Shown here: in pieces, positions 1-64,000 of the stretch
Layout: the number at the start of each line of letters is the position of its first letter
Position numbering within the stretch: the stretch's first letter is position 1
DNA from: Okamejei kenojei
Taxonomy: Eukaryota
DNA: 64,000 nt
Direction of reading: 5' to 3'
Assembly (NCBI GenBank): GCA_035221665.1
Contig: CM069174.1
Coordinates: forward strand, 8,494,001-8,558,000
The notes under the pieces: generated by a model
Told to the model about the DNA's origin: nothing
What the model saw: only the letters and a program-made list of their open reading frames with translations
Databases searched by the model: none
Program-made: the position numbers and the translations under genes

Positions 1-161
1 ATAAATTAAATGCACACAGGGAGGTATGGTTTTCAGCAAATACTGTGAGAACACACAGGATGGCTAATAAGCAACATCTGTAAACATTTTAGGAAAATAA
101 TAATACCAAAATATGAATAACAACCGACCATTTAAAAAAAAAAAGAGGCTTTTATATTCCG

Positions 162-260
162 CTCCCTCCGCAACTCCTTGGTTCACTCATCCCTTCCCAC
201 TCAAACCATCCCCTCCCCAGGTACTTTCTCCCGCAACTTCAGGAGATGTACACCTGTCCC
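162..260 (+). mobile_element. Penelope-like retroelement ORF fragment (degenerate)
   Basis: Translates to SLRNSLVHSSLPTQTIPSPGTF..., resembling the region just before the GIY-YIG domain of Penelope elements. Confidence 0.5.
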
Positions 261-379
261 GAGCATGGAAACTTTCGGTCCACCGAGTCCACAATGATCA
301 CCCATTTACACTAGTTCTATGTTATCCCACTTTCTCAGTCCCTCCATACACCCTGGGGACAATTTTCAGAGGGCCAATT

Positions 380-765
380 TAAAAAATAAAAAACATTTTT
401 GTTAGAAGTAAGTACAGTAATGTGGCACCTAAGTACCTGATGCATACAGACACATTACAATTCTTGTACAACTTCTTATTTTTAATTTAATAATAAAAGA
501 ACGGTGATAGAAAGAAGAAAATAGTGAGTGTCGAGATAGATAGACAAGAGAGTAGAAACGAATAGCGAGAGAGACAGAAAGAAGAAATAAGAAGCTAAAG
601 AGATTGAAAAAAAGAGAAAAAAAGGAAAAGAAATTAGGAGAGATATACCAATTTAATATCTTTACCCACCCGTCACCCGGTTCTGAACCATTTAATTTCT
701 AAGGTTATGTTGCACCATATGCTTGTAAGAAGTCGATAAAAGGAGACCAAATCTTTAAGAATTGG
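380..765 (-). mobile_element. 5'-truncated L1/Tx1-clade LINE 3' end inserted into a SINE
   Basis: Minus strand ends NQFLKIWSPFIDFLQAYGAT* (L1-like ORF2 C-terminus) followed by a pyrimidine-rich UTR. Direct repeat TTCAGAGGGCCAATT at 365-379 and 766-780 (TSD). Confidence 0.65.
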
Positions 766-925
766 TTCAGAGGGCCAATTAACCTAGAAACCTGCACGTC
801 TTTGGGATGTGGGAGGAAACCGGAGCACCCAGAGGAAACCCACACGGTCACAGGGAGAACGTGAAAACTCTACACAGACAGCACTCGAGGTCTAGATCGG
901 ACCCGGGTCTCTGGCGCTGTGAGGG
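766..925 (-). mobile_element. tRNA-derived SINE (HE1/V-SINE-like), 5' part; its 3' part lies at ~283-379
   Basis: Reverse complement of the TCACAGCGCCAGAGACCCGGGT.CGAT...TGTCTGTGTAGAGTTT head seen in many copies across the window. Confidence 0.7.
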
Positions 926-1184
926 AGACGCACCCGTACAAGGGATGATTCGGAATGGATGACAAATGTTGGTGGTGCTTGCCTGTGGTGCTCAGGTTCC
1001 AGAAAACAGATAATAAAAACTTATAAAGCAGTCTTATTAGTTAGTAAATGGGCAAAAAAAATACTGGCAGGGAAACCTTTGAGATTCACACAGTCTCATC
1101 TCCTGTTCCTTAGTGAAATCAGGGCGAGGAAAAACTGCTCAACCGCACTTTGGACAAACACTTAGATGTGAAATGAGCAAGTAC

Positions 1185-1316
1185 CTTTAAGAATTGGCTC
1201 AGCATGTCCTCTTTCTTCTTTTGCATTTCCTCTTCCTCCAGCAACTTCTGCTGCATATACAGCAGGCGCTCCTCCTCGGTCATCTTGGCCAATTTTTTAC
1301 CCGCTTGCTTCGGCAT
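1185..1316 (-). CDS. CCDC65: CCDC65/DRC2 first coding exon; the gene continues beyond the left edge
   Basis: MPKQAGKKLAKMTEEERLLYMQQKLLEEEEMQKKKEDMLSQFLK (44 codons) matches the DRC2 N-terminus. Donor AAG|gtactt at 1184; acceptor ctgcag| upstream at 1328. Confidence 0.9.
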
Positions 1317-2689
1317 CGTGATTTAGTCTGCAGATTTTGAAATATAAATGTCACCAGCATGAGAAAAGGACACCACCATCCATTTAAAAACCCTCTGTGA
1401 GAATGCAATCTATTGCAAGTAAGAGCACCGGATATTTATTTCAGCTTTGTTGCTGTTAATGTTTAGAATAGGTAACAACAACAACAAAAATAGGTAACTA
1501 AAAACTAGAATAGGTAACAAAAAAATGGTTTCCAAGCAGCATTTTATAACGTGGCTTATAACATGGGTAATCTTGATAATAAAAATTTATAATGTTGGTT
1601 AATTTGGTGACCACAAAGCCAAAAACAGACATATGTAGCATGAATTAATTGAGTTCTGGTCTCCAAAAACAGTTGGTGACTGTGGAAATGTGCTCCTAGT
1701 TTAACACCTGATCAACCTCAATCCTCTGTCTTTGTCAGCAACACCCCTTGTGAAGGGTCTCCAGTCAAAACTTGACTCAGCCACACCCTAGTAATAACTG
1801 AGAATCTCCCAGCTTTTCTGTTTGTGTCAACCATTTGACAACCAAGTCCTATTTCACGAATGGGGTAGAGGTGAATCGAACAGTATCCTGGATTATGGAA
1901 GGTATTTCCTTCAAAAGGCCGATAACAGAGGGGAAGAAACTATTCCTGAGAGACTGATAACAGGGGAAGAAGCTGCTCCTTTATCTCCAAAATCCTTTAC
2001 AACATATCTGAGAAATAAGAAACAGAAAATGCTGGGAGTACTTAGCAGGTCATGCAGCATATGCAAATTGAGAAAAATAGAGTTAACTTGCCAGGCCCTT
2101 GGCCTTTCACCAGACAGAGCTGTTTCTCTTGCCACGGATGCTGCCCGAATCGCCAAAGATTTCCAGCATTTTTTGTTTTCTTTCGGATTTACAGCATCTG
2201 CAGTATTTTGCGCGTATGACCAAAAGAGAATTGTCTGTGACTTTCAGACTCTAGGGAAGGTTGACGACATTCTACCAAAGATAGAACAGCGGTTACTGCT
2301 GTTTTTGAGATATATGCATCAAGCATATACTTTGATTTAGAGACACAGGAGACTGCAGATACTTGAATCGTGAGCTTACAGACAAACTGCTGGAGGAGCT
2401 CAGTGGTTCAAGCAGCATCTGTGGAGGGAATGGATGGACTGTCTAAGGAAAAGTGTCGACGCAAAACGTCGCCTATTTATGTCCTCCACTGTCTGACCCG
2501 CTGAGTTACTCCAGCACGTTGTGTTTTACTCAAGATTCCAGCATCTGCAGTTCCTTGTGTCATCATATGAATGTACTGTTATATATTTGCTAATTTTATG
2601 AATAAACAATTTTTTTACAGTTGACCTGGTATTTAGGGGCTTACATGAAACATTAAATTAAGCGCCATATGATGGGATTATCGTCAACA

Positions 2690-3041
2690 GCAGCTGCGTC
2701 CGCTGGACTGGAGGGCGGCAGCTTCAACCACCCCGGGCCGTGGAGTTTGAACCGGCCCGTTCGTGGAGTTCGGATTCAGCCGCGGGACTGACTCACTTAC
2801 CATCACCCAGTGGGGTCACAACATCGGAGGCCTGGATCGCCTCAGCACAGAGGGAGAGCAAGGAGGGAAGACACAAAGACTTAAGACTTTTGCCTTCCGC
2901 CACAGTGAGGAGGTGCTTGGTGAACTCGCTGTGGTGGATGTTAATTTGTGTTTATCGTGTTTTGTTAATTTTTTAAATGTATGACTGCCAGGAACGAAAT
3001 TTTGAACCGACAATAAAGGATACTTTACTTTACTTTACTTT
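2690..3041 (+). mobile_element. Retroposon 3' fragment ending in AATAAA and a (TACTT)n tail
   Basis: GC-rich body, AATAAA at ~3012 and a tandem TACTT tail; family not identified. Confidence 0.5.
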
Positions 3042-3498
3042 AACAGTGATAGATGTCAGATTAAATTATAGTCTTAAAAATGTGGAGTGTTAGATTTTGG
3101 TAGGGAAAGTGAGACGAGGCAATATGAAGTGGAGGTACAAAAGAGATCTGAGGGTATACGTGATAGTTTATTAGAATCTGCAGGGCAGGTTGTAAAAGCA
3201 GTTTTAAAAAAACAATGGTGTCCCGGGACACACAGTGCTAGAGTAACCCAGTAGGTCAAGCAGCATCTCTAAACCTGGAGACCATGGATAGGTGACGTTT
3301 CGGGTTGGGACCCTTCCTCAGACTGATTATGCGTGGGGGAGAAAGCTGGAATCTCTGGGCTTTATAATAGAAGCACAGATTACAGGAGCAAGGAAGCAGC
3401 GACGAACATTTATGAAACATTAACAGAAGATGTGTACATAGTTTCAATCATGAGTCGGTTTCAGAAAGCATTAACGTGACTGACTGGGGGCCTGAAGT

Positions 3499-3526
3499 CT
3501 GAAGAAGGGTCTCGACCCGAAACGTC
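3499..3526 (+). ncRNA. Minimal type I hammerhead ribozyme motif in a Penelope-derived repeat
   Basis: CUGAAGA-A-GGGU(CUCG)ACCC-GAAA-CGUC: conserved core, 4-bp stem II, palindromic ACGU in place of stem III. Confidence 0.6.
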
Positions 3527-3878
3527 ACCTATCCATGTTCTCCACAGATGCTGCCTGACCCGCTGAGTTACTCCAGCACTCGTCCAGCACTTTGCTGTCA
3601 GTGTACAGACCCAGCATCTGCAGTTCCTTCCAGTTTGTGGGATCTTGCTGTGCAGCCGATTAGCTTCCCCCACCCCTCGCCATAAGAGTGCTGGCACCGG
3701 GCACCTCATTCACTGGGAAACACTTGGGGATGGGCTGAGAGGGAAGAGGCTGCGGGAATGGAAGTGTGTCCCACCGCCCAGGCTGGAGGCCAACATTGAA
3801 CATGGGTCTCCATTACAGGGGGTGGCCTGTATTCTACGGGGAGCCGCCGGCCTCTCCCTCTCCCTCGCCCTTCCTCAC

Positions 3879-3985
3879 CTTCCCCGTCTCTCTTCTTCTT
3901 TCGTTCCTTCTGAAGCACCAGGGCTCTTTCGCGTTTTTTTTTCTTTTTTCTGTTCCCTTCCTTTCCCCGCTCCCGGTGTCGCGCG
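3879..3985 (-). other. CCDC65: Putative non-coding exon 1 (5' UTR) of CCDC65
   Basis: CpG-rich patch with a strong donor AAG|gtgagg at 3878 and X-boxes immediately upstream; TSS approximate. Confidence 0.5.
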
Positions 3986-4024
3986 TAACCTAGCAACCGC
4001 TCGGTCTCACAATGCCATAGCAAC
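3985..4024. promoter_or_regulatory. Tandem RFX X-box motifs in the CCDC65 promoter
   Basis: GTAACCTAGCAAC (3985-3997) and AATGCCATAGCAAC (4011-4024) versus X-box consensus GTNRCC(N0-3)RGYAAC. Confidence 0.7.
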
Positions 4025-6069
4025 TGCCAACAAGGAGTGGATGCCCAGATGGCCTCTCAGTCTGACAACCACCCCCCCATCCTCTCCTATAGCGACACAC
4101 TCAGGCCTGGAGGATTCACATCTTTCAAAATATATCATCCTGAATCATCTCAGATATATATATGTACAATATATGTGTAGGAAGGAACTGCAGATGCTGG
4201 TTTAAATCCAAGATAGACATACAAATGTTGGAGTAAAAGGAGTAAATGCTGGACGCACAAAGTAGCTCAGCGGGCCAGGCAGCATCTCTGGATAGAAACA
4301 TAGAAATTAGGTGCAGGAGTAGGCCATTCGGCCCTTCGAGCCTGCACCGCCATTCAATATGATCATGTATCCAACTCAGTATCCTGTACCTGCTTTCTCT
4401 CCATACCCCCTGATAGAAGGAATGGGTGACGTTTCAGATCGAGACCCTTCACCAAAAAGTATATATATATATTTTTTTAAATGATACAACACTGGAGATG
4501 GACACAAAATGCTGGAATAACTCAACGGGTCAGGCAGCATCTCTGGAGAGAAGGAATGGGTGACGTTTTGGGTTCAGACCCTTCTTCAAACTCATGGGTG
4601 ACTTTTCGGGTCGAGCCTCTTCTTCATACAACATGGGTCTCCATTTCAATCTTTTGTTCAAAAGCAACTGTTTGTGTGTTATGGCACAAGTACTTTGTGT
4701 TTTAACAGTAGATGAAGGCAAAAACCACCATAAGCTCAAATTGCGGATTACAAAGTCTGAACAGGCATCAAAATATTTATTTGTGATTTACATTTAGAGT
4801 TTGCAATAAAGCAGCAATTTTTTTTAAAAAATAAATACAAGGCAACATGCTGTGAAATAAGGGCACCATAAATTACAGAGATGCCAAAATGGAGTTAATG
4901 CTATCACTGAGGAGAAATCTGGCAAGTCATTGTAAAGTTTCAATTACAATTTAGAAACTCAATGATTCATAAATCATCAATATAGATGGTGTTGCATGCA
5001 AGAAACTGAATTCTGCTCTTGCTAAGTACAGTTCGAATGTCTGGGGATTGCACAAGTCATGATTTTTTTTGCAATGGAGATTAACTGAACTATGAGTCAA
5101 AACAAGTGATCACACTGAGAGTGCAGCAAGAAATATTCTTGACATTAATAATACACATGCACGTGAGCCCAATTGCCCGTGAGTTTGGTGCTCAATTCCA
5201 TTAATTAGCTCCTAAATTGCCTCCTCAGATGACCAGCAGGAAACATGGACATTTGCAACTGGAAGTGCAACATCCACCAGCTGGTGTAGCTGGCATGAGG
5301 AAGCCACTTCGCAAATTTTGATTGGGATCCTGGGTTTTCTGCAGGAACTATTTTCAATTTGGTTGAACATGAAAGCTACCTGGAATGATGATGATTAGGT
5401 CAGTTAAACCTATTAATCAAATCTAGTAGCTAGAACGCTGTTAGTAACTAAGATTGGATTGATGCCCAAATATACTCCACTCACTGCATTTACTGTCACT
5501 TTCAGGGAATCAAACACTTGTATCCCTGGGTCTCTCTGTTCCACAACACTCTCCAGGACCCTCGGTACAAGTTTCTCCTCCCCCAACAACCCCTTAATCC
5601 ATTGTGTGCTGAACTTTGTGGCAAGAGTTCCCCTTACGCCCATACTTAATAATTCAGTATAGGTTTGGGCAGAAAGATATCTTGGAATATCCGCCATTCA
5701 GGGAGTAGTCTGTCTGAGGCTCTGTAGGTGTCAGAGGTTATGGGGAGAAGGCAGGAGAATGGGGTTTGGAGGCAGAGATAGAACAGCCATGATTAAATGG
5801 TGGAGAGGACTTGATGGGCCAAATGGAATAATTCTGCTCCTATCAATTATGATCTTATGAAAAGTAGGTGTGGATCCAATCGGGTGTGTATCTGAGTAGA
5901 ATGTCACTTGGCAGAACACCTCACTCCCAGAACTTTCAAACAAGCACCAAGACCTTGCTTGGCTGGCGGTGAGGTTTTTGACAATCCACAGGTCTCACAG
6001 TCACCATTATTGATGCTAGTGTATTTTTACTACTGACTTATTTAATTAAACAAAATTTAAATTCTTCAG

Positions 6070-6880
6070 TGGAATTCAAGAAGACAGCTCGTAACATCAG
6101 ACCCACACCATCCTGGCCAGACTGTCATCTCACGGCTACCATCGGGAAGAAGGTACAGGGGCCTGTGAATCAATATCTCCAGGTTCAAGAACAGCTTATT
6201 CTCATCAACCATCAGGTACTTGAACCATCCAGTACCACAACCCTACTTCAGCTCTGACCTACTATAGACATTGTTTAGGTTGTACAGCATTCCTCAGTTT
6301 GAACTATTGTGGTCTGGTGATCTCATCTTACTGATAATTTACTATAATATCAACACCTCCACTTCCTTAGAAAATGGAGATTAGGTATATCGACAAATAC
6401 TCTCTTGCACCTCTAGAGGTGCACAATAGAGAGCACACTGATTGGTTGCGTCACGGCTTTGTTCGACAACCCGAATGGCCATGAACAAAGGAGAACACTG
6501 TCCGGTCCATCACGGTTACTGACCTCCCCACCATCGAAGGGATCTGCAAGAGTTCCTGACTCACAAAGGCAGCCAGCATCATCAGAGACCCAAACCACCC
6601 TGGCCACGCTCTCATTTCACTCCTGCCATTGGGAAGAAGATATAGGATGACCTTTACCTATTATGGTAACTAAAAACTGTAATGTCCAGCCTTCAAGCTC
6701 TTAAACACTACTCATCAATAACCTCAACTATGAATTATGGACTGTCTTTAGTTGCACTAGTATTTTGGGCTTTTTTGCACTAGTATTGAGGTATTATTTT
6801 ATTTAATCTTTTGGTTATTATATGTTTTCCATGAGTATTGTGTTTATAGGCCAGTTATGCTCCTGCAAGTAAGAATTTCA
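6070..6880 (+). mobile_element. Degenerate Rex/Babar-like LINE 3' fragments
   Basis: Degenerate RT C-terminal segments (GAGAGCACACTGATTGGTTGCGTCACGGC; CCATCGGGAAGAAGGTACAGG) with related copies at ~28500-28920 and ~57940-58660. Confidence 0.5.
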
Positions 6881-7639
6881 TTAGGGTCTCGACTCAAAAC
6901 GTCCCCCATTCCTTCTCTCCAGAGATCCTGCCTGTCCCGCTGAGTTACTCCTGTGTCTATCTAAGAATTTCATTGTTCCATGGTCGACACATGTGACAAT
7001 TTATTTGTTGCGTTAATGCAACTGTAAAGCGCCAGCAAGTAAGAATTTCATTGTCCCGTTCCTTTTGCATATGATAATTAAACACTCTTCATTTGATCAT
7101 GACTTTTAATTTGATGGGTTAACATCTGGAAGCTGCAACAACATTCATTTTATTCTGTGGCTCAACACAACACAGAATTCTGAGTTGCTGACATAAAAAA
7201 AATGGTCAGAGTTTTATTATTTACTTTTAATCGGAGGCACTAGTGGGCCCTTCAGCCTTGGGGACCACTTTGAGATTTATTCTACTAATTACACACCAAA
7301 TGCATTCTGTACCATACGGGGATGTGAGTCAGAAGTGCCCACCAATCCTAACAGTACTCCCCGTACACCAATTATTCTTTGTAATCACTTAATGATAGCA
7401 ATTTTACAATAGCATAACCCATTATTGGTTTTAAATTCTTCTTCTTAACACTTAAAGAAGCTTTGCTGTATTAAACACATGTATTTTTATTACCTCCTCT
7501 TCCCCATCCTATGGATGTATGTATTTTCCCCTGAAGAATTCAAGAAAATGGTTTAAAAAGGCAGCTAGAAGTTGTTTATGCATTTGGATCCCAGGATCAC
7601 TGCTGGTTTCTGCCTCCTACCATCAGAGTGCCCTCAGCG

Positions 7640-7783
7640 ATGGACAGCAAGTTATTTCTCCTCGTCTTTTGCTCGGCAGTCAGTTACCTCAGAATGGCTG
7701 CGTGCTCTAAAGAGGGAGAGTTCAGGTCTATCTATCAGGCAGATCATGAGGTCAGTCCCCCTGCAAGAACTCAAACTGCAGTG
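7640..7783 (+). CDS. NPFF: Pro-neuropeptide FF exon 1 (signal peptide)
   Basis: MDSKLFLLVFCSAVSYLRMAACS... hydrophobic signal peptide. Donor GTG|gtaaga; an alternative phase-0 donor GAG|gtcagt follows 7750. TATA-like TTTAAAAAG at 7552-7560. Confidence 0.8.
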
Positions 7784-9310
7784 GTAAGAACCCCTTCAGA
7801 AGTTTTTTTAAAATATATCCTTCATTTAAACTGAAAATGCTGTGAACACTCAGAAACAGAGTTAGCTTTGGAAAAAGCAAATAAATTGCAGATGCTGGAA
7901 ATCTGAAATTAAAACCAGAAAATGCTGGAAATACTCAGTATTTGTGGGGAGGGAAATCTGTCACAATCGAACCAGCGAATTGCTTCCAGCATTTTGATTT
8001 AATCAGTTCTGCCTTGAAATGTGAACACTGTTTCTCTCTCCATTTGAATTGTGAATTCCAAGCGTACAGTTTTTATTTCAGATTTCCAGCATCTGCAGGA
8101 TTTTGCTTTGGTTGTTAACAAATGCCTGCGGGTTCAGGTAACGTTCAACGCTTTTAACGGCAATGTATTCTGCTGAGCACCCATAAATAATCTTCCAAGG
8201 CTTTGCTGCTTGGGAACGAATAATTATTAGTTGGGGGGAAAAAAGGTACAAAGATACAAAGAAGCTCAGCAGATCAGGCAGCTCCTCTGGAGGGAATGGA
8301 CAGACGATGTTTCAGGTCAGGAACTCTTCTTCAGGTTGAAGAAGGTTCCCAACCCAAAGCGTCACCCATCCATGTTCTCCAGAGACGTTGCCTGACCCGC
8401 TAAGTTACTCCAGCACTTGCGATCGAACCCGGTTCTCTGGCAATGTGAGGCAGTAGCTCTACCAGCTGCACCACCGAGCCATCCTAAGAGACAGGGGAAA
8501 CGAATGGAGCTCCCATTTCCGTACAATTCGAGGATTTGGGGATGCAGAATAAAGAGTGAGGCATAGAAATACTGGGAATGTGAGGAAAGAAAGGGGGAAG
8601 GACTTTGCAGGGATACGCGAAAGAGGTTAGAGTTTGGGGTTGTGGCAAATCAAACGGATTGCATTCGTCCACAAGGAGCTAGCATGGGTTCTCTGGGCTG
8701 AATGGTCTTTTTTCTGTGCTGCAATAATTCTATGATTTTATATGTTGCTGTCCTTGAGGAAAATTAATAAAGCAGTAACAGACACTGAGACTTTCTGGCT
8801 TAAATTCTGCAATAGTTGCCGGGTCACAGAAGATGCAGATTGTAGCTTTAAAATATACTTCAAAGCTGTGTTCTGATGTCTACATTGCACAACGGTCAGG
8901 ACATTGACATAAAATGTTATAAATACAGATGTTGAAAGCAGAAGCATGTCTGTGTGTCTTTATAGAGTTGGCAAGGTGTCCACACGATAACAAATACAAC
9001 AATGTCCAGAACTATTGTGTTTGCGGTATATTCCAGACAGCCACACTGTATTAGATGCACATTCCATTCCCCATGACATTCTTAAGTACAGGCACATATT
9101 GCAAACATCTGTCATTAAGTTTGAAAATCAGAGACAGTAAGCATGGGAGAAGCATTTCTTGTTTGCATGTTAACTAGCTGCATTCAACGTTCAAAGACTT
9201 TTGTAACAGCTGCAAGTTAGTGAGAACTTATGTGCATCCAGAACGAGCTCCACAGTGGCGCAGCTGCTAGAGCCATTGCCTCACATCTCGCGATCCTGAC
9301 ATCGGGCGCT

Positions 9311-9445
9311 TCTTCTTTCGTGTGCCGTGCACGGCCTAAAGTTGTTGGACAACTTGTTCTATTTGATCTTCCGTTTGTGCACATCGAGTTGATTGCATTA
9401 GTCGAAACAGGGCGGACCACGTGCAGGTTGCAATCTTCCACCCCC
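9311..9445 (-). mobile_element. ~135-bp ribozyme-headed mini-retroposon, copy B
   Basis: Homologous to 15887-16022; (GAA)n-like tail; TSD ACATCGGG(C/T)GCT at 9299-9310 and 9446-9457. Confidence 0.85.
9391..9444 (-). ncRNA. HDV-like (CPEB3-type) ribozyme fold, copy B
   Basis: GGGGUGG-AA-GAUUGCA-ACC-UGCACGU-GGU-CCGCCCU-GU-UUCGA-CUAA-UGCAAUC; P1, P2 and P3 all pair; L3 has one substitution relative to copy A. Confidence 0.75.
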
Positions 9446-9932
9446 ACATCGGGTGCTGTCTGTGTGGAATTTGCACGTACTCTCTTTGACCGCATGGGTT
9501 TCCGCCCATGTCTCAAAGACATGCGGGTCTGTAGGTTAATTTTCCCTCTGTAAACCTCGCCTCACGTATAGGGAGCGGATGAGAATGTGGGAAAAACAGA
9601 GAACCAGCGTGGACGGATGATCAATGGTCGGTGTAGTCGGTGGGCCTGTTTCCATGCTGTATCTTTCAATCAATCAATCATAATGCACTGTTCATCTGGA
9701 TATATTACAATTTAATCAGTCCTGTTAAGTTGGAGCTAAGTTCAAAGTCAAATTGGAAAATTATGTGGCTGATGCTCTGGAAGGAAGCAAAGAAAATTCA
9801 CAATTTTGGTTTTGTCTCTGCTTCTCAATCCGTCTCTTGCGCTCCAAAACCCTTTTCAAATGAAGGTAAAGAGTACAGTATATTGTCCTGGTCTCAGAGG
9901 CTGACTAATTGCTTGGATCTGACTATCTGCAG

Positions 9933-10057
9933 GATGGCGATGGCTACAGTATAAAGAGGCTGGGCAGTGATCACACACTCAACGCGCTGCTGAACTCCAT
10001 AATCCATGTCCCAGAGAAGGCGGCAAGAAACCCTTCCTTTGTATTCGAGCCACAAAG
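9933..10057 (+). CDS. NPFF: Pro-neuropeptide FF exon 2
   Basis: cag|DGDGYSIKRLGSDHTLNALLNSIIHVPEKAARNPSFVFEPQ+AG|gtaggt; the intron splits the Arg codon of PQRF. Confidence 0.92.
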
Positions 10058-10156
10058 GTAGGTTTGCACTGCGTCTGTGTTGGTTTGTTGCTAAATTACC
10101 TCAGTAACGCGATGCTTTCACCACTGCAACGACGTACAGGTTTGTAGGTTAATTAG

Positions 10157-10745
10157 GGGGTTACACAAAAAGCTGGAGAAACTCAGCGGGTGCAGCAGCA
10201 TCTAAAGAGCGAAGGAGATAGGCGACGTTTCGGGTCGAGACCCTTCTTCAGACTGGTCAGGGATCAGGGAAACGAGAGATATAGACGGTGATGTGGAGAG
10301 ATAAAGAACAATGAATGAAAGATATGCAAAAAAGTATCGATGATAAAGGGAACAAGCCATTGTAAGCTGTTTGTGGTGTGAAAATGAGAAGCTAGTGCGA
10401 CTAGGGTGGGGGAGGGAGATAGAGATAGAGGGAATGCCAGGGCCCAAGGGCTGAGGGAGAGGTGGGAAGGGGAGGAGACAGCAAGGGTTAACAGAATTGA
10501 GAAAATTCAATGTTCAAGCCCAGAGGATGCAGACTCCCCAAGCGGAATATGAGGTGCTGTTCCTCCAACTTGCGGTGTTGCTCACTCTGGCCGTGGAGGA
10601 GGCCCAGGACCGAGAGGTCGGATACAGAATGGGAGGGGGGAGTTGAAGTGCTGAGCCACCGGGAGGTCGGGTCGGTTTTTGCGGACCGAGCGGAGGTGTT
10701 CGGCGAACCGATCGCCAAGCCTCCGCTTGGTCTCACCGATATAGA
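10157..10745 (-). mobile_element. 5'-truncated Penelope-like element (GIY-YIG C-terminus plus hammerhead-bearing terminal repeat)
   Basis: Minus strand reads YIGETKRRLGDRFAEHLRSVRKNRPDLPVAQHFNSP/(frameshift in a C-run)...KLEEQHLIFRLGSLHPLGLNIEFSQFC*. TSD TTGTAGGTTAATTAG at 10142-10156 and 10746-10760. Confidence 0.85.
10224..10251 (-). ncRNA. Minimal hammerhead ribozyme motif in the Penelope terminal repeat
   Basis: Exact CTGAAGAAGGGTCTCGACCCGAAACGTC on the same strand as the GIY-YIG ORF, about 240 nt past its stop codon. Confidence 0.65.
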
Positions 10746-11959
10746 TTGTAGGTTAATTAGCTTCGGTAAAATTGTAATTTGTCCCTAATGTGTGTAGGAT
10801 AGTACTAGTGTACAGGGATCGCTGGTCGGCTCAGACTCAGTGGCCTGTTTGCGCACTGTACCTCTAAACTAAACTAAAGATAGACACAAAAATCTGGAGT
10901 AACTCAGTGCGACAGGCAGCATCTCTGGTGAGAAGAAATGGGTGACATTTTGGGCCGAGACCCTTCTTCAGACTTCAAACTAAATTAAACTTCCTTCTCC
11001 TTAAAACAGCCCTTTGACAACTGGATTATTAAATTTGCCGTGGAGAAGGGGAGAAAAATAATGAAAATACGGCTGGGCCACGGAAAATTAGAAATTTTAA
11101 ATAATTAACGAAGTTGGAATAAAAGCTGGTAACCATGATGTAAAAATCCACAAGGAATGTAAAGAAATAGGATAGACACCAAAGCGGGTCAGGCATCTCT
11201 GGAGAAAATGTATACTTGATGTTTTGGGTCGGGACCCTTTTTCAGTAAGGAACTAGAAGCAGGGGTAGGTCTCAAGCCTGCCCCATCATTCAATATGATC
11301 ATGGCTGATGTGTCCCAGGTCTCATCTCCTCCTCTGTGCCACTTCCCCAGAGCCGTCAAATCCCCAGTCTTCCAGAAATGTAACCACTTCAGTCTCCGCA
11401 ACCCTAAGGGGTAAAGAATTCCAGAGATTCACCACGTACTGTGAGAGGTTGTTCAGAATGCTGGTCAGCCACATTCAGAATATTGTGTGCAGTTCTGGTT
11501 GCCCCATTACAGGAAGGATGTGACGGTTTTGGAGAGGGTGCAGAGGAGGTTTACCAGAATGCCACCTGGATTAGAGACGCAATGAATTAGAGAGTCATAG
11601 AATGGTGGCACAACTGGTGGAGCTGCTGCCTCAAAGTTCCAGAGAACCTGGTTCATCCCTGACCTCTGGCGCTGTGTGTGTGTGGAGTTTGCATGTCCTC
11701 CCTGTGACCATGTGGTCTTCCCCCCCCTGAGTGTTCTGGTTTGCTCCCACATCCAAAAGAAGGAGGATCGTGACCAGAAATAGGTGATGACCTATCCATG
11801 TCCTCCACAGATGCTGCCTGACCTGCTGAGTTACTCCAGCACTTTGTGCTTTGCTCAAGGTTGCAGCATCTGCAGTTCCCCGTGTCTCACTTTTACATTG
11901 ATCACTTTTGTCTTGTTGTCCTTATATTGATTTTTGTCTGTCTTGACATGTTGGTTTAG

Positions 11960-12089
11960 GTTTGGCCGTGCAGCTCAAAGAAGCTTAGACTCTGGCACTG
12001 AGCCTCAGATACACTACCGGGACTGGGAAATCATTCCGTCACAGATCTGGAGCATGACCATGCCACAACGGTTTGGAAAGAAGAAATAA
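11960..12089 (+). CDS. NPFF: Pro-neuropeptide FF exon 3 (completes the NPFF-like peptide; encodes the NPAF-like peptide)
   Basis: tttag|G+[42 protein letters not shown]; two PQRF-G-basic amidation/cleavage sites; 132-aa precursor with the longer exon 1. Confidence 0.95.
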
Positions 12090-12240
12090 TGGAACTGGAC
12101 GTCCAAAACAAGAGATTGAGCATTCTTCCGCAATAGCTCAACTCGACTTAGAAGCTATTTGTCAATTAAACACCTCCAAATATTGTGCTTCTAGAAATTT
12201 GTTCACTTGTGATACATATACCTGTCTTAATGAACTGTTA

Positions 12241-12246
12241 AATAAA
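12241..12246 (+). terminator. NPFF: NPFF polyadenylation signal
   Basis: AATAAA about 150 nt after the stop codon. Confidence 0.7.
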
Positions 12247-14732
12247 AGTGATATTTAGTGAATTGCTTTACTTATTGGAGATTCTATTCCCAAACCAGCC
12301 CTTGCCAACACTTCAAAGAAATGTGTTTTTTTAATGGGCAAACTCCAGGTTGGAGACTTGTATTTCTATAGTGCTTTTCACACTGTAGGCATATTTGCAT
12401 TTTAAATCTTTCATTCATCCATGTCATTCCGAACATTCATAAAATTACTTGGAACATTTTGATCATATATGCCCATGGTGATCGGTACAAATGGAGAGCC
12501 CGCAAGGTCTTGTGTTCTGATATTATCAGCTAACCTTGTTACCTCATAATTCAGCATTAGTGTGCCTAATTACAAATACATAGCTAAGATGCAGAGGCAT
12601 TCTGGAGGGCCAGACAGCAACATGTTTTTTTGGGCCCCATTTGTCAGTCAGAGGTTAGTTAATCTGTGGAATTCATTGTCACAGAGGGCTGTGGAGGTCA
12701 AGTCAGTGGATATTTTTAAGGCAGAGATAGACAAATTCTTGCTTAGAACGGGTGATAAGGGTTATGGGGAGAAGGCAGGAAAATGGGATTAGGAGGCAAA
12801 GATCAGCCGTGATTGAATGGCAGTGTAGACACGATGGGCTGAATGGCCTAATTCTACTCCCCTAACCTGTGAACTTGTGAACAGCACTGAAACATGCACG
12901 GATGCTACAATGGGGGATAAGCAGAGCAGAGACATTTCTCCTGCGTTCCTTCAAAGTTTTGACAGCATTGTGCATGTGGAGGAAGAGGCAAGGTTTTATT
13001 GTTCAGTCTTGGGATGTGGGGGTCATCCAAATTGTACAAGCTCCAGTTAAGCTCTCAGTTATACAATCAGGCCACCTGAATGGGTTTTGAGCACAAACAC
13101 ACACACACACACATCTAATTCAGCAGCATGTATGCAACCACTTACCCACCAATGCCTCACGTTGAGCTTCTGCCTGACAACCATCACATGACAAACAGCA
13201 TCTAAACTTTGAACTTCAAACTCTCCTTGTTGCACTAGGGACTTCTAGGGATTTATTGAACTTTTTTGTTTGGTTTATTATGTTAGCTATTGAATACTGT
13301 GCAAACAAACCTGTTATGCTGCTGCAAGCAATAACTTCATTGTTCCGTTTCGGTATATTTGACAATTAGACACTCTTGACTCTTGTACCTAAATCAAACA
13401 ATCAAAGGGAACATTGGAAAAGCACTCAAAAGGTCTCAATGAAACCAGGTGGTGCGAGGACTCTGAGACCCGAGATTGGAAACCTATCCCAGAGGAACTC
13501 AGCAGGTCAGGCGGCATCTATGGAGGGAAATGGACAGGCAACGTTTTGGGTTGGGACCTTTCTTCACATTGGCTGAACCAGTGTGAAGAAAGATGGGCGG
13601 CACAGTGGCTATCACAACGTTTAAGAAACATTTAGGCAGGTTCATGGATCGGATAGGTTAAGAGGGGCATGGACCAAAAACAGGCAAGTGGGACTAGTGC
13701 AAATGGGACATGTTGGTCATTGTGGGCAAGTTGGGCCAAAGGGCCAAAGGGTTGCACAGAGCCCCTCGCACAGCAAAATACTTCTGTTTATTTAGGATGA
13801 TCATTGAAAGAATTCCCCTACCTGCTGCAGTTTGGCCTTGCTGCAGCTTGCGAAAGAAAGATTATTCCTAAGGTCAGGCAATACCCAGGTGGAAAATACA
13901 CCTCACCAGTTCACGTTGGGAACATTTGGAAGGGTTTAATGGTCCCACTGGAAAAAGGCTGAATCGTCCATCTCAGTTTGTGAATGCGTTTAAACATCAG
14001 GACATAGATTAACATTCAGCTCTCCCCAAAGAGCACCTAATAATAAAACTAATAATAACTGAGGTATACTAATCAGCATCCATTAATGGTTTCTGTACTT
14101 AGCTGTCCAAAGAGTCACACGTCTGTTTTGAGAAGAGAATTGAAAGCTAATTGGGGTGTGCTAAATCCTACTGAAAGCATGATCAATATAATCTGATCAT
14201 GATCAATGTAATATCAATACAATATAACTCAGCCAAGAGTTAATCACGATGGGCAGTGCTTTTATTGTGACGGTCGATACATACAGGTAAAAGGTTAGAA
14301 AACAGATTTTAAAATGTTTAGAACTTTATTTTTATGCTCTTCATTTTAAATTATCAGTCAATTAGAAATTGGTTGGTCACAAAATCAAAACAGAATGGGG
14401 GAGGGGGTGGGGATGTATTGATGGAAAAAAAAAATCTGTGGATAAATATAGCTTAATTTTTAATTGATACGCGACTGGTACAAGAAAAGCACCGATGATG
14501 GGTAAAGAGAGAGCTACCGTCACGGACACCGCACTCCACTGGGGACTAGAGAACTCCGCGGTTACAGCGCTAGAGACCCGCTAGTCAATCCTGACTTACG
14601 GGTACGGTCTGTACGGAGTTTGTACGTTCTCCCCGTGTCCTGCGTGTTTTTTCTGCGGGAGCTCCAGTTTCCTCTCACACTCCAAAGACGTACAGGTTTA
14701 CAGGTTAATTGGCTTTGGTTAAATTGTAAATT

Positions 14733-15176
14733 AAATTTGAAAAGACTAGGCTTGTATTCACTGGAGTTTAGAAGGATGAGGGGGGATCTTATAGAAACAT
14801 ATAAAATTATAAAAGGGCTGGACAAGCTAGATGCAGGAAAAATGTTCCCAATGTTGGGCGAGTCCAGAACCAGGGGCCACACGCAGTCTTAGAATAAAGG
14901 GGAGGCCATTTAAGACTGAGGTGAGAAAACGTTTTCACCCAGAGAGTTGTGAATTTGTGGAATTCCCTGCCACAGAGGGCAGTGGAGGCCAAGTCACTGG
15001 ATGGATTTAAGAGAGAGTTGGATAGAGCTCTAGGGGCTGGTGGAATCAAGGGATATGGGGAGAAGGCAGGCACGGGTTATTGATAGGGGACGATCAGCCA
15101 TGATCACAATGAATGGCGGTGCTGGCTCGAAGGGCCGAATGGCCTCCTCCTGCACCTATTTTCTATGTTTCTATGT
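14733..15176 (+). mobile_element. CR1/L2-type LINE 3' end inserted into a SINE (SINE halves ~14560-14732 and ~15177-15288)
   Basis: LKRLGLYSLEFRRMRGDLIETYKIIKGLDK...ESRTRGH RT C-terminal motif and a (CTATGTTT) tail. Confidence 0.85.
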
Positions 15177-15886
15177 ATATTGTCCCTAGTGTGTAGGATA
15201 GTGTCAGTGTGTGGGGAACGCTGGTCGGCGGGGGCTCGGTGTGCCGAAAGGCCTGTTTCCATGCTGTATCTCTAAACTAAACTAAACTCAGGATGAAGCG
15301 TCACCCATTTCTCTCCCGAAATGGTGCCTGTCCCGCTGAGTTACTCCAGCATTTTGTTTAATTGTTCCGTTTTGGGACATGTGACAATAAACCCTCTCGC
15401 CTCTTTCTCTTCCTCACCATCAGAACGAATGGTGCCCTTAAATCCGAGTCAGGTTTAACCTGGGACAAATTTACTGAAGTTGGTGCTCTGTCACCGGACT
15501 CCAAGAAGGGACCTAGTGGAATGCTGTTGTGGGACAGTGGTGTGGACCTCAGAGAGAGCTTGTATTTTCATGATTAACCCTCGGTATTATGGATCAGCAA
15601 CCGGGTTCTCCCTGCAAAATAAATTGGTGTATCGTTCAGCTAAAACGTGTGCTGCTGCTCAGAGCGGCACAATAGCACCACTCACAGGAAAGATTTAATA
15701 TGACCGTGTGTTTTGTAACAGGGAAAGTTAAAGCTCATCTTATGTAAAACCAAATACAGAAAAACTATTGACAGATAATGTAGGACATGTAGATAATGTA
15801 GAATATAAAATCATCAATATCAGATAAGGTTTTTTTAAAATGTGATAAAAGGAAATATGTTGTTAAGCTGGAAAGACTGCAGAGAA

Positions 15887-15940
15887 GGGGTGGAAGATTG
15901 CAACCTTCACGTGGTCCGCCCTGTTCCGACTAATGCAATC
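15887..15940 (+). ncRNA. HDV-like (CPEB3-type) ribozyme fold, copy A
   Basis: P1 GGGGUGG/CCGCCCU with G1-U wobble; P2 GAUUGCA/UGCAAUC; P3 ACC/GGU; L3 UUCACGU; J4/2 CUAA; almost no P4. Confidence 0.8.
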
Positions 15941-16022
15941 AACGCGACGCGCACAAACGGAAGATCAAATGGAACAAGTTGTCCAACAACTTTAGGCTGT
16001 GCACGCCACACGACAGAAGAAG
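15887..16022 (+). mobile_element. 136-bp ribozyme-headed mini-retroposon, copy A, inserted in a CR1/L2 fragment
   Basis: TSD AAGACTGCAGAGAA at 15873-15886 and 16023-16036; AGAAGAAG tail; homologous copy at 9311-9445. Confidence 0.85.
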
Positions 16023-16589
16023 AAGACTGCAGAGAAGATTTGCAAGGATGTTGCCAGGACTTGAGGGTCTGAGCTATAGGTTGGACATGCTAGGACTGTA
16101 TTCCTTGGAGCGCAGGAGGCTGGGGATTTGGGGGGGGGGGGGTGATCTTGTAGAAGTTTATAAAATCATGAGGGGAATAGATAGGGCGAACCAGAGGGCA
16201 TAGGGTTAAGGTGAGAGGGGAAAGATTTAATAGAACGAGCTGCCACTTTAACTCACACCAAGCTATTCGTGGTGCATTGGCGACCTCTAGTGATGAGAAT
16301 CCTGATAATGCTCAGAGTAGATTAAATGCTAACAATTTTGCAGTCTGAAGAAAGATCCCGACCCGAAACGTCACCCATCCTTTTTCCCAGAGATGCTGCC
16401 GGACCCACTGAGTTACTCCAGTACTGTGTGTCTGTCTGTAATGCAACAATTAATCCACGTTGAGCAAACAGGACAATATTCTCTCAGAATCCCGAGGGCG
16501 ATCGGCCTATCACACAAATACCGCTTCTTTGGGTAGAGATTCGACTCATTCCCATTCCCTTGCGCCTTCTTAGGGCCTTGGATTTTTTC

Positions 16590-16855
16590 ATGGGCGGCGC
16601 GGCGGTAGAGTTGCTGCCTCACAGCGCCAGAGACCCGCGTTCAATCCTGACTACGGGTGCTGTCTGTACGGAGTTTGTACATTCTCCCCGTGTCCTGCGT
16701 GGGTTTACTCCCAAACTCCAAAGTACATGCTTGTAGGTTAATTTGGCTTCTGTAAATTGTCCCTAGCGTGTACGATAGTGAATGTACGGGGATCGCCGGT
16801 CAGCGCGGACTCGGTGGGCCGAAGGGCCTGTTTCCACGCTGTATCTCTAAACTAA
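16590..16855 (+). mobile_element. Near full-length tRNA-derived SINE (HE1/V-SINE-like)
   Basis: A-box-like GGCGCGGCGGTAGAG, B-box-like GTTCAATCC, and CCACGCTGTATCTCTAAACTAAA tail. Confidence 0.8.
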
Positions 16856-19800
16856 AGGTATCTACCCAATTCTCCATTTGAGTCGCCATTGAATCTACTC
16901 CCAACATCTTCTCAGGTAATGTGTTCCATGCGGAAGAGGAGTCTATATAGTCCTCTCGAGCCTGCTCCGCCGTTCAATAAGGAAGTGGCTGACATGATCT
17001 TGGCCTTGCATCCATTTTACCCTCGACTCCCAAACATCTGCTTGCCGTGGGCTGGGATATATTCAGTGACTGCCGTCACACTCACAGCTGTCTGGGGGGA
17101 AATAATTCCAAAGATTCACCTTCCTACGAGTGAAGAAACACCCCTCATTTCCATCTGAAATGGGCGACTGCTTAGTCTGAAACTTTTCCCTCCTCCCCCC
17201 CCCCCCCCCCGATTCTCAGTTCCCCAACTGGGAGAAGTTTGCCTCTTCACCCACCCTGTCAATTAAGCCTTTCTCTCTCTGACCTCCATCTTTTCTTTCT
17301 TCTGCTGGACCTTATTATTACTCATTTTAACCAGGGGCCGCTCTTGGACCAAATGGATACCCCATCCTCTTTGCTGGCAGTGCTCTCCTTCACCTCTTGC
17401 CTTCGTCCTTTAATGGCTGCTGATCCTTCCAGGTGCCAGGTTCCCTCCGCGGTGGCAGTTGGAGTGCACAGGGTCAGGCTCCTCTCAGACCTGAGCCCAA
17501 CACTGTCAAGGCAGCTGCCTGGCCTATTGGGCAGTACTGTAACTAATGTCAATATTGTAAATAGTTGTGGGCGTGTGGGTGGGATGTAGAATCAGCCGTT
17601 TTTGCTCCCAATGCGTGTTGTCAGAGAGGCTGTCCTTTGATCTACAACTGGGGCAGAGCTGGCTACCAATGCCACCGACATGCATGGATCCTCAAAGAAT
17701 CCATAATCAGTCCACAAGGTAGAATTCTGATCGGGACAGGGATGTTGCACTCAATCTAAGAGTGGTGGGTGGAGGGTGCTCACTTCAGCGGTCTGGTCTG
17801 TATTTCAATCCATGGATCTTCATTGTAGTATTCACATTCCTCACTTTATAATAAAACGTGTGCAAACAATTGTAATGTGTGTAAATGTTGGACAATTTAA
17901 ACGGGATAAAAAGGTGGATGGCTTGATCTTCACTCCATCAGTCTGGTCCCCAAATGTGTGACATAATTCCTTCCCTTTCCCAGATCAAGAGAATTGCATG
18001 GCTCTCCTGGCAAACTTTTGGTATGCATTTGGCAAGTTTTGGTGTTGATTCCACATCATGGCTTTCTGTTTGGCCTGATTTGAAAAGACCTAGATTGTAT
18101 TCAGAGGGAATCGAAGTACATTATATTTTTCACCTGCCAACTTTCTCCCATTGTGAAAGAAAGATGCACTTGGTAAATGCACTTGCAAAGACTCTGCTAT
18201 CTTACCCATGCATTCTCCTTTGCATGTAAGCCTCAAATCTATCTGCAGGATATTCTTGGGACAGAAACACCAGCAGACTTGGTATCAGCTTCATCAGGCT
18301 TTCAATTTCACGAGACTAGCTATCAATCAGCAGCTGAAATGGGGAGATCAACTGAGATGTTAGTTGCAATAGCTTTTGGTTGAGGTCGGCCACATTCCTA
18401 GTCTAGAGAAATGAACTGCTCAGTGAGGAAACTCTGTAATCCAACATTTCAACTGCAGGGTGAGGATGTGATGTGTGATAGTTGTGGGCAATGTCTTCAA
18501 TGTGCACAAATTAACCCATTCACTGTTATCTGCACTGGAATGGTGGGCAGAGAGATGTCATACTAAGTGCTTATCTACCAAAGCCAGGCAAATCTCTGCA
18601 TGTTAGATGAAGGGGAAAAAACACTGAAAATACAAGAAGTTAAACGGGTAAGGCTCAAGCCAAGTTGATGGTTTTTTTTCTCTCCTGCATAGATGCCAAT
18701 GAAGCTGCTCAGAGTCCCAGTATTTTGTTTGCCTTTAAACAGGGATATATTCCTCTCATCTCCCCAAACACAGTTCCTTGTGAATTTTCCAAACACACCA
18801 GTTCTCCTTGGATGAATAAACCAAACCGTCCAAAAGTATTGCAGAGTACAAAGTATGTAATTTATGGGGGAAAGAAAAATCACATTACTTCAGTTCATAG
18901 TTAAAGAGATTATATAAACTTAAAACAGTAAATTCAACACAGCAATTTCAATGAAAACACAATTTCCCTTACCATAAAAAAAACTAAATCTGCGCATAGC
19001 ATCTGTATAATGCTTTGCCTAGAATCACATTTGCTGGGTGAATTGTGCACTCATTGTGTGGTCAGGGACAATTTATCCCAAAGTGCGGCTCAGCCAGCAC
19101 CAGAGAGGCTCTTCCTCTGCCCTATCCCAGCACCTATCCCAGAATTGGTCCACACAGCAACTGCATCAACATGATTTTGTTTCTGAATGCATTTACAACA
19201 GGCAACTGACCAAACAATTCTCTACTCAATGTGCCTTCAAACGAAACTTTGAGGAACAATTGAGTGCACCACTTTTGATTTTCCCTCCCAAGGTTGAAGC
19301 CGTAACAGCCTTAAGTGAGTCTTAACTGTTTTGTGCTATGGACTCACATTGGTTGTCATTTCGTACCCTCACAGCAAGTAACAGGAACTCTAATCGTATC
19401 AGCTCTGGGCCTTGGGTGTGAAACGGCAGAGGTTCATACTGTGTGAGTATCTCTCCCTTCCAAATCTCTCGATCACTGCTCTCTACCTGTTCACCGTCAC
19501 CTTCCCAACGTAAAACTGCCTTTCCGAATGTATTGAAAGACAATGCCTTACCAAAGTGACAAATCACACCACGCATGCTTTGACAGCAGGTACCAGTATG
19601 CTTTGCATGGACAGGCAGCAACAGATCCTTTCCTTGCCCAATATTCACACGCTGTACAAAGGGCACTCGATAGTCATTAAACTCACTGTTTTGCGATACA
19701 AGCCAAGGATCAGCCTTGAGACACTCTAGACAGACACAAATGCCGGAGTAACTCAGCGGAAGAGGCAGCGTCTTTGTATAGAAGGAATGGGAGATACTCG

Positions 19801-20564
19801 ATGTACCTGGTCTAGTATCACACTGTATCATTATTCATAGGCCATTTTCTACTTTATAACACTTTAAAAGTACCATGTTGGGTATGAAAGTCCTGAAGTC
19901 ACGAAAGTGCTATAGAATTTCCAATTCTTTTGTCCTTTGCTTTAACTGGAGGAGCCTCTTCTGTATTTGAAGTAAAAAGGTCTATATTCACTGTAGGCAG
20001 CTGCAAAGTCCAATGATGGTGGGCACTTGTTAAGGGTGCTTTTCTAATACACGATTCCCTATCAACAGAAATATTGCAGGATCATCAAGCGAGCTACTGA
20101 TAAGGTCCTGGTGTAGAACACAAGTATAAATTGGTTCATCCGCAAGCTGCCATTTGTGCAGTATGGAACAATTACTTTCACTGAAGTATGGTGTGACGTA
20201 TGGTCACTTAGTAGTGCACATCCGTTAATTAAGCCGACCATTGGACTCAAAAGTTCCAAAAATGATAAATAACATTTCAAATAAGCATCATAATACTTAA
20301 CAGAATTTAAAAAAAATCATATTTATCTCTGTAGCTTATCCTAACCTCCCACCATCACACAGCTGCACAATTATTTGCAGGGATGCTGAAAATGCTGCAT
20401 CGTGTCCAAGGAACAGCAGCAGATAGGAAACCTCTCATAGAGATCGGCCAGAGCCTTTCTTTGAAAGGAGCAATCAGCAGCTTCCCAACGCCCAGGCAAC
20501 CCTAGTCAAGATCATGCCTTGGTACACTCGAGAAATCCACAGGCACACAATGCCACAAAGTGAT

Positions 20565-20567
<3 letters not shown>

Positions 20568-20596
<29 letters not shown>
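20568..20596. repeat. (CA)n microsatellite
   Basis: Direct reading of the sequence. Confidence 0.95.
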
Positions 20597-20598
<2 letters not shown>

Positions 20599-21276
20599 CA
20601 TACGGACCAAGTGCTGCTGGTAAATGGGATTAGTAGAGACAGGGTACTTGATGGTTGCCAAGGCCACGGTGGGCCTAATGGCCTGAATCTGTGGCGTAGG
20701 ACTCAAAGACGACATGTTGACACAACAATGTCCCGTGTGCCATGTGGCTGATTACTGATCTTGACAATCATTACAGGTGAATGCCCCAAGTTTGGTCCCT
20801 TAAAACACATTACATTTTGAGGGAAAATTGGATAAAAAGAATCACGGCAGATGCCAACATTACTGATGCAATTCTACTAGAACTACTGTAAATAGGCCCA
20901 GGGTGCTACTTACAACCACACTGGGTTTCTTAGTACCAGTTTTGGGGAAACTCATGGGATATAATGTGTTCCCCAATGATAACGGCAGGTTGGCCCACCA
21001 AAGAACTAAAGACCTGTGGGTGGCCCATGTGGGAGAACACGTTATAAGTATGCATTTCCTTACAAGAAGCCTTCAAATCCCTTTCTTCTGCCGGACCGCA
21101 CTTCTCTTTCCTAAAATTTAAAAAGGCACCTGGTAGGCAGACTGAGCAGCACGGAACTTTCAGTCAAGTGCATGTCTTGTGAGATTCAAGTTGTTGATTT
21201 TAAAAAAATACTTCAGTTTGGGAGCAAAAGAAAATAGTGCTGGTCAGATGAAGAACGACATGATTCAGCATCAGAC

Positions 21277-21434
21277 TCATTTTCCTCCAGCCATTATTTT
21301 CAGGTACTGCAGTGCATTGTGAGCTGCATTGGCACGAGCACAATCCCTCATTGAGGCAGAGCCATGGCAGACGGTGGTGGGCTGCGTGGATAACTCCACA
21401 AGACATTGGTACAAACCACTCAAACTCAACTCTT
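21277..21434 (-). CDS. TARBP2: TARBP2 last coding exon
   Basis: (E)[51 protein letters not shown]; acceptor ttccag; 158 nt. Confidence 0.96.
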
Positions 21435-22645
21435 CTGGAAAACAAAAGGACCACAAAAGACACTCGAGGTTATCAGATATCTTGATAAACAGGATCACAT
21501 ACTTGCATCAAGCTACTTATCAATAAACTAATGTTCTACCAGCTGTCTTTCCCTTAAACTAGATTAACTGGTCTATCAATCACCAAGAACTGCAAAGTAA
21601 CCATTAAGGGTGTGACCTACAGTTGGGAAATTAACCACCATAGAGAGATGAGATCTGAATTATGTACAACCCTGCCAAGGATTAACTGGAACAATAAAGT
21701 AGAGGAAATTGCACAGAATTGACTTAGTAAATAATGGATAGAGATGGATCAAACTTGAGCAAAACATAATGTTTAGTTTGGTTTAGAGACAAAGCGTGGA
21801 AACAGGCCCTTCAGCCCACCGGGTCCATGCCAACCAACAATCACTAGTTCTATCCTGCACACTAGGGACAATTTACAGAAGCCAATTAACCTACAAACCC
21901 GCACATCTTTGGAATGTGGGAGGACACAGGGGGAGCGTACAAACTCCGTACAGACAGCACCCATAGTCAGAATCGAAACCGGGTCTCCGACTGCTCTCGA
22001 GTTTGAGTTTGCAGTGTCAGCATCATGTTTCAGATAAGAGTAGGACGTTCCCTCAAATGTCAGTAAAGACAAATTAACTGATCATTCATTTCACTTAGCG
22101 TGTAAAGTTATCGTTGGATGCAAATTAGCTGCAGCAGCCGACAATGTCAATATTCATTTCAATCAAAGCACTTTGAGACGTACCAGGAAAGCAAAGAGCA
22201 AATATCCTCTTTCACTTCAAAGCTCATCATATAAACCAATCCCTTAATAAAAAGAGGATTACTCATTTATTCTTGGTGATGCAAGTAGTATTTCCAGGTG
22301 ATGAATCAATCTACAAATTCAAAGGGATATGCCTTAATGACAAAGCCATACATCATCTTACCAGCAGAAAAACAAAGTGCTGGAGGAACTCTGCAGGTCA
22401 GGCAACATCGGTGGAGGAAAATGGACAGGCAACATTTCAGGTCAGGTTCCTGATCCGAAATGTCACCTGTCCATTCCCTCCACTGATGCTGCCTGACCTG
22501 CAGAATTAATCCAGCACTTTGTGTGTTTTGCTCGAGTCTGCACTTCCTTGTCGCTATCATCTTACCAGTATTACTAAACTTCGATTAATCTATTCCGCTT
22601 GGAACAGACTCCATGCACTGTGGTATTCAGCCAAAGGAGACTTAC

Positions 22646-22838
22646 CGATGTCCAAGTAACTAACATCGAACCGCTGCTCTTCTGCCAACTCCCTCAGCAT
22701 CTGGCAAAAGTTGGAGTTCACCACACCGAGTGGATGGCTCTTGAGGTGCATAATCCTTTCCCCAACAGAATTCCGGAGCGAATCCCATGTGCAACCTGTG
22801 TTCTTGCCTCTTGGACAATCCAGTTTGCTGCTCAGCAT
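22646..22838 (-). CDS. TARBP2: TARBP2 exon (start of the dsRBD3/Medipal region)
   Basis: MLSSKLDCPRGKNTGCTWDSLRNSVGERIMHLKSHPLG...EQRFDVSYLDI; AG/GT boundaries, phase 0 to 1. Confidence 0.95.
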
Positions 22839-24393
22839 CTAGAATGTAGGGAGGTGGAGCAAGAGGGATAGCAAGGTGGAGAGCGATAACAATAAAAAGC
22901 CAAATGAGTGAAGGCGAGCACAACTGGTGGTAGTTATTCTTGCATTACTTTTACACATCTATAACTATACTGATGTGCACAAACTGCAATATTGAGTGGT
23001 CAGGCTGAATGGGCGGTTTAGTTTAGATACAGTATGGAGACAGGCCCTTCGGCCCACTGACTATCGATCACCTGTTCACACTAGTTCTATGTTATCCCTA
23101 TCTCTTCTCATCTTTTTTCACTGGTGAGTCTCCTCTCTGCCACACAGTCATTGGCTATATTTAAGTTGAGTTGGATGTGGCCCTTGTGGCTAAGGGGATC
23201 AAGGGTATGGAAGAAGGCAGGTACCGGTGCAGGCTCGAAAGGGCTGAATGGCCTACTCTGCAGTTTCTATCCACTTTCTGTAATTGGGATATGGGCAGAA
23301 ACCAGAGCACCCGTAGGAAACCCACGTGGTCATAGGGAGAACATGCAAACTCCACACACATCATCTTTTTGACACAAGTTGGGAAAGCTAACTCTGGCCT
23401 CTTCAATTTTCCCTTCGCCTTGTTATAGAACCATACAACACAGAAACAGGCCCTTCAGCCCATTAAGTCCGTGCTGACCCTTCAACTGATCATGTTTATT
23501 CTCCCCACAGTCCCATGGGCTACACCAGATTCTACCCCTCACCTACATCTCCAGGAGTAATTCATAGTGGCCGATTAACCTACCAGCCCACAGAATAGGA
23601 ACCCATTTGACATTTAGCTGAAGATTACTCAATTTGAAACCCAGGATGATTAATGCACTTAAAGCAAATACCAACATCATTACGACAGCTGTGATTATTG
23701 AAATAGGTGAAAGTCATTACAAAGCATGTAGGAGGTTGCAGAAACCCAACAGGTCTGAAGAAGAGTCCCAATTTGAAACATCCCCTATTGAGTCTGAATA
23801 AGGGCCCCGACCCAAAATGTCGTCTATCCATGTTCTCCAGAGATGCTGTCTGACCTGCTGCTCTTTCAGTACTTTGTGACTTTTTTTTTTGGTAAACCAG
23901 CATCTGCAGTTCCTTGCATCTACAGGTTGAATTAATGTTCTTCAAGGAGGGAATCCTGCCTGACTGGAATGCCAGGCTGTCATTTTAACCCCATGACACA
24001 CCGTGTGAGTTATACCAAACTGGATTTGAAGTGTCCGAGTGAGTTATTCGGTTTCATCAAATTAAGGCAGTTGAAGACGCAATGACACCCACTCTCTGAG
24101 ATTAGCCAAGTAAAGAAAATTGTAAACTGTTCCCAAAATCGTCAACAGACCGTGAACTGCCCACCACAGAAGACCCACTTCCAAATCTCATCGAGCTCTT
24201 TAAATGGGCACGGTATGAAGATTTCCCCCCAACCACCTCATTACCAATCAGCCTTCAACGTCACTTCCTCAATAAAATCAATCTCCAATCTTGGATCTGT
24301 CCCCATAGTTTGTCCTTTTACAAAGAAGGTGGTAGTGGAGTCACATCACCACTATCCGATCTGGTGCTCTATCAGCAACATTAATACACTTAC

Positions 24394-24521
24394 TATGGAA
24401 AACTGGTCATCTTCCAACTCCACTTCATTCCCATCCCTCTGATCCACTGGAACGTCATGGATCCTTGCTAACATCTTGGCAGCAGCATTGCGTTTTGCCA
24501 GCTTTTTTGAGGTCCCACTTC
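24394..24521 (-). CDS. TARBP2: TARBP2 exon (dsRBD2 helix 2)
   Basis: GSGTSKKLAKRNAAAKMLARIHDVPVDQRDGNEVELEDDQFSI; 128 nt; tttgtag / gtaagt boundaries. Confidence 0.96.
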
Positions 24522-25246
24522 CTACAAAGGAGATGACAGAGCAAATATAGGATTTATTACACACAACCCATTTTTTACATTGCTTTCTCAACTATGGATA
24601 AGTGATACCATACTTGTTCTTGAACACCCCAATGGACAAAATAATCACAGCCTCACAGCAAGTGTTATGCATCAATTACTCGGAATAATAGCTGAAAATG
24701 TTTCAAGTGGAATGATAGGAGACATGTGCATGCCAACACCAACCCCCACCCGTTTCTTCTCAATGGCAACCATAATGCTGGACACAAATTTAATATTTAG
24801 ATGTTTGACTTGTATTTTGCTGGAAAGAAGCATGTGCGTTCTCCCTGTGACTGCGTGGGTTTTCTCCCACATCCCAAAGATGTGTGGGTTAATTGGCCCT
24901 CTGTGAATTGAGTAGAACTCACCAATGTGATCCAAAGCAGAACCCCATCCCTCCCTGCCCTGCACATGTTTTGGCAAGTAAAAGAGGTAACCAATGTCAG
25001 AACTTAATCACACTGGAGTACATTTCTGGCCTTCAATTGATATTTACAATTACTACAGAACAAGTGGACCGACTCCGGTTCCTATGTCAGTGTGACATTG
25101 CAAGTGACGCACACACCTGTCCTACAGCAAACTCAAACGGGAATTTGACACCAGTTTGGTTTGTGTGCCATCTTGGACAGAACAATGAACAGAGGCAGCA
25201 GAGAGCCGTCACTCCATAGAGACAAGCACAACACTGAAATACTTGC

Positions 25247-25364
25247 CTATCTCCAAGAACCTCTCTACTCTGCAGGTCATGGTGAACTCTTTCCTGTGGG
25301 CAGGACCCGATTCTTGAGTCACTGTATATTCTGGGAGTCTCCATCCTTTCTGAACCACTAGCTC
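25247..25364 (-). CDS. TARBP2: TARBP2 exon (dsRBD2), ending in a GC donor
   Basis: [39 protein letters not shown]+G|gcaagt; 118 nt. Confidence 0.95.
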
Positions 25365-26678
25365 CTGGAAAGAAAGAGCACACACTAAACGGAAGATTAC
25401 TGAAAGCATTTGTCCAAAGACATTAACCCACAATTATCAGGATACAAATTGGCCCTCTCCCTATCACAAACCTCCCAAAACTGCACGCCACCTCCTTGCC
25501 AATGAAACTTGTGCTTCCATGAGAATTTTCACAAAACCCATTGCACAACTTTGCTCTAAAGTATTGCCTCGTTGATGGAGAAAAATCATATTGGGGATAA
25601 ATGCAGTTTTAAAACCGGCTTCATCTTACCCATGCGAGTAGCCCGTGAACATGAATATACAGACAAAAAATGATGAAAATCCCATGTGTCAAATAACCGG
25701 AATCATACAATTCCCTGTATACCAAACCAGTGCCTAACACATCCAAGACACTACAGAGTCTGGTCTCTATATTACAAAAAAGGTACAGAGGAACTGGTGA
25801 GGAAGCGAGCAAGATTTGTTGGAATGGCACCAGCTCAAAATGTATAACTTTCAGAAAAAACTCAACAAGCTGGGGCTTTTTCTCCGAAACAAGGGAGAAG
25901 AGCTCTGATAGAGCAAGAACGAGAAAAATATAGTCAAAGCTGCAGCCCAGAAATGTAAGGAGGTCTCTAATAAACCCTTCAGGCAATTTGGCAGAAGCTT
26001 CACTCCTTGGAGTGGTTACAATGTGGAAACGGTCATCGGAAAGCATGGTTAAAAAGAAAAGGCTCAGCTGGATCAGGTGGATAGCTGGATAAACACAAAG
26101 GGGAAAAAATGGGATAAGGTGATGGATAAAGCAAAGTGATGAGATACATGCGTGCGGCTTAAACGCTGATTCAGACCTGTTAGGTTGAATTTTCTGCTTC
26201 AATTAAGTCTATGTAAAGCTACGGAGCTTAAAAATGCCAAAGGGAGATCACATGCAAACTGGAGGAACAGCACCTCATATTTTGCTTGCATCTATTTTTT
26301 TTAAGCTTTCCTGTGCCCCCCCCCCCCGTGCGCACCCATTTCTCCCATTATCATGTCCACCTATATCCATCCCATTGGCTTTAAATTTCACACATCTTCT
26401 CTCTTTATCCAACACCCCTTTGTCTCCTTTTCATCTCTACAATTTGTTCACCCATCTGCCCATCAAACCCCCCACTCACCAATTCACCAGGCTTTGTCCC
26501 ACCCCCACCTCTTTTCCAGCTCCCCCCCACTACAATCGGCCGGAGGGTGGGTCCCAACCCGAAGCGTCGCCTATCCATGTTCTCCGGAGATGCTGCCTGA
26601 CCCACAGAGTTACTCCAGTACTTTGTGTTGAACTTGAAAATATAATGTATTCTCGGATTCGGGGAAAGAAATAAATAC

Positions 26679-26751
26679 CTGTAGGGCTCCCACGGGGTTG
26701 CATTCCGCCAACTGCGCGGAGCTGGAGCTTTTAGATTCATTTCCAGAGATT
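26679..26751 (-). CDS. TARBP2: TARBP2 exon (linker and start of dsRBD2)
   Basis: A+ISGNESKSSSSAQLAECNPVGALQ|gtattt; 73 nt; conserved ECNPVGALQ. Confidence 0.92.
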
Positions 26752-29700
26752 CTGGAAGAGAAAAATACAAAATAATAGAACAATGAGAAGTATCAATTTG
26801 TAAATATTCTTAGAAACAAGGCACTGCAGATGCTGGTTTACACAAAAGTGCTGGAGTAACTCAGTGGGTCAGGCAGCATCGTTTGGAGAATGTGGATGGG
26901 TAACGTTTCAGGTCGGGACCCTACAATTGGTCTGAAGAAGGGCCCCGACCTGAAATGTCACCTAGCCATATTCTCCAAAGATTTTTCAGCCTGACCCGCT
27001 AAGTTACCCAGCATTTTGTGTAAATACTGTTCATTTGTTCTTAACATGACTCTTCACAGTCACTCCTCCCCCAAGCGAGTGGAAGGAACACAGCAAAGCC
27101 ACTCACTCTTGGGCCTCTGTGCAAGCCCATTGCTCACTGATTCATTGGTACCAGGTTTCGAGGAGCGATGCCACAGTGATCTCTGAAAATGACCTTGTGA
27201 AGCTCTTTGGGCTAATGGGTACAGAAGGTCAATGTACTTTTCAGTCATGCACCAAGTGCCCCACAGTGGCAATGCTTGGGATTTGGGAGAGATAGATGAT
27301 ACAAGACAATTCATTAAATAGTGACTTACAAGATCCAGAAACTTAAAAAAAAGCTTGCCAAAGCTCATAGTTCATGGACTATTGCATAGCAGGATACTAG
27401 AAAATACTTAAGGACATAACACATTGAGGATTTTCTTTCATATCTAGCCTCTATAGCGACTCGTCTTAAATTGACAACTCAAGTCTTCAACGAATTAGAG
27501 CCTAATAACTTTGAGATTATGTCAGTGGACCAGGAATGCAGGATGTTTCAAGTACAAGTAGCAAGTTGTGAAATTGAATTAAATAAATCCAGCAATGTGT
27601 GCACTTGAATAATTCGACAAAATGGCGGAGCACCAATGCAAATTCCTTGTATGTGAATACTTGGCCAATAAACTTACTTACTTAAAAAATACCACAAAAT
27701 GATTCTGATTAGTTGGATCTGACCCGGCCTCAGCCTGGATCTGCACCCATGATAATCCAATGCTATATCATTGATTTTCTTAGTATCCTCAAATCAACAA
27801 GTATAATTTTGCCAACGTTTCTTGCATTCCATGAACATTTTGATTTGCAAGGATGACTCTCCCTTGGTTTTGTGAGCACAAGTGCTTTAACATAGACAAG
27901 GTTAGAACCATTCCACATTTACATTGCATATCCAAATTCATCATGGGCAACTGGTACGCTGTTTTAGAGTAAGAATCATACAGTATGGAAACAGGCTCTC
28001 CGGCCTGTCTTGTCCATGCCGACCAAAATGCCCCACCTTAACTAGTTCCATTTGCCCGCGTTTAGCCCATAGCCTTCTAAACCTTTTCTATCCATGTACC
28101 CGTCGATGTGCCTTTTAAATGTTATTGTACCTGCCTCAATTACATCATCTGACAACTCATTCCATATACCCACCACCCTCCTCCTTTCCAGCCAAGAGTA
28201 GTTCCACTCTTCTGCCCCTGAACGAGTAGATTGAGCACCTGGACACATTCTACTAAAGGTATGGTATGGAGTAACTCGGCATCATTGAATATTTTCGAGT
28301 TAAACGGAAAGGGGTTATTTTCAAAATTAAAAACTACATTTGCACACCACCTTATCACGTCCGTTGGAAACATTTCTGAAGCACTTCACATAATGGAGTT
28401 TAGCGACTGTTGTGCAGGCAAGCGCAGCAGCTACTTTGCGCACTGCAAAATCCAATATGTCATTGGCTTATTATTGTCACATATACTGAGATATAGTGAA
28501 AAACTATTTTGCGTGCTATCTGGAAAAATCATACTGTACATGAGTACATCAGGTAAGAAAAAGGAGAAAATAAACACCTCGCAGAATAATGTTACAGCTG
28601 CAGAGAAAGTGCAAATTTTTTAAAAGCGCAATGGCCACAACAGGATGGATTGGAAGATCAGAAATTCATCTCGAGCATATGATAGGTCCGTACAAGAGTC
28701 TGATAACAACAGGACAGAAACTGTTCTCAAATCTGGCGGCATGTGCTTTCAAGCTTTTGTACCTTCTGCCTAATAGGAGAGTGGAGAAGAGGAAAGGACC
28801 GGGGTTCGAGTGGTCTCTGCTTCCACGACGCAATGTGAAATATAGATGGAGTCGATGGATGGTGTGGCGGTCGGCGGGGAGCTGGTTTGTGTGCGAACTG
28901 ATTTGTGAATGGCAATGAAACAAACATCTTTGGATGGTGCTGGCCTGGACACCACAGAATCTCTCTACATGCATTTGAATAGCATTGAGGGACATTTGTA
29001 ATCCTTATCTACTTTACATTTAAAAAGGGCAATTCCAAGCATCTCACGAATAGCAATCACCACTAGGGGTGTCATACAGCACAGAAACAGGCCCTTCAGC
29101 CCAACCTGGCCATGCTGGCCAAGATACTCTATTTACACTAGACCCACCTGGCTGAGTTTGGCCCATAGCTATCTAAACCTTTCTTATCCGCGTACCTGTC
29201 TAAATGGCTTTCAAATGTTGTTATAGTACCTGTCTCAACTACCTCTCTGGCAGCTCGTTCCTTACATCCATCACCTGCTTTACTCAACAGTCAGATCATC
29301 TAGACGGGTATCGTTAAGAGTACTCTGGATTACTGCATTTTATTCCTACCTATAGCTAACACCACCATGAGTGTATTAAGGCAACAAAATATTGTACTGA
29401 TTAGTAAAATATTAATTTTCAATCAATAGATTCTTGACTAAAAAGAGTTGGATCAATCAAAACTGCACCAAGGGAAGACTGTGAGTAAGTGGCCTTGGAG
29501 AACTGAAGAAGTTACTATGTTTAACTACAAGTAGCAAAGAATTTCATGTCAAATTTATCTTGTCATTCCTGAGACACTCCCACTGAAATGTTTGCATTTG
29601 TGAAACAAGATGAAATAGAAAAACAGTGGAGAGACTGTCACCAAGTTCTGGACAGTCAGATTGTCCAACTCATTTCCATTAAAACATGTGGCGTTCCCAG

Positions 29701-29834
29701 GTGTATTTCAGTAAAGTTCAACTATGAATAAAATTGATAGACACAACATGTGAAATGACATTTGATATTTTTCATATGGAGTGAAGGCGGCACAAAGTCC
29801 CAGATCCAATTTCGCGCCTGCACTTGGAAGAAAA

Positions 29835-30010
29835 GGAATTTGCATTCACATAGCGCCATTATCATAACTTTCAAAAATGTTCCATAATATTCAGACAATA
29901 ATTTGCTTTGAAATGCAGTGACTTATGTAGGCAAATGCAGCAGCCATTTTGCGCATAGCAGTGTCCTGCAACTGGCAATGAGAGGAGTGACCAGTCAATC
30001 AAACTTTGGG
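29835..30010 (-). mobile_element. Ancient DeuSINE-like (SacSINE1/AmnSINE1-type) fragment
   Basis: GCTATGCGCAAAATGGCTGCTGCATTTGCCTACAT core with a GGCGCTATGTGAATGCAAAT tail; related copies at ~22040, ~28400, ~34900, ~47150 and ~57400. Confidence 0.6.
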
Positions 30011-30570
30011 GGCACTAATCCAGAGAGACATTTAGGCCGTAGAACATGGGTGTGCTTTTTTGGGGGTAAAAAGTACACGTGCCAACCAATTTTTCACATC
30101 CACCTCAACCATTGGATCTCGGTTCACCGTTTCATCAGAGCAGCACCTCTGAATGCAGAAATCCTTCAGATCGGCACAGAATTTTAACTGGGACAGCAAA
30201 GAGGGGAACAACAATAGAATGGACAAGGGTTGTGAGGAGGGGTGATAACTGTTACAAGATTTCCGCTCATGATCACCAGCCAGTGTCCTCTGGTGAAAGT
30301 GCAGATGTGAACAATAGGGGTGCACGGTAATTAACATCACTGTGTACAGCTGCAAAATCCAACATGGTTAAAGCAGATCAATGTTTGCTGCCAAGGATCG
30401 CCTCCAGAAATTACTGGGCAATCACCAGGAAACTTTGGAATGGTTTCCCTGCATATGTCACTGCCTTTAGGAGAGGTGGGCGTGAGAGAGGGGGCAGTTA
30501 AAGGTTTGAACGTCACCGTCACACGATGGAATAGAAAGCTCTTTCCAGGTGCAATTAGCTATTCACGTAC

Positions 30571-30673
30571 TTGACTCCATCCAACATAGGCTCCAACATG
30601 TTTCCTCCCTTTAGTAATTTCAGGGCAGCTTCTGCTGCCTTGTGCTTTGCTGCCTTTTTGCTAGGCCCCTGAC
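30571..30673 (-). CDS. TARBP2: TARBP2 exon 3 (dsRBD1 helix 2)
   Basis: (G)QGPSKKAAKHKAAEAALKLLKGGNMLEPMLDGV+AA|gtacgt; 103 nt; absent from the ORF track. Confidence 0.95.
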
Positions 30674-33301
30674 CTGAGGGGGGGGGAAAAACATCAATTA
30701 AAACACAAAGTACGATTTAAATAAAAGTCACAAAACAGGTGCACGACACAGTACAACCAGTTTCATCAGCCACTTCAGCCTTGAAACCCCAGGGATGAAC
30801 TGATTACACTGTTAGACAAATTTGAATAACTTGTCTCAAAGCAGAAAGGTTTGAATCCTTTTTTAAAAGAGGGATGTTTGCCAGATGAGTCAAGTGTGTC
30901 TTTGTTGCCAGCACACGCAATTGGGTGAGAATTGTACCATTAAACTCCACCAGTGCACAAGTATAAGTATACAATATAGGCCAATATCTCAGTTCAGCAG
31001 ATAGGGATCACTGCATTAAAGAACAAAACTCCACTTTTATTTGGTAAAAATCTCCTGTCACTGGAAGAAAACCTGACGACCTGATCAAAATGTTCTTCAA
31101 CCAACAACCCACACACATCCCCCCTCATCCTCTCTGTTATCAGGCTTCTGAACAGACCTTCCTTAAGCTAGGGTACTGTCCAATTCACCTCAACCCCATT
31201 GCGGACATTGGACTTTGTCTCTGGAACTGAAGCGCTAAAATGCTGAGAACTATATTCTGCACTCTGTATCTTTTCCTTTGCTCTACCTGTTGTACTTGAG
31301 TTAGACATGATTTTTTTCTAGGTATCGGAAAACAAACCTCTTCGGTACATGTGACAATAATAAACTTGTACCTAAACCAATGCTCAATGCTGTCTGTGGA
31401 TTATTAACACACAAAAAAAGGCACTGTGACTATTTATTGCATAAAATAGTCACAGCACTTCAAGGGCATCCACACAAAATGATTTACTTTTGGTTTGCAG
31501 CTCTTAAATGGTTTGTGCATGGGAAAACAGGTCACATCTGGCACACCAGCTCCACCTACAATAAACAACTGATTCCACGTGCTGTCATCTCATTTACAAA
31601 AGGGACATCAGTCTGCGGTTAAGGAAAGGTCGAATTCCCCTAGAGTTAAAAGCTTTTATTAAAGTTGATTCAACTAATTAAGGAACAGTTTTACGCAAAG
31701 AACGATGAGAAAGTGGTCCCGCATTAAATAGTTTTTGGCAGCTACTTGTGTATATATTCTTATATAAGTATTCTTTCAGGGTCAGTTACATAAGCAAATG
31801 TAGGAGGAAGAATAAATTGAAGACACTAAATGCTGGAGTAAATCAGTGGGTTAGGCAGCATCCCTGGAGAACATGGACAGGTGACATTTCGGGTAGGTGG
31901 ATATGGACATGGATATGTGATCCGAAACATCACTTACGCATTCTCCAGGGATGATGCCTGATCAGAAATTTGTGTCGTTCCTTGGTAAACCAGCATCTGC
32001 AGTTCCTCGTTTCTACGGGAAGGATAAATGCTAATAGGACAAGATGAAGCAGAACCATGTGGAGAACAAACTCTGGCATGGAGCAGATGGATCGGATGGC
32101 TTGTTTCTGTTCTCCAACTTTGATATAAAGATTTTGGTTCCAGATTGTCAGACCACATCCTGCTGGAGACCTCTTATTACAAATTTCCTTTCTGGAAAGT
32201 GAACAACTTGAACAGCGCTTCACAAGAGTCTGCTTTGGATTGGCAGCCATTACACACTGACCAACATGGGCATTTTTTCCAGTCATCAATGATGTCAGCA
32301 ATAATCCCATCAGAACATTTTGTCCTTGCCATCTCAGAACAGATACAAACACACAAACATCGCTGTTCTTCTTGCATGTCCATGAGAGTTAAATCAGGTT
32401 GCTTACTCAGCCAGATTAAATTCAACATTATAATCTTAATGGCTCCACACTCGGAACAGCACTGTACATCGAGCTGAAAAACAATGTTAACCTTGAAGAT
32501 AAATAAAAGCAAAATGGTGGAAACAGGCAGAAAACATCTGTGGAATGAGAAACAAAAGGTTTTTTTTTAGGCTGACAAACTGTTACCAGAAACAGGAAGA
32601 GATAGAAGTGCTTTAAGTTGCTGAGAAAGAGGAATGGTGGAGAAAACCATGTGGGCATATCGGTGAGAGTTGTCCTTCGCGTTTTTTTTTTATTAAAGCA
32701 GGTAACATCAATTTCTTCACATAGATAAGGTGTCATACTGCACAGAAAGCGTGGAAATATAAAGGAACATGGGAAAGGAAATTGGTTTCGAAAATTGCCA
32801 CCAACAAATAAACGAGGAATACCCAAGCATAAGTACGGATGCAAGGACGTAACAGAATTTGACCCTGTTCCCCACTCTGGTTGCAGGGAACATGAGCAAT
32901 TAATAAAATCATTGAAAGAAACAATTGCACGGTGGCAGAGCTTGAGACTAGCAGAAATTTCAGAACGCATTGTTCTGCTGAAATACTTTCCACCACGTCT
33001 AATTTCCATTTCCATGAAAAAAAACTTAAAATATCCCCCAAAACATGGAGATGTCTGGCACAGTAATAATCAATGAAATCATACCAGCACCACCAGTGCC
33101 AATTACCAGATCTTTATACAAACTGAGACCACTTTTTCCTTTAACACTGGAACCCCTTCGAACCCCACCGCAACCAATTCGAACAAAAACAAATGTTGAA
33201 CGTTGAAAAAATGCATTGCTACTTTCAAAGCGTACAAGTCGATTATCTATAGAAACCATCACAAACTCCCTCACCCTCCTTGAATAACTTGAGGCACAAA
33301 C

Positions 33302-33471
33302 CTGTGCAGTTAATATCTCCGACTGTCACTCGGAAAGTGAAATTGGGTTGGTGGGCCTGGCCCTCAGCTTTCAGCAGGTCATACACCGGTGTCTTTCCAA
33401 TCCTTGTTCCATACTCTTGTAGTAAACTAATTGGTGTCTTCCCAGGATTTGAGGCCAGCATTTGCTCAATA
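33302..33471 (-). CDS. TARBP2: TARBP2 exon 2 (dsRBD1)
   Basis: (S)IEQMLASNPGKTPISLLQEYGTRIGKTPVYDLLKAEGQAHQPNFTFRVTVGDINCT; 170 nt. Confidence 0.97.
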
Positions 33472-33600
33472 CTGCATAATAAAAAGATAAAACAGGTAAG
33501 TTTGTAGGATTTGGACAGAGGAGTGGTTTTCATGGATAAAGAGATCAAAGACTATTGTAGACATAAGGAACTGAAGATGTTGATTTCAAATGTTTGCAAA

Positions 33601-33772
33601 TAAAAAGACACAAAGTGCTGGAGTAACTCAGCAGGTCAGGCAGCATCTCTGGAGAACATGGAGAGGTGATGTTTCGGGTCGGGGCCCTTCTTCCGACCCG
33701 AAATGTCACCTATCCATTTTCTCCTGAGATGCTGTCCGACCTGCTGAGTTACTCCAGCACTTTGTGTCTTTT
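33601..33772. repeat. Fold-back pair of Penelope-derived terminal repeat units
   Basis: AAAAGACACAAAGTGCTGGAGTAACTCAGCAGGTC... is followed by its reverse complement ...GACCTGCTGAGTTACTCCAGCACTTTGTGTCTTTT; arms about 80 bp. Confidence 0.9.
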
Positions 33773-35049
33773 ATTTTCCAAAGACTGCTGTGGTTTAAAA
33801 AAAAATAAAATGGCATGGTGATGGCAACAGATTTTGCGGGGGTGGGGGGGGGGGGGGGAGCAGGACGTGTTCATGTAAAAATGTTAACATCAGCTCGCAT
33901 AGAGGCAGGGGGGGGGAAGATGTCCGATCACTAGATTAGTGGTGCTTTCCACTACTTGCGAGTGAGTCACCCAAAATATTTCCACCATCTATGCAGCACA
34001 AGATGATGTATGTATGATGTATGTTGAGATACTTTACACTTGACTATATGAGTATACTTTCCGCTCAACAGCATCCAGTACAAAGTTGCTTGGTTGATTA
34101 TCACCCATAAGGTTTACCTGCACCGTCACTACACGCACCCATACCAACTTGGGAAAATTGGCACCAGTGTTGCCTGATACATGATGACCCAGTAGCTGCA
34201 ATACGCACCACTTACAAAATGCACTGCAGTTACTTGCCTTGGCTACTGCGACAGCACCTCCTCACCTATGACTGCTACCACTAAGAAGAACAAAGGGCAA
34301 TGGGTCCAGGGGAACTCCACCAACAGCAGGATCTTCGTCAAGTCGCACACCTGCAACTCCCTCCCTGACAACATTGGAGCACTTTCACCAGAAGGCCTTC
34401 AAAATATAGCCATTATCTACTGATGGGCAATTGAGGATGGACAATAAAATACTAGCCTTGCCAATAATGACCACCTCCAGGAAAATGAATGAATAGAGAT
34501 ATGCATTTTGTGGATAAAATGATCTTGGCAAGACCATGATGGGATTGAGGGGAAGTGGGTAGAATAGTTTAATAAAAGGGTGAAAGGGGATTAGAACAAA
34601 CATTAGATAGGGGTGGGGTAAAGATCTCTTGTAAATTTAACCTGGCAGAGGAGAAAGGGGGTACGTCGTATGAACTTTAAGCATCTGTAGTGTTTCAATT
34701 TACTTTTGAAGTAAGAGTTGACCAGTTGGCCTCACTTGTTGTGACAATTAAAATGTTCACAAAAGTCTTTGCTAGTGTCGTTAGGGTGGTCGGTGGAAGA
34801 GACAATGTCGAGGAGCTGTTAGACCAAGGGCTTCGTCTGCTACTTCGGGTGAATGTAAAATATCTCATGAGGCAATTTAGAAGAACATAGTTCTCGTTGT
34901 TGCCTTGGAGGGCAACAACGAGGGTTATACTTCAACTAAAATCACAAAAGCTTATTGTCACGCTGATGTTTGGGGAAGCTTGCTGCACGCAAATTTGCGA
35001 TCGTGCTTCCTACAACACGACAGGGACGATGAAGAGAGTAAAAGTCTCC

Positions 35050-35520
35050 TTTAATGTGGCCAGGTTGCACCCGGCGGCAACGAACAAAGAGCTTCCCGTA
35101 AAGGGCCCGGTTGGACGAGCTGTTCCTCCGTACCTGGGACAGCTGGAATTCTTCTTCGCTGCAGCAGCGGCCCGATCCTCCGTCATCCCAGACAACGCTG
35201 GCGGTGATCGCGGCTCAGACAACGGCAGCGGCAGCGACTCCGGCTCCTCCACGGTCCCGCATAAGCGCTGGCGCGGATGCCACTACGCAGGCGCGCCGCC
35301 GCCGGCCCGCCACCATCGCTTCCGGTTGGGGGGTCAGGCGGCGGCGGCGAAAAGGGCGCGAAGGGCGCGAGGACGGAGAGCCAGCGACGACCGCCGCGTG
35401 ACGAGGGAGGAAAAAGCACGTTTCCCGATCAAAAGTACACTCAACCAAGCTACGTCTTCCAAAAATCCGCATTTTAAAACCTGTTCTAGCATGTAGTTAT
35501 CCCGCCCACCTTGTCAAGTT
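35050..35520 (-). promoter_or_regulatory. TARBP2: TARBP2 CpG island / promoter
   Basis: Dense CpG; ETS-like CCGGAAG at 35319-35325; GC-box-like CCCGCCC near 35501. Confidence 0.8.
35134..35186 (-). CDS. TARBP2: TARBP2 coding exon 1
   Basis: MTEDRAAAAAKKNSSCP+AG|gtacgg; 53 nt, phase 2 joins exon 2 (AG+T=Ser); lies in a CpG island. Confidence 0.88.
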
Positions 35521-35611
35521 GACTCGTTGCTCCTCCCACGAGTTCCCATCTTCCCCCCCCCCCCCCCTTCTCTCACCTCACTCGTCCCTTCACACCTTCC
35601 CCTTCAAATGT

Positions 35612-35639
35612 CTGAAGAAGGGTCTCGACCCGAAACGTC
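35612..35639 (+). ncRNA. Minimal hammerhead ribozyme motif (Penelope-derived repeat)
   Basis: Exact CTGAAGAAGGGTCTCGACCCGAAACGTC. Confidence 0.55.
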
Positions 35640-36044
35640 GCTTATTTCCTTCGCTCCTTAGATGCTGCTGCTCCCGCCGAGTTTCTCCAGCCTTTTGTGT
35701 ACCCTTTAAATGCCTCCATGCTTTCTTCTTCATTTTCCCTGAAATTGCTTTACTTGGATTCCCCATGGGATTTACTTAACTTTCCGCTTAAGAGTTGAAA
35801 GCAAAATCAAAACCATACTCCTCCTCCTGCCTGATGAATTTTCTTTGGTTCTCAGTGAGATAAAACACCAAATAACAAAGTACCTTGTCAAAAAGACATT
35901 TGGACATATACAGTAAAATGATTGTTGATAGTAAACAAGCCAATAGTCTTGCTAGAAGTTTATGAAATTACGAAGGGTATACATAGAGTAGACAACCCTT
36001 TTCCCAGGTGGCAATGTTAAAGACTGGAGGGTAATTCAATGTTC

Positions 36045-36690
36045 ATACCGTCACCCATTCCTTCTCTCCAGAGACTAACAATGGCCCGTTTCCTTTATCA
36101 TTGTTACTTTTTTGCATAGTATTCATTCAATTGTTTTATATTCCTACATCGTCGTATATCTCTCTTGTTTCCCTTTCTCGTGACTCAGTCTGAAGAAGGG
36201 TCTTGACCCGAAATGTCACCCATTCCTCCTCTCCACAGCTGCTGCCTGACCCACTGAGTTACTCCAGCATTTTGTGTCTCTCAATGTTCATACCATTGGG
36301 ATGCAAGCTACCCAAGTGGAATACAAAGTTCTGTAACTGCAGTTTGTGTGTGCACTCACTTTGACAATGGCGGAAGCCCAGGGCAGAAATGTCAGAATGG
36401 GAAGAGGGGTTGAAATGGCTAGCAACTGGGAGATCCAGTAGGCAGGCCTTGGTGGACTGAGCATCATCTAATGCATCCCGTGTTCATCATGTGAAATGTA
36501 CATCGCAAAACCAAACGTAGACACAAAAAGCTGGAGTAACTCAGCGGAACAGGCAGCATCTCTGGAGAGAGGGAATGGGTGACATTTCGGGTCAAGACCC
36601 TTCAAACGTAGACTCAGTCGACTGTTTCGCTGAACACTTGCGCTCAATCTACCAAGGCCTGCTAGATCCCTTGGTTGCTAACCATTGGTG
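36045..36690. mobile_element. Nested Penelope-like fragments in both orientations
   Basis: Terminal-repeat unit at ~36075-36278, antisense GIY-YIG C-terminal remnant at ~36280-36510, and a DCFAEHLRSIYQGLLDPLVANH remnant at ~36615-36686. Confidence 0.65.
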
Positions 36691-37659
36691 TCCCAGAAAA
36701 GTGGTGGATTTTGGGGGGGGGGGGAAGAGAAATAGAGAAGACACACATTTCGACAGGGTTCTCATGATGATAGTCCAAGCCCAACTTACCCCAAGCTTTG
36801 TTTCCTTCATCAGAAATCACAAGCGCATAATTGGGCTGAGTTTCAAGTTACACACTGACAAGCTATTTATCAGATAACATCTATGAATTGTATTTGATAC
36901 AGTTCTTGCTGTTTACGAAAACATGGAAATGGTTGGTGATATACTGAGGAGGGAGTGCTGGAAAAGAACACAATCTAAAGTTTTGATCTATAGTGAGCCT
37001 AATATCACCTGTCATCCCTGAACAGCCCAATAGCATGTGAAGACTTTAAAGTCTGATCAGAACTCGTCTGTTCAATTGCAAAGCATTATTATCATGTGGT
37101 TCACCACAGTGGTACAGCAAGTTTATGTGCAGCAAAACAGGAGCCTCCACCCAACATCTCAAATCTACTTATTTTGCGTGGGAGGGGAATTGAGGGTTGG
37201 TGTGGAGGAAGTTATATAAATGAATAGAGTAGAGATCTTAAAACTTGTGGAAGCATCTTCCAGTAGTTGATTTTGGTGTTTGAAGGGGGGGGGGGGGGGG
37301 GGGGGAAAGAAGAAGATACTGCAGCACATGGCCTTGCCTCAAAAGTACTTGAGTATTTTATATGGCTCAAGGCACATTGATAGACATTGACTGAATATTG
37401 TACAGTTAGTAGTTTGCGAGACAGCCCCTTGCACGTCTTGTGTGCAGAGGGAAAAGATAATTGAAAGATTTGTCAATGACAGGAAAGTATACAGGCAGAA
37501 AAACCTCATTACCATCATTGTACCTTCAGTTAGAATTTAAAACAGACAGTGCCTTCCAGCAGATGAGTTTGGTTTTGCAGATCAAAAGGACCCTTCAAAT
37601 GGTTAAAATAAAGTGCAGTTTAAAACTAGGATAGACTGAAAAACTGATCAAAAACAACT

Positions 37660-37665
37660 TTTATT
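37660..37665 (-). terminator. Likely polyadenylation signal of the PLEKHA3-like gene (implies a ~3.6-kb 3' UTR)
   Basis: AATAAA on the minus strand at the end of an AT-rich UTR-like stretch, followed by a U-rich tract. Confidence 0.55.
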
Positions 37666-40600
37666 ATATTTACAGTTCTATACAAGAGCAAATGAGCATG
37701 TACTTACAAAAGAATACAACAGTTCATAAAAAAGCAGAGGTATATTCAAATGGATGCCACATAGAATTTTGCTTGTGGCTAGGGTGAAATACAGCAAACA
37801 TTGGCTTTTAGAAAACTTTCTGCAAAATACTGCAGAGTTTAAGATTGTGTCAGTTTACAGATTGTTTTGTTACAAGTGGCAATGTTTCTCTTTCAGGACT
37901 TCCTAAAAAGGAAATATAGAAAGATGCCATGGAACATCACAACACAGGAACAGGCCCTTCAGCCCACCTTGTCTGTGCCAAACATGTTGCCAAGTTAAAC
38001 TTGGATAGACTCGGTTTATACTCTCTGTTTAGGAGATGAAACTTACATTCTTAAGGGGTTCCCGATTCCATTTAAGGATAAGGGGGAAATCCTTTAAGAC
38101 CGAGATGAGAAAGATTTTTTCACACAGGAGTGGTGAGTCTCTGGGAACTCTGCCATAGAAGTTTTTAAAATTATGAAAGCTGCTGACAAAGACAATCAAA
38201 ACTTTTTTCCCCCCAGGGTGGAAATGTCAAATAAGAGGATGCAGCTTTAATATGAGAGGGGGAAAGTTTAAAGGAGATGTGCAGGGCTAGTTCTATTTTC
38301 TACACAGTGGTGGATGTCTGGAACAGACTGGCAGTGGTGGTAATGGAAGCAGATTCAAGAGTGGAATTTAAGTGTTTGTTTAGATAGATGTGGATATGCA
38401 GGGAATGGAGGGATATGGATCACATGCAGACAGTGGATTAGTTTAATTTGGCATAATGTTCAGCACAGGGTAAAGGGCCTGGACTGTTTTACATTCTACA
38501 TGTAATATAACACCATCACAGAGAATGGAAGAACCATTTTTTTCTATTGCATTCCCAATTACTTCATGAGTAAGGTGTTCAAACTTTCAAAAAGTGCAAC
38601 TACATTTCTATTTAACAATAGTTACCTTCATTTAACTACTATGCAGTTTCTAAAAAAGTCAACAGAAAGAATCTGGTCTGGGCATTAAAATAAGTACATT
38701 CCAACTAAAATCTCTTAAACCAGGCAGCTTGACAGACATCTCAAAATACCTTTTTTTTGTGAGAATCCCAGAGCACAGTTGCTTGTGATTCATGCTTCTA
38801 ATCTGTACTTTGGCCTGCTTTCCGTTGTAATTTTCTTTACAAAACAAACTATAGTTTATACTATCTATGTCACCATATCCTTTCTCACAGAAGGCCTCAG
38901 GAGCAATGCAATACCGTGAAACCATACAGCAAAAAAACAGCCATTTGTCCTACCATGTCAAGCCTCGCCAGAAGAGAGCTATGCAACCTTCTCCTGCTTC
39001 CCAGCTTTTGGTTTATGGCTTTATGGTTTACAGCATAATGGTCATTCAGACTATTACTATACCTGACAGCATGTTCCAGCCCCTCCCTAGCTACTGGATG
39101 CAAAAAGATACCTCAATATTCCCTCAAATCCTTCTACAATCCATTAATGTCCCTGGTTATTTACCTCTTCCAGTTCTCAATTTTATACACAATCATACTT
39201 CATGAAAAATAAAAAAATATTTTTTCCCTTGAGGGAAGTTGAATAACAAAGTTTCACTCAACTAATTTAAAATTTGCGTTGTGAGCCTGCATATGATAAA
39301 CAGACATATTTGGGAGCATTCCCTCCCTCTTATTTTTGTGCAATTTTAATTTAACAGTCTCCTAAGAATGCAATAAACTTTCAATGTGTGCTTGAGACAC
39401 AGAAGACTTTCAGCACCTCCAAATAGGTCTGGAACTGAAAGTGTATTTGTTTGACTCAATTGGAATCAAGAAAATAGATGTTCCAAATCCTTAGCCAGCA
39501 TTCGATTTATTTTTTGAAATGTTTGAAACAAATCATGGAGTGGTTTGCATCCTTCTATTACTTGAAGACAATTTATAAAGAAGGATGTGGTGGTGCTAAT
39601 ATTGGTAAACTTTAGTGAAGATAGAGTGCAAAAATCAAGTTCAGTTATGCAATCAGCCATTATCTTATGAAACTTGTCCATTTTAGAGCAACCACAAGAT
39701 CTACTGGTCCTATTTTAATTGTTCTGAAGATCAAACGTAGGATAAAGCTTAACACTTCAAAGATACATTACACATAGGTAGTAACAATTCTATCAATGGG
39801 GAATCAATTTAACTGATTTGGAAAAGAATAACAGTTTAAATAGTGCAGTGGCAGTCTTAGATGAACTTGTGCTCTTCCCCATCCCATCTGTTTATTTCAA
39901 TGCCAATTTCATTTGCTACAGGATCGAAGGGGACACTGCAGCTCTGAAGATGGTTATAAATTGATATTTTGCATGCAAGAGATAAAAACAACATCATGAT
40001 GATAGCTAGCTCTATTTGTGCTTGACCAGCCCCAACAGAGCAATGAAGATAAACAGATACTTGGCAGTCATGATACCAGAACTGTTCCACTGGAACAGAG
40101 AAGGCCAAGGCTTTTAAAAAAATATAAATTGTGCACTTTTTTCCTTTCAGAATCTTATTTCAATATTATGCCACAGAACCATCTTTAAAATGGCTAGAGA
40201 TATATAATTCAGGCTTTGCAATTCCAATTGTTAATTTTCCCAAAGTCTCAACTCCATATTTTGCTTCACTCTACTTTCTCAATCTTCACATGCTCAGTCT
40301 GAACAGGAGTAATACAAATCATTCAGACTTGACAAGGGACAAATGCATACATATTAAAAATGTAGGAAGAGTATGTAGCATTTTCGAAATGCAAAACAAG
40401 AACACTCAAAATACTTCAGACTGAACCATTTTCATAGGTTGTTTTAATTATCATTGTCACCATAACTGTACATGTCCATATTCAATGAATATTCCTATGA
40501 TAACAAAGTCAGATCAACTATAGCAACAAAAGAAAAATACATTGATATCCATCCCTTTTTACATCATGGAGAATGTAGGCAGTTAAATTGACTTGCAAGT

Positions 40601-41252
40601 AAAGGTTAAAGTACCATTAATTCAGGGAGAATGATGAATGAGACATTAGTTACCCAAGCAAAAGACGTGGGCAACCCAAATACCTACGTAACATTAAATA
40701 GAAACCTGAAAAAAAACAAGTTTGCTGGCCCTTAATCTGTTTTTAACATCTGCATTGGGCAATATGGATTCCATTTTAGAATTTAAAAAAATGTTTTCAT
40801 AAAAATAAATAGTGTACAATTTAACACAAACTTACTCATACTATTTCCAGCTAAAAATCAATGTTAGTGTGAATGAACAGTTTTTATATTAATATTTGCA
40901 GGGTAGCATTCAGTTTCGCAGAAGCTGGTTTCAAGTGGAATAAAGAAGTATTCTAAAACAATGACTGGAATCACTTCTGGAGGAATAAACCACTCTGTCT
41001 CCTTAACCGGACAAAAAGTAAACTCAAATAAATTAGTGTCAATTTGAAACTACCTTTTATTACTCTTTGCTGTACCCTTATCAAAATTAATATTTCTTTA
41101 AAAAAACTCAGATTAAATTTGCCCTTTCAGAAAGGCAGTACGTCTGATACAGTCAGAGGCTCTGGTTTTGGAGCTGAGGTACATACATTAACAACCAGCC
41201 TAAGCTACTCAGGGCTGTTTGATGGAGAACCATGTAATCACAGACTGGGCCA

Positions 41253-41314
41253 TTATTTGGTGACATGGTGCGATACTTGTTCTGAACTCAGCAATTCAGA
41301 TTTAACGGCAGTGC
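41253..41314 (-). CDS. PLEKHA3: PLEKHA3-like putative last coding exon
   Basis: acaatag|GC+TAVKSELLSSEQVSHHVTK*; phase-compatible, followed by long UTR-like sequence; no homology support. Confidence 0.45.
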
Positions 41315-42655
41315 CTATTGTAAACAATCAGAATCAGTGTTTTTTGTCTGAGCAATTGTACCTTTAGTGGCAAGTAAGACAACTTGAAATACAATTGCTG
41401 GGGAGGGGGTCGGTAGTAGGGAGGGTGGTTAATTGGAAGAGAAGATTACCAGTCCAAATTGTATATGTGACCCCCCCCCCCCCCCCCTCCACATTGTTAC
41501 ACAGGCATATGGGGGGGGGGGGGGGGGGGGGGGGGGGGTGGGGGGGAAGAAAAGAGATGTGTTTTTGGGACGCAGGCCATAATTGCAATTTTCCAAAATG
41601 CAAAGCTATTTCATCTCGATGCATCAAGAAATGAGTTTGAAAAAAGTATTCATGTATTTACTATCTCTGTCTCTTCAACCCTCCCCCTCCCTTAAATTTA
41701 ATGAGAATCAATCTCATCACCCCTTTCACATTTGAGCAATGTTTTGCAAATTCTGCAAGGGTAAATTTCCATAATACAAACTGACATTATATGGGTGTTG
41801 CCTGTATACTCAATCCTAAAAACATCTAAACCTGGAGTTCAAAATGTGTCCTGCAATCCACTCTTTTATTTAGCCATTATTTTATGTTACCATTGTTTGA
41901 TTTTAAAATCAAGGGTACCACTATTAAACATTTACTAGAAGAAAATGGAGGTGTGGGGATGAAGTGCAGTAGCTTGCCCTGCATATTAGACAAAAAGCAC
42001 CAGAATTTTAAAAAGCCTGGAAGTAAAATATGCCAAATCACAGTATATGCATGGACGGCAATGAACACACACTTCATTGTGTGCCTAAAAAAAAAAAAAG
42101 ACAAAGTGCTGGAGTAATTCAGCAGGTCAGGCAGCATCTCGGAAGAACATGGATAGGACCCTTCTACAGATACGAGCCTGAAGGATCCAGACGTAAAACA
42201 TAACCTATCCGTGTTCTCCAAAGATGCTGCCTGACCCGTTGTGTTTCTCCAGAACCTTGTGTCTTTTTGAAAACGAGCATCTGCAATTCCTTGTTTCTTC
42301 ATTTTGTGTCCACCCTTGAATAGGCAACTTCTTCTGTCCCAATAAATGTCTACTAAACCAGAATTTAGGTTTCATACATATACATCTACACAATGCCTGG
42401 GCAACAAAAGGGTTAAAATATTAACCCATATTTGGCAACGTACTTTGGCAACTAGCTAGTAGATATAAAAGTCAGACGTTTGCTCTTTATCACTTCAAAC
42501 AAATGTCTCTGGAAACTTCAACATTAACTAGCAAGTTATTACTTTTTATCCATTTCCTTGTTTAGGTTAAACCCACATCACAACTGGCTCCTTCTGTGTT
42601 GCTCAACAGGTTACAAAGTGGTGGAGAAGTTAGTGTTTCCTGCGACATTATTCAC

Positions 42656-42709
42656 CATTGGCTCTACTTGTAGATTTATCCTCGGCATTTTGGGACGGAT
42701 GCGGCGAAT
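42656..42709 (-). CDS. PLEKHA3: PLEKHA3-like putative exon 8
   Basis: ttcacag|AT+SPHPSQNAEDKSTSRAN+G|gtgaat; read-through gives a stop at 42648-42650. Confidence 0.5.
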
Positions 42710-45700
42710 CTGTGAAGTTAGAAACCAGGTTACTTGAAATAAATCTGCTGATATAGGTATGGATGGCACCCAAATGTGTTTTAAATTATTCAAGTTATAT
42801 ATAGTTTCTCTCCCCAATGCAAAAGCCAGATCACTAATAAATATCTAGGAGATATGCAGGTAGTGTTCCCATGTACCTGCTGCCCTTGTCTTTCCTGTTG
42901 GTAGAAGTCACGAGTTTGAGAGAGGATCCCAGCCGAGTGACTGCAACACATTTTTTTAGATGGTATGCATTGCAGCTACTGTACATCAGTAGTGCATGGA
43001 ATGAATGTTCCAGTAGTTGATAGGGTGCCAATTAAAAACTGTTGAGCTTTGAGTTTTTGGAAGTTGTGTCACCCGGACAAGTCACGAGTACTTCATCACA
43101 CTCCTGACTTGTGTTTTGTTGCTGTGGAAAGGGATGGCAAGAGGGGAGTCACTAACTGCCACAAAAACCCAGTCTCTAACCTGCTTATAACCATGCTGTT
43201 TCTGTGGTTGACCCAATAGAGTTTCTGATCCATAGTGAACCCCCCCCCCCCCCCTCACAAGATGTTGATGGTGGAGGACACAGCAATGGTAATGCTATTG
43301 AATATCAAGTGTAGATGGTTAGAGACTCATTGGAGACTATCATTGATTGACACTCATAGTATGAATGTTACTTGCCACTTAATATTCAGCTGAATATTGT
43401 CCACATTTAACTGCATACAGGCTTCATTTGCCGGGCTTGGACTAGAATTGAACATAGTGTAATCAGCAGGGAACAATCCTGCTTCTGGCCTTAGAATGAA
43501 ACAAAGGCTATTGATGAAGCAGCTGAAGATGTTGGGCCCCATGAAACTACCCTTAGGAACACCTATAATGTCTTTGGGTTGGTAGGATTGATTTCAATTA
43601 ACCACAAACATCTTATGTGCAAGGCATGACACCAACAATTGAGTTTTACCATTGCTCCTCAATGTGCCACAATTATTTCTTTGACATCAAGAGAGGTACT
43701 GATGATGCCTCTGAAATTTAGCTTTGGTGCACATTTTAACCAGTGCCATGAAGAATTCTTGACCCAAGTGGTGCTGGCAAAACTAAAACATGGCATCAGT
43801 GAGCAGGTTATTGGCGAGTTTGCCAAGTAGTAACATCTACATGTCATGCCTTGCCATTATTGAAGATGGAGATATGCCAAACCACGAGGCTGCAGAACAT
43901 GGTGTACATTTCAGCTGCTGCCGAGTCCTTAATACCTCATGGATGCACAGTTTTGAGTACCAGATCAGTCCAGAGTCAATCCAATTTGATTTGTTTGTGG
44001 TGCTGCACAAGATGGTGGGTGTGTTCTTTGTGTGAAGACAAGCACATGTAGCCTTCACATTGATTTACCCACTACTTTCCACTGACCCAAACAGACAGCT
44101 ATATCATTCAGTATTTGGCCAGCTTGATCAGTACTGGTACAGCCAAAAATACTCTTGCTGTTGGACAGTGAAGTCCATTATTATTGTATTATTGACTATT
44201 GTATATTTATTTGTGGTGTTATTGTGTTAATGGGACTGTAAAGCTGCAGCAAGTATTCTTCTGTTCCCCATGCATATGACAAATACTCTCAACTCTTCAC
44301 CCAGAATACATGTTACTCCCTTGCTACTTTCAGTGATCTTTAAAGTATAGTTCAACAGATGAGCATCAATTCATCAGCTGAGGGACAATGGTAGGTGATA
44401 AACAGACGGAATTTTTTTCTTGCTCCCAAGGATTACTCTTTCCTTTCAGTATATCACTGTGTCACTATCTGCGATGGCGATGTTGTACTTCTGTAGGACA
44501 AGACATATCCAGGGATTGTGTTGGAGAAATGTAGCACATTGTCTGTAAGACACAATTCTATGAGCATGACCAGGTCAGGCTGTTGTTCAACTAGTCCATC
44601 TGTGGAATGGGTCTCCCAATGGTCACCAGCCCCAATGTATTAGTGCAGAGATGTTGCAAGGTCAGCTTGGCTGGGAACAATGTTTGCCACGTCCAAATTA
44701 AGTTCTGAAGTCATAGCTAGGTGGTCTATCTAGTTTTATTCTCTTGGAAATGTCACAACTGATTAGGGTGCATGGTTGCATTATTGGGCATTGAGATAAC
44801 AACGTGGTTAAGGACTTGAGACATTGGCCAGAACTGGTGTGGTTCACAAATTCCTCCCCTGAAAAGGTCATCACTGAACCAGATGAGACGTCACAAAACA
44901 AAATCCAGTCACTTTTGTACTATTATTACCAAATGCCACTGTGCTGCCACCACCACATTTGTTTGTGCAATTAGGCCAGTATTCTGGTCGAGGCACTGAG
45001 AGAGTAAGAAAGATAAATGTTCCTTTCAGCAACATCATTAAGATATTTATAATAGAAATTGTGGACTTGTGCAGGAAAGAAAATGGGGAAATGCAAAGCA
45101 CTGTTAAACAGAAAATGCTTACCCATTCTTCAACTCTGCATTTTGGAGAGTATTTGGACAGGCTGCTCACAAATCCATTTACATGCGATGTTGCTCATCA
45201 GAAAGCATGCCGCTCAAAATTTGCACCTGCCATGAGCAAACCAAGGGATTTGCAGGACAAAAAAGTATCCTTTATAGAAAAGGACAAAACATTGCAACTT
45301 GCTCCTAGATGCAACATCTCAGGATTAAACAGTGTACAGCTAGAGGGAGTTTCATTACGGGGCTTTATCACACTTGCAGCACCATGTAGAGTTTTGGTTT
45401 CTATAGCTGGAGGAGAATATACTTACCTTGAAGTACAGTGTAGATTGTCCAGATCAATTCCAGTGGTTGTCTTACAAAAGGAGAGAATGGAGGTGAATAG
45501 ACCACATCAGACCTTGAGGAGAGGTGACGTCACTCAACACGCAAGATCAAAAGTGTCACTTTCCTCAGACTGAAGATTCCAGAATGGGACAGTGTTTCAC
45601 ATAAAGGATTACCCGTTTTTCGCTGAGAAAGAAGAGTAATAGCTCCACTTTGAGAGAAGAAAATCCCAAAATACAGCACCCTTTAAGGGCTGTGTATCAT

Positions 45701-46092
45701 TCAGTATACACTATTCAAGACCGAGATGGAAACATTTTTGGGCACCCAGGGAGCAGCGAGATGCGGATGAAGCAGGAAACTAGGTTTGATATATTAAGCA
45801 TGATATTGAATGGCAGAGCAGGCACTAGGAGCCACATAACCCATTCTTATTGTTGCTTCAAATGCACTCAGGCAGGTTTAAAAAATGTTGACTCCAATTG
45901 TGGAATTGCGCTGTAACCAGTCATATTTAAAATTTAGCAAATGTTATGGAGTATAAAGTTTGTAAAATGCTTCTTGCAGACAATCTTTCTTGTGTTTCTA
46001 TCACTGAACCAAAGACAAAATAATCGGAGACTTTTGTTTGCGGCAAGCAGTGTTCTGCTGGCTGAAGATACATTTAGTGCAAAAGTTCTTAC

Positions 46093-46247
46093 TTGCTGGC
46101 TGCGCCATGTTACTACTTTCTGGTGTCTTGATTTCCACAGGGGGTCTCGTCCACATGCTGGCTCGATATGCAGCCATTTCCTCCAGATTTCTCATTATTG
46201 TAATGGAACCTTTCTGAGGCGGAGCCAGGTTGTTCACTTCTGCACTC
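46093..46247 (-). CDS. PLEKHA3: PLEKHA3-like putative exon 7
   Basis: ctgcag|G+SAEVNNLAPPQKGSIT...PESSNMAQPA+A|gtaaga; open frame, phase 2 to 1 as required; little homology. Confidence 0.5.
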
Positions 46248-47397
46248 CTGCAGCCAAACAGTTAAGAATCAACAAGGCAGACACAAAACTACACATCCAA
46301 GTCTGCAATACAAGTAGTGGCACTGCACATTCATAATTTATAGCTGTTTTGTTTGCTTCTTCACAATGGTCTGAGATGGATAACTCTACAGCCAGCTATT
46401 TGGAAATTACCCATTGTGCTTTAATTCAGTGTTACTTTGGTGAAGCAGAACATGGGCACTGCTGGCAAGGTTAGATTATATTCCCATCCCTAACTGATCT
46501 TAAGATTGTCGCAGCTGCTAGCCCGAACATAGAACAGTACTGGAACAGGCTATTTGGCCCATAAATTCTCTGCCAAACATAATGTCAAGATAAACTAATC
46601 TCATCTGCCTGCACATGATCCCATTCTCGGAATATCCATGTGCCTTTCCAAAAGCCTCAAATACCTTGAACTCTTGCAATCCTTCTGGTGAAGTAAGCAG
46701 AATAGTGCTCTTGTGGAGGGAGTTTCAGGAGTTAGTTAGATCCAGCGATGATGTAACGATGATATATTGCCAAATCAAAGACAATGATCGGTACCTGCAG
46801 CTTCTAATGTTCTTTCATCTCTATATTTCTAGGTCATAGAAGTTGTAGGTTTGGAGGTGTTGTTGCAGAAGCTTCAGTGAGTAAATGCAGTGCATTTTGT
46901 GGATGGCCATGGTGTGCCAGTGAATTAATGTTTAAGGTGGTGGATGAGGCACCAATCAAGTGGCCTGCTTGGTCCTGGATAAAAATCAAGCTTGTATTGT
47001 TGTTGTAGCAATTCTAATCCAAGCAAATGGAAATTGGTGTCAGCATCATCACAACAATGCCAACATTTAGAACTATGAATTAGGTATTCACTTATATTGC
47101 GCCTTTTCTCAGAAACAACTTCCAAATATTTTCTTCAAATAGTCATCATTGTTATGCAGGCAAATGCAGCAGCTAATTTGCGCTTAGCAAACACACACTA
47201 AACTACAAGTTGATAAATCACCAGTTAATATGGTGATGGTTTAGGAAGGAACATTGGTTCAGAACATTTTAGTCACGGAGGAAAAAAAAAAAAAAAAAAG
47301 AAAACAAACCTCTTTTGATTCTCTTGGCATTTTTGATTCACAAATGACAGGAGCAACAACACATTCAAGATAGATCACAAGCAGACAGGACACCTAC

Positions 47398-47441
47398 CTG
47401 TCGAGTGCAACAACACTACTGTGGCTTATTGAACGCCTCAC
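47398..47441 (-). CDS. PLEKHA3: PLEKHA3-like exon 6
   Basis: aaatag|VRRSISHSSVVALD+AG|gtaggt; 44 nt, resembles PLEKHA3 MKRSVSH. Confidence 0.85.
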
Positions 47442-48050
47442 CTATTTAAAACAAAGGAAAAATAAACAGAAGTTAACGTCTCTAATCCTGAAAGCAAGAC
47501 TCTTCGACTAAATTGAAAATTGACAAGACCCCAGTCCAAAATTCTGTAGCTGAATCCACCCACGTATAGGTCTTGTGGTAGTGCAGCTGATTTGTGTTAA
47601 AATCGAGCGGTAACACTGGGATAACTATGCATGAGAAAAATCTACTGCTCCCCAATTCAGCATCTGTTACGCCCTCACCTGGAACAAACCATATTGTCTC
47701 ATTTAACTAAGTTATAACCTATGGTTCTGATGCCACAATTAGATATTGTCCCGATTGCTTCCTTTATCCCTCTCCCAAATGAATTACCAGAGCTCAGTGA
47801 GGAACCAATCAAACATCAGTCCCATGACATATTGCATCAGGTCTACATTCCACAAAGTAAGAGCAGTGGGCTGTATCCAAGTGAGATGCCCAGAGCAAGG
47901 TTTTTGTCCATGGGGGAAAGAGTAAACAAAATAAAGCCCATTACAGGACAATAACACAGCAAAATGCACCTTTCCCTCAACCCAGAAACCTGCAAGCAAG
48001 GGATGCAAATACCTTTATAATAAAAGTGAAAATATTTTATGTCCACTTAC

Positions 48051-48209
48051 CCTGCGAAGAGGTGTAGAGGTGACATGAGCAGCAGGGGATTCAGGGGGTG
48101 AAAGAAGCTCTGGGGATATCCTCACACTTGCTATTTTCATGCAGTCCTCTAGGGTATTTATAAAAGTATTGCATGTGGCTTTAAGCAAAGAAGAAGCCTC
48201 GTTCATTTT
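48051..48209 (-). CDS. PLEKHA3: PLEKHA3-like exon 5
   Basis: [42 protein letters not shown]...LRR|gtaagt. Confidence 0.92.
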
Positions 48210-49201
48210 CTGAAAGAAAACAATACATTTGTGCAAAAACCAACAGTGTTGGACACAGAACAAAGCACTTATCTCTTCCGACGTCACCTTGAACACCTTT
48301 ATTATTTGAGGTACACTACAAGAGCATGGTAGAAATATATTAAACACGAAGTAGGCCACAGTTTAAACAAATATACACTACTTGTCACTATGGTGCAGAA
48401 GCGATGTGATAAGACTAGAGAGTTCAAGGGAATGTGTGTTGCTGGAGATGTTCAGTTGCTGCAATAAATGTGAATAAGAAGCCACTCTGACATATTTGAT
48501 CGTGCATGTGTCATTGTGTCCACATGCCAGTCAAAGAAGCACCTTAAATAAACCAGATTCTTTAGTTTTGCTTTTCCATGCATGTTACTTCACTACAAAG
48601 TAGAAACCTCATTTACCTCCCACAACTGAGCCCTCCTTGGATTGGGAACAATTTCTGTTCCCTGCATTCAGGATAAGTTGACTTTGAGGGTCCTGTGTTT
48701 TTACAAAGCTAGATATGTCATACCTACGCGCACAAATAAACAACTATCCTGAACAATGGGTCGTCGGGGGATAAAGCCAAGGACTCTGCTTAGATTATTT
48801 TGGTTAATTCAATAACTAAAATGTCTTGAACATTTACAAATGCAGGTTTGCAAAATTAGATTAATCCCCAAGATCAGTCAAAATTCACCAAATGTAGGGA
48901 GGGACGTCTCCGCACCATCACCTTCTTCCCCAGCAATCCATTCCCACCTTCATCACAGCAATGAGGACAACTGTGGCAAGCCCCACCTATAATCCCAAAC
49001 CACAGTACATTGTTGCAAATGGGACTTTGAATATTCTGTGTTTACCGAGCCATCAGTGCGTGGCGACAGGACTGGATTTTGTGACAGCTTATTTGATTCT
49101 TATGATAGTTTCCCATCCATCTGTTGCACAATATTTCCAAATCGATGTCTCTCTAGCTGCATGATCACGGAAGGCTTACAGAAAGAATTCTAGTACAATA
49201 C

Positions 49202-49338
49202 CTCAACATCTGGAGTGGATCCAATCTCGACCGGTTGTGCGGATTCCTGGATCTTATGGACCTGCTGCATCAGTAGGTCACAGTACAGACGAAGCTCGGA
49301 CATTTTGAATTTCAATGAATCCTCATTTTCACTGATTT
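49202..49338 (-). CDS. PLEKHA3: PLEKHA3-like exon 4
   Basis: (E)[45 protein letters not shown]|gtattg; 137 nt. Confidence 0.93.
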
Positions 49339-50299
49339 CTGCAGCAATTTTAAAAACTTAAATGTTACATTCTTTTCAACAATTAAAAAAAATGAATTAC
49401 CCTCAAATACAACAAATTTAGTATAGTTTAAAGATACAGTAACGAAACAGACCCTTCGGTCCACTGAATCCAATGTGACCATTGATCACCCATTCACACT
49501 AGTTCCATGTTATCCCACTATCTCATCCACTCCTGACACACTAGGGGCAATTTCATAGGCCAATTAACCTAGAAACCCACATATCTTTGGGATCTGGGAA
49601 GAAACCCAAGCAGTCACAGGGAGCACGTACAAACTCCACAAATAGCACCAGAGAGGATCAAACCTGGATCTCTGGCGCTCTGAAGCAGCAGCTCTACCAC
49701 CGTGCTGTCCATACACCACAATTGTTTTTAGACATCTTGAAATTAAATTTCATTTGCAAGACTCATGGCTCTGAAACAGTCAAAAATAGACACAAAGTAC
49801 TGGAGTAACTCAGCGGGTCAGGCGCATCTCTGAAGAAAAAGGATGGGCGACGTTTCGGGTCAAGGTCTTTCTTTAGACTCAGGCAGCATGGAACAGAATT
49901 GAAACAGCAGGATGAATCAATTGGTCTCCAATGTGCTGTGCAAGTCATACAGCCTGTTCCCCATCACGTGGAGACTTGCATTAATATGGGATCTTCACAA
50001 TTTCCACAGGGCAGCCCAGCTTGTAGAGCTGCTGCCTCAGCTCCCCAGACCCAGGTTCTACCTTGACATTCAGGGCTGTCTGAAAAATCGGTACATTCTG
50101 CCTGTTACCATGGATTTCACCCCACATCGCAAAGTCGTGCAAATCGGTAGGTTCATCAGCTGCATATGGCGTATGAGAGTGTGGTAGTGGGAGAATATGG
50201 CAAGTGTGTCGGAGGCGCAAATGAATTCTTGGTGGTCAACTCAAATGAAAAAGCCTTAAAAAAGGCAACTACTCATGAAAGATTTATTAAAATTAGTAC

Positions 50300-50455
50300 C
50301 TCGCTCCTTCTTGGTCTTACTGTTTGCCAGGCAGGCTTTGGCACTTCCAAGTGCTACCAACCATTTCTGTCTCTCTGCCGCATTCATAGCCTTGAGGTAG
50401 AAGTATTGCTCTCCTGGGATAATCAGGTCCACCCTTGTGTTATCTGCTAAATGCA
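50300..50455 (-). CDS. PLEKHA3: PLEKHA3-like exon 3 (PH domain C-terminal half)
   Basis: (V)[51 protein letters not shown]; 156 nt. Confidence 0.94.
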
Positions 50456-50687
50456 CTAACAAGAGAAATGCATTACTTCGCTGTGCGGGGATTAGGTAGC
50501 AGAGTGCTGTTTTAGGACCTTAGTCACACAAATCATGCAGCAAAACCAATGGGCAGAATAGAAGAGGAATCTTGTACTCAAAATAGCAACGAGTATAAAT
50601 TAACACTGTGCAACATCTCATGGGAACTAATAGACCCACCTTAGCAGAAATTACTATCATGGTTGCCAAAATCTATTGTTGTTCTAC

Positions 50688-50804
50688 CTTTTATTTCACA
50701 CACGGCCATTTTGATGCTTCCTTTACTGCCTTTGTCGACATCTTCCTGTGAATCGTAGTAGGAGAACACGCTGCCATCCAACACAAAGTACCTTGGTTGC
50801 CAAC
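50688..50804 (-). CDS. PLEKHA3: PLEKHA3-like exon 2 (PH domain)
   Basis: (G)[38 protein letters not shown]; 117 nt. Confidence 0.94.
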
Positions 50805-53800
50805 CTACCAATGACAGATTACAAGAGTCACTAGAACATTATAGCAAGGGACAAGTAATGAATACGTTGTGGGGAAAAGATTGGGGGTGGGGTAGAAACT
50901 GAAGTGCCTTCAGTTTGTTTATCCATTCAATGAGATCAACCTTTGTTTAGTTTACAGATGCAGCATGGAAACAAGCCCTTCAGCCAGAGTCCACACTGAC
51001 CATCGATCATCTGTTCACACCAGTCCCACGTTATTCCACTTCGCATCCACTCCCTACATACTAGAGTTAATTTCAGGGAGAATGTGCAAATTCCACACAG
51101 ACAGCATCCAAGGTCAGAATCAAACCTGGCACTGAGGCAGCTGTTCTACCAGCCCCCCCCTCTGTGCCACCAGAATCTTTATCCAGAATCTCCCACAAGA
51201 AAATATCCGCTCCACCTTGTCACCACTGTTCAGGATCTTATACACTTTAATCAAGTCCCCTCTAACCCTTCTGATTTTTTGCAGATACAAACCTAGCCAG
51301 TTCAACATTTCCTCACAAGACAACCCACCCAATCCAGGTATGAGTCTAGAAGCAGTTCAATTACGTTTACATCCCTCAATCAGGAGGCCAATACTGTGCA
51401 TAGTACTCCAGATGTGGTCTCACCATGCCCCGATATAACTGAAGCAAAGTCAAAAGAGTCAAAAGTGTTTAATTGTCAGATGTATCAGCAACAGAACAAT
51501 GAAATTCCTACTAGCTGCAACTTAACAGGCCGGTAAACACAATGACACAAATAATATTATAATAATCAATAATACAATAAATTAATAACTTGCACTAGGC
51601 AATCATAATTGTGCAAAACCAAAGTCTGAAATTCAACCAAAGACACAGTCCATAGAAGATCATAGTTGCTCAGGTTAATGTTGCGTAGTGTTCAAGAGCC
51701 TAATATTTCTACTTCCATAGGGTCAGGCAGCATCTCTGGATTCATGTCCTTCAGAGATGCTGCTGGACCCACTGAGTTAGTCCAGCACTTTGGTTTTTTT
51801 TTGTCAACCACCAACTGTAGTCTCTGGTATCTACATCTCCACCTTCGTAGTCAATTCCACCCCCCCCTCAACAATAAATGCTAACATTGTTAGCTTTCCT
51901 AATCCCTTCCTATACCTGCACACAAGCCTTTTCATATATCCCTCGGGAGACACAGATCCGTCAATCTCTGGACTCTGCTATCTCAGGTTACTCCCTTAAC
52001 TGGTCCACATCCTTGTATAACCTTATGTTCTCTTCACAACTTACTTGCCTACCTTTGTCTCATCGGAGAAATGTAGCGATTATACCATTGGTGCCTTTAT
52101 CCATGCAATTCGTCAAGATTGTAGATTGTAATATGGCAACCTGGTTGGCCCACTTCCGTGCGATATATAGCTCTATAACTTATGCAAAAACTTTGAGCCT
52201 AAGCACTTGCCTTGAAGAAGGATCTTTTCCAACCAGAAAGTTACCTTTATATGCCTACTTATCCACATTAATTAGATCCTATACCATGAGTTTTAATTTC
52301 CACAATAACCTTTGGATAAGGCACCTGATCCAAATTCTACACCCTTGATAGATGTCAAAAGGTTTGTAGCAAGGCACCAAACTTGACAAGTTGGTGGTGG
52401 TTAAGTCAGTGGACTCAACGCTGATCCAGACACGTTTGAATTCTCCTAAATTTTGATTTTTAATTAAAAGAGCAACAAACCCATCACAAAAAAGTTATTA
52501 ATTTGACCTTCCCATAAGCCAAGTGAGGGGTCAAATGCCTACTTGCACTCAGATGTATTTACTGTACACATTAAAACACAGGAGTAGTTGACCACAACTT
52601 AATGCTCAAAAATTGATAAAGGACTCCCATCTTTTAAATCTGTCAACCAATCTGTCATCCTGAAAATATAAATTTTTAAAAATATTACAAAATTCTAAAG
52701 TAGAGATTTGCTTTAAAAAATGGCATTCCACAAAAGGAGGCAAGCAATTGAAAATTAAACCAACTTGTAGATGTTGAAAATCATGAAAAGAAACAAAAAA
52801 CATTGGGAAGACACAGCTCAGCTGAAATCTGTGGAGAAGTTGAACACTATCATCAGACCTGACCAAATGCTGCCTGACCTGCTGAGCCCAGCATTTTCCC
52901 CTTGCATTGGAGCAGACAAATATTTTGGCTCAAGTTATACAAACACAACAAAAGTACACCACCCAGAAACCAGTGTTGCTAGGCATTGCACCACAGTATT
53001 CAATGGATCTTGGTACAAACTATGTGGGAGCATTGCAGCTCCTCCTTTTTAGAATAGACTCTGTGGTAAGCAGGGAGAACAGGCCGAACAAGCAATTACC
53101 AAAAGATCAGGTTGAGCACCTCTGACCCTAGACATACATTCAACCACTGATGCACTAATTTGTGATGTGCAACCCAGGCTCAAGTTCTACAGCTCTAAAC
53201 CTGGTGTGACTGGGTACTGGGAACATAGTTTTTCTTCATTGGATTTTGAACTGCACCATATCCAGTACCAGCAAGGATGGCAATCTTCTCCAAAAATCAG
53301 TTCACCAACACTATTCCATCAAATTCCAAAGCAAATGCAAATTTTAAAAAAAACTGCAGATACTGGAAATCTGAAATAGTCATCTGACAAAGGGTCTCAG
53401 TCTTGAAACATTGACTGTTTCTCATTTCCACAGATGCTGCCCAACATGCTGAGCAGTTCCAGCAGCATCTGTTTTTTATTAATATCTGAAGCAACACAGC
53501 CACCTTATTTCTTAGCATACATGCTGCAAACTGAAAGTACTCCCTTCAAGATAGTGGATTAATTTAACTTTTAAATTTCCCTCTGCATTTCGCCACTATA
53601 GTACACTCATTGTTCGACACCATTTAAATCAAGAGATTATGCAGAACTGTACTTCCATATCCAAAAGCACAACAAGTCCCATCACCCAAATCTTGCTCAC
53701 TGCACTCTACTGGCTCCCTGGAGTGCAAAGTTTACGTTAACATTCTCATTCTTGTTTTCTTGCAGTTATTACAATTGTCAGTCCCACAAGGTCTGTGTTT

Positions 53801-54394
53801 TCAACTGTTTGGGCCTAGAGCTCTTGAATCCTCCCCAAACTTTTTTTCACTCCACTTCCTCCTATGCCACTTTTTAAACATACATTTCAAAGCTTTTAGT
53901 TATCTGACCTGTTATCTCCTAATGTGAAGCATTGTGCCATTTTGTTTGATTCCACTTCATGTTAAAGGTGCTGTGTAGTGTTGCAATAATGGTAAAATCA
54001 TCACAGATTGGCATTTTCTCTCGCATTCACGTTAGCATAGCTAAGAGCACAGACAGAACATATAACCCAAGCCCCTGCTAGTGTTTATTTTCCAAGCAAA
54101 TTTCCTCGCACTTCAACGCAGCGGCCAATACAAAAAATCCCTCGAGTTTATCGAGATTCCCCTTCACATCAATGTTATTTGCCTTGCGATGGCAAGCCCA
54201 ATGTTCGAACCACTCCTCGCTCAGTATTTTCGTAACGTGTATTATGTCAACAATTTAGGATTCTCTACAAGACATTTCTGCGTATGTCCTACAACATATT
54301 TTACAAGGATCTGATGTTTTTGAAGGCGTACGTGAGGGATTCTTGCTTCTGCAGACGAACACACTGTTAGCTTATTTTCAATACAACCGTGATT

Positions 54395-54573
54395 CCAGAA
54401 GAGAATCAGAAGAGTGCTGAACTCCATTCGTCACACACTTTGGGAATACATCACCTCTTAGGGTACCACGGCAAAAAAAAAGGTCTCAGGATCGAACTGC
54501 AGTGCCGTCAGAGGTGATGTATTCCCAAAATGCATGACGAATGGAGCTCAACACTTTTTGGATTCTTTTCTGG
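54395..54573. repeat. 64-bp imperfect inverted repeat (MITE-like or RNA hairpin)
   Basis: Arms 54395-54458 and 54510-54573 are reverse complements with about 9 mismatches, nearly all transitions. Confidence 0.9.
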
Positions 54574-54639
54574 TAGGGCACAATCAGATTTGGCACCCTT
54601 GTGCCGAAGGAGGTTGGAACAGTTCTCAAGTTCCCACTC

Positions 54640-55190
54640 TCCATCGCTCCACAGCGACCCCCAAACCGTGGCCCACAAAGAGCTGTTCAGCGATAACGAA
54701 ACAGTTGCCAATTGCAGCGAGCCCCAGCCCGTTTACTGAGCGAGTGCGTGGGCACATGAACTCCGCCAACAGCTCCGTGTCGGCGGCAGGAGAGCTGGCC
54801 AAACGGAATCCGCGGGAGCACCGTGCGACTCACCGCTCAGATAGTTGGTCCATTTGTGCAGCACCCCCTCCATTGGCGCCGCCGCTGGATCTCCTCCAGT
54901 GGCTCGCGTCGCTGCAGGAAATAACAGGCGCGCCTGTGATTGACAGCGGCCGCAACCAACCGAGCGGCGCCCGCCTCGCCGCAACAAGTGCATCGTGTCG
55001 TCACCGAGGCCCCGGTCGCCGCAGCCGGCCAATCACAACGGCCGGACTGAGCTTCTGCTCCCCCCCCAGTGGTCAACTCTCGCCACACAGCTGGCCAATG
55101 AAAGCGGCGGAATAGAAGAGATGAGCCAATGGAGATCACGCTGTGCGGGATGGGGCGGGACATTTGAGCAAATCGCGACGGCGTTTGTCG
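54640..55190 (-). promoter_or_regulatory. CpG island promoter of the PLEKHA3-like gene with three CCAAT boxes and a GC box
   Basis: GGCCAATCAC (~55027), GGCCAATGA (~55093), AGCCAATGG (~55124) and TGGGGCGGGA (55151-55160). Confidence 0.8.
54834..54873 (-). CDS. PLEKHA3: PLEKHA3-like (FAPP family) coding exon 1
   Basis: MEGVLHKWTNYLS+G|gtgagt; the FAPP1/FAPP2 N-terminal signature; exact orthology uncertain. Confidence 0.93.
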
Positions 55191-55566
55191 GAAGGAACTG
55201 CAGATGCTGCTCTAACTGAACTGAGACACAGAGTGCTGGAGTAACTCAGCGGGTCAGGCAGCATCTCTGCAGAACATGGATGGGCGACGTTTCCAGTCGA
55301 GACCCTTCTTCAGTCTGTGTCTATCTCTGATGGAGTTTTCCAGTTATGAACACACAGAAGTTCGTGGACGTTTTTATTATAAAAGTTGTTGCCCTGCCAA
55401 TTCTGCATGTTGTGGTCAAACAGAGGCAAAGAGAAGAACCAAATAGCTGCAGCTGCTGGTTAATACACCAAAGGACACAGAGTGCTGGAGTAACTCAGCG
55501 GGACAGGCAGCATCTCTGGAGAACATGGATCTCTGGAAACAATGTCCTCCGGAGATGCTGTCCGAC

Positions 55567-55980
55567 GCTTGGGGAGTCTGCATCCTTTGGGCTTGAATAT
55601 TGAATTTTCTCAATTCTGTTAACCTTGCTGTCTCCTCCCCTTCCCACCTCTCCCTCAGCCCTCGGGCCCTGGCATTCCCTCTATCTCTATCTCCCTCCCC
55701 CACCCAAGTCGCACCAGCTTCTCATTTTCACACCACAAACAGCTTACAATGGCTTGTTCCCTTTATCACCGATACTTTTTTGCATATCTTTCACTCATTG
55801 TTCCTTATCTCTCCACATCACCGTCTATATCTCTCGTTTCCCTGATCCCTGACCAGTCTGAAGAAGGGTCTCGACCCGAAACGTCGCCTATCTCCTTCGC
55901 TCCTTAGATGCTGCTGCACCCGCTGAGTTTCTCCAGCTTTTTGTGTACCCTCGATTCTCCAGCATCTGCAGTTCCTTCTT
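55567..55980 (+). mobile_element. Penelope-like element 3' end with a hammerhead motif at 55858-55885
   Basis: Near-identical reverse complement of ~10161-10545; encodes LGSLHPLGLNIEFSQFC*. Confidence 0.85.
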
Positions 55981-57944
55981 TAAAAAAATGCTGAGTTACT
56001 CCAGCGCTTTGTGCCTGAGAGGGAAAGAGAACTTGCAATAATTTGCATCATCAGTGCCAATAAACGGGACCGGCAGCAGACAGGCTGGTGGTGTGGAGAG
56101 GAGGTCTTGTGGGGAGAAAGGGTGGGGTGGGTCTGTAGGGGAGACATGGTTTGGCCAGGGGAAAGGATACATTGTGTGGCAGCGAAAGGGATTGGGGGAA
56201 ATGTAAGAATCGGGAAGAAGAGTCAACCCTGCCATTAATTAAGGTCAGGACTGATTTGGGTTTAGGTTTATTATGGCCCCTGGTCCTGGGCTCCTCAGCC
56301 GGAACATCCAGTCTGTCAAACCCCTTAGAAATGTAAGTTTCAATGCAATCTCAACTCCCGAGGAACAGCCTCAGTCAATTTAATCCCTACCGCACAGCAA
56401 AACAAAAACCCAGATTGCCGGGGAGATCAGCGGGTCAGGCAGAATCTGTGGAGACAATGGACAGACGACATTTCAAGTCGGGACCCTTTCTCTGGACTGA
56501 AAGATGGATGGGGCGGAAATTAACACAAAATGCTGGAGTAACTCAGCGGGACAGGCAGCATCTCTGGAGAGAAGGAATGGGTGGCATTTTGGATGGAGAC
56601 CGAGTCAGGGGAGGGAGAGATAAGGAAGTGTAAAGTGTGAGAACGGACACCTGGATCCAGGTGAGGATTAATGGATAGACCAGGTATGGGGAGGGGGGGA
56701 TAGAGGAATGGAGAAATGCGTGGCTCTAGTAACTAGTCTGGGTCAAAGAACACGAGAGCAGTAAAATCACAGAAGGGGGGGGGGGGGGGGGGGCAGTGAG
56801 AGAGAGACTCTCAGAACTCCAATTGGAGAGAGGAGGGGAACTTAAAGGTAGGCGTACTTTGAGGAGTGTTTGCAGTGGAACAGTAATATGGAGACACAGG
56901 TAGCTGCAGATGCTGGAAAATGGAACATAAACTAAATTACTGGAAGAACTCACGAGGGGTTTCTCTTGCTCTTCAACCATGTTCTCGCCTAGACTACACC
57001 CACAAAAGCAGACTCGACTAATGCCTCTACTTCCTCCGAAGAACAAGGGAATTCAGCAGGTCTCCAACGACTCTTACTAATTGTACAGATGCACAATAGA
57101 AAGCATTGTATTTGGATGTACTGCAACCTGGTTCTAATACCCAGTTCAAGGTTGTAGGGTCACCTACGTACACAGGAGGTTCAATTTGTACCAATGTTGC
57201 CCTTGATTGGTGTGCTGCATCAATCAAAGATCCAAGCAGTCACCCAGTGTGGCCGGGATGTGAGATTGTCAGGAGCACAATCTTTCAGATGAGGGATTGA
57301 GCCAAAGCCCTGCCTACTTGTGAATGGCTGTTAAAGTATCCCCAGCACTATTTCAAAGAACCAGCAATTTCTTCCCAGTTCTCAGGGCAACAGTTTATCC
57401 TTCAATCAAGATCTTGGAAATCTTATATGGTCATTAACATGGCGCTGTTTGTGGAATCTTGCTGTGGATTGTCTGGCTTTCCATAGTACAGTGGTAACCA
57501 CACTGGGAGAAAGCAGATGCAGCGTGAAGTGGCTCTACCACCTGCTCATTATTCCTGATTAAACTGGGGAAACTGGCCAGTTAAAGTGAAACTCTCACAC
57601 CCCACCCTTTTTAGGCAGTACGGGATAATGCAAACAACCCTGGTATCTGGTGTTGCTAGGGTACGGATAACAGGACGTATATCACACAAAGCATTTCCTG
57701 CTGCACTTTAATCACCATTGACTTTTTTCCATTTCTCTCACTGCACCTCTAGCAGAATGTCTGATGTGCATCAAGATAGATTGATTTGCTCTTTTGGAGT
57801 TTGGGGATTTGTGGGCTGGTGCAGGATGTGGTTCATAGTGTGCAAGCAGCTGCTGAATGGTGATGTACATTCCATTAACATTCACGGTTAGGTACACAGG
57901 AGTAGACCATTCTAGCTTTGCACCTGCTCCATCATTCAACAAAA

Positions 57945-58660
57945 GTGCTGGTCATCAATTTGAGGAACTGGGCTGGAGTACACCCCAGTCTGTATCAATG
58001 ATGCTGAAGTGGAGATGGTCCAGAGCTTCACGTTCCCAGGCATAAATATCATCAACATCTTTGCCCTGGTTCAACTCTACGGCCGAGAAAGCACGCCAAG
58101 GCCTCTCCTTCCTCAGAAGATGAAAGAAATCCAGCATGTCTCCAATGACGTTTATCAACTCCTACAGATGCACTGTAGAAAGCATAATTGCTTGATATGG
58201 AAACTGCTCCGCCCAAGACTGCTAGGGATTGCAGAGTTGTGAGTGCAGCCCATTCTATTACACAAATTAGTCTCCAGCCGCTCCACCCATGGCTCCATCT
58301 ACACTCCACGTTGCATCAGGGAAGCAGCCAAAATAGTCAAGGACCAGTCACACACCAATCATTCCCTCTTCTCCCCTCTCCTGTTGGACAAAAGATACAA
58401 AAGCTTGAAAACATGTGCCACCAGGTTCAAGGATGGCTTCTTCCCTACTAATATCAGACTCTTGAACGCTCCACTCATAAGCTAAGAATGCATTCACGAT
58501 CTCTCAATCTGCCTCGTTGCAGCTCTTGCACTGTTTTTTTAATCTGCACTCACGTTTGTTTTCTCTTTTTGCATTACCTCTTGTACTCATCTATGGTATG
58601 ATTTGACTTGACAGCACATATACAAAAATTCACTATATCGCGGTACACGTAACAGTAAAT
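57945..58660 (+). mobile_element. Degenerate Rex/Babar-like LINE 3' region
   Basis: Frameshifted RT C-terminal remnants (VQSFTFPGINI; HSLFSPLLLDKRYKSLKTCATRFKDGFFP). Confidence 0.65.
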
Positions 58661-61484
58661 CGATACCAATGAGATCCACTTCAATCCTTTTCTGCCAACA
58701 CCATGGGTTTTTTAATGTCTGCCATATTAGCACATTTTGTCTCATCCTATCACAGATATTCCCTCTGTTCTGCCATTCTCCCCATCCACCACCTTCTCTG
58801 CCGCAGAAAACGCACTTGTTTTCTCTCTGTGGGGCACCGGACCCGATTCATTGTTTCTCTCTCCACAGATGCTGTCTGATCTGCTGAGTGTTTCCAACGT
58901 GTTCTGTTTATGTTAGCATTCGGTTGCCCAGCGTTCAAATATCCCGGGCGCCCTATTCCAGACACCCTCATATCTCTAAGTGAAGACATTTTGGGGAACA
59001 GGAGGAGGCCATTCGACCTATCAGCCCCAAATGCCTGACCCCTCAACAAGGGCATGGCCCCAGGTTTTGGAACCTCCAACCTCTTACCAGGTCACTCCAT
59101 GTCTTAAATGTAGCGGTGAGAATACAATACCTGAACAAATCAAAACACTCTTGGAATAAGTTTCATTCAAGCAATCTTCAGGAGGCGAGTAGGTCGTTAC
59201 ATTGCAGGGAAATGGACCGGAGCCACTGCTTTGATGATGAGAGGACGCGTGAGCACCAGCATGGATCAGTGGGGCAAAATGTCAAGTTTATATGATGGAA
59301 ATACTCGGATAGGTTTTTTTGGGAAGTGTGGGGTTTGTTCTGTTGCTCGCACAGGAAACGACCAATCACTTCCTACTACTACTACTTTGCCAGGTCTACT
59401 TAGCAGTCTGAAGAAGGGTCTCGACACCGAGGCGTCACCCATTCCTTCTCTCCAGAGATGCTGCCTGTCCCGCTGAGTTACTCCAGCTTTTTGTGACTAC
59501 TTTGCTGGGGACGTTTCAGCAAGGAATGCCGTTCCTCCAGAGCTGCCCAGGCCAAATCATTGCACATCTGAGGTTTGGTGTCTCTCCTGAAATTGGCCGG
59601 CTCCTGTGGCAGGGGTGACTTGATCACATGTCACTGTGCTAACTGGCACATGTGACAAATAAATGTATCTTGCATCTTGACACACGCACACTTGGAAACA
59701 CTGATAGAATGCAAAATAACTCGTTTCAAAGGTCCTAATGTAATGGCATGTCAAATAGTTGTAGCTCCATTGCATACTTCTAGTGTAACTGCCCTGTAAG
59801 TTATTGAGGAACTTGCATCGAAATAGCATCACATCAGGTTGAACCGGGAGAACAGGGTGTTCTGTCAATATTGTTATGACCATACCCTTTTTATAATCTC
59901 TTCCAACGGCCAGCCTCCAACATCGTCAACGTGAAACTTGCTATCAAAGTCAAAACCCGTCTCACCCGCCCTCCCCGTCGCTCTTGGTCCCAGCATCATC
60001 TCCGTGCTCAATTTACCCCCCTCCAACCCCCTCCCCCTCTCCCCCTGTGCCCATATCTGGCAATCTGGCAGCCTGTAAAACATACTGGAGGGATTCCACT
60101 TACTTTCCCTGCAGAATTTGTTTTGGTCAGATTTTTCATTCAGGTCGTGAGCCAGAGATATACAGCATGGAAACAAGCCCTTCTGCCCTTTTAGAACTCG
60201 ACCGCTGCGCCATCGTGCAACAACAAAGAGGTGTCTGTCTGATGCCCCTTTCCTGAAAATGTGTTGCCGTGCGAGTCCTCATGGGTTCCGGATTTCTTCT
60301 AATTCTTCAATGAAAAGCATCTTACTTTCCCTTGGCATTATGTCACTCATCAGTCAGTGGTTTTCTCTTGTTTTATCCCTTATGTGGATAGAATACTCAC
60401 CGTTCCTTTTAGTTTATCGTTTTGCATCCCTCAATAACATGTAATTTTAGTTGATGGAAAACACTGAGCTCGATGTCCTTGTAATATTCTCCAGGGAACT
60501 AAGTCAGTATTTAACGTCCCGAGTCCAATCCACCTTGCCCCGTGGTCGGGCATTTCCCAGTCTATTACCGTAACCTGTGTCCGAGCCCCGTCTCACAATC
60601 ATTATTCCATTACATCAGATGCTTACGCACACCGCCTCATCTGTTTGGTGTCTGGCGATGTTTTCTCTGCTATGCATCTTCTCTTTGACGTGGCTTCAAC
60701 GCATTTTAAAAATAACTGTCCTCTCACTAGACGTGGGAGTCGATGGCAAAGCGAGGATATATGCTCCATTCTTAATTGCCCTTGAACTTGCATTGCAGTC
60801 AGGATACTTAAGATGGGTCTGGAATTACATAGAGTCCAGACTGATAAAGAAAGGTAACGAGAGGGTTTAATGACAATCCATGGCCATTCTTACTTAAACT
60901 GATTTCTAAAAAATAATTTGATGTAAATGCAACTCAACGTCTTTAGAAATAATTTCTAGCGCTTGCTGTTTTATTAACAAATTAAATTCTGTTATACATT
61001 GCAGCACAGGAGTCCCATAAACTCTACATTGGCACGGGAAACATTTAAACAAATTCCAACAGCATCTCACATCTTCCAGCAGGCGGCGCCGCTGTAGCAT
61101 TCTTCCCACTGTTAGTACAAGAAAACAAAAATATTCTCTCAACTGCTCCAAGCACACATTATTCACACATGGTCTGGAGGAACAGAGGTGAAAACAAGTC
61201 AGCCAGTGCTTGTCTCGGTCTTCAAACCTACCCACAAGTGGCGTACATTTAAAATGTCCCCCAACTGAGCCAGGGTTCAATCTGGCTGAGTTCAAACAGG
61301 TAAAGTAAGGGCATTTACTGACACAATACTGCTTTGATCCCCTTGATGCAATCCAGGATTCCCAAGTGCTCAATGACAACCCCTGCGAGAGATGTGCCGT
61401 GTGGATAAGACAGTTATGGGTGCGACTACCTCCATGATCAAATAGCTTGTTGCCATGTTGGGTCGAGACTGGTAAACAAATAAG

Positions 61485-61850
61485 ATCATAAGGTCATAAG
61501 GAATAGGAGTAGAATTCGACCATTCGGCCCATCATGTCAACTCCACCATTCAATCATAGCTGATCTATCTTTCCTGCCTAACCCCATTCTCCTGCCTTCT
61601 CCCCATAACCTCTGACACCCGTACTAATCAAGAATCTATTTATCTCTGCCTTAAAAAATATTCACTGACTTGGCCTCTACAGCCGTCTGTGGCAATGAAT
61701 TCCACAGATTCACCACCCTCTGACTGAATACATTTCTCCTCATCTCCTTCCTAAAAGAATGTCCTTTAATTCTGAGGTTATGACCTCTAGTCCTAGACTC
61801 ACCCACTAGTGGAAACATCCTCTCCACATCCACTCTATCCAAGCCTATCC
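61485..61850 (-). mobile_element. CR1/L2-type LINE 3' end
   Basis: GLDRVDVERMFPLVGESRTRGHNLRIKGHSFRKEMRRNVFSQRVVNLWNSLP motif. Confidence 0.85.
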
Positions 61851-64000
61851 AATGTTGGTAATTTGCGTAAGGAGTGGGCCTCAGGTGGAGGGAGGAGAGA
61901 GGGGTGAGGAAAAAACTTCTCCAGCAACAGAAGCTGTTTCCAGGTACAATCAAAACACAGCAGGATTTTAAATAAAAAGGACAGACAGTAGTTAAAGATT
62001 TAACACAGGAAACAAAAGCAAGTTACTCTGATCAACTATAGGAGCGAGCTGTCCCATGGAGATCTTTCACCTCATCTCTCATGCTAAAATGAAGGTTATA
62101 ACTGACAGGAGCTCTACTCAACTCTCCAGTGGCATTTGTCGCTTTCCCTCTCTTTCCCCTCCATTCTTCAGCAGCTTTACAGGTTTAGGCGCAGAAAACC
62201 TACCCTGCTTCTTGCGCAATTATACCAGCAACTTATTAAAGCCTAATTTTTTTTTCCTGTAAAACCTCTGAATTATTCACCTCGTTGGACCCTAGGTTTT
62301 TTACGATATTTTTCCGCATCTTTTCCTGTCAGAGAGTGAATGAGGGGGCTTCAGGTCCCGAAGTGTGAGACAAAGTTCTACGTCTTTTCCCAACTAGAAA
62401 GCAGCCACACAGCAATGCACATTTTCATGCAGAAATTATTTTTTGAAGGGGAAATGGACAGCTGATGAGTCGAAGAGGTGCTCGTTCTTTATATCTCGAA
62501 CGAGAGCAGCACCAGATCTTGGCCAGTCCCACCTGCACCAGACAACTTCATGTAAAGGTTTGGGGGAAAAGGGCAAGAGGACATCCTCAGAGCTGAATTC
62601 AACAAGAGAATACAAGGGTCGAACTTCGCTGTGTGCTTGGAAAATAGACACTTACACAAGGCACAGCCACAAAAGAATACACAACATGTTTAGCTGGTGT
62701 TTGATATCACACCTCATACACAAAAAAAGTAACGGCATAAGGATAATATATTATACATTCTTGACTAAAGCTTATTCCATAAATTCTCCATTATCAGGCA
62801 AAATAAATGTCTGAGCTATACAAATAAAACTATAGACTTTGATTAAAATATGTAATATACAGTAATGTTGAAAGCTCTTCAAATATATACCTTTTTGACA
62901 CTCAGTCCACGGGCTACCTCAGCATCACATATTTGCAAAGTAACAGCCAGTACCCCACAGGCAAAGTGGGTTTTAGACTTTGCTAGGCAACCATCACCTC
63001 CCTTCCCCACTCCTTGTGTACTTTATGGGATGATATATTTTTCGCGATGGGCAAATTAGAGCAAGGATTGGAAAGGCCACTGTCTAATTTTATGTAAAAT
63101 AGAACCCATTCCACATATGTGCAGGTGAGTGGGAGCTGCCACTCTCTCTCTCTCTCTCTCTCATCTCCCCACCACTGCTTGGGGGAGCCCAATCATTCTA
63201 ATTTTGTTTTATTATTCCTTCAAAAGACATGGCGTTTATCGTCCACACTTCCCTGGCCCTTGAGCCAAGTGGCTCTGAGAGAGCAGTTAAAAGTCTGGAA
63301 TCACATCTGGGGTAAGGTAGGCAGATTTCCTTCCCTTAGGCACAGTGGTCCATTAGTGGGGTTTTATGAGAATTTGGTCATTTCTAGAATACACTATAAC
63401 AGAGACCCAGGCAATAGTGAGCTAGCTTTATATTCCAGATTTATTTAATTAATCTACCTGAATTTGAATTCCCCTGCTGTCATGGTGGAATTTGAATGTG
63501 TCCCTGGATTAATGGTTCAGGCCTCTGGCTATTTAGTCATTCTGCAATTTACCCCAAATGTCATGATCATTGCCTTGCATGCCTCCTTCTTTGTTACTAG
63601 CCCCTGGCAAGATTCGGGCCAAGGGGCTCACTGCTCCTGCTCACTATCCACAAGCCAACGCGAGGTCAGTGCTCAGAGAGCAGCACTGTAGAGCAGTGTG
63701 CTACAAATCTCTTCTCTCGTCATCAGTAACATCTGCAATTCCACCAGCCGAACCACCCTCCTCCCCAGAAATGAGGAAAAGCAACATTGCCAGTAAGGCC
63801 CTGGTTGTTCTTGGCTTTGATTAATCTGTGAAGCCAAACTTTGAGTATATTGTTAAACATAAAGGTTACAACATAGTTAGCAGTGACTGACTGACATTTT
63901 GTGACTGTTTATCATGGTAATAATGAAATCTCTTGGATTAATATTTTTGAGATGTCTATATCTGAAAAAGAACATAAAAAATATATTTTTCTTCACTGAA

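What the first reader, a model, noticed from the sequence alone, without database searches (positions are those of the whole stretch)
15887..16022. A 136-bp retroposon whose head is a compact HDV/CPEB3-like ribozyme
Seen: the first 54 nt fit an HDV-like nested double pseudoknot. P1 is GGGGUGG/CCGCCCU with the G1-U wobble, P2 is GAUUGCA/UGCAAUC, P3 is ACC/GGU, L3 is UUCACGU and J4/2 is CUAA, with P4 nearly absent. The 14-bp TSD ends immediately before G1, and the element ends in a GAA-repeat tail. Known: HDV-like ribozymes cut just 5' of G1 and define the 5' ends of R2, RTE and L1Tc retrotransposons; CPEB3 has the same L3; R2-derived SIDEs in Drosophila are non-autonomous ribozyme-plus-3'-end elements. 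Inference: a promoterless SINE-like family that cuts itself out of host transcripts and is mobilised by a LINE partner, possibly RTE-clade. This copy is sense to NPFF read-through, about 3.6 kb past the NPFF polyA signal. I do not know of such a family described in cartilaginous fish but cannot exclude it.
Basis: partly seen in the sequence, partly recalled or inferred. Interest (0 to 1): 0.92.

Follow-up and report, generated by a model that had tools for sequence, protein, structure and literature searches.

The report
Self-cutting mini-retroposon from a Vingi LINE
A 136-base jumping element, present in tens of thousands of copies, is just the two ends of a longer retrotransposon; it starts with an unusually small, CPEB3-like self-cutting RNA fold that probably frees it from host transcripts, though cutting has not been tested.

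Summary
15887-16022 is one copy of a family of about 28,000 (95% range 10,000-60,000), with a 14-bp target-site duplication. Its first 54 nt fit the full HDV-like fold without P4 (1 chance hit in 125 Mb); the best Rfam match is CPEB3, below the gathering score. 5' ends pile at G1.

The partner is not RTE. Nt 1-79 and 93-136 are the 5' and 3' termini of a 3-kb single-ORF APE+RT LINE of Vingi type in the same genome. So this is an internally deleted, bipartite non-autonomous LINE, like NARTc/RIME or SIDE, not a true SINE. Related LINE families carry the same fold with compensatory changes, and one has its own short derivative.

Cleavage, lack of a promoter and NPFF read-through are untested. The element type is known. 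I found no report of ribozymes in Vingi or of a P4-less HDV-like ribozyme in a vertebrate; Repbase and Dfam could not be checked. The scan had not noted this family before.

The parts
15873..15886 (+). 5' target-site duplication (14 bp; 15 if G1 is counted as shared)
15887..15940 (+). P4-less HDV-like ribozyme fold (P1, P2, P3, L3, one-pair P1.1, 5-nt loop for P4, J4/2); predicted cut 5' of G1 at 15887
15930..15930 (+). predicted catalytic cytosine C44 (C75 of HDV, C57 of CPEB3); C in 85 of 88 short copies and 21 of 22 LINE heads
   Evidence: role by analogy, PMC4836649 passages
15941..15965 (+). rest of the LINE 5' UTR portion (element nt 55-79)
15966..15978 (+). 13-nt junction: apparent 8-nt duplication of the end of the 5' part plus 5 nt of unknown origin
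   Evidence: read from the aligned copies
15979..16022 (+). LINE 3' terminus: last codons and TAG stop (15993-15995) of the ORF, short 3' UTR, GAA tail
16023..16036 (+). 3' target-site duplication
9309..9444 (-). second copy of the family (93% identical; U21G change, fails the strict descriptor)
15845..16200 (+). older high-copy LINE fragment into which this copy inserted (context; CR1-like label recalled from its translation)

Best explanation
A bipartite non-autonomous retroposon made by internal deletion of a 3-kb Vingi-type LINE: LINE nt 1-79, a 13-nt junction, and the last 44 nt of the LINE (shown). The first 54 nt are a minimal HDV-like ribozyme with a CPEB3-type core and no P4, inherited from the LINE (fold shown by comparison; activity inferred). 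Model: a copy is transcribed within a host Pol II transcript or from a weak internal promoter; the ribozyme cuts just 5' of G1; the LINE protein binds the retained ends, nicks DNA, primes on the GAA tail and copies to the RNA end, giving G1-to-tail inserts with ~12-bp TSDs (inferred from known non-LTR biology). Many genomic copies are decayed; a few source copies drove an older and a younger wave.
For: Family: 1984 candidates, the 40 scored are 96-100% identical and near full length; 6 short copies in 600 kb of unselected DNA. Fixed 5' end: 28 of 30 loci fetched on the tail alone (40 scored; one is the query copy) start at nt 1-3, one more is G1-start but interrupted, one is truncated at nt 25. 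Contigs of 4 runs show loose ends at exactly 15887 with unrelated flanks (402/138/30/42 contigs, agreement 0.33-0.37). TSDs in 72 of 82 copies starting at nt 1-3, median 12 bp; 53 of 72 abut or share G1; only 5 of 72 have an extra G. Partner: tail shared with 6 of 6 LINE 3' ends and 2 of 3; head runs into the LINE in 18 of 18 fetched 5' ends and none shares sense sequence upstream of G1; one copy spans G1 to tail over 3043 bp with an 8-nt direct repeat (L208/L223, middle not fetched whole). Covariation: family B head vs this one has 3 of 7 P1 and 4 of 7 P2 pairs changed on both sides with identical spacing; family D changes P2, P3 and P1.1 likewise. LINE-to-short change U5-A32 to U5-G32 keeps the pair, and all 4 copies with C5 have G32.
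Against: No cleavage data: only contigs were available, no raw RNA reads. Rfam scores are below gathering. 0 of 6 unselected copies and the second window copy pass the strict descriptor; 51 of 78 complete heads in a set biased to young copies are intact. U29C, breaking the first P3 pair, recurs in 5 of 86 copies. Only 4 of 18 LINE heads start exactly at G1; the rest are trimmed by 1-15 nt, and 11 of 18 have antisense LINE sequence upstream. Family C has U at the apparent catalytic position in 3 of 3 copies. No intact ORF was seen among 45 candidates scored. A precise 5' end also follows from an internal promoter. The clade name rests on architecture and recalled motifs, not a tree with named references.
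Confidence: 0.72

Rival explanations
1. Same bipartite Vingi-type derivative, but the 5' end is set by an internal promoter in the head; the P4-less fold is slow or vestigial and serves mainly as a protective cap or protein-binding site.
For: Pr77 of L1Tc/NARTc is an internal promoter as well as a ribozyme (PMC3383444, PMC1874656, abstract starts). None of the assayed T. brucei and T. congolense SIDER heads cut, including two with adequate predicted folds (PMC4035085 passages). One-pair P1.1 and a very short P4 loop. Recurrent U29C. Family C lacks the catalytic C.
Against: C44, U20, G25 and J4/2 adenines are kept in LINE and short families, and across families B and D whose helices have turned over. 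An extra G at the 5' junction, expected from capped templates (recalled from L1), is rare: 5 of 72. Natural P4-less ribozymes of 56 nt are active (bioRxiv 2023.06.13.544163).
Confidence: 0.2
2. A Pol III SINE with a tRNA/5S-like head that only resembles a ribozyme.
For: Short length, G-rich start, and a partial B-box-like word near nt 37-46 (seen by eye; consensus recalled).
Against: No tRNA by ARAGORN and no tRNA or 5S hit in Rfam. The head is the 5' UTR of a protein-coding LINE. The spacing of putative A and B boxes looks too short (by eye). Descriptor chance rate about 1 in 125 Mb.
Confidence: 0.04
3. The element is mobilised by an RTE-clade LINE.
For: An RTE-type family (DUF6451, 908 candidates) is present and also ends in GAA repeats.
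Against: No similarity of either end to 30 RTE-type loci, which cover mostly the 3' part of that family. Both ends match a different LINE; its full-length relative P0003 is only about 24-30% identical to that RTE-type family over longer matches, has no DUF6451 hit and carries a C-terminal CCHC motif.
Confidence: 0.04

Closest known systems
Bipartite non-autonomous Vingi derivatives (Vingi-1_EE deletion derivatives; Vingi-2_ACar parts in SINE2-1_ACar)
   Same: 5' plus 3' termini of a single-ORF APE+RT LINE without RNase H, joined by internal deletion (PMC5786205 introduction and section 23).
   Different: [quoted passage not shown] No tRNA head, unlike SINE2-1_ACar. Repbase entries could not be compared.
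NARTc/RIME/SIDER (L1Tc/ingi clade, trypanosomatids)
   Same: Short non-autonomous derivative that starts with an HDV-like ribozyme cutting 5' of +1 (PMC4035085 passages); sister clade.
   Different: L1TcRz has a P4 helix and Pr77 has shown promoter activity; here the host is a vertebrate, P4 is absent and neither activity is tested.
R2-derived SIDE elements (Drosophila)
   Same: Ribozyme plus 3' end left by internal deletion (PMC3414825, title and abstract start).
   Different: R2 is rDNA site-specific with a ~184-nt ribozyme region (PMC6765202 passage); this family is dispersed with ~12-bp TSDs.
Mammalian CPEB3 ribozyme (RF00622)
   Same: Identical L3, one G-C plus U-U in P1.1, U20/G25, same numbering through U38; best Rfam match.
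   Different: CPEB3 has a P4 stem, different P1/P2/P3 sequences and sits in an intron of one gene; score 21.3 vs gathering 35.
Minimal HDV-like (drz-Mtgn) and theta ribozymes
   Same: No P4 domain, about 54-56 nt (bioRxiv 2023.06.13.544163).
   Different: Reported from gut metagenomes and phages, often next to tRNAs; that search found no theta hits in human, mouse or protist genomes. Here it heads a vertebrate retroposon.

Membership tests
HDV-like ribozymes | Nested double pseudoknot: P1, P2, P3, P1.1 in the right order | tested here: met
   compensatory changes across families B and D
HDV-like ribozymes | G1-Y pair, U20 and G25 in L3, catalytic C first in J4/2 followed by N-R-A | tested here: met
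   features from PMC6326823 and PMC4836649 passages (that descriptor uses CRRA; the Rfam HDV consensus has CUAA)
HDV-like ribozymes | Mg2+-dependent self-cleavage 5' of G1, lost on C-to-U change | not testable with these tools
   no assay; no raw RNA reads
Rfam CPEB3_ribozyme RF00622 | Score at or above gathering 35 bits; P4 stem present | tested here: not met
   21.3 bits, P4 absent
Minimal (P4-less) HDV-like ribozymes | No P4 domain | tested here: met
   5 nt between U38 and C44 in short copies and LINE heads
Theta ribozymes | Phage context, frequent adjacency to a tRNA 3' end, published motif | tested here: not met
   no tRNA in the window; eukaryotic retroposon context; the exact motif (figure and closed supplement) was not run
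Bipartite non-autonomous LINE | 5' and 3' termini of one autonomous LINE, ORF deleted, own TSDs | tested here: met
Vingi clade (partner) | Single ~1000-aa ORF, APE + RT, no RNase H | tested here: met
   full-length relative P0003, 1019 aa, 67% identical to the partner fragment; partner copies match along it in pieces; criteria from PMC13708176 and PMC3708506 passages
Vingi clade (partner) | RT phylogeny grouping with named Vingi elements | not testable with these tools
   no named Vingi reference was available (searches gave none); motif resemblance is recalled
RTE clade (partner) | Ends shared with an RTE LINE; DUF6451 marker (marker recalled) | tested here: not met
Pol III SINE (tRNA/5S/7SL head) | Head derived from a small RNA gene with an internal Pol III promoter | tested here: not met
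   head is LINE 5' UTR

The most novel reading that the evidence does not exclude
Vingi-type LINEs are the natural home of the CPEB3-type ribozyme core: the same L3, G-U after P1 and CUAA occur here without P4 and, with P4, at the 5' end of a related LINE family in unrelated metagenome contigs. The mammalian CPEB3 ribozyme would then be the kept head of an ancient Vingi/Ingi-type insertion (a Vingi fossil, X12_LINE, is listed for human in PMC5753468), and this family would be an active minimal vertebrate ribozyme scattered at tens of thousands of sites, able to cut host pre-mRNAs where it lies in sense. The shared core is short and partly forced by function, so convergence remains more likely than descent.
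Probability: 0.2. Interest if true: 0.88.

Novelty: new variant of a known kind. Interest (0 to 1): 0.64.

Why it matters
(1) Kojima 2018 (PMC5786205) names four LINE clades that make ORF-less bipartite derivatives, lists ribozymes for three, and leaves open why. Vingi was the gap; here Vingi-type families carry HDV-like heads and two have spawned ribozyme-headed short elements, which makes the link testable. (2) Natural P4-less HDV-like ribozymes were described from gut metagenomes and phages; a 54-nt vertebrate one with a CPEB3-type core is a ready substrate for mechanism work and a lead on CPEB3's origin. (3) Vingi UTRs are used in RNA gene-writing platforms (PMC13708176, which mentions no Vingi ribozyme in its 8 uses of the word). 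A natural 136-nt cis-sufficient template, and a self-cleaving 5' UTR, bear on template design. (4) Thousands of potentially live ribozymes could affect host transcripts.

Tried and rejected
Rfam over 3 kb: no ribozyme hit. Nested folding: uninformative. RTE-type family as partner: rejected. tRNA/Pol III head: rejected. Head-only and tail-only genome searches returned only short copies, no LINE; the partner came from a tail-only hit in unselected DNA. A protein search with the decayed 53-aa C-terminus found nothing. Two LINE copies walked upstream were 5'-truncated at about 1 kb. MAFFT misaligned the cross-family heads, so pairs were read by coordinates. The substitution table omits sites near contig ends and was not used as evidence of invariance. 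PDB, cluster names and the ESM Atlas gave no clade name.

Full report
OBSERVATION. The element lies at 15887-16022 (+) between identical 14-bp repeats at 15873-15886 and 16023-16036, inside an older high-copy LINE fragment (CR1-like by recall). A generic HDV-like descriptor hit only this site in the window and once in 125.4 Mb of Markov control; swapped-base controls gave 0 in 664 kb (written with the element in view). Rfam missed it in 3 kb. On 71 nt it ranked CPEB3 first (21.3 bits, gathering 35), then two other HDV models. ARAGORN found no tRNA.

FAMILY. The genome search gave 1984 candidates; the 40 scored are 96-100% identical over nearly the full length. A second copy lies at 9309-9444 (-). 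Sixty unselected 10-kb regions held 7 hits, 6 short copies and 1 LINE tail, giving about 28,000 copies (95% range 10,000-60,000). Copies fall into a younger group (mean 2.4% from the majority among 71 ranked copies) and an older one (5 of 11 unselected copies, 11-15%, with a more LINE-like tail). Runs from 8 studies and 6 organism labels hold over half of the sampled words.

5' END. Of 30 loci fetched on the tail alone (40 scored; one is the query copy), 28 start at nt 1-3, one starts at G1 but is interrupted by a later insertion, and one is truncated at nt 25. Of the 6 unselected copies, 4 start at nt 1, one at nt 2, and one is cut by the sample edge. Contigs from four runs have loose ends at exactly 15887 with unrelated flanks (402, 138, 30, 42). 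TSDs were called in 72 of 82 copies starting at nt 1-3 (9-18 bp, median 12; some calls allow mismatches): 37 end just before G1, 16 include G1, 12 leave one extra base (G in 5), and 7 are otherwise offset.

PARTNER. An RTE-type family also ends in GAA repeats but shares nothing with the element in 30 loci. The tail-only hit in L175 ended a decayed ORF with a C-terminal Cys/His motif. That LINE has 731 candidates for its 3' end, and 6 of 6 fetched 3' ends share the element's last 26-42 nt. A 132-aa stretch found a 1019-aa relative, P0003 (67% identical; APE + RT, no RNase H or DUF6451 hit, CCHC C-terminus), which located near-full-length copies. Their 5' ends carry the element's head running on into the LINE (18 of 18 fetched). 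Element nt 1-79 align to the LINE start and nt 93-136 to its end, including the stop codon, with a 13-nt junction. One copy spans 3043 bp from G1 to tail with an 8-nt direct repeat (L208/L223). Four of 18 LINE heads start exactly at G1 and the rest lack 1-15 nt; 11 of 18 have antisense LINE sequence upstream, as in 5'-inverted copies, one joined exactly at G1; none shares sense sequence upstream of G1. No intact ORF was seen among 45 candidates scored. A single ~1000-aa APE+RT ORF without RNase H fits Vingi as described in PMC13708176 and PMC3708506 (passages). No named Vingi sequence was available, so the clade name rests on architecture and recalled motifs.

STRUCTURE EVIDENCE. Within the family, C44 is kept in 85 of 88 short copies and 21 of 22 LINE heads. 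The main LINE-to-short differences in the head fall in J1/2 (nt 8) or keep a pair (U5-A32 to U5-G32; 4 of 4 copies with C5 have G32); the loop (nt 40) and the free J4/2 position (nt 45) vary. Against: U29C recurs in 5 of 86; 51 of 78 complete heads are intact; none of the 6 unselected copies passes the strict descriptor. Of 6 loci upstream of more distant P0003-like ORFs (35-40% identity), all 6 carry HDV-like heads in three families. Family B (L202) is a textbook fold with P4 and the same 7-2-7-3-7-3-7 spacing, with 3 of 7 P1 and 4 of 7 P2 pairs changed on both sides. Family D (2 decayed copies, one mismatch each) changes 4 of 7 P2 pairs, one P3 pair and the P1.1 pair to U-A. Family C (3 copies) has the helices but U at the apparent catalytic position. 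Family B has its own ~205-bp bipartite derivative (6 of 6 loci fetched). In metagenome contigs, 4 of 13 loci reaching the N-terminus of a related ORF have a head with the same or nearly the same L3, G-U and CUAA plus P4 (two are near-identical, P1 looks 6 bp, and the generic descriptor missed them).

MECHANISM. Shown: bipartite origin, fixed G1 boundary, TSDs, conserved and covarying fold. Inferred: self-cleavage from a host or read-through transcript, then target-primed reverse transcription by the Vingi-type protein in trans (by analogy; PMC6765202 passages). The main rival is an internal promoter with a slow or vestigial fold, as Pr77 has both roles and several SIDER heads were inactive. 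The NPFF-like exon and AATAAA 3646 nt upstream exist, but nothing shows read-through or makes this copy special.

COMPARISON AND NOVELTY. Ribozyme-headed bipartite retroposons are known (NARTc/RIME/SIDER, SIDE), and so are Vingi deletion derivatives (PMC5786205: first 10,000 characters, passages and section 23 read). That paper does not list Vingi among ribozyme-bearing clades. A search for Vingi + ribozyme gave 6 papers: three concern alpha-synuclein (listing only) and the passages read in the other three do not place a ribozyme in Vingi. None of the 15 listed of 1,334 papers (needing any 3 of 5 terms) mentions Vingi, a weak search. Searches showed no vertebrate P4-less example in their listings. 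The theta preprint (parts 1 and 3 of 5 and passages) reports minimal ribozymes from phages and no theta hits in human, mouse or protist genomes. Ruminski 2011, Webb 2009, Kojima 2011, Repbase, Dfam, patents and two supplements could not be seen and may already hold this family or Vingi ribozymes. Other papers seen as passages only: PMC4035085, PMC4836649, PMC6326823, PMC5753468, PMC3391268, PMC4494074. The scan's earlier notes hold no look-alike; one fungal ribozyme-headed retroposon note is a different element.

VERDICT. Real, well supported, a new variant of a known kind. Confidence in the full ribozyme mechanism 0.72; interest 0.64.

Noticed in passing
L304-L309 (e.g. L305:39-245); LINE ends L202:244-345 and L310:289-316: A second bipartite short family (~205 bp) with a P4-containing HDV-like head, derived from a younger-looking Vingi-type family B (top head matches 96-100% identical); its P4 differs from the LINE's but still pairs.
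   Followed up: partly
L204-L221: 11 of 18 LINE 5' ends have antisense LINE sequence just upstream (twin-priming-like inversions), often joined within 5 nt of G1; a high rate, though the set was chosen by head similarity.
   Followed up: partly
window 15948-15955 and 15998-16005: The 5' and 3' parts carry the same palindromic GTGCAC core in the family majority and the LINE, so the two ends can form an 8-bp helix (this copy has one change); it may be why both ends are kept.
   Followed up: no
L200:294-365, L201, L203: Family C heads keep P1, P3, L3 and P1.1 but show U where the catalytic C is expected in 3 of 3 copies.
   Followed up: partly
L198, L199:283-363: Family D heads use a U22-A37 pair with C21/C38 in P1.1, an unusual variant.
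   Followed up: partly
L191:399-534: A young short copy inserted into the endonuclease region of its own partner LINE.
   Followed up: no
L175:3189-3337; also L197: A ~150-bp element with inverted ends (MITE-like) inserted at the LINE stop codon; a similar insertion sits at the same site in a second copy.
   Followed up: no
L014, L015, L051-L054 (C1 177.7-177.8 Mb): Several copies share flanks: one insertion multiplied by local duplication, counted once.
   Followed up: yes
L187: Decayed RT/RNase H plus tyrosine-recombinase-like frames (DIRS-type by recall) upstream of a truncated LINE copy.
   Followed up: no
window 12063-12250: RFamide (NPFF-like) precursor last exon on + with an AATAAA at 12241.
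   Followed up: partly
L111:268-1329: Another Vingi-type fragment (36% to P0003) with a GAA tail, next to an RTE-type copy.
   Followed up: no
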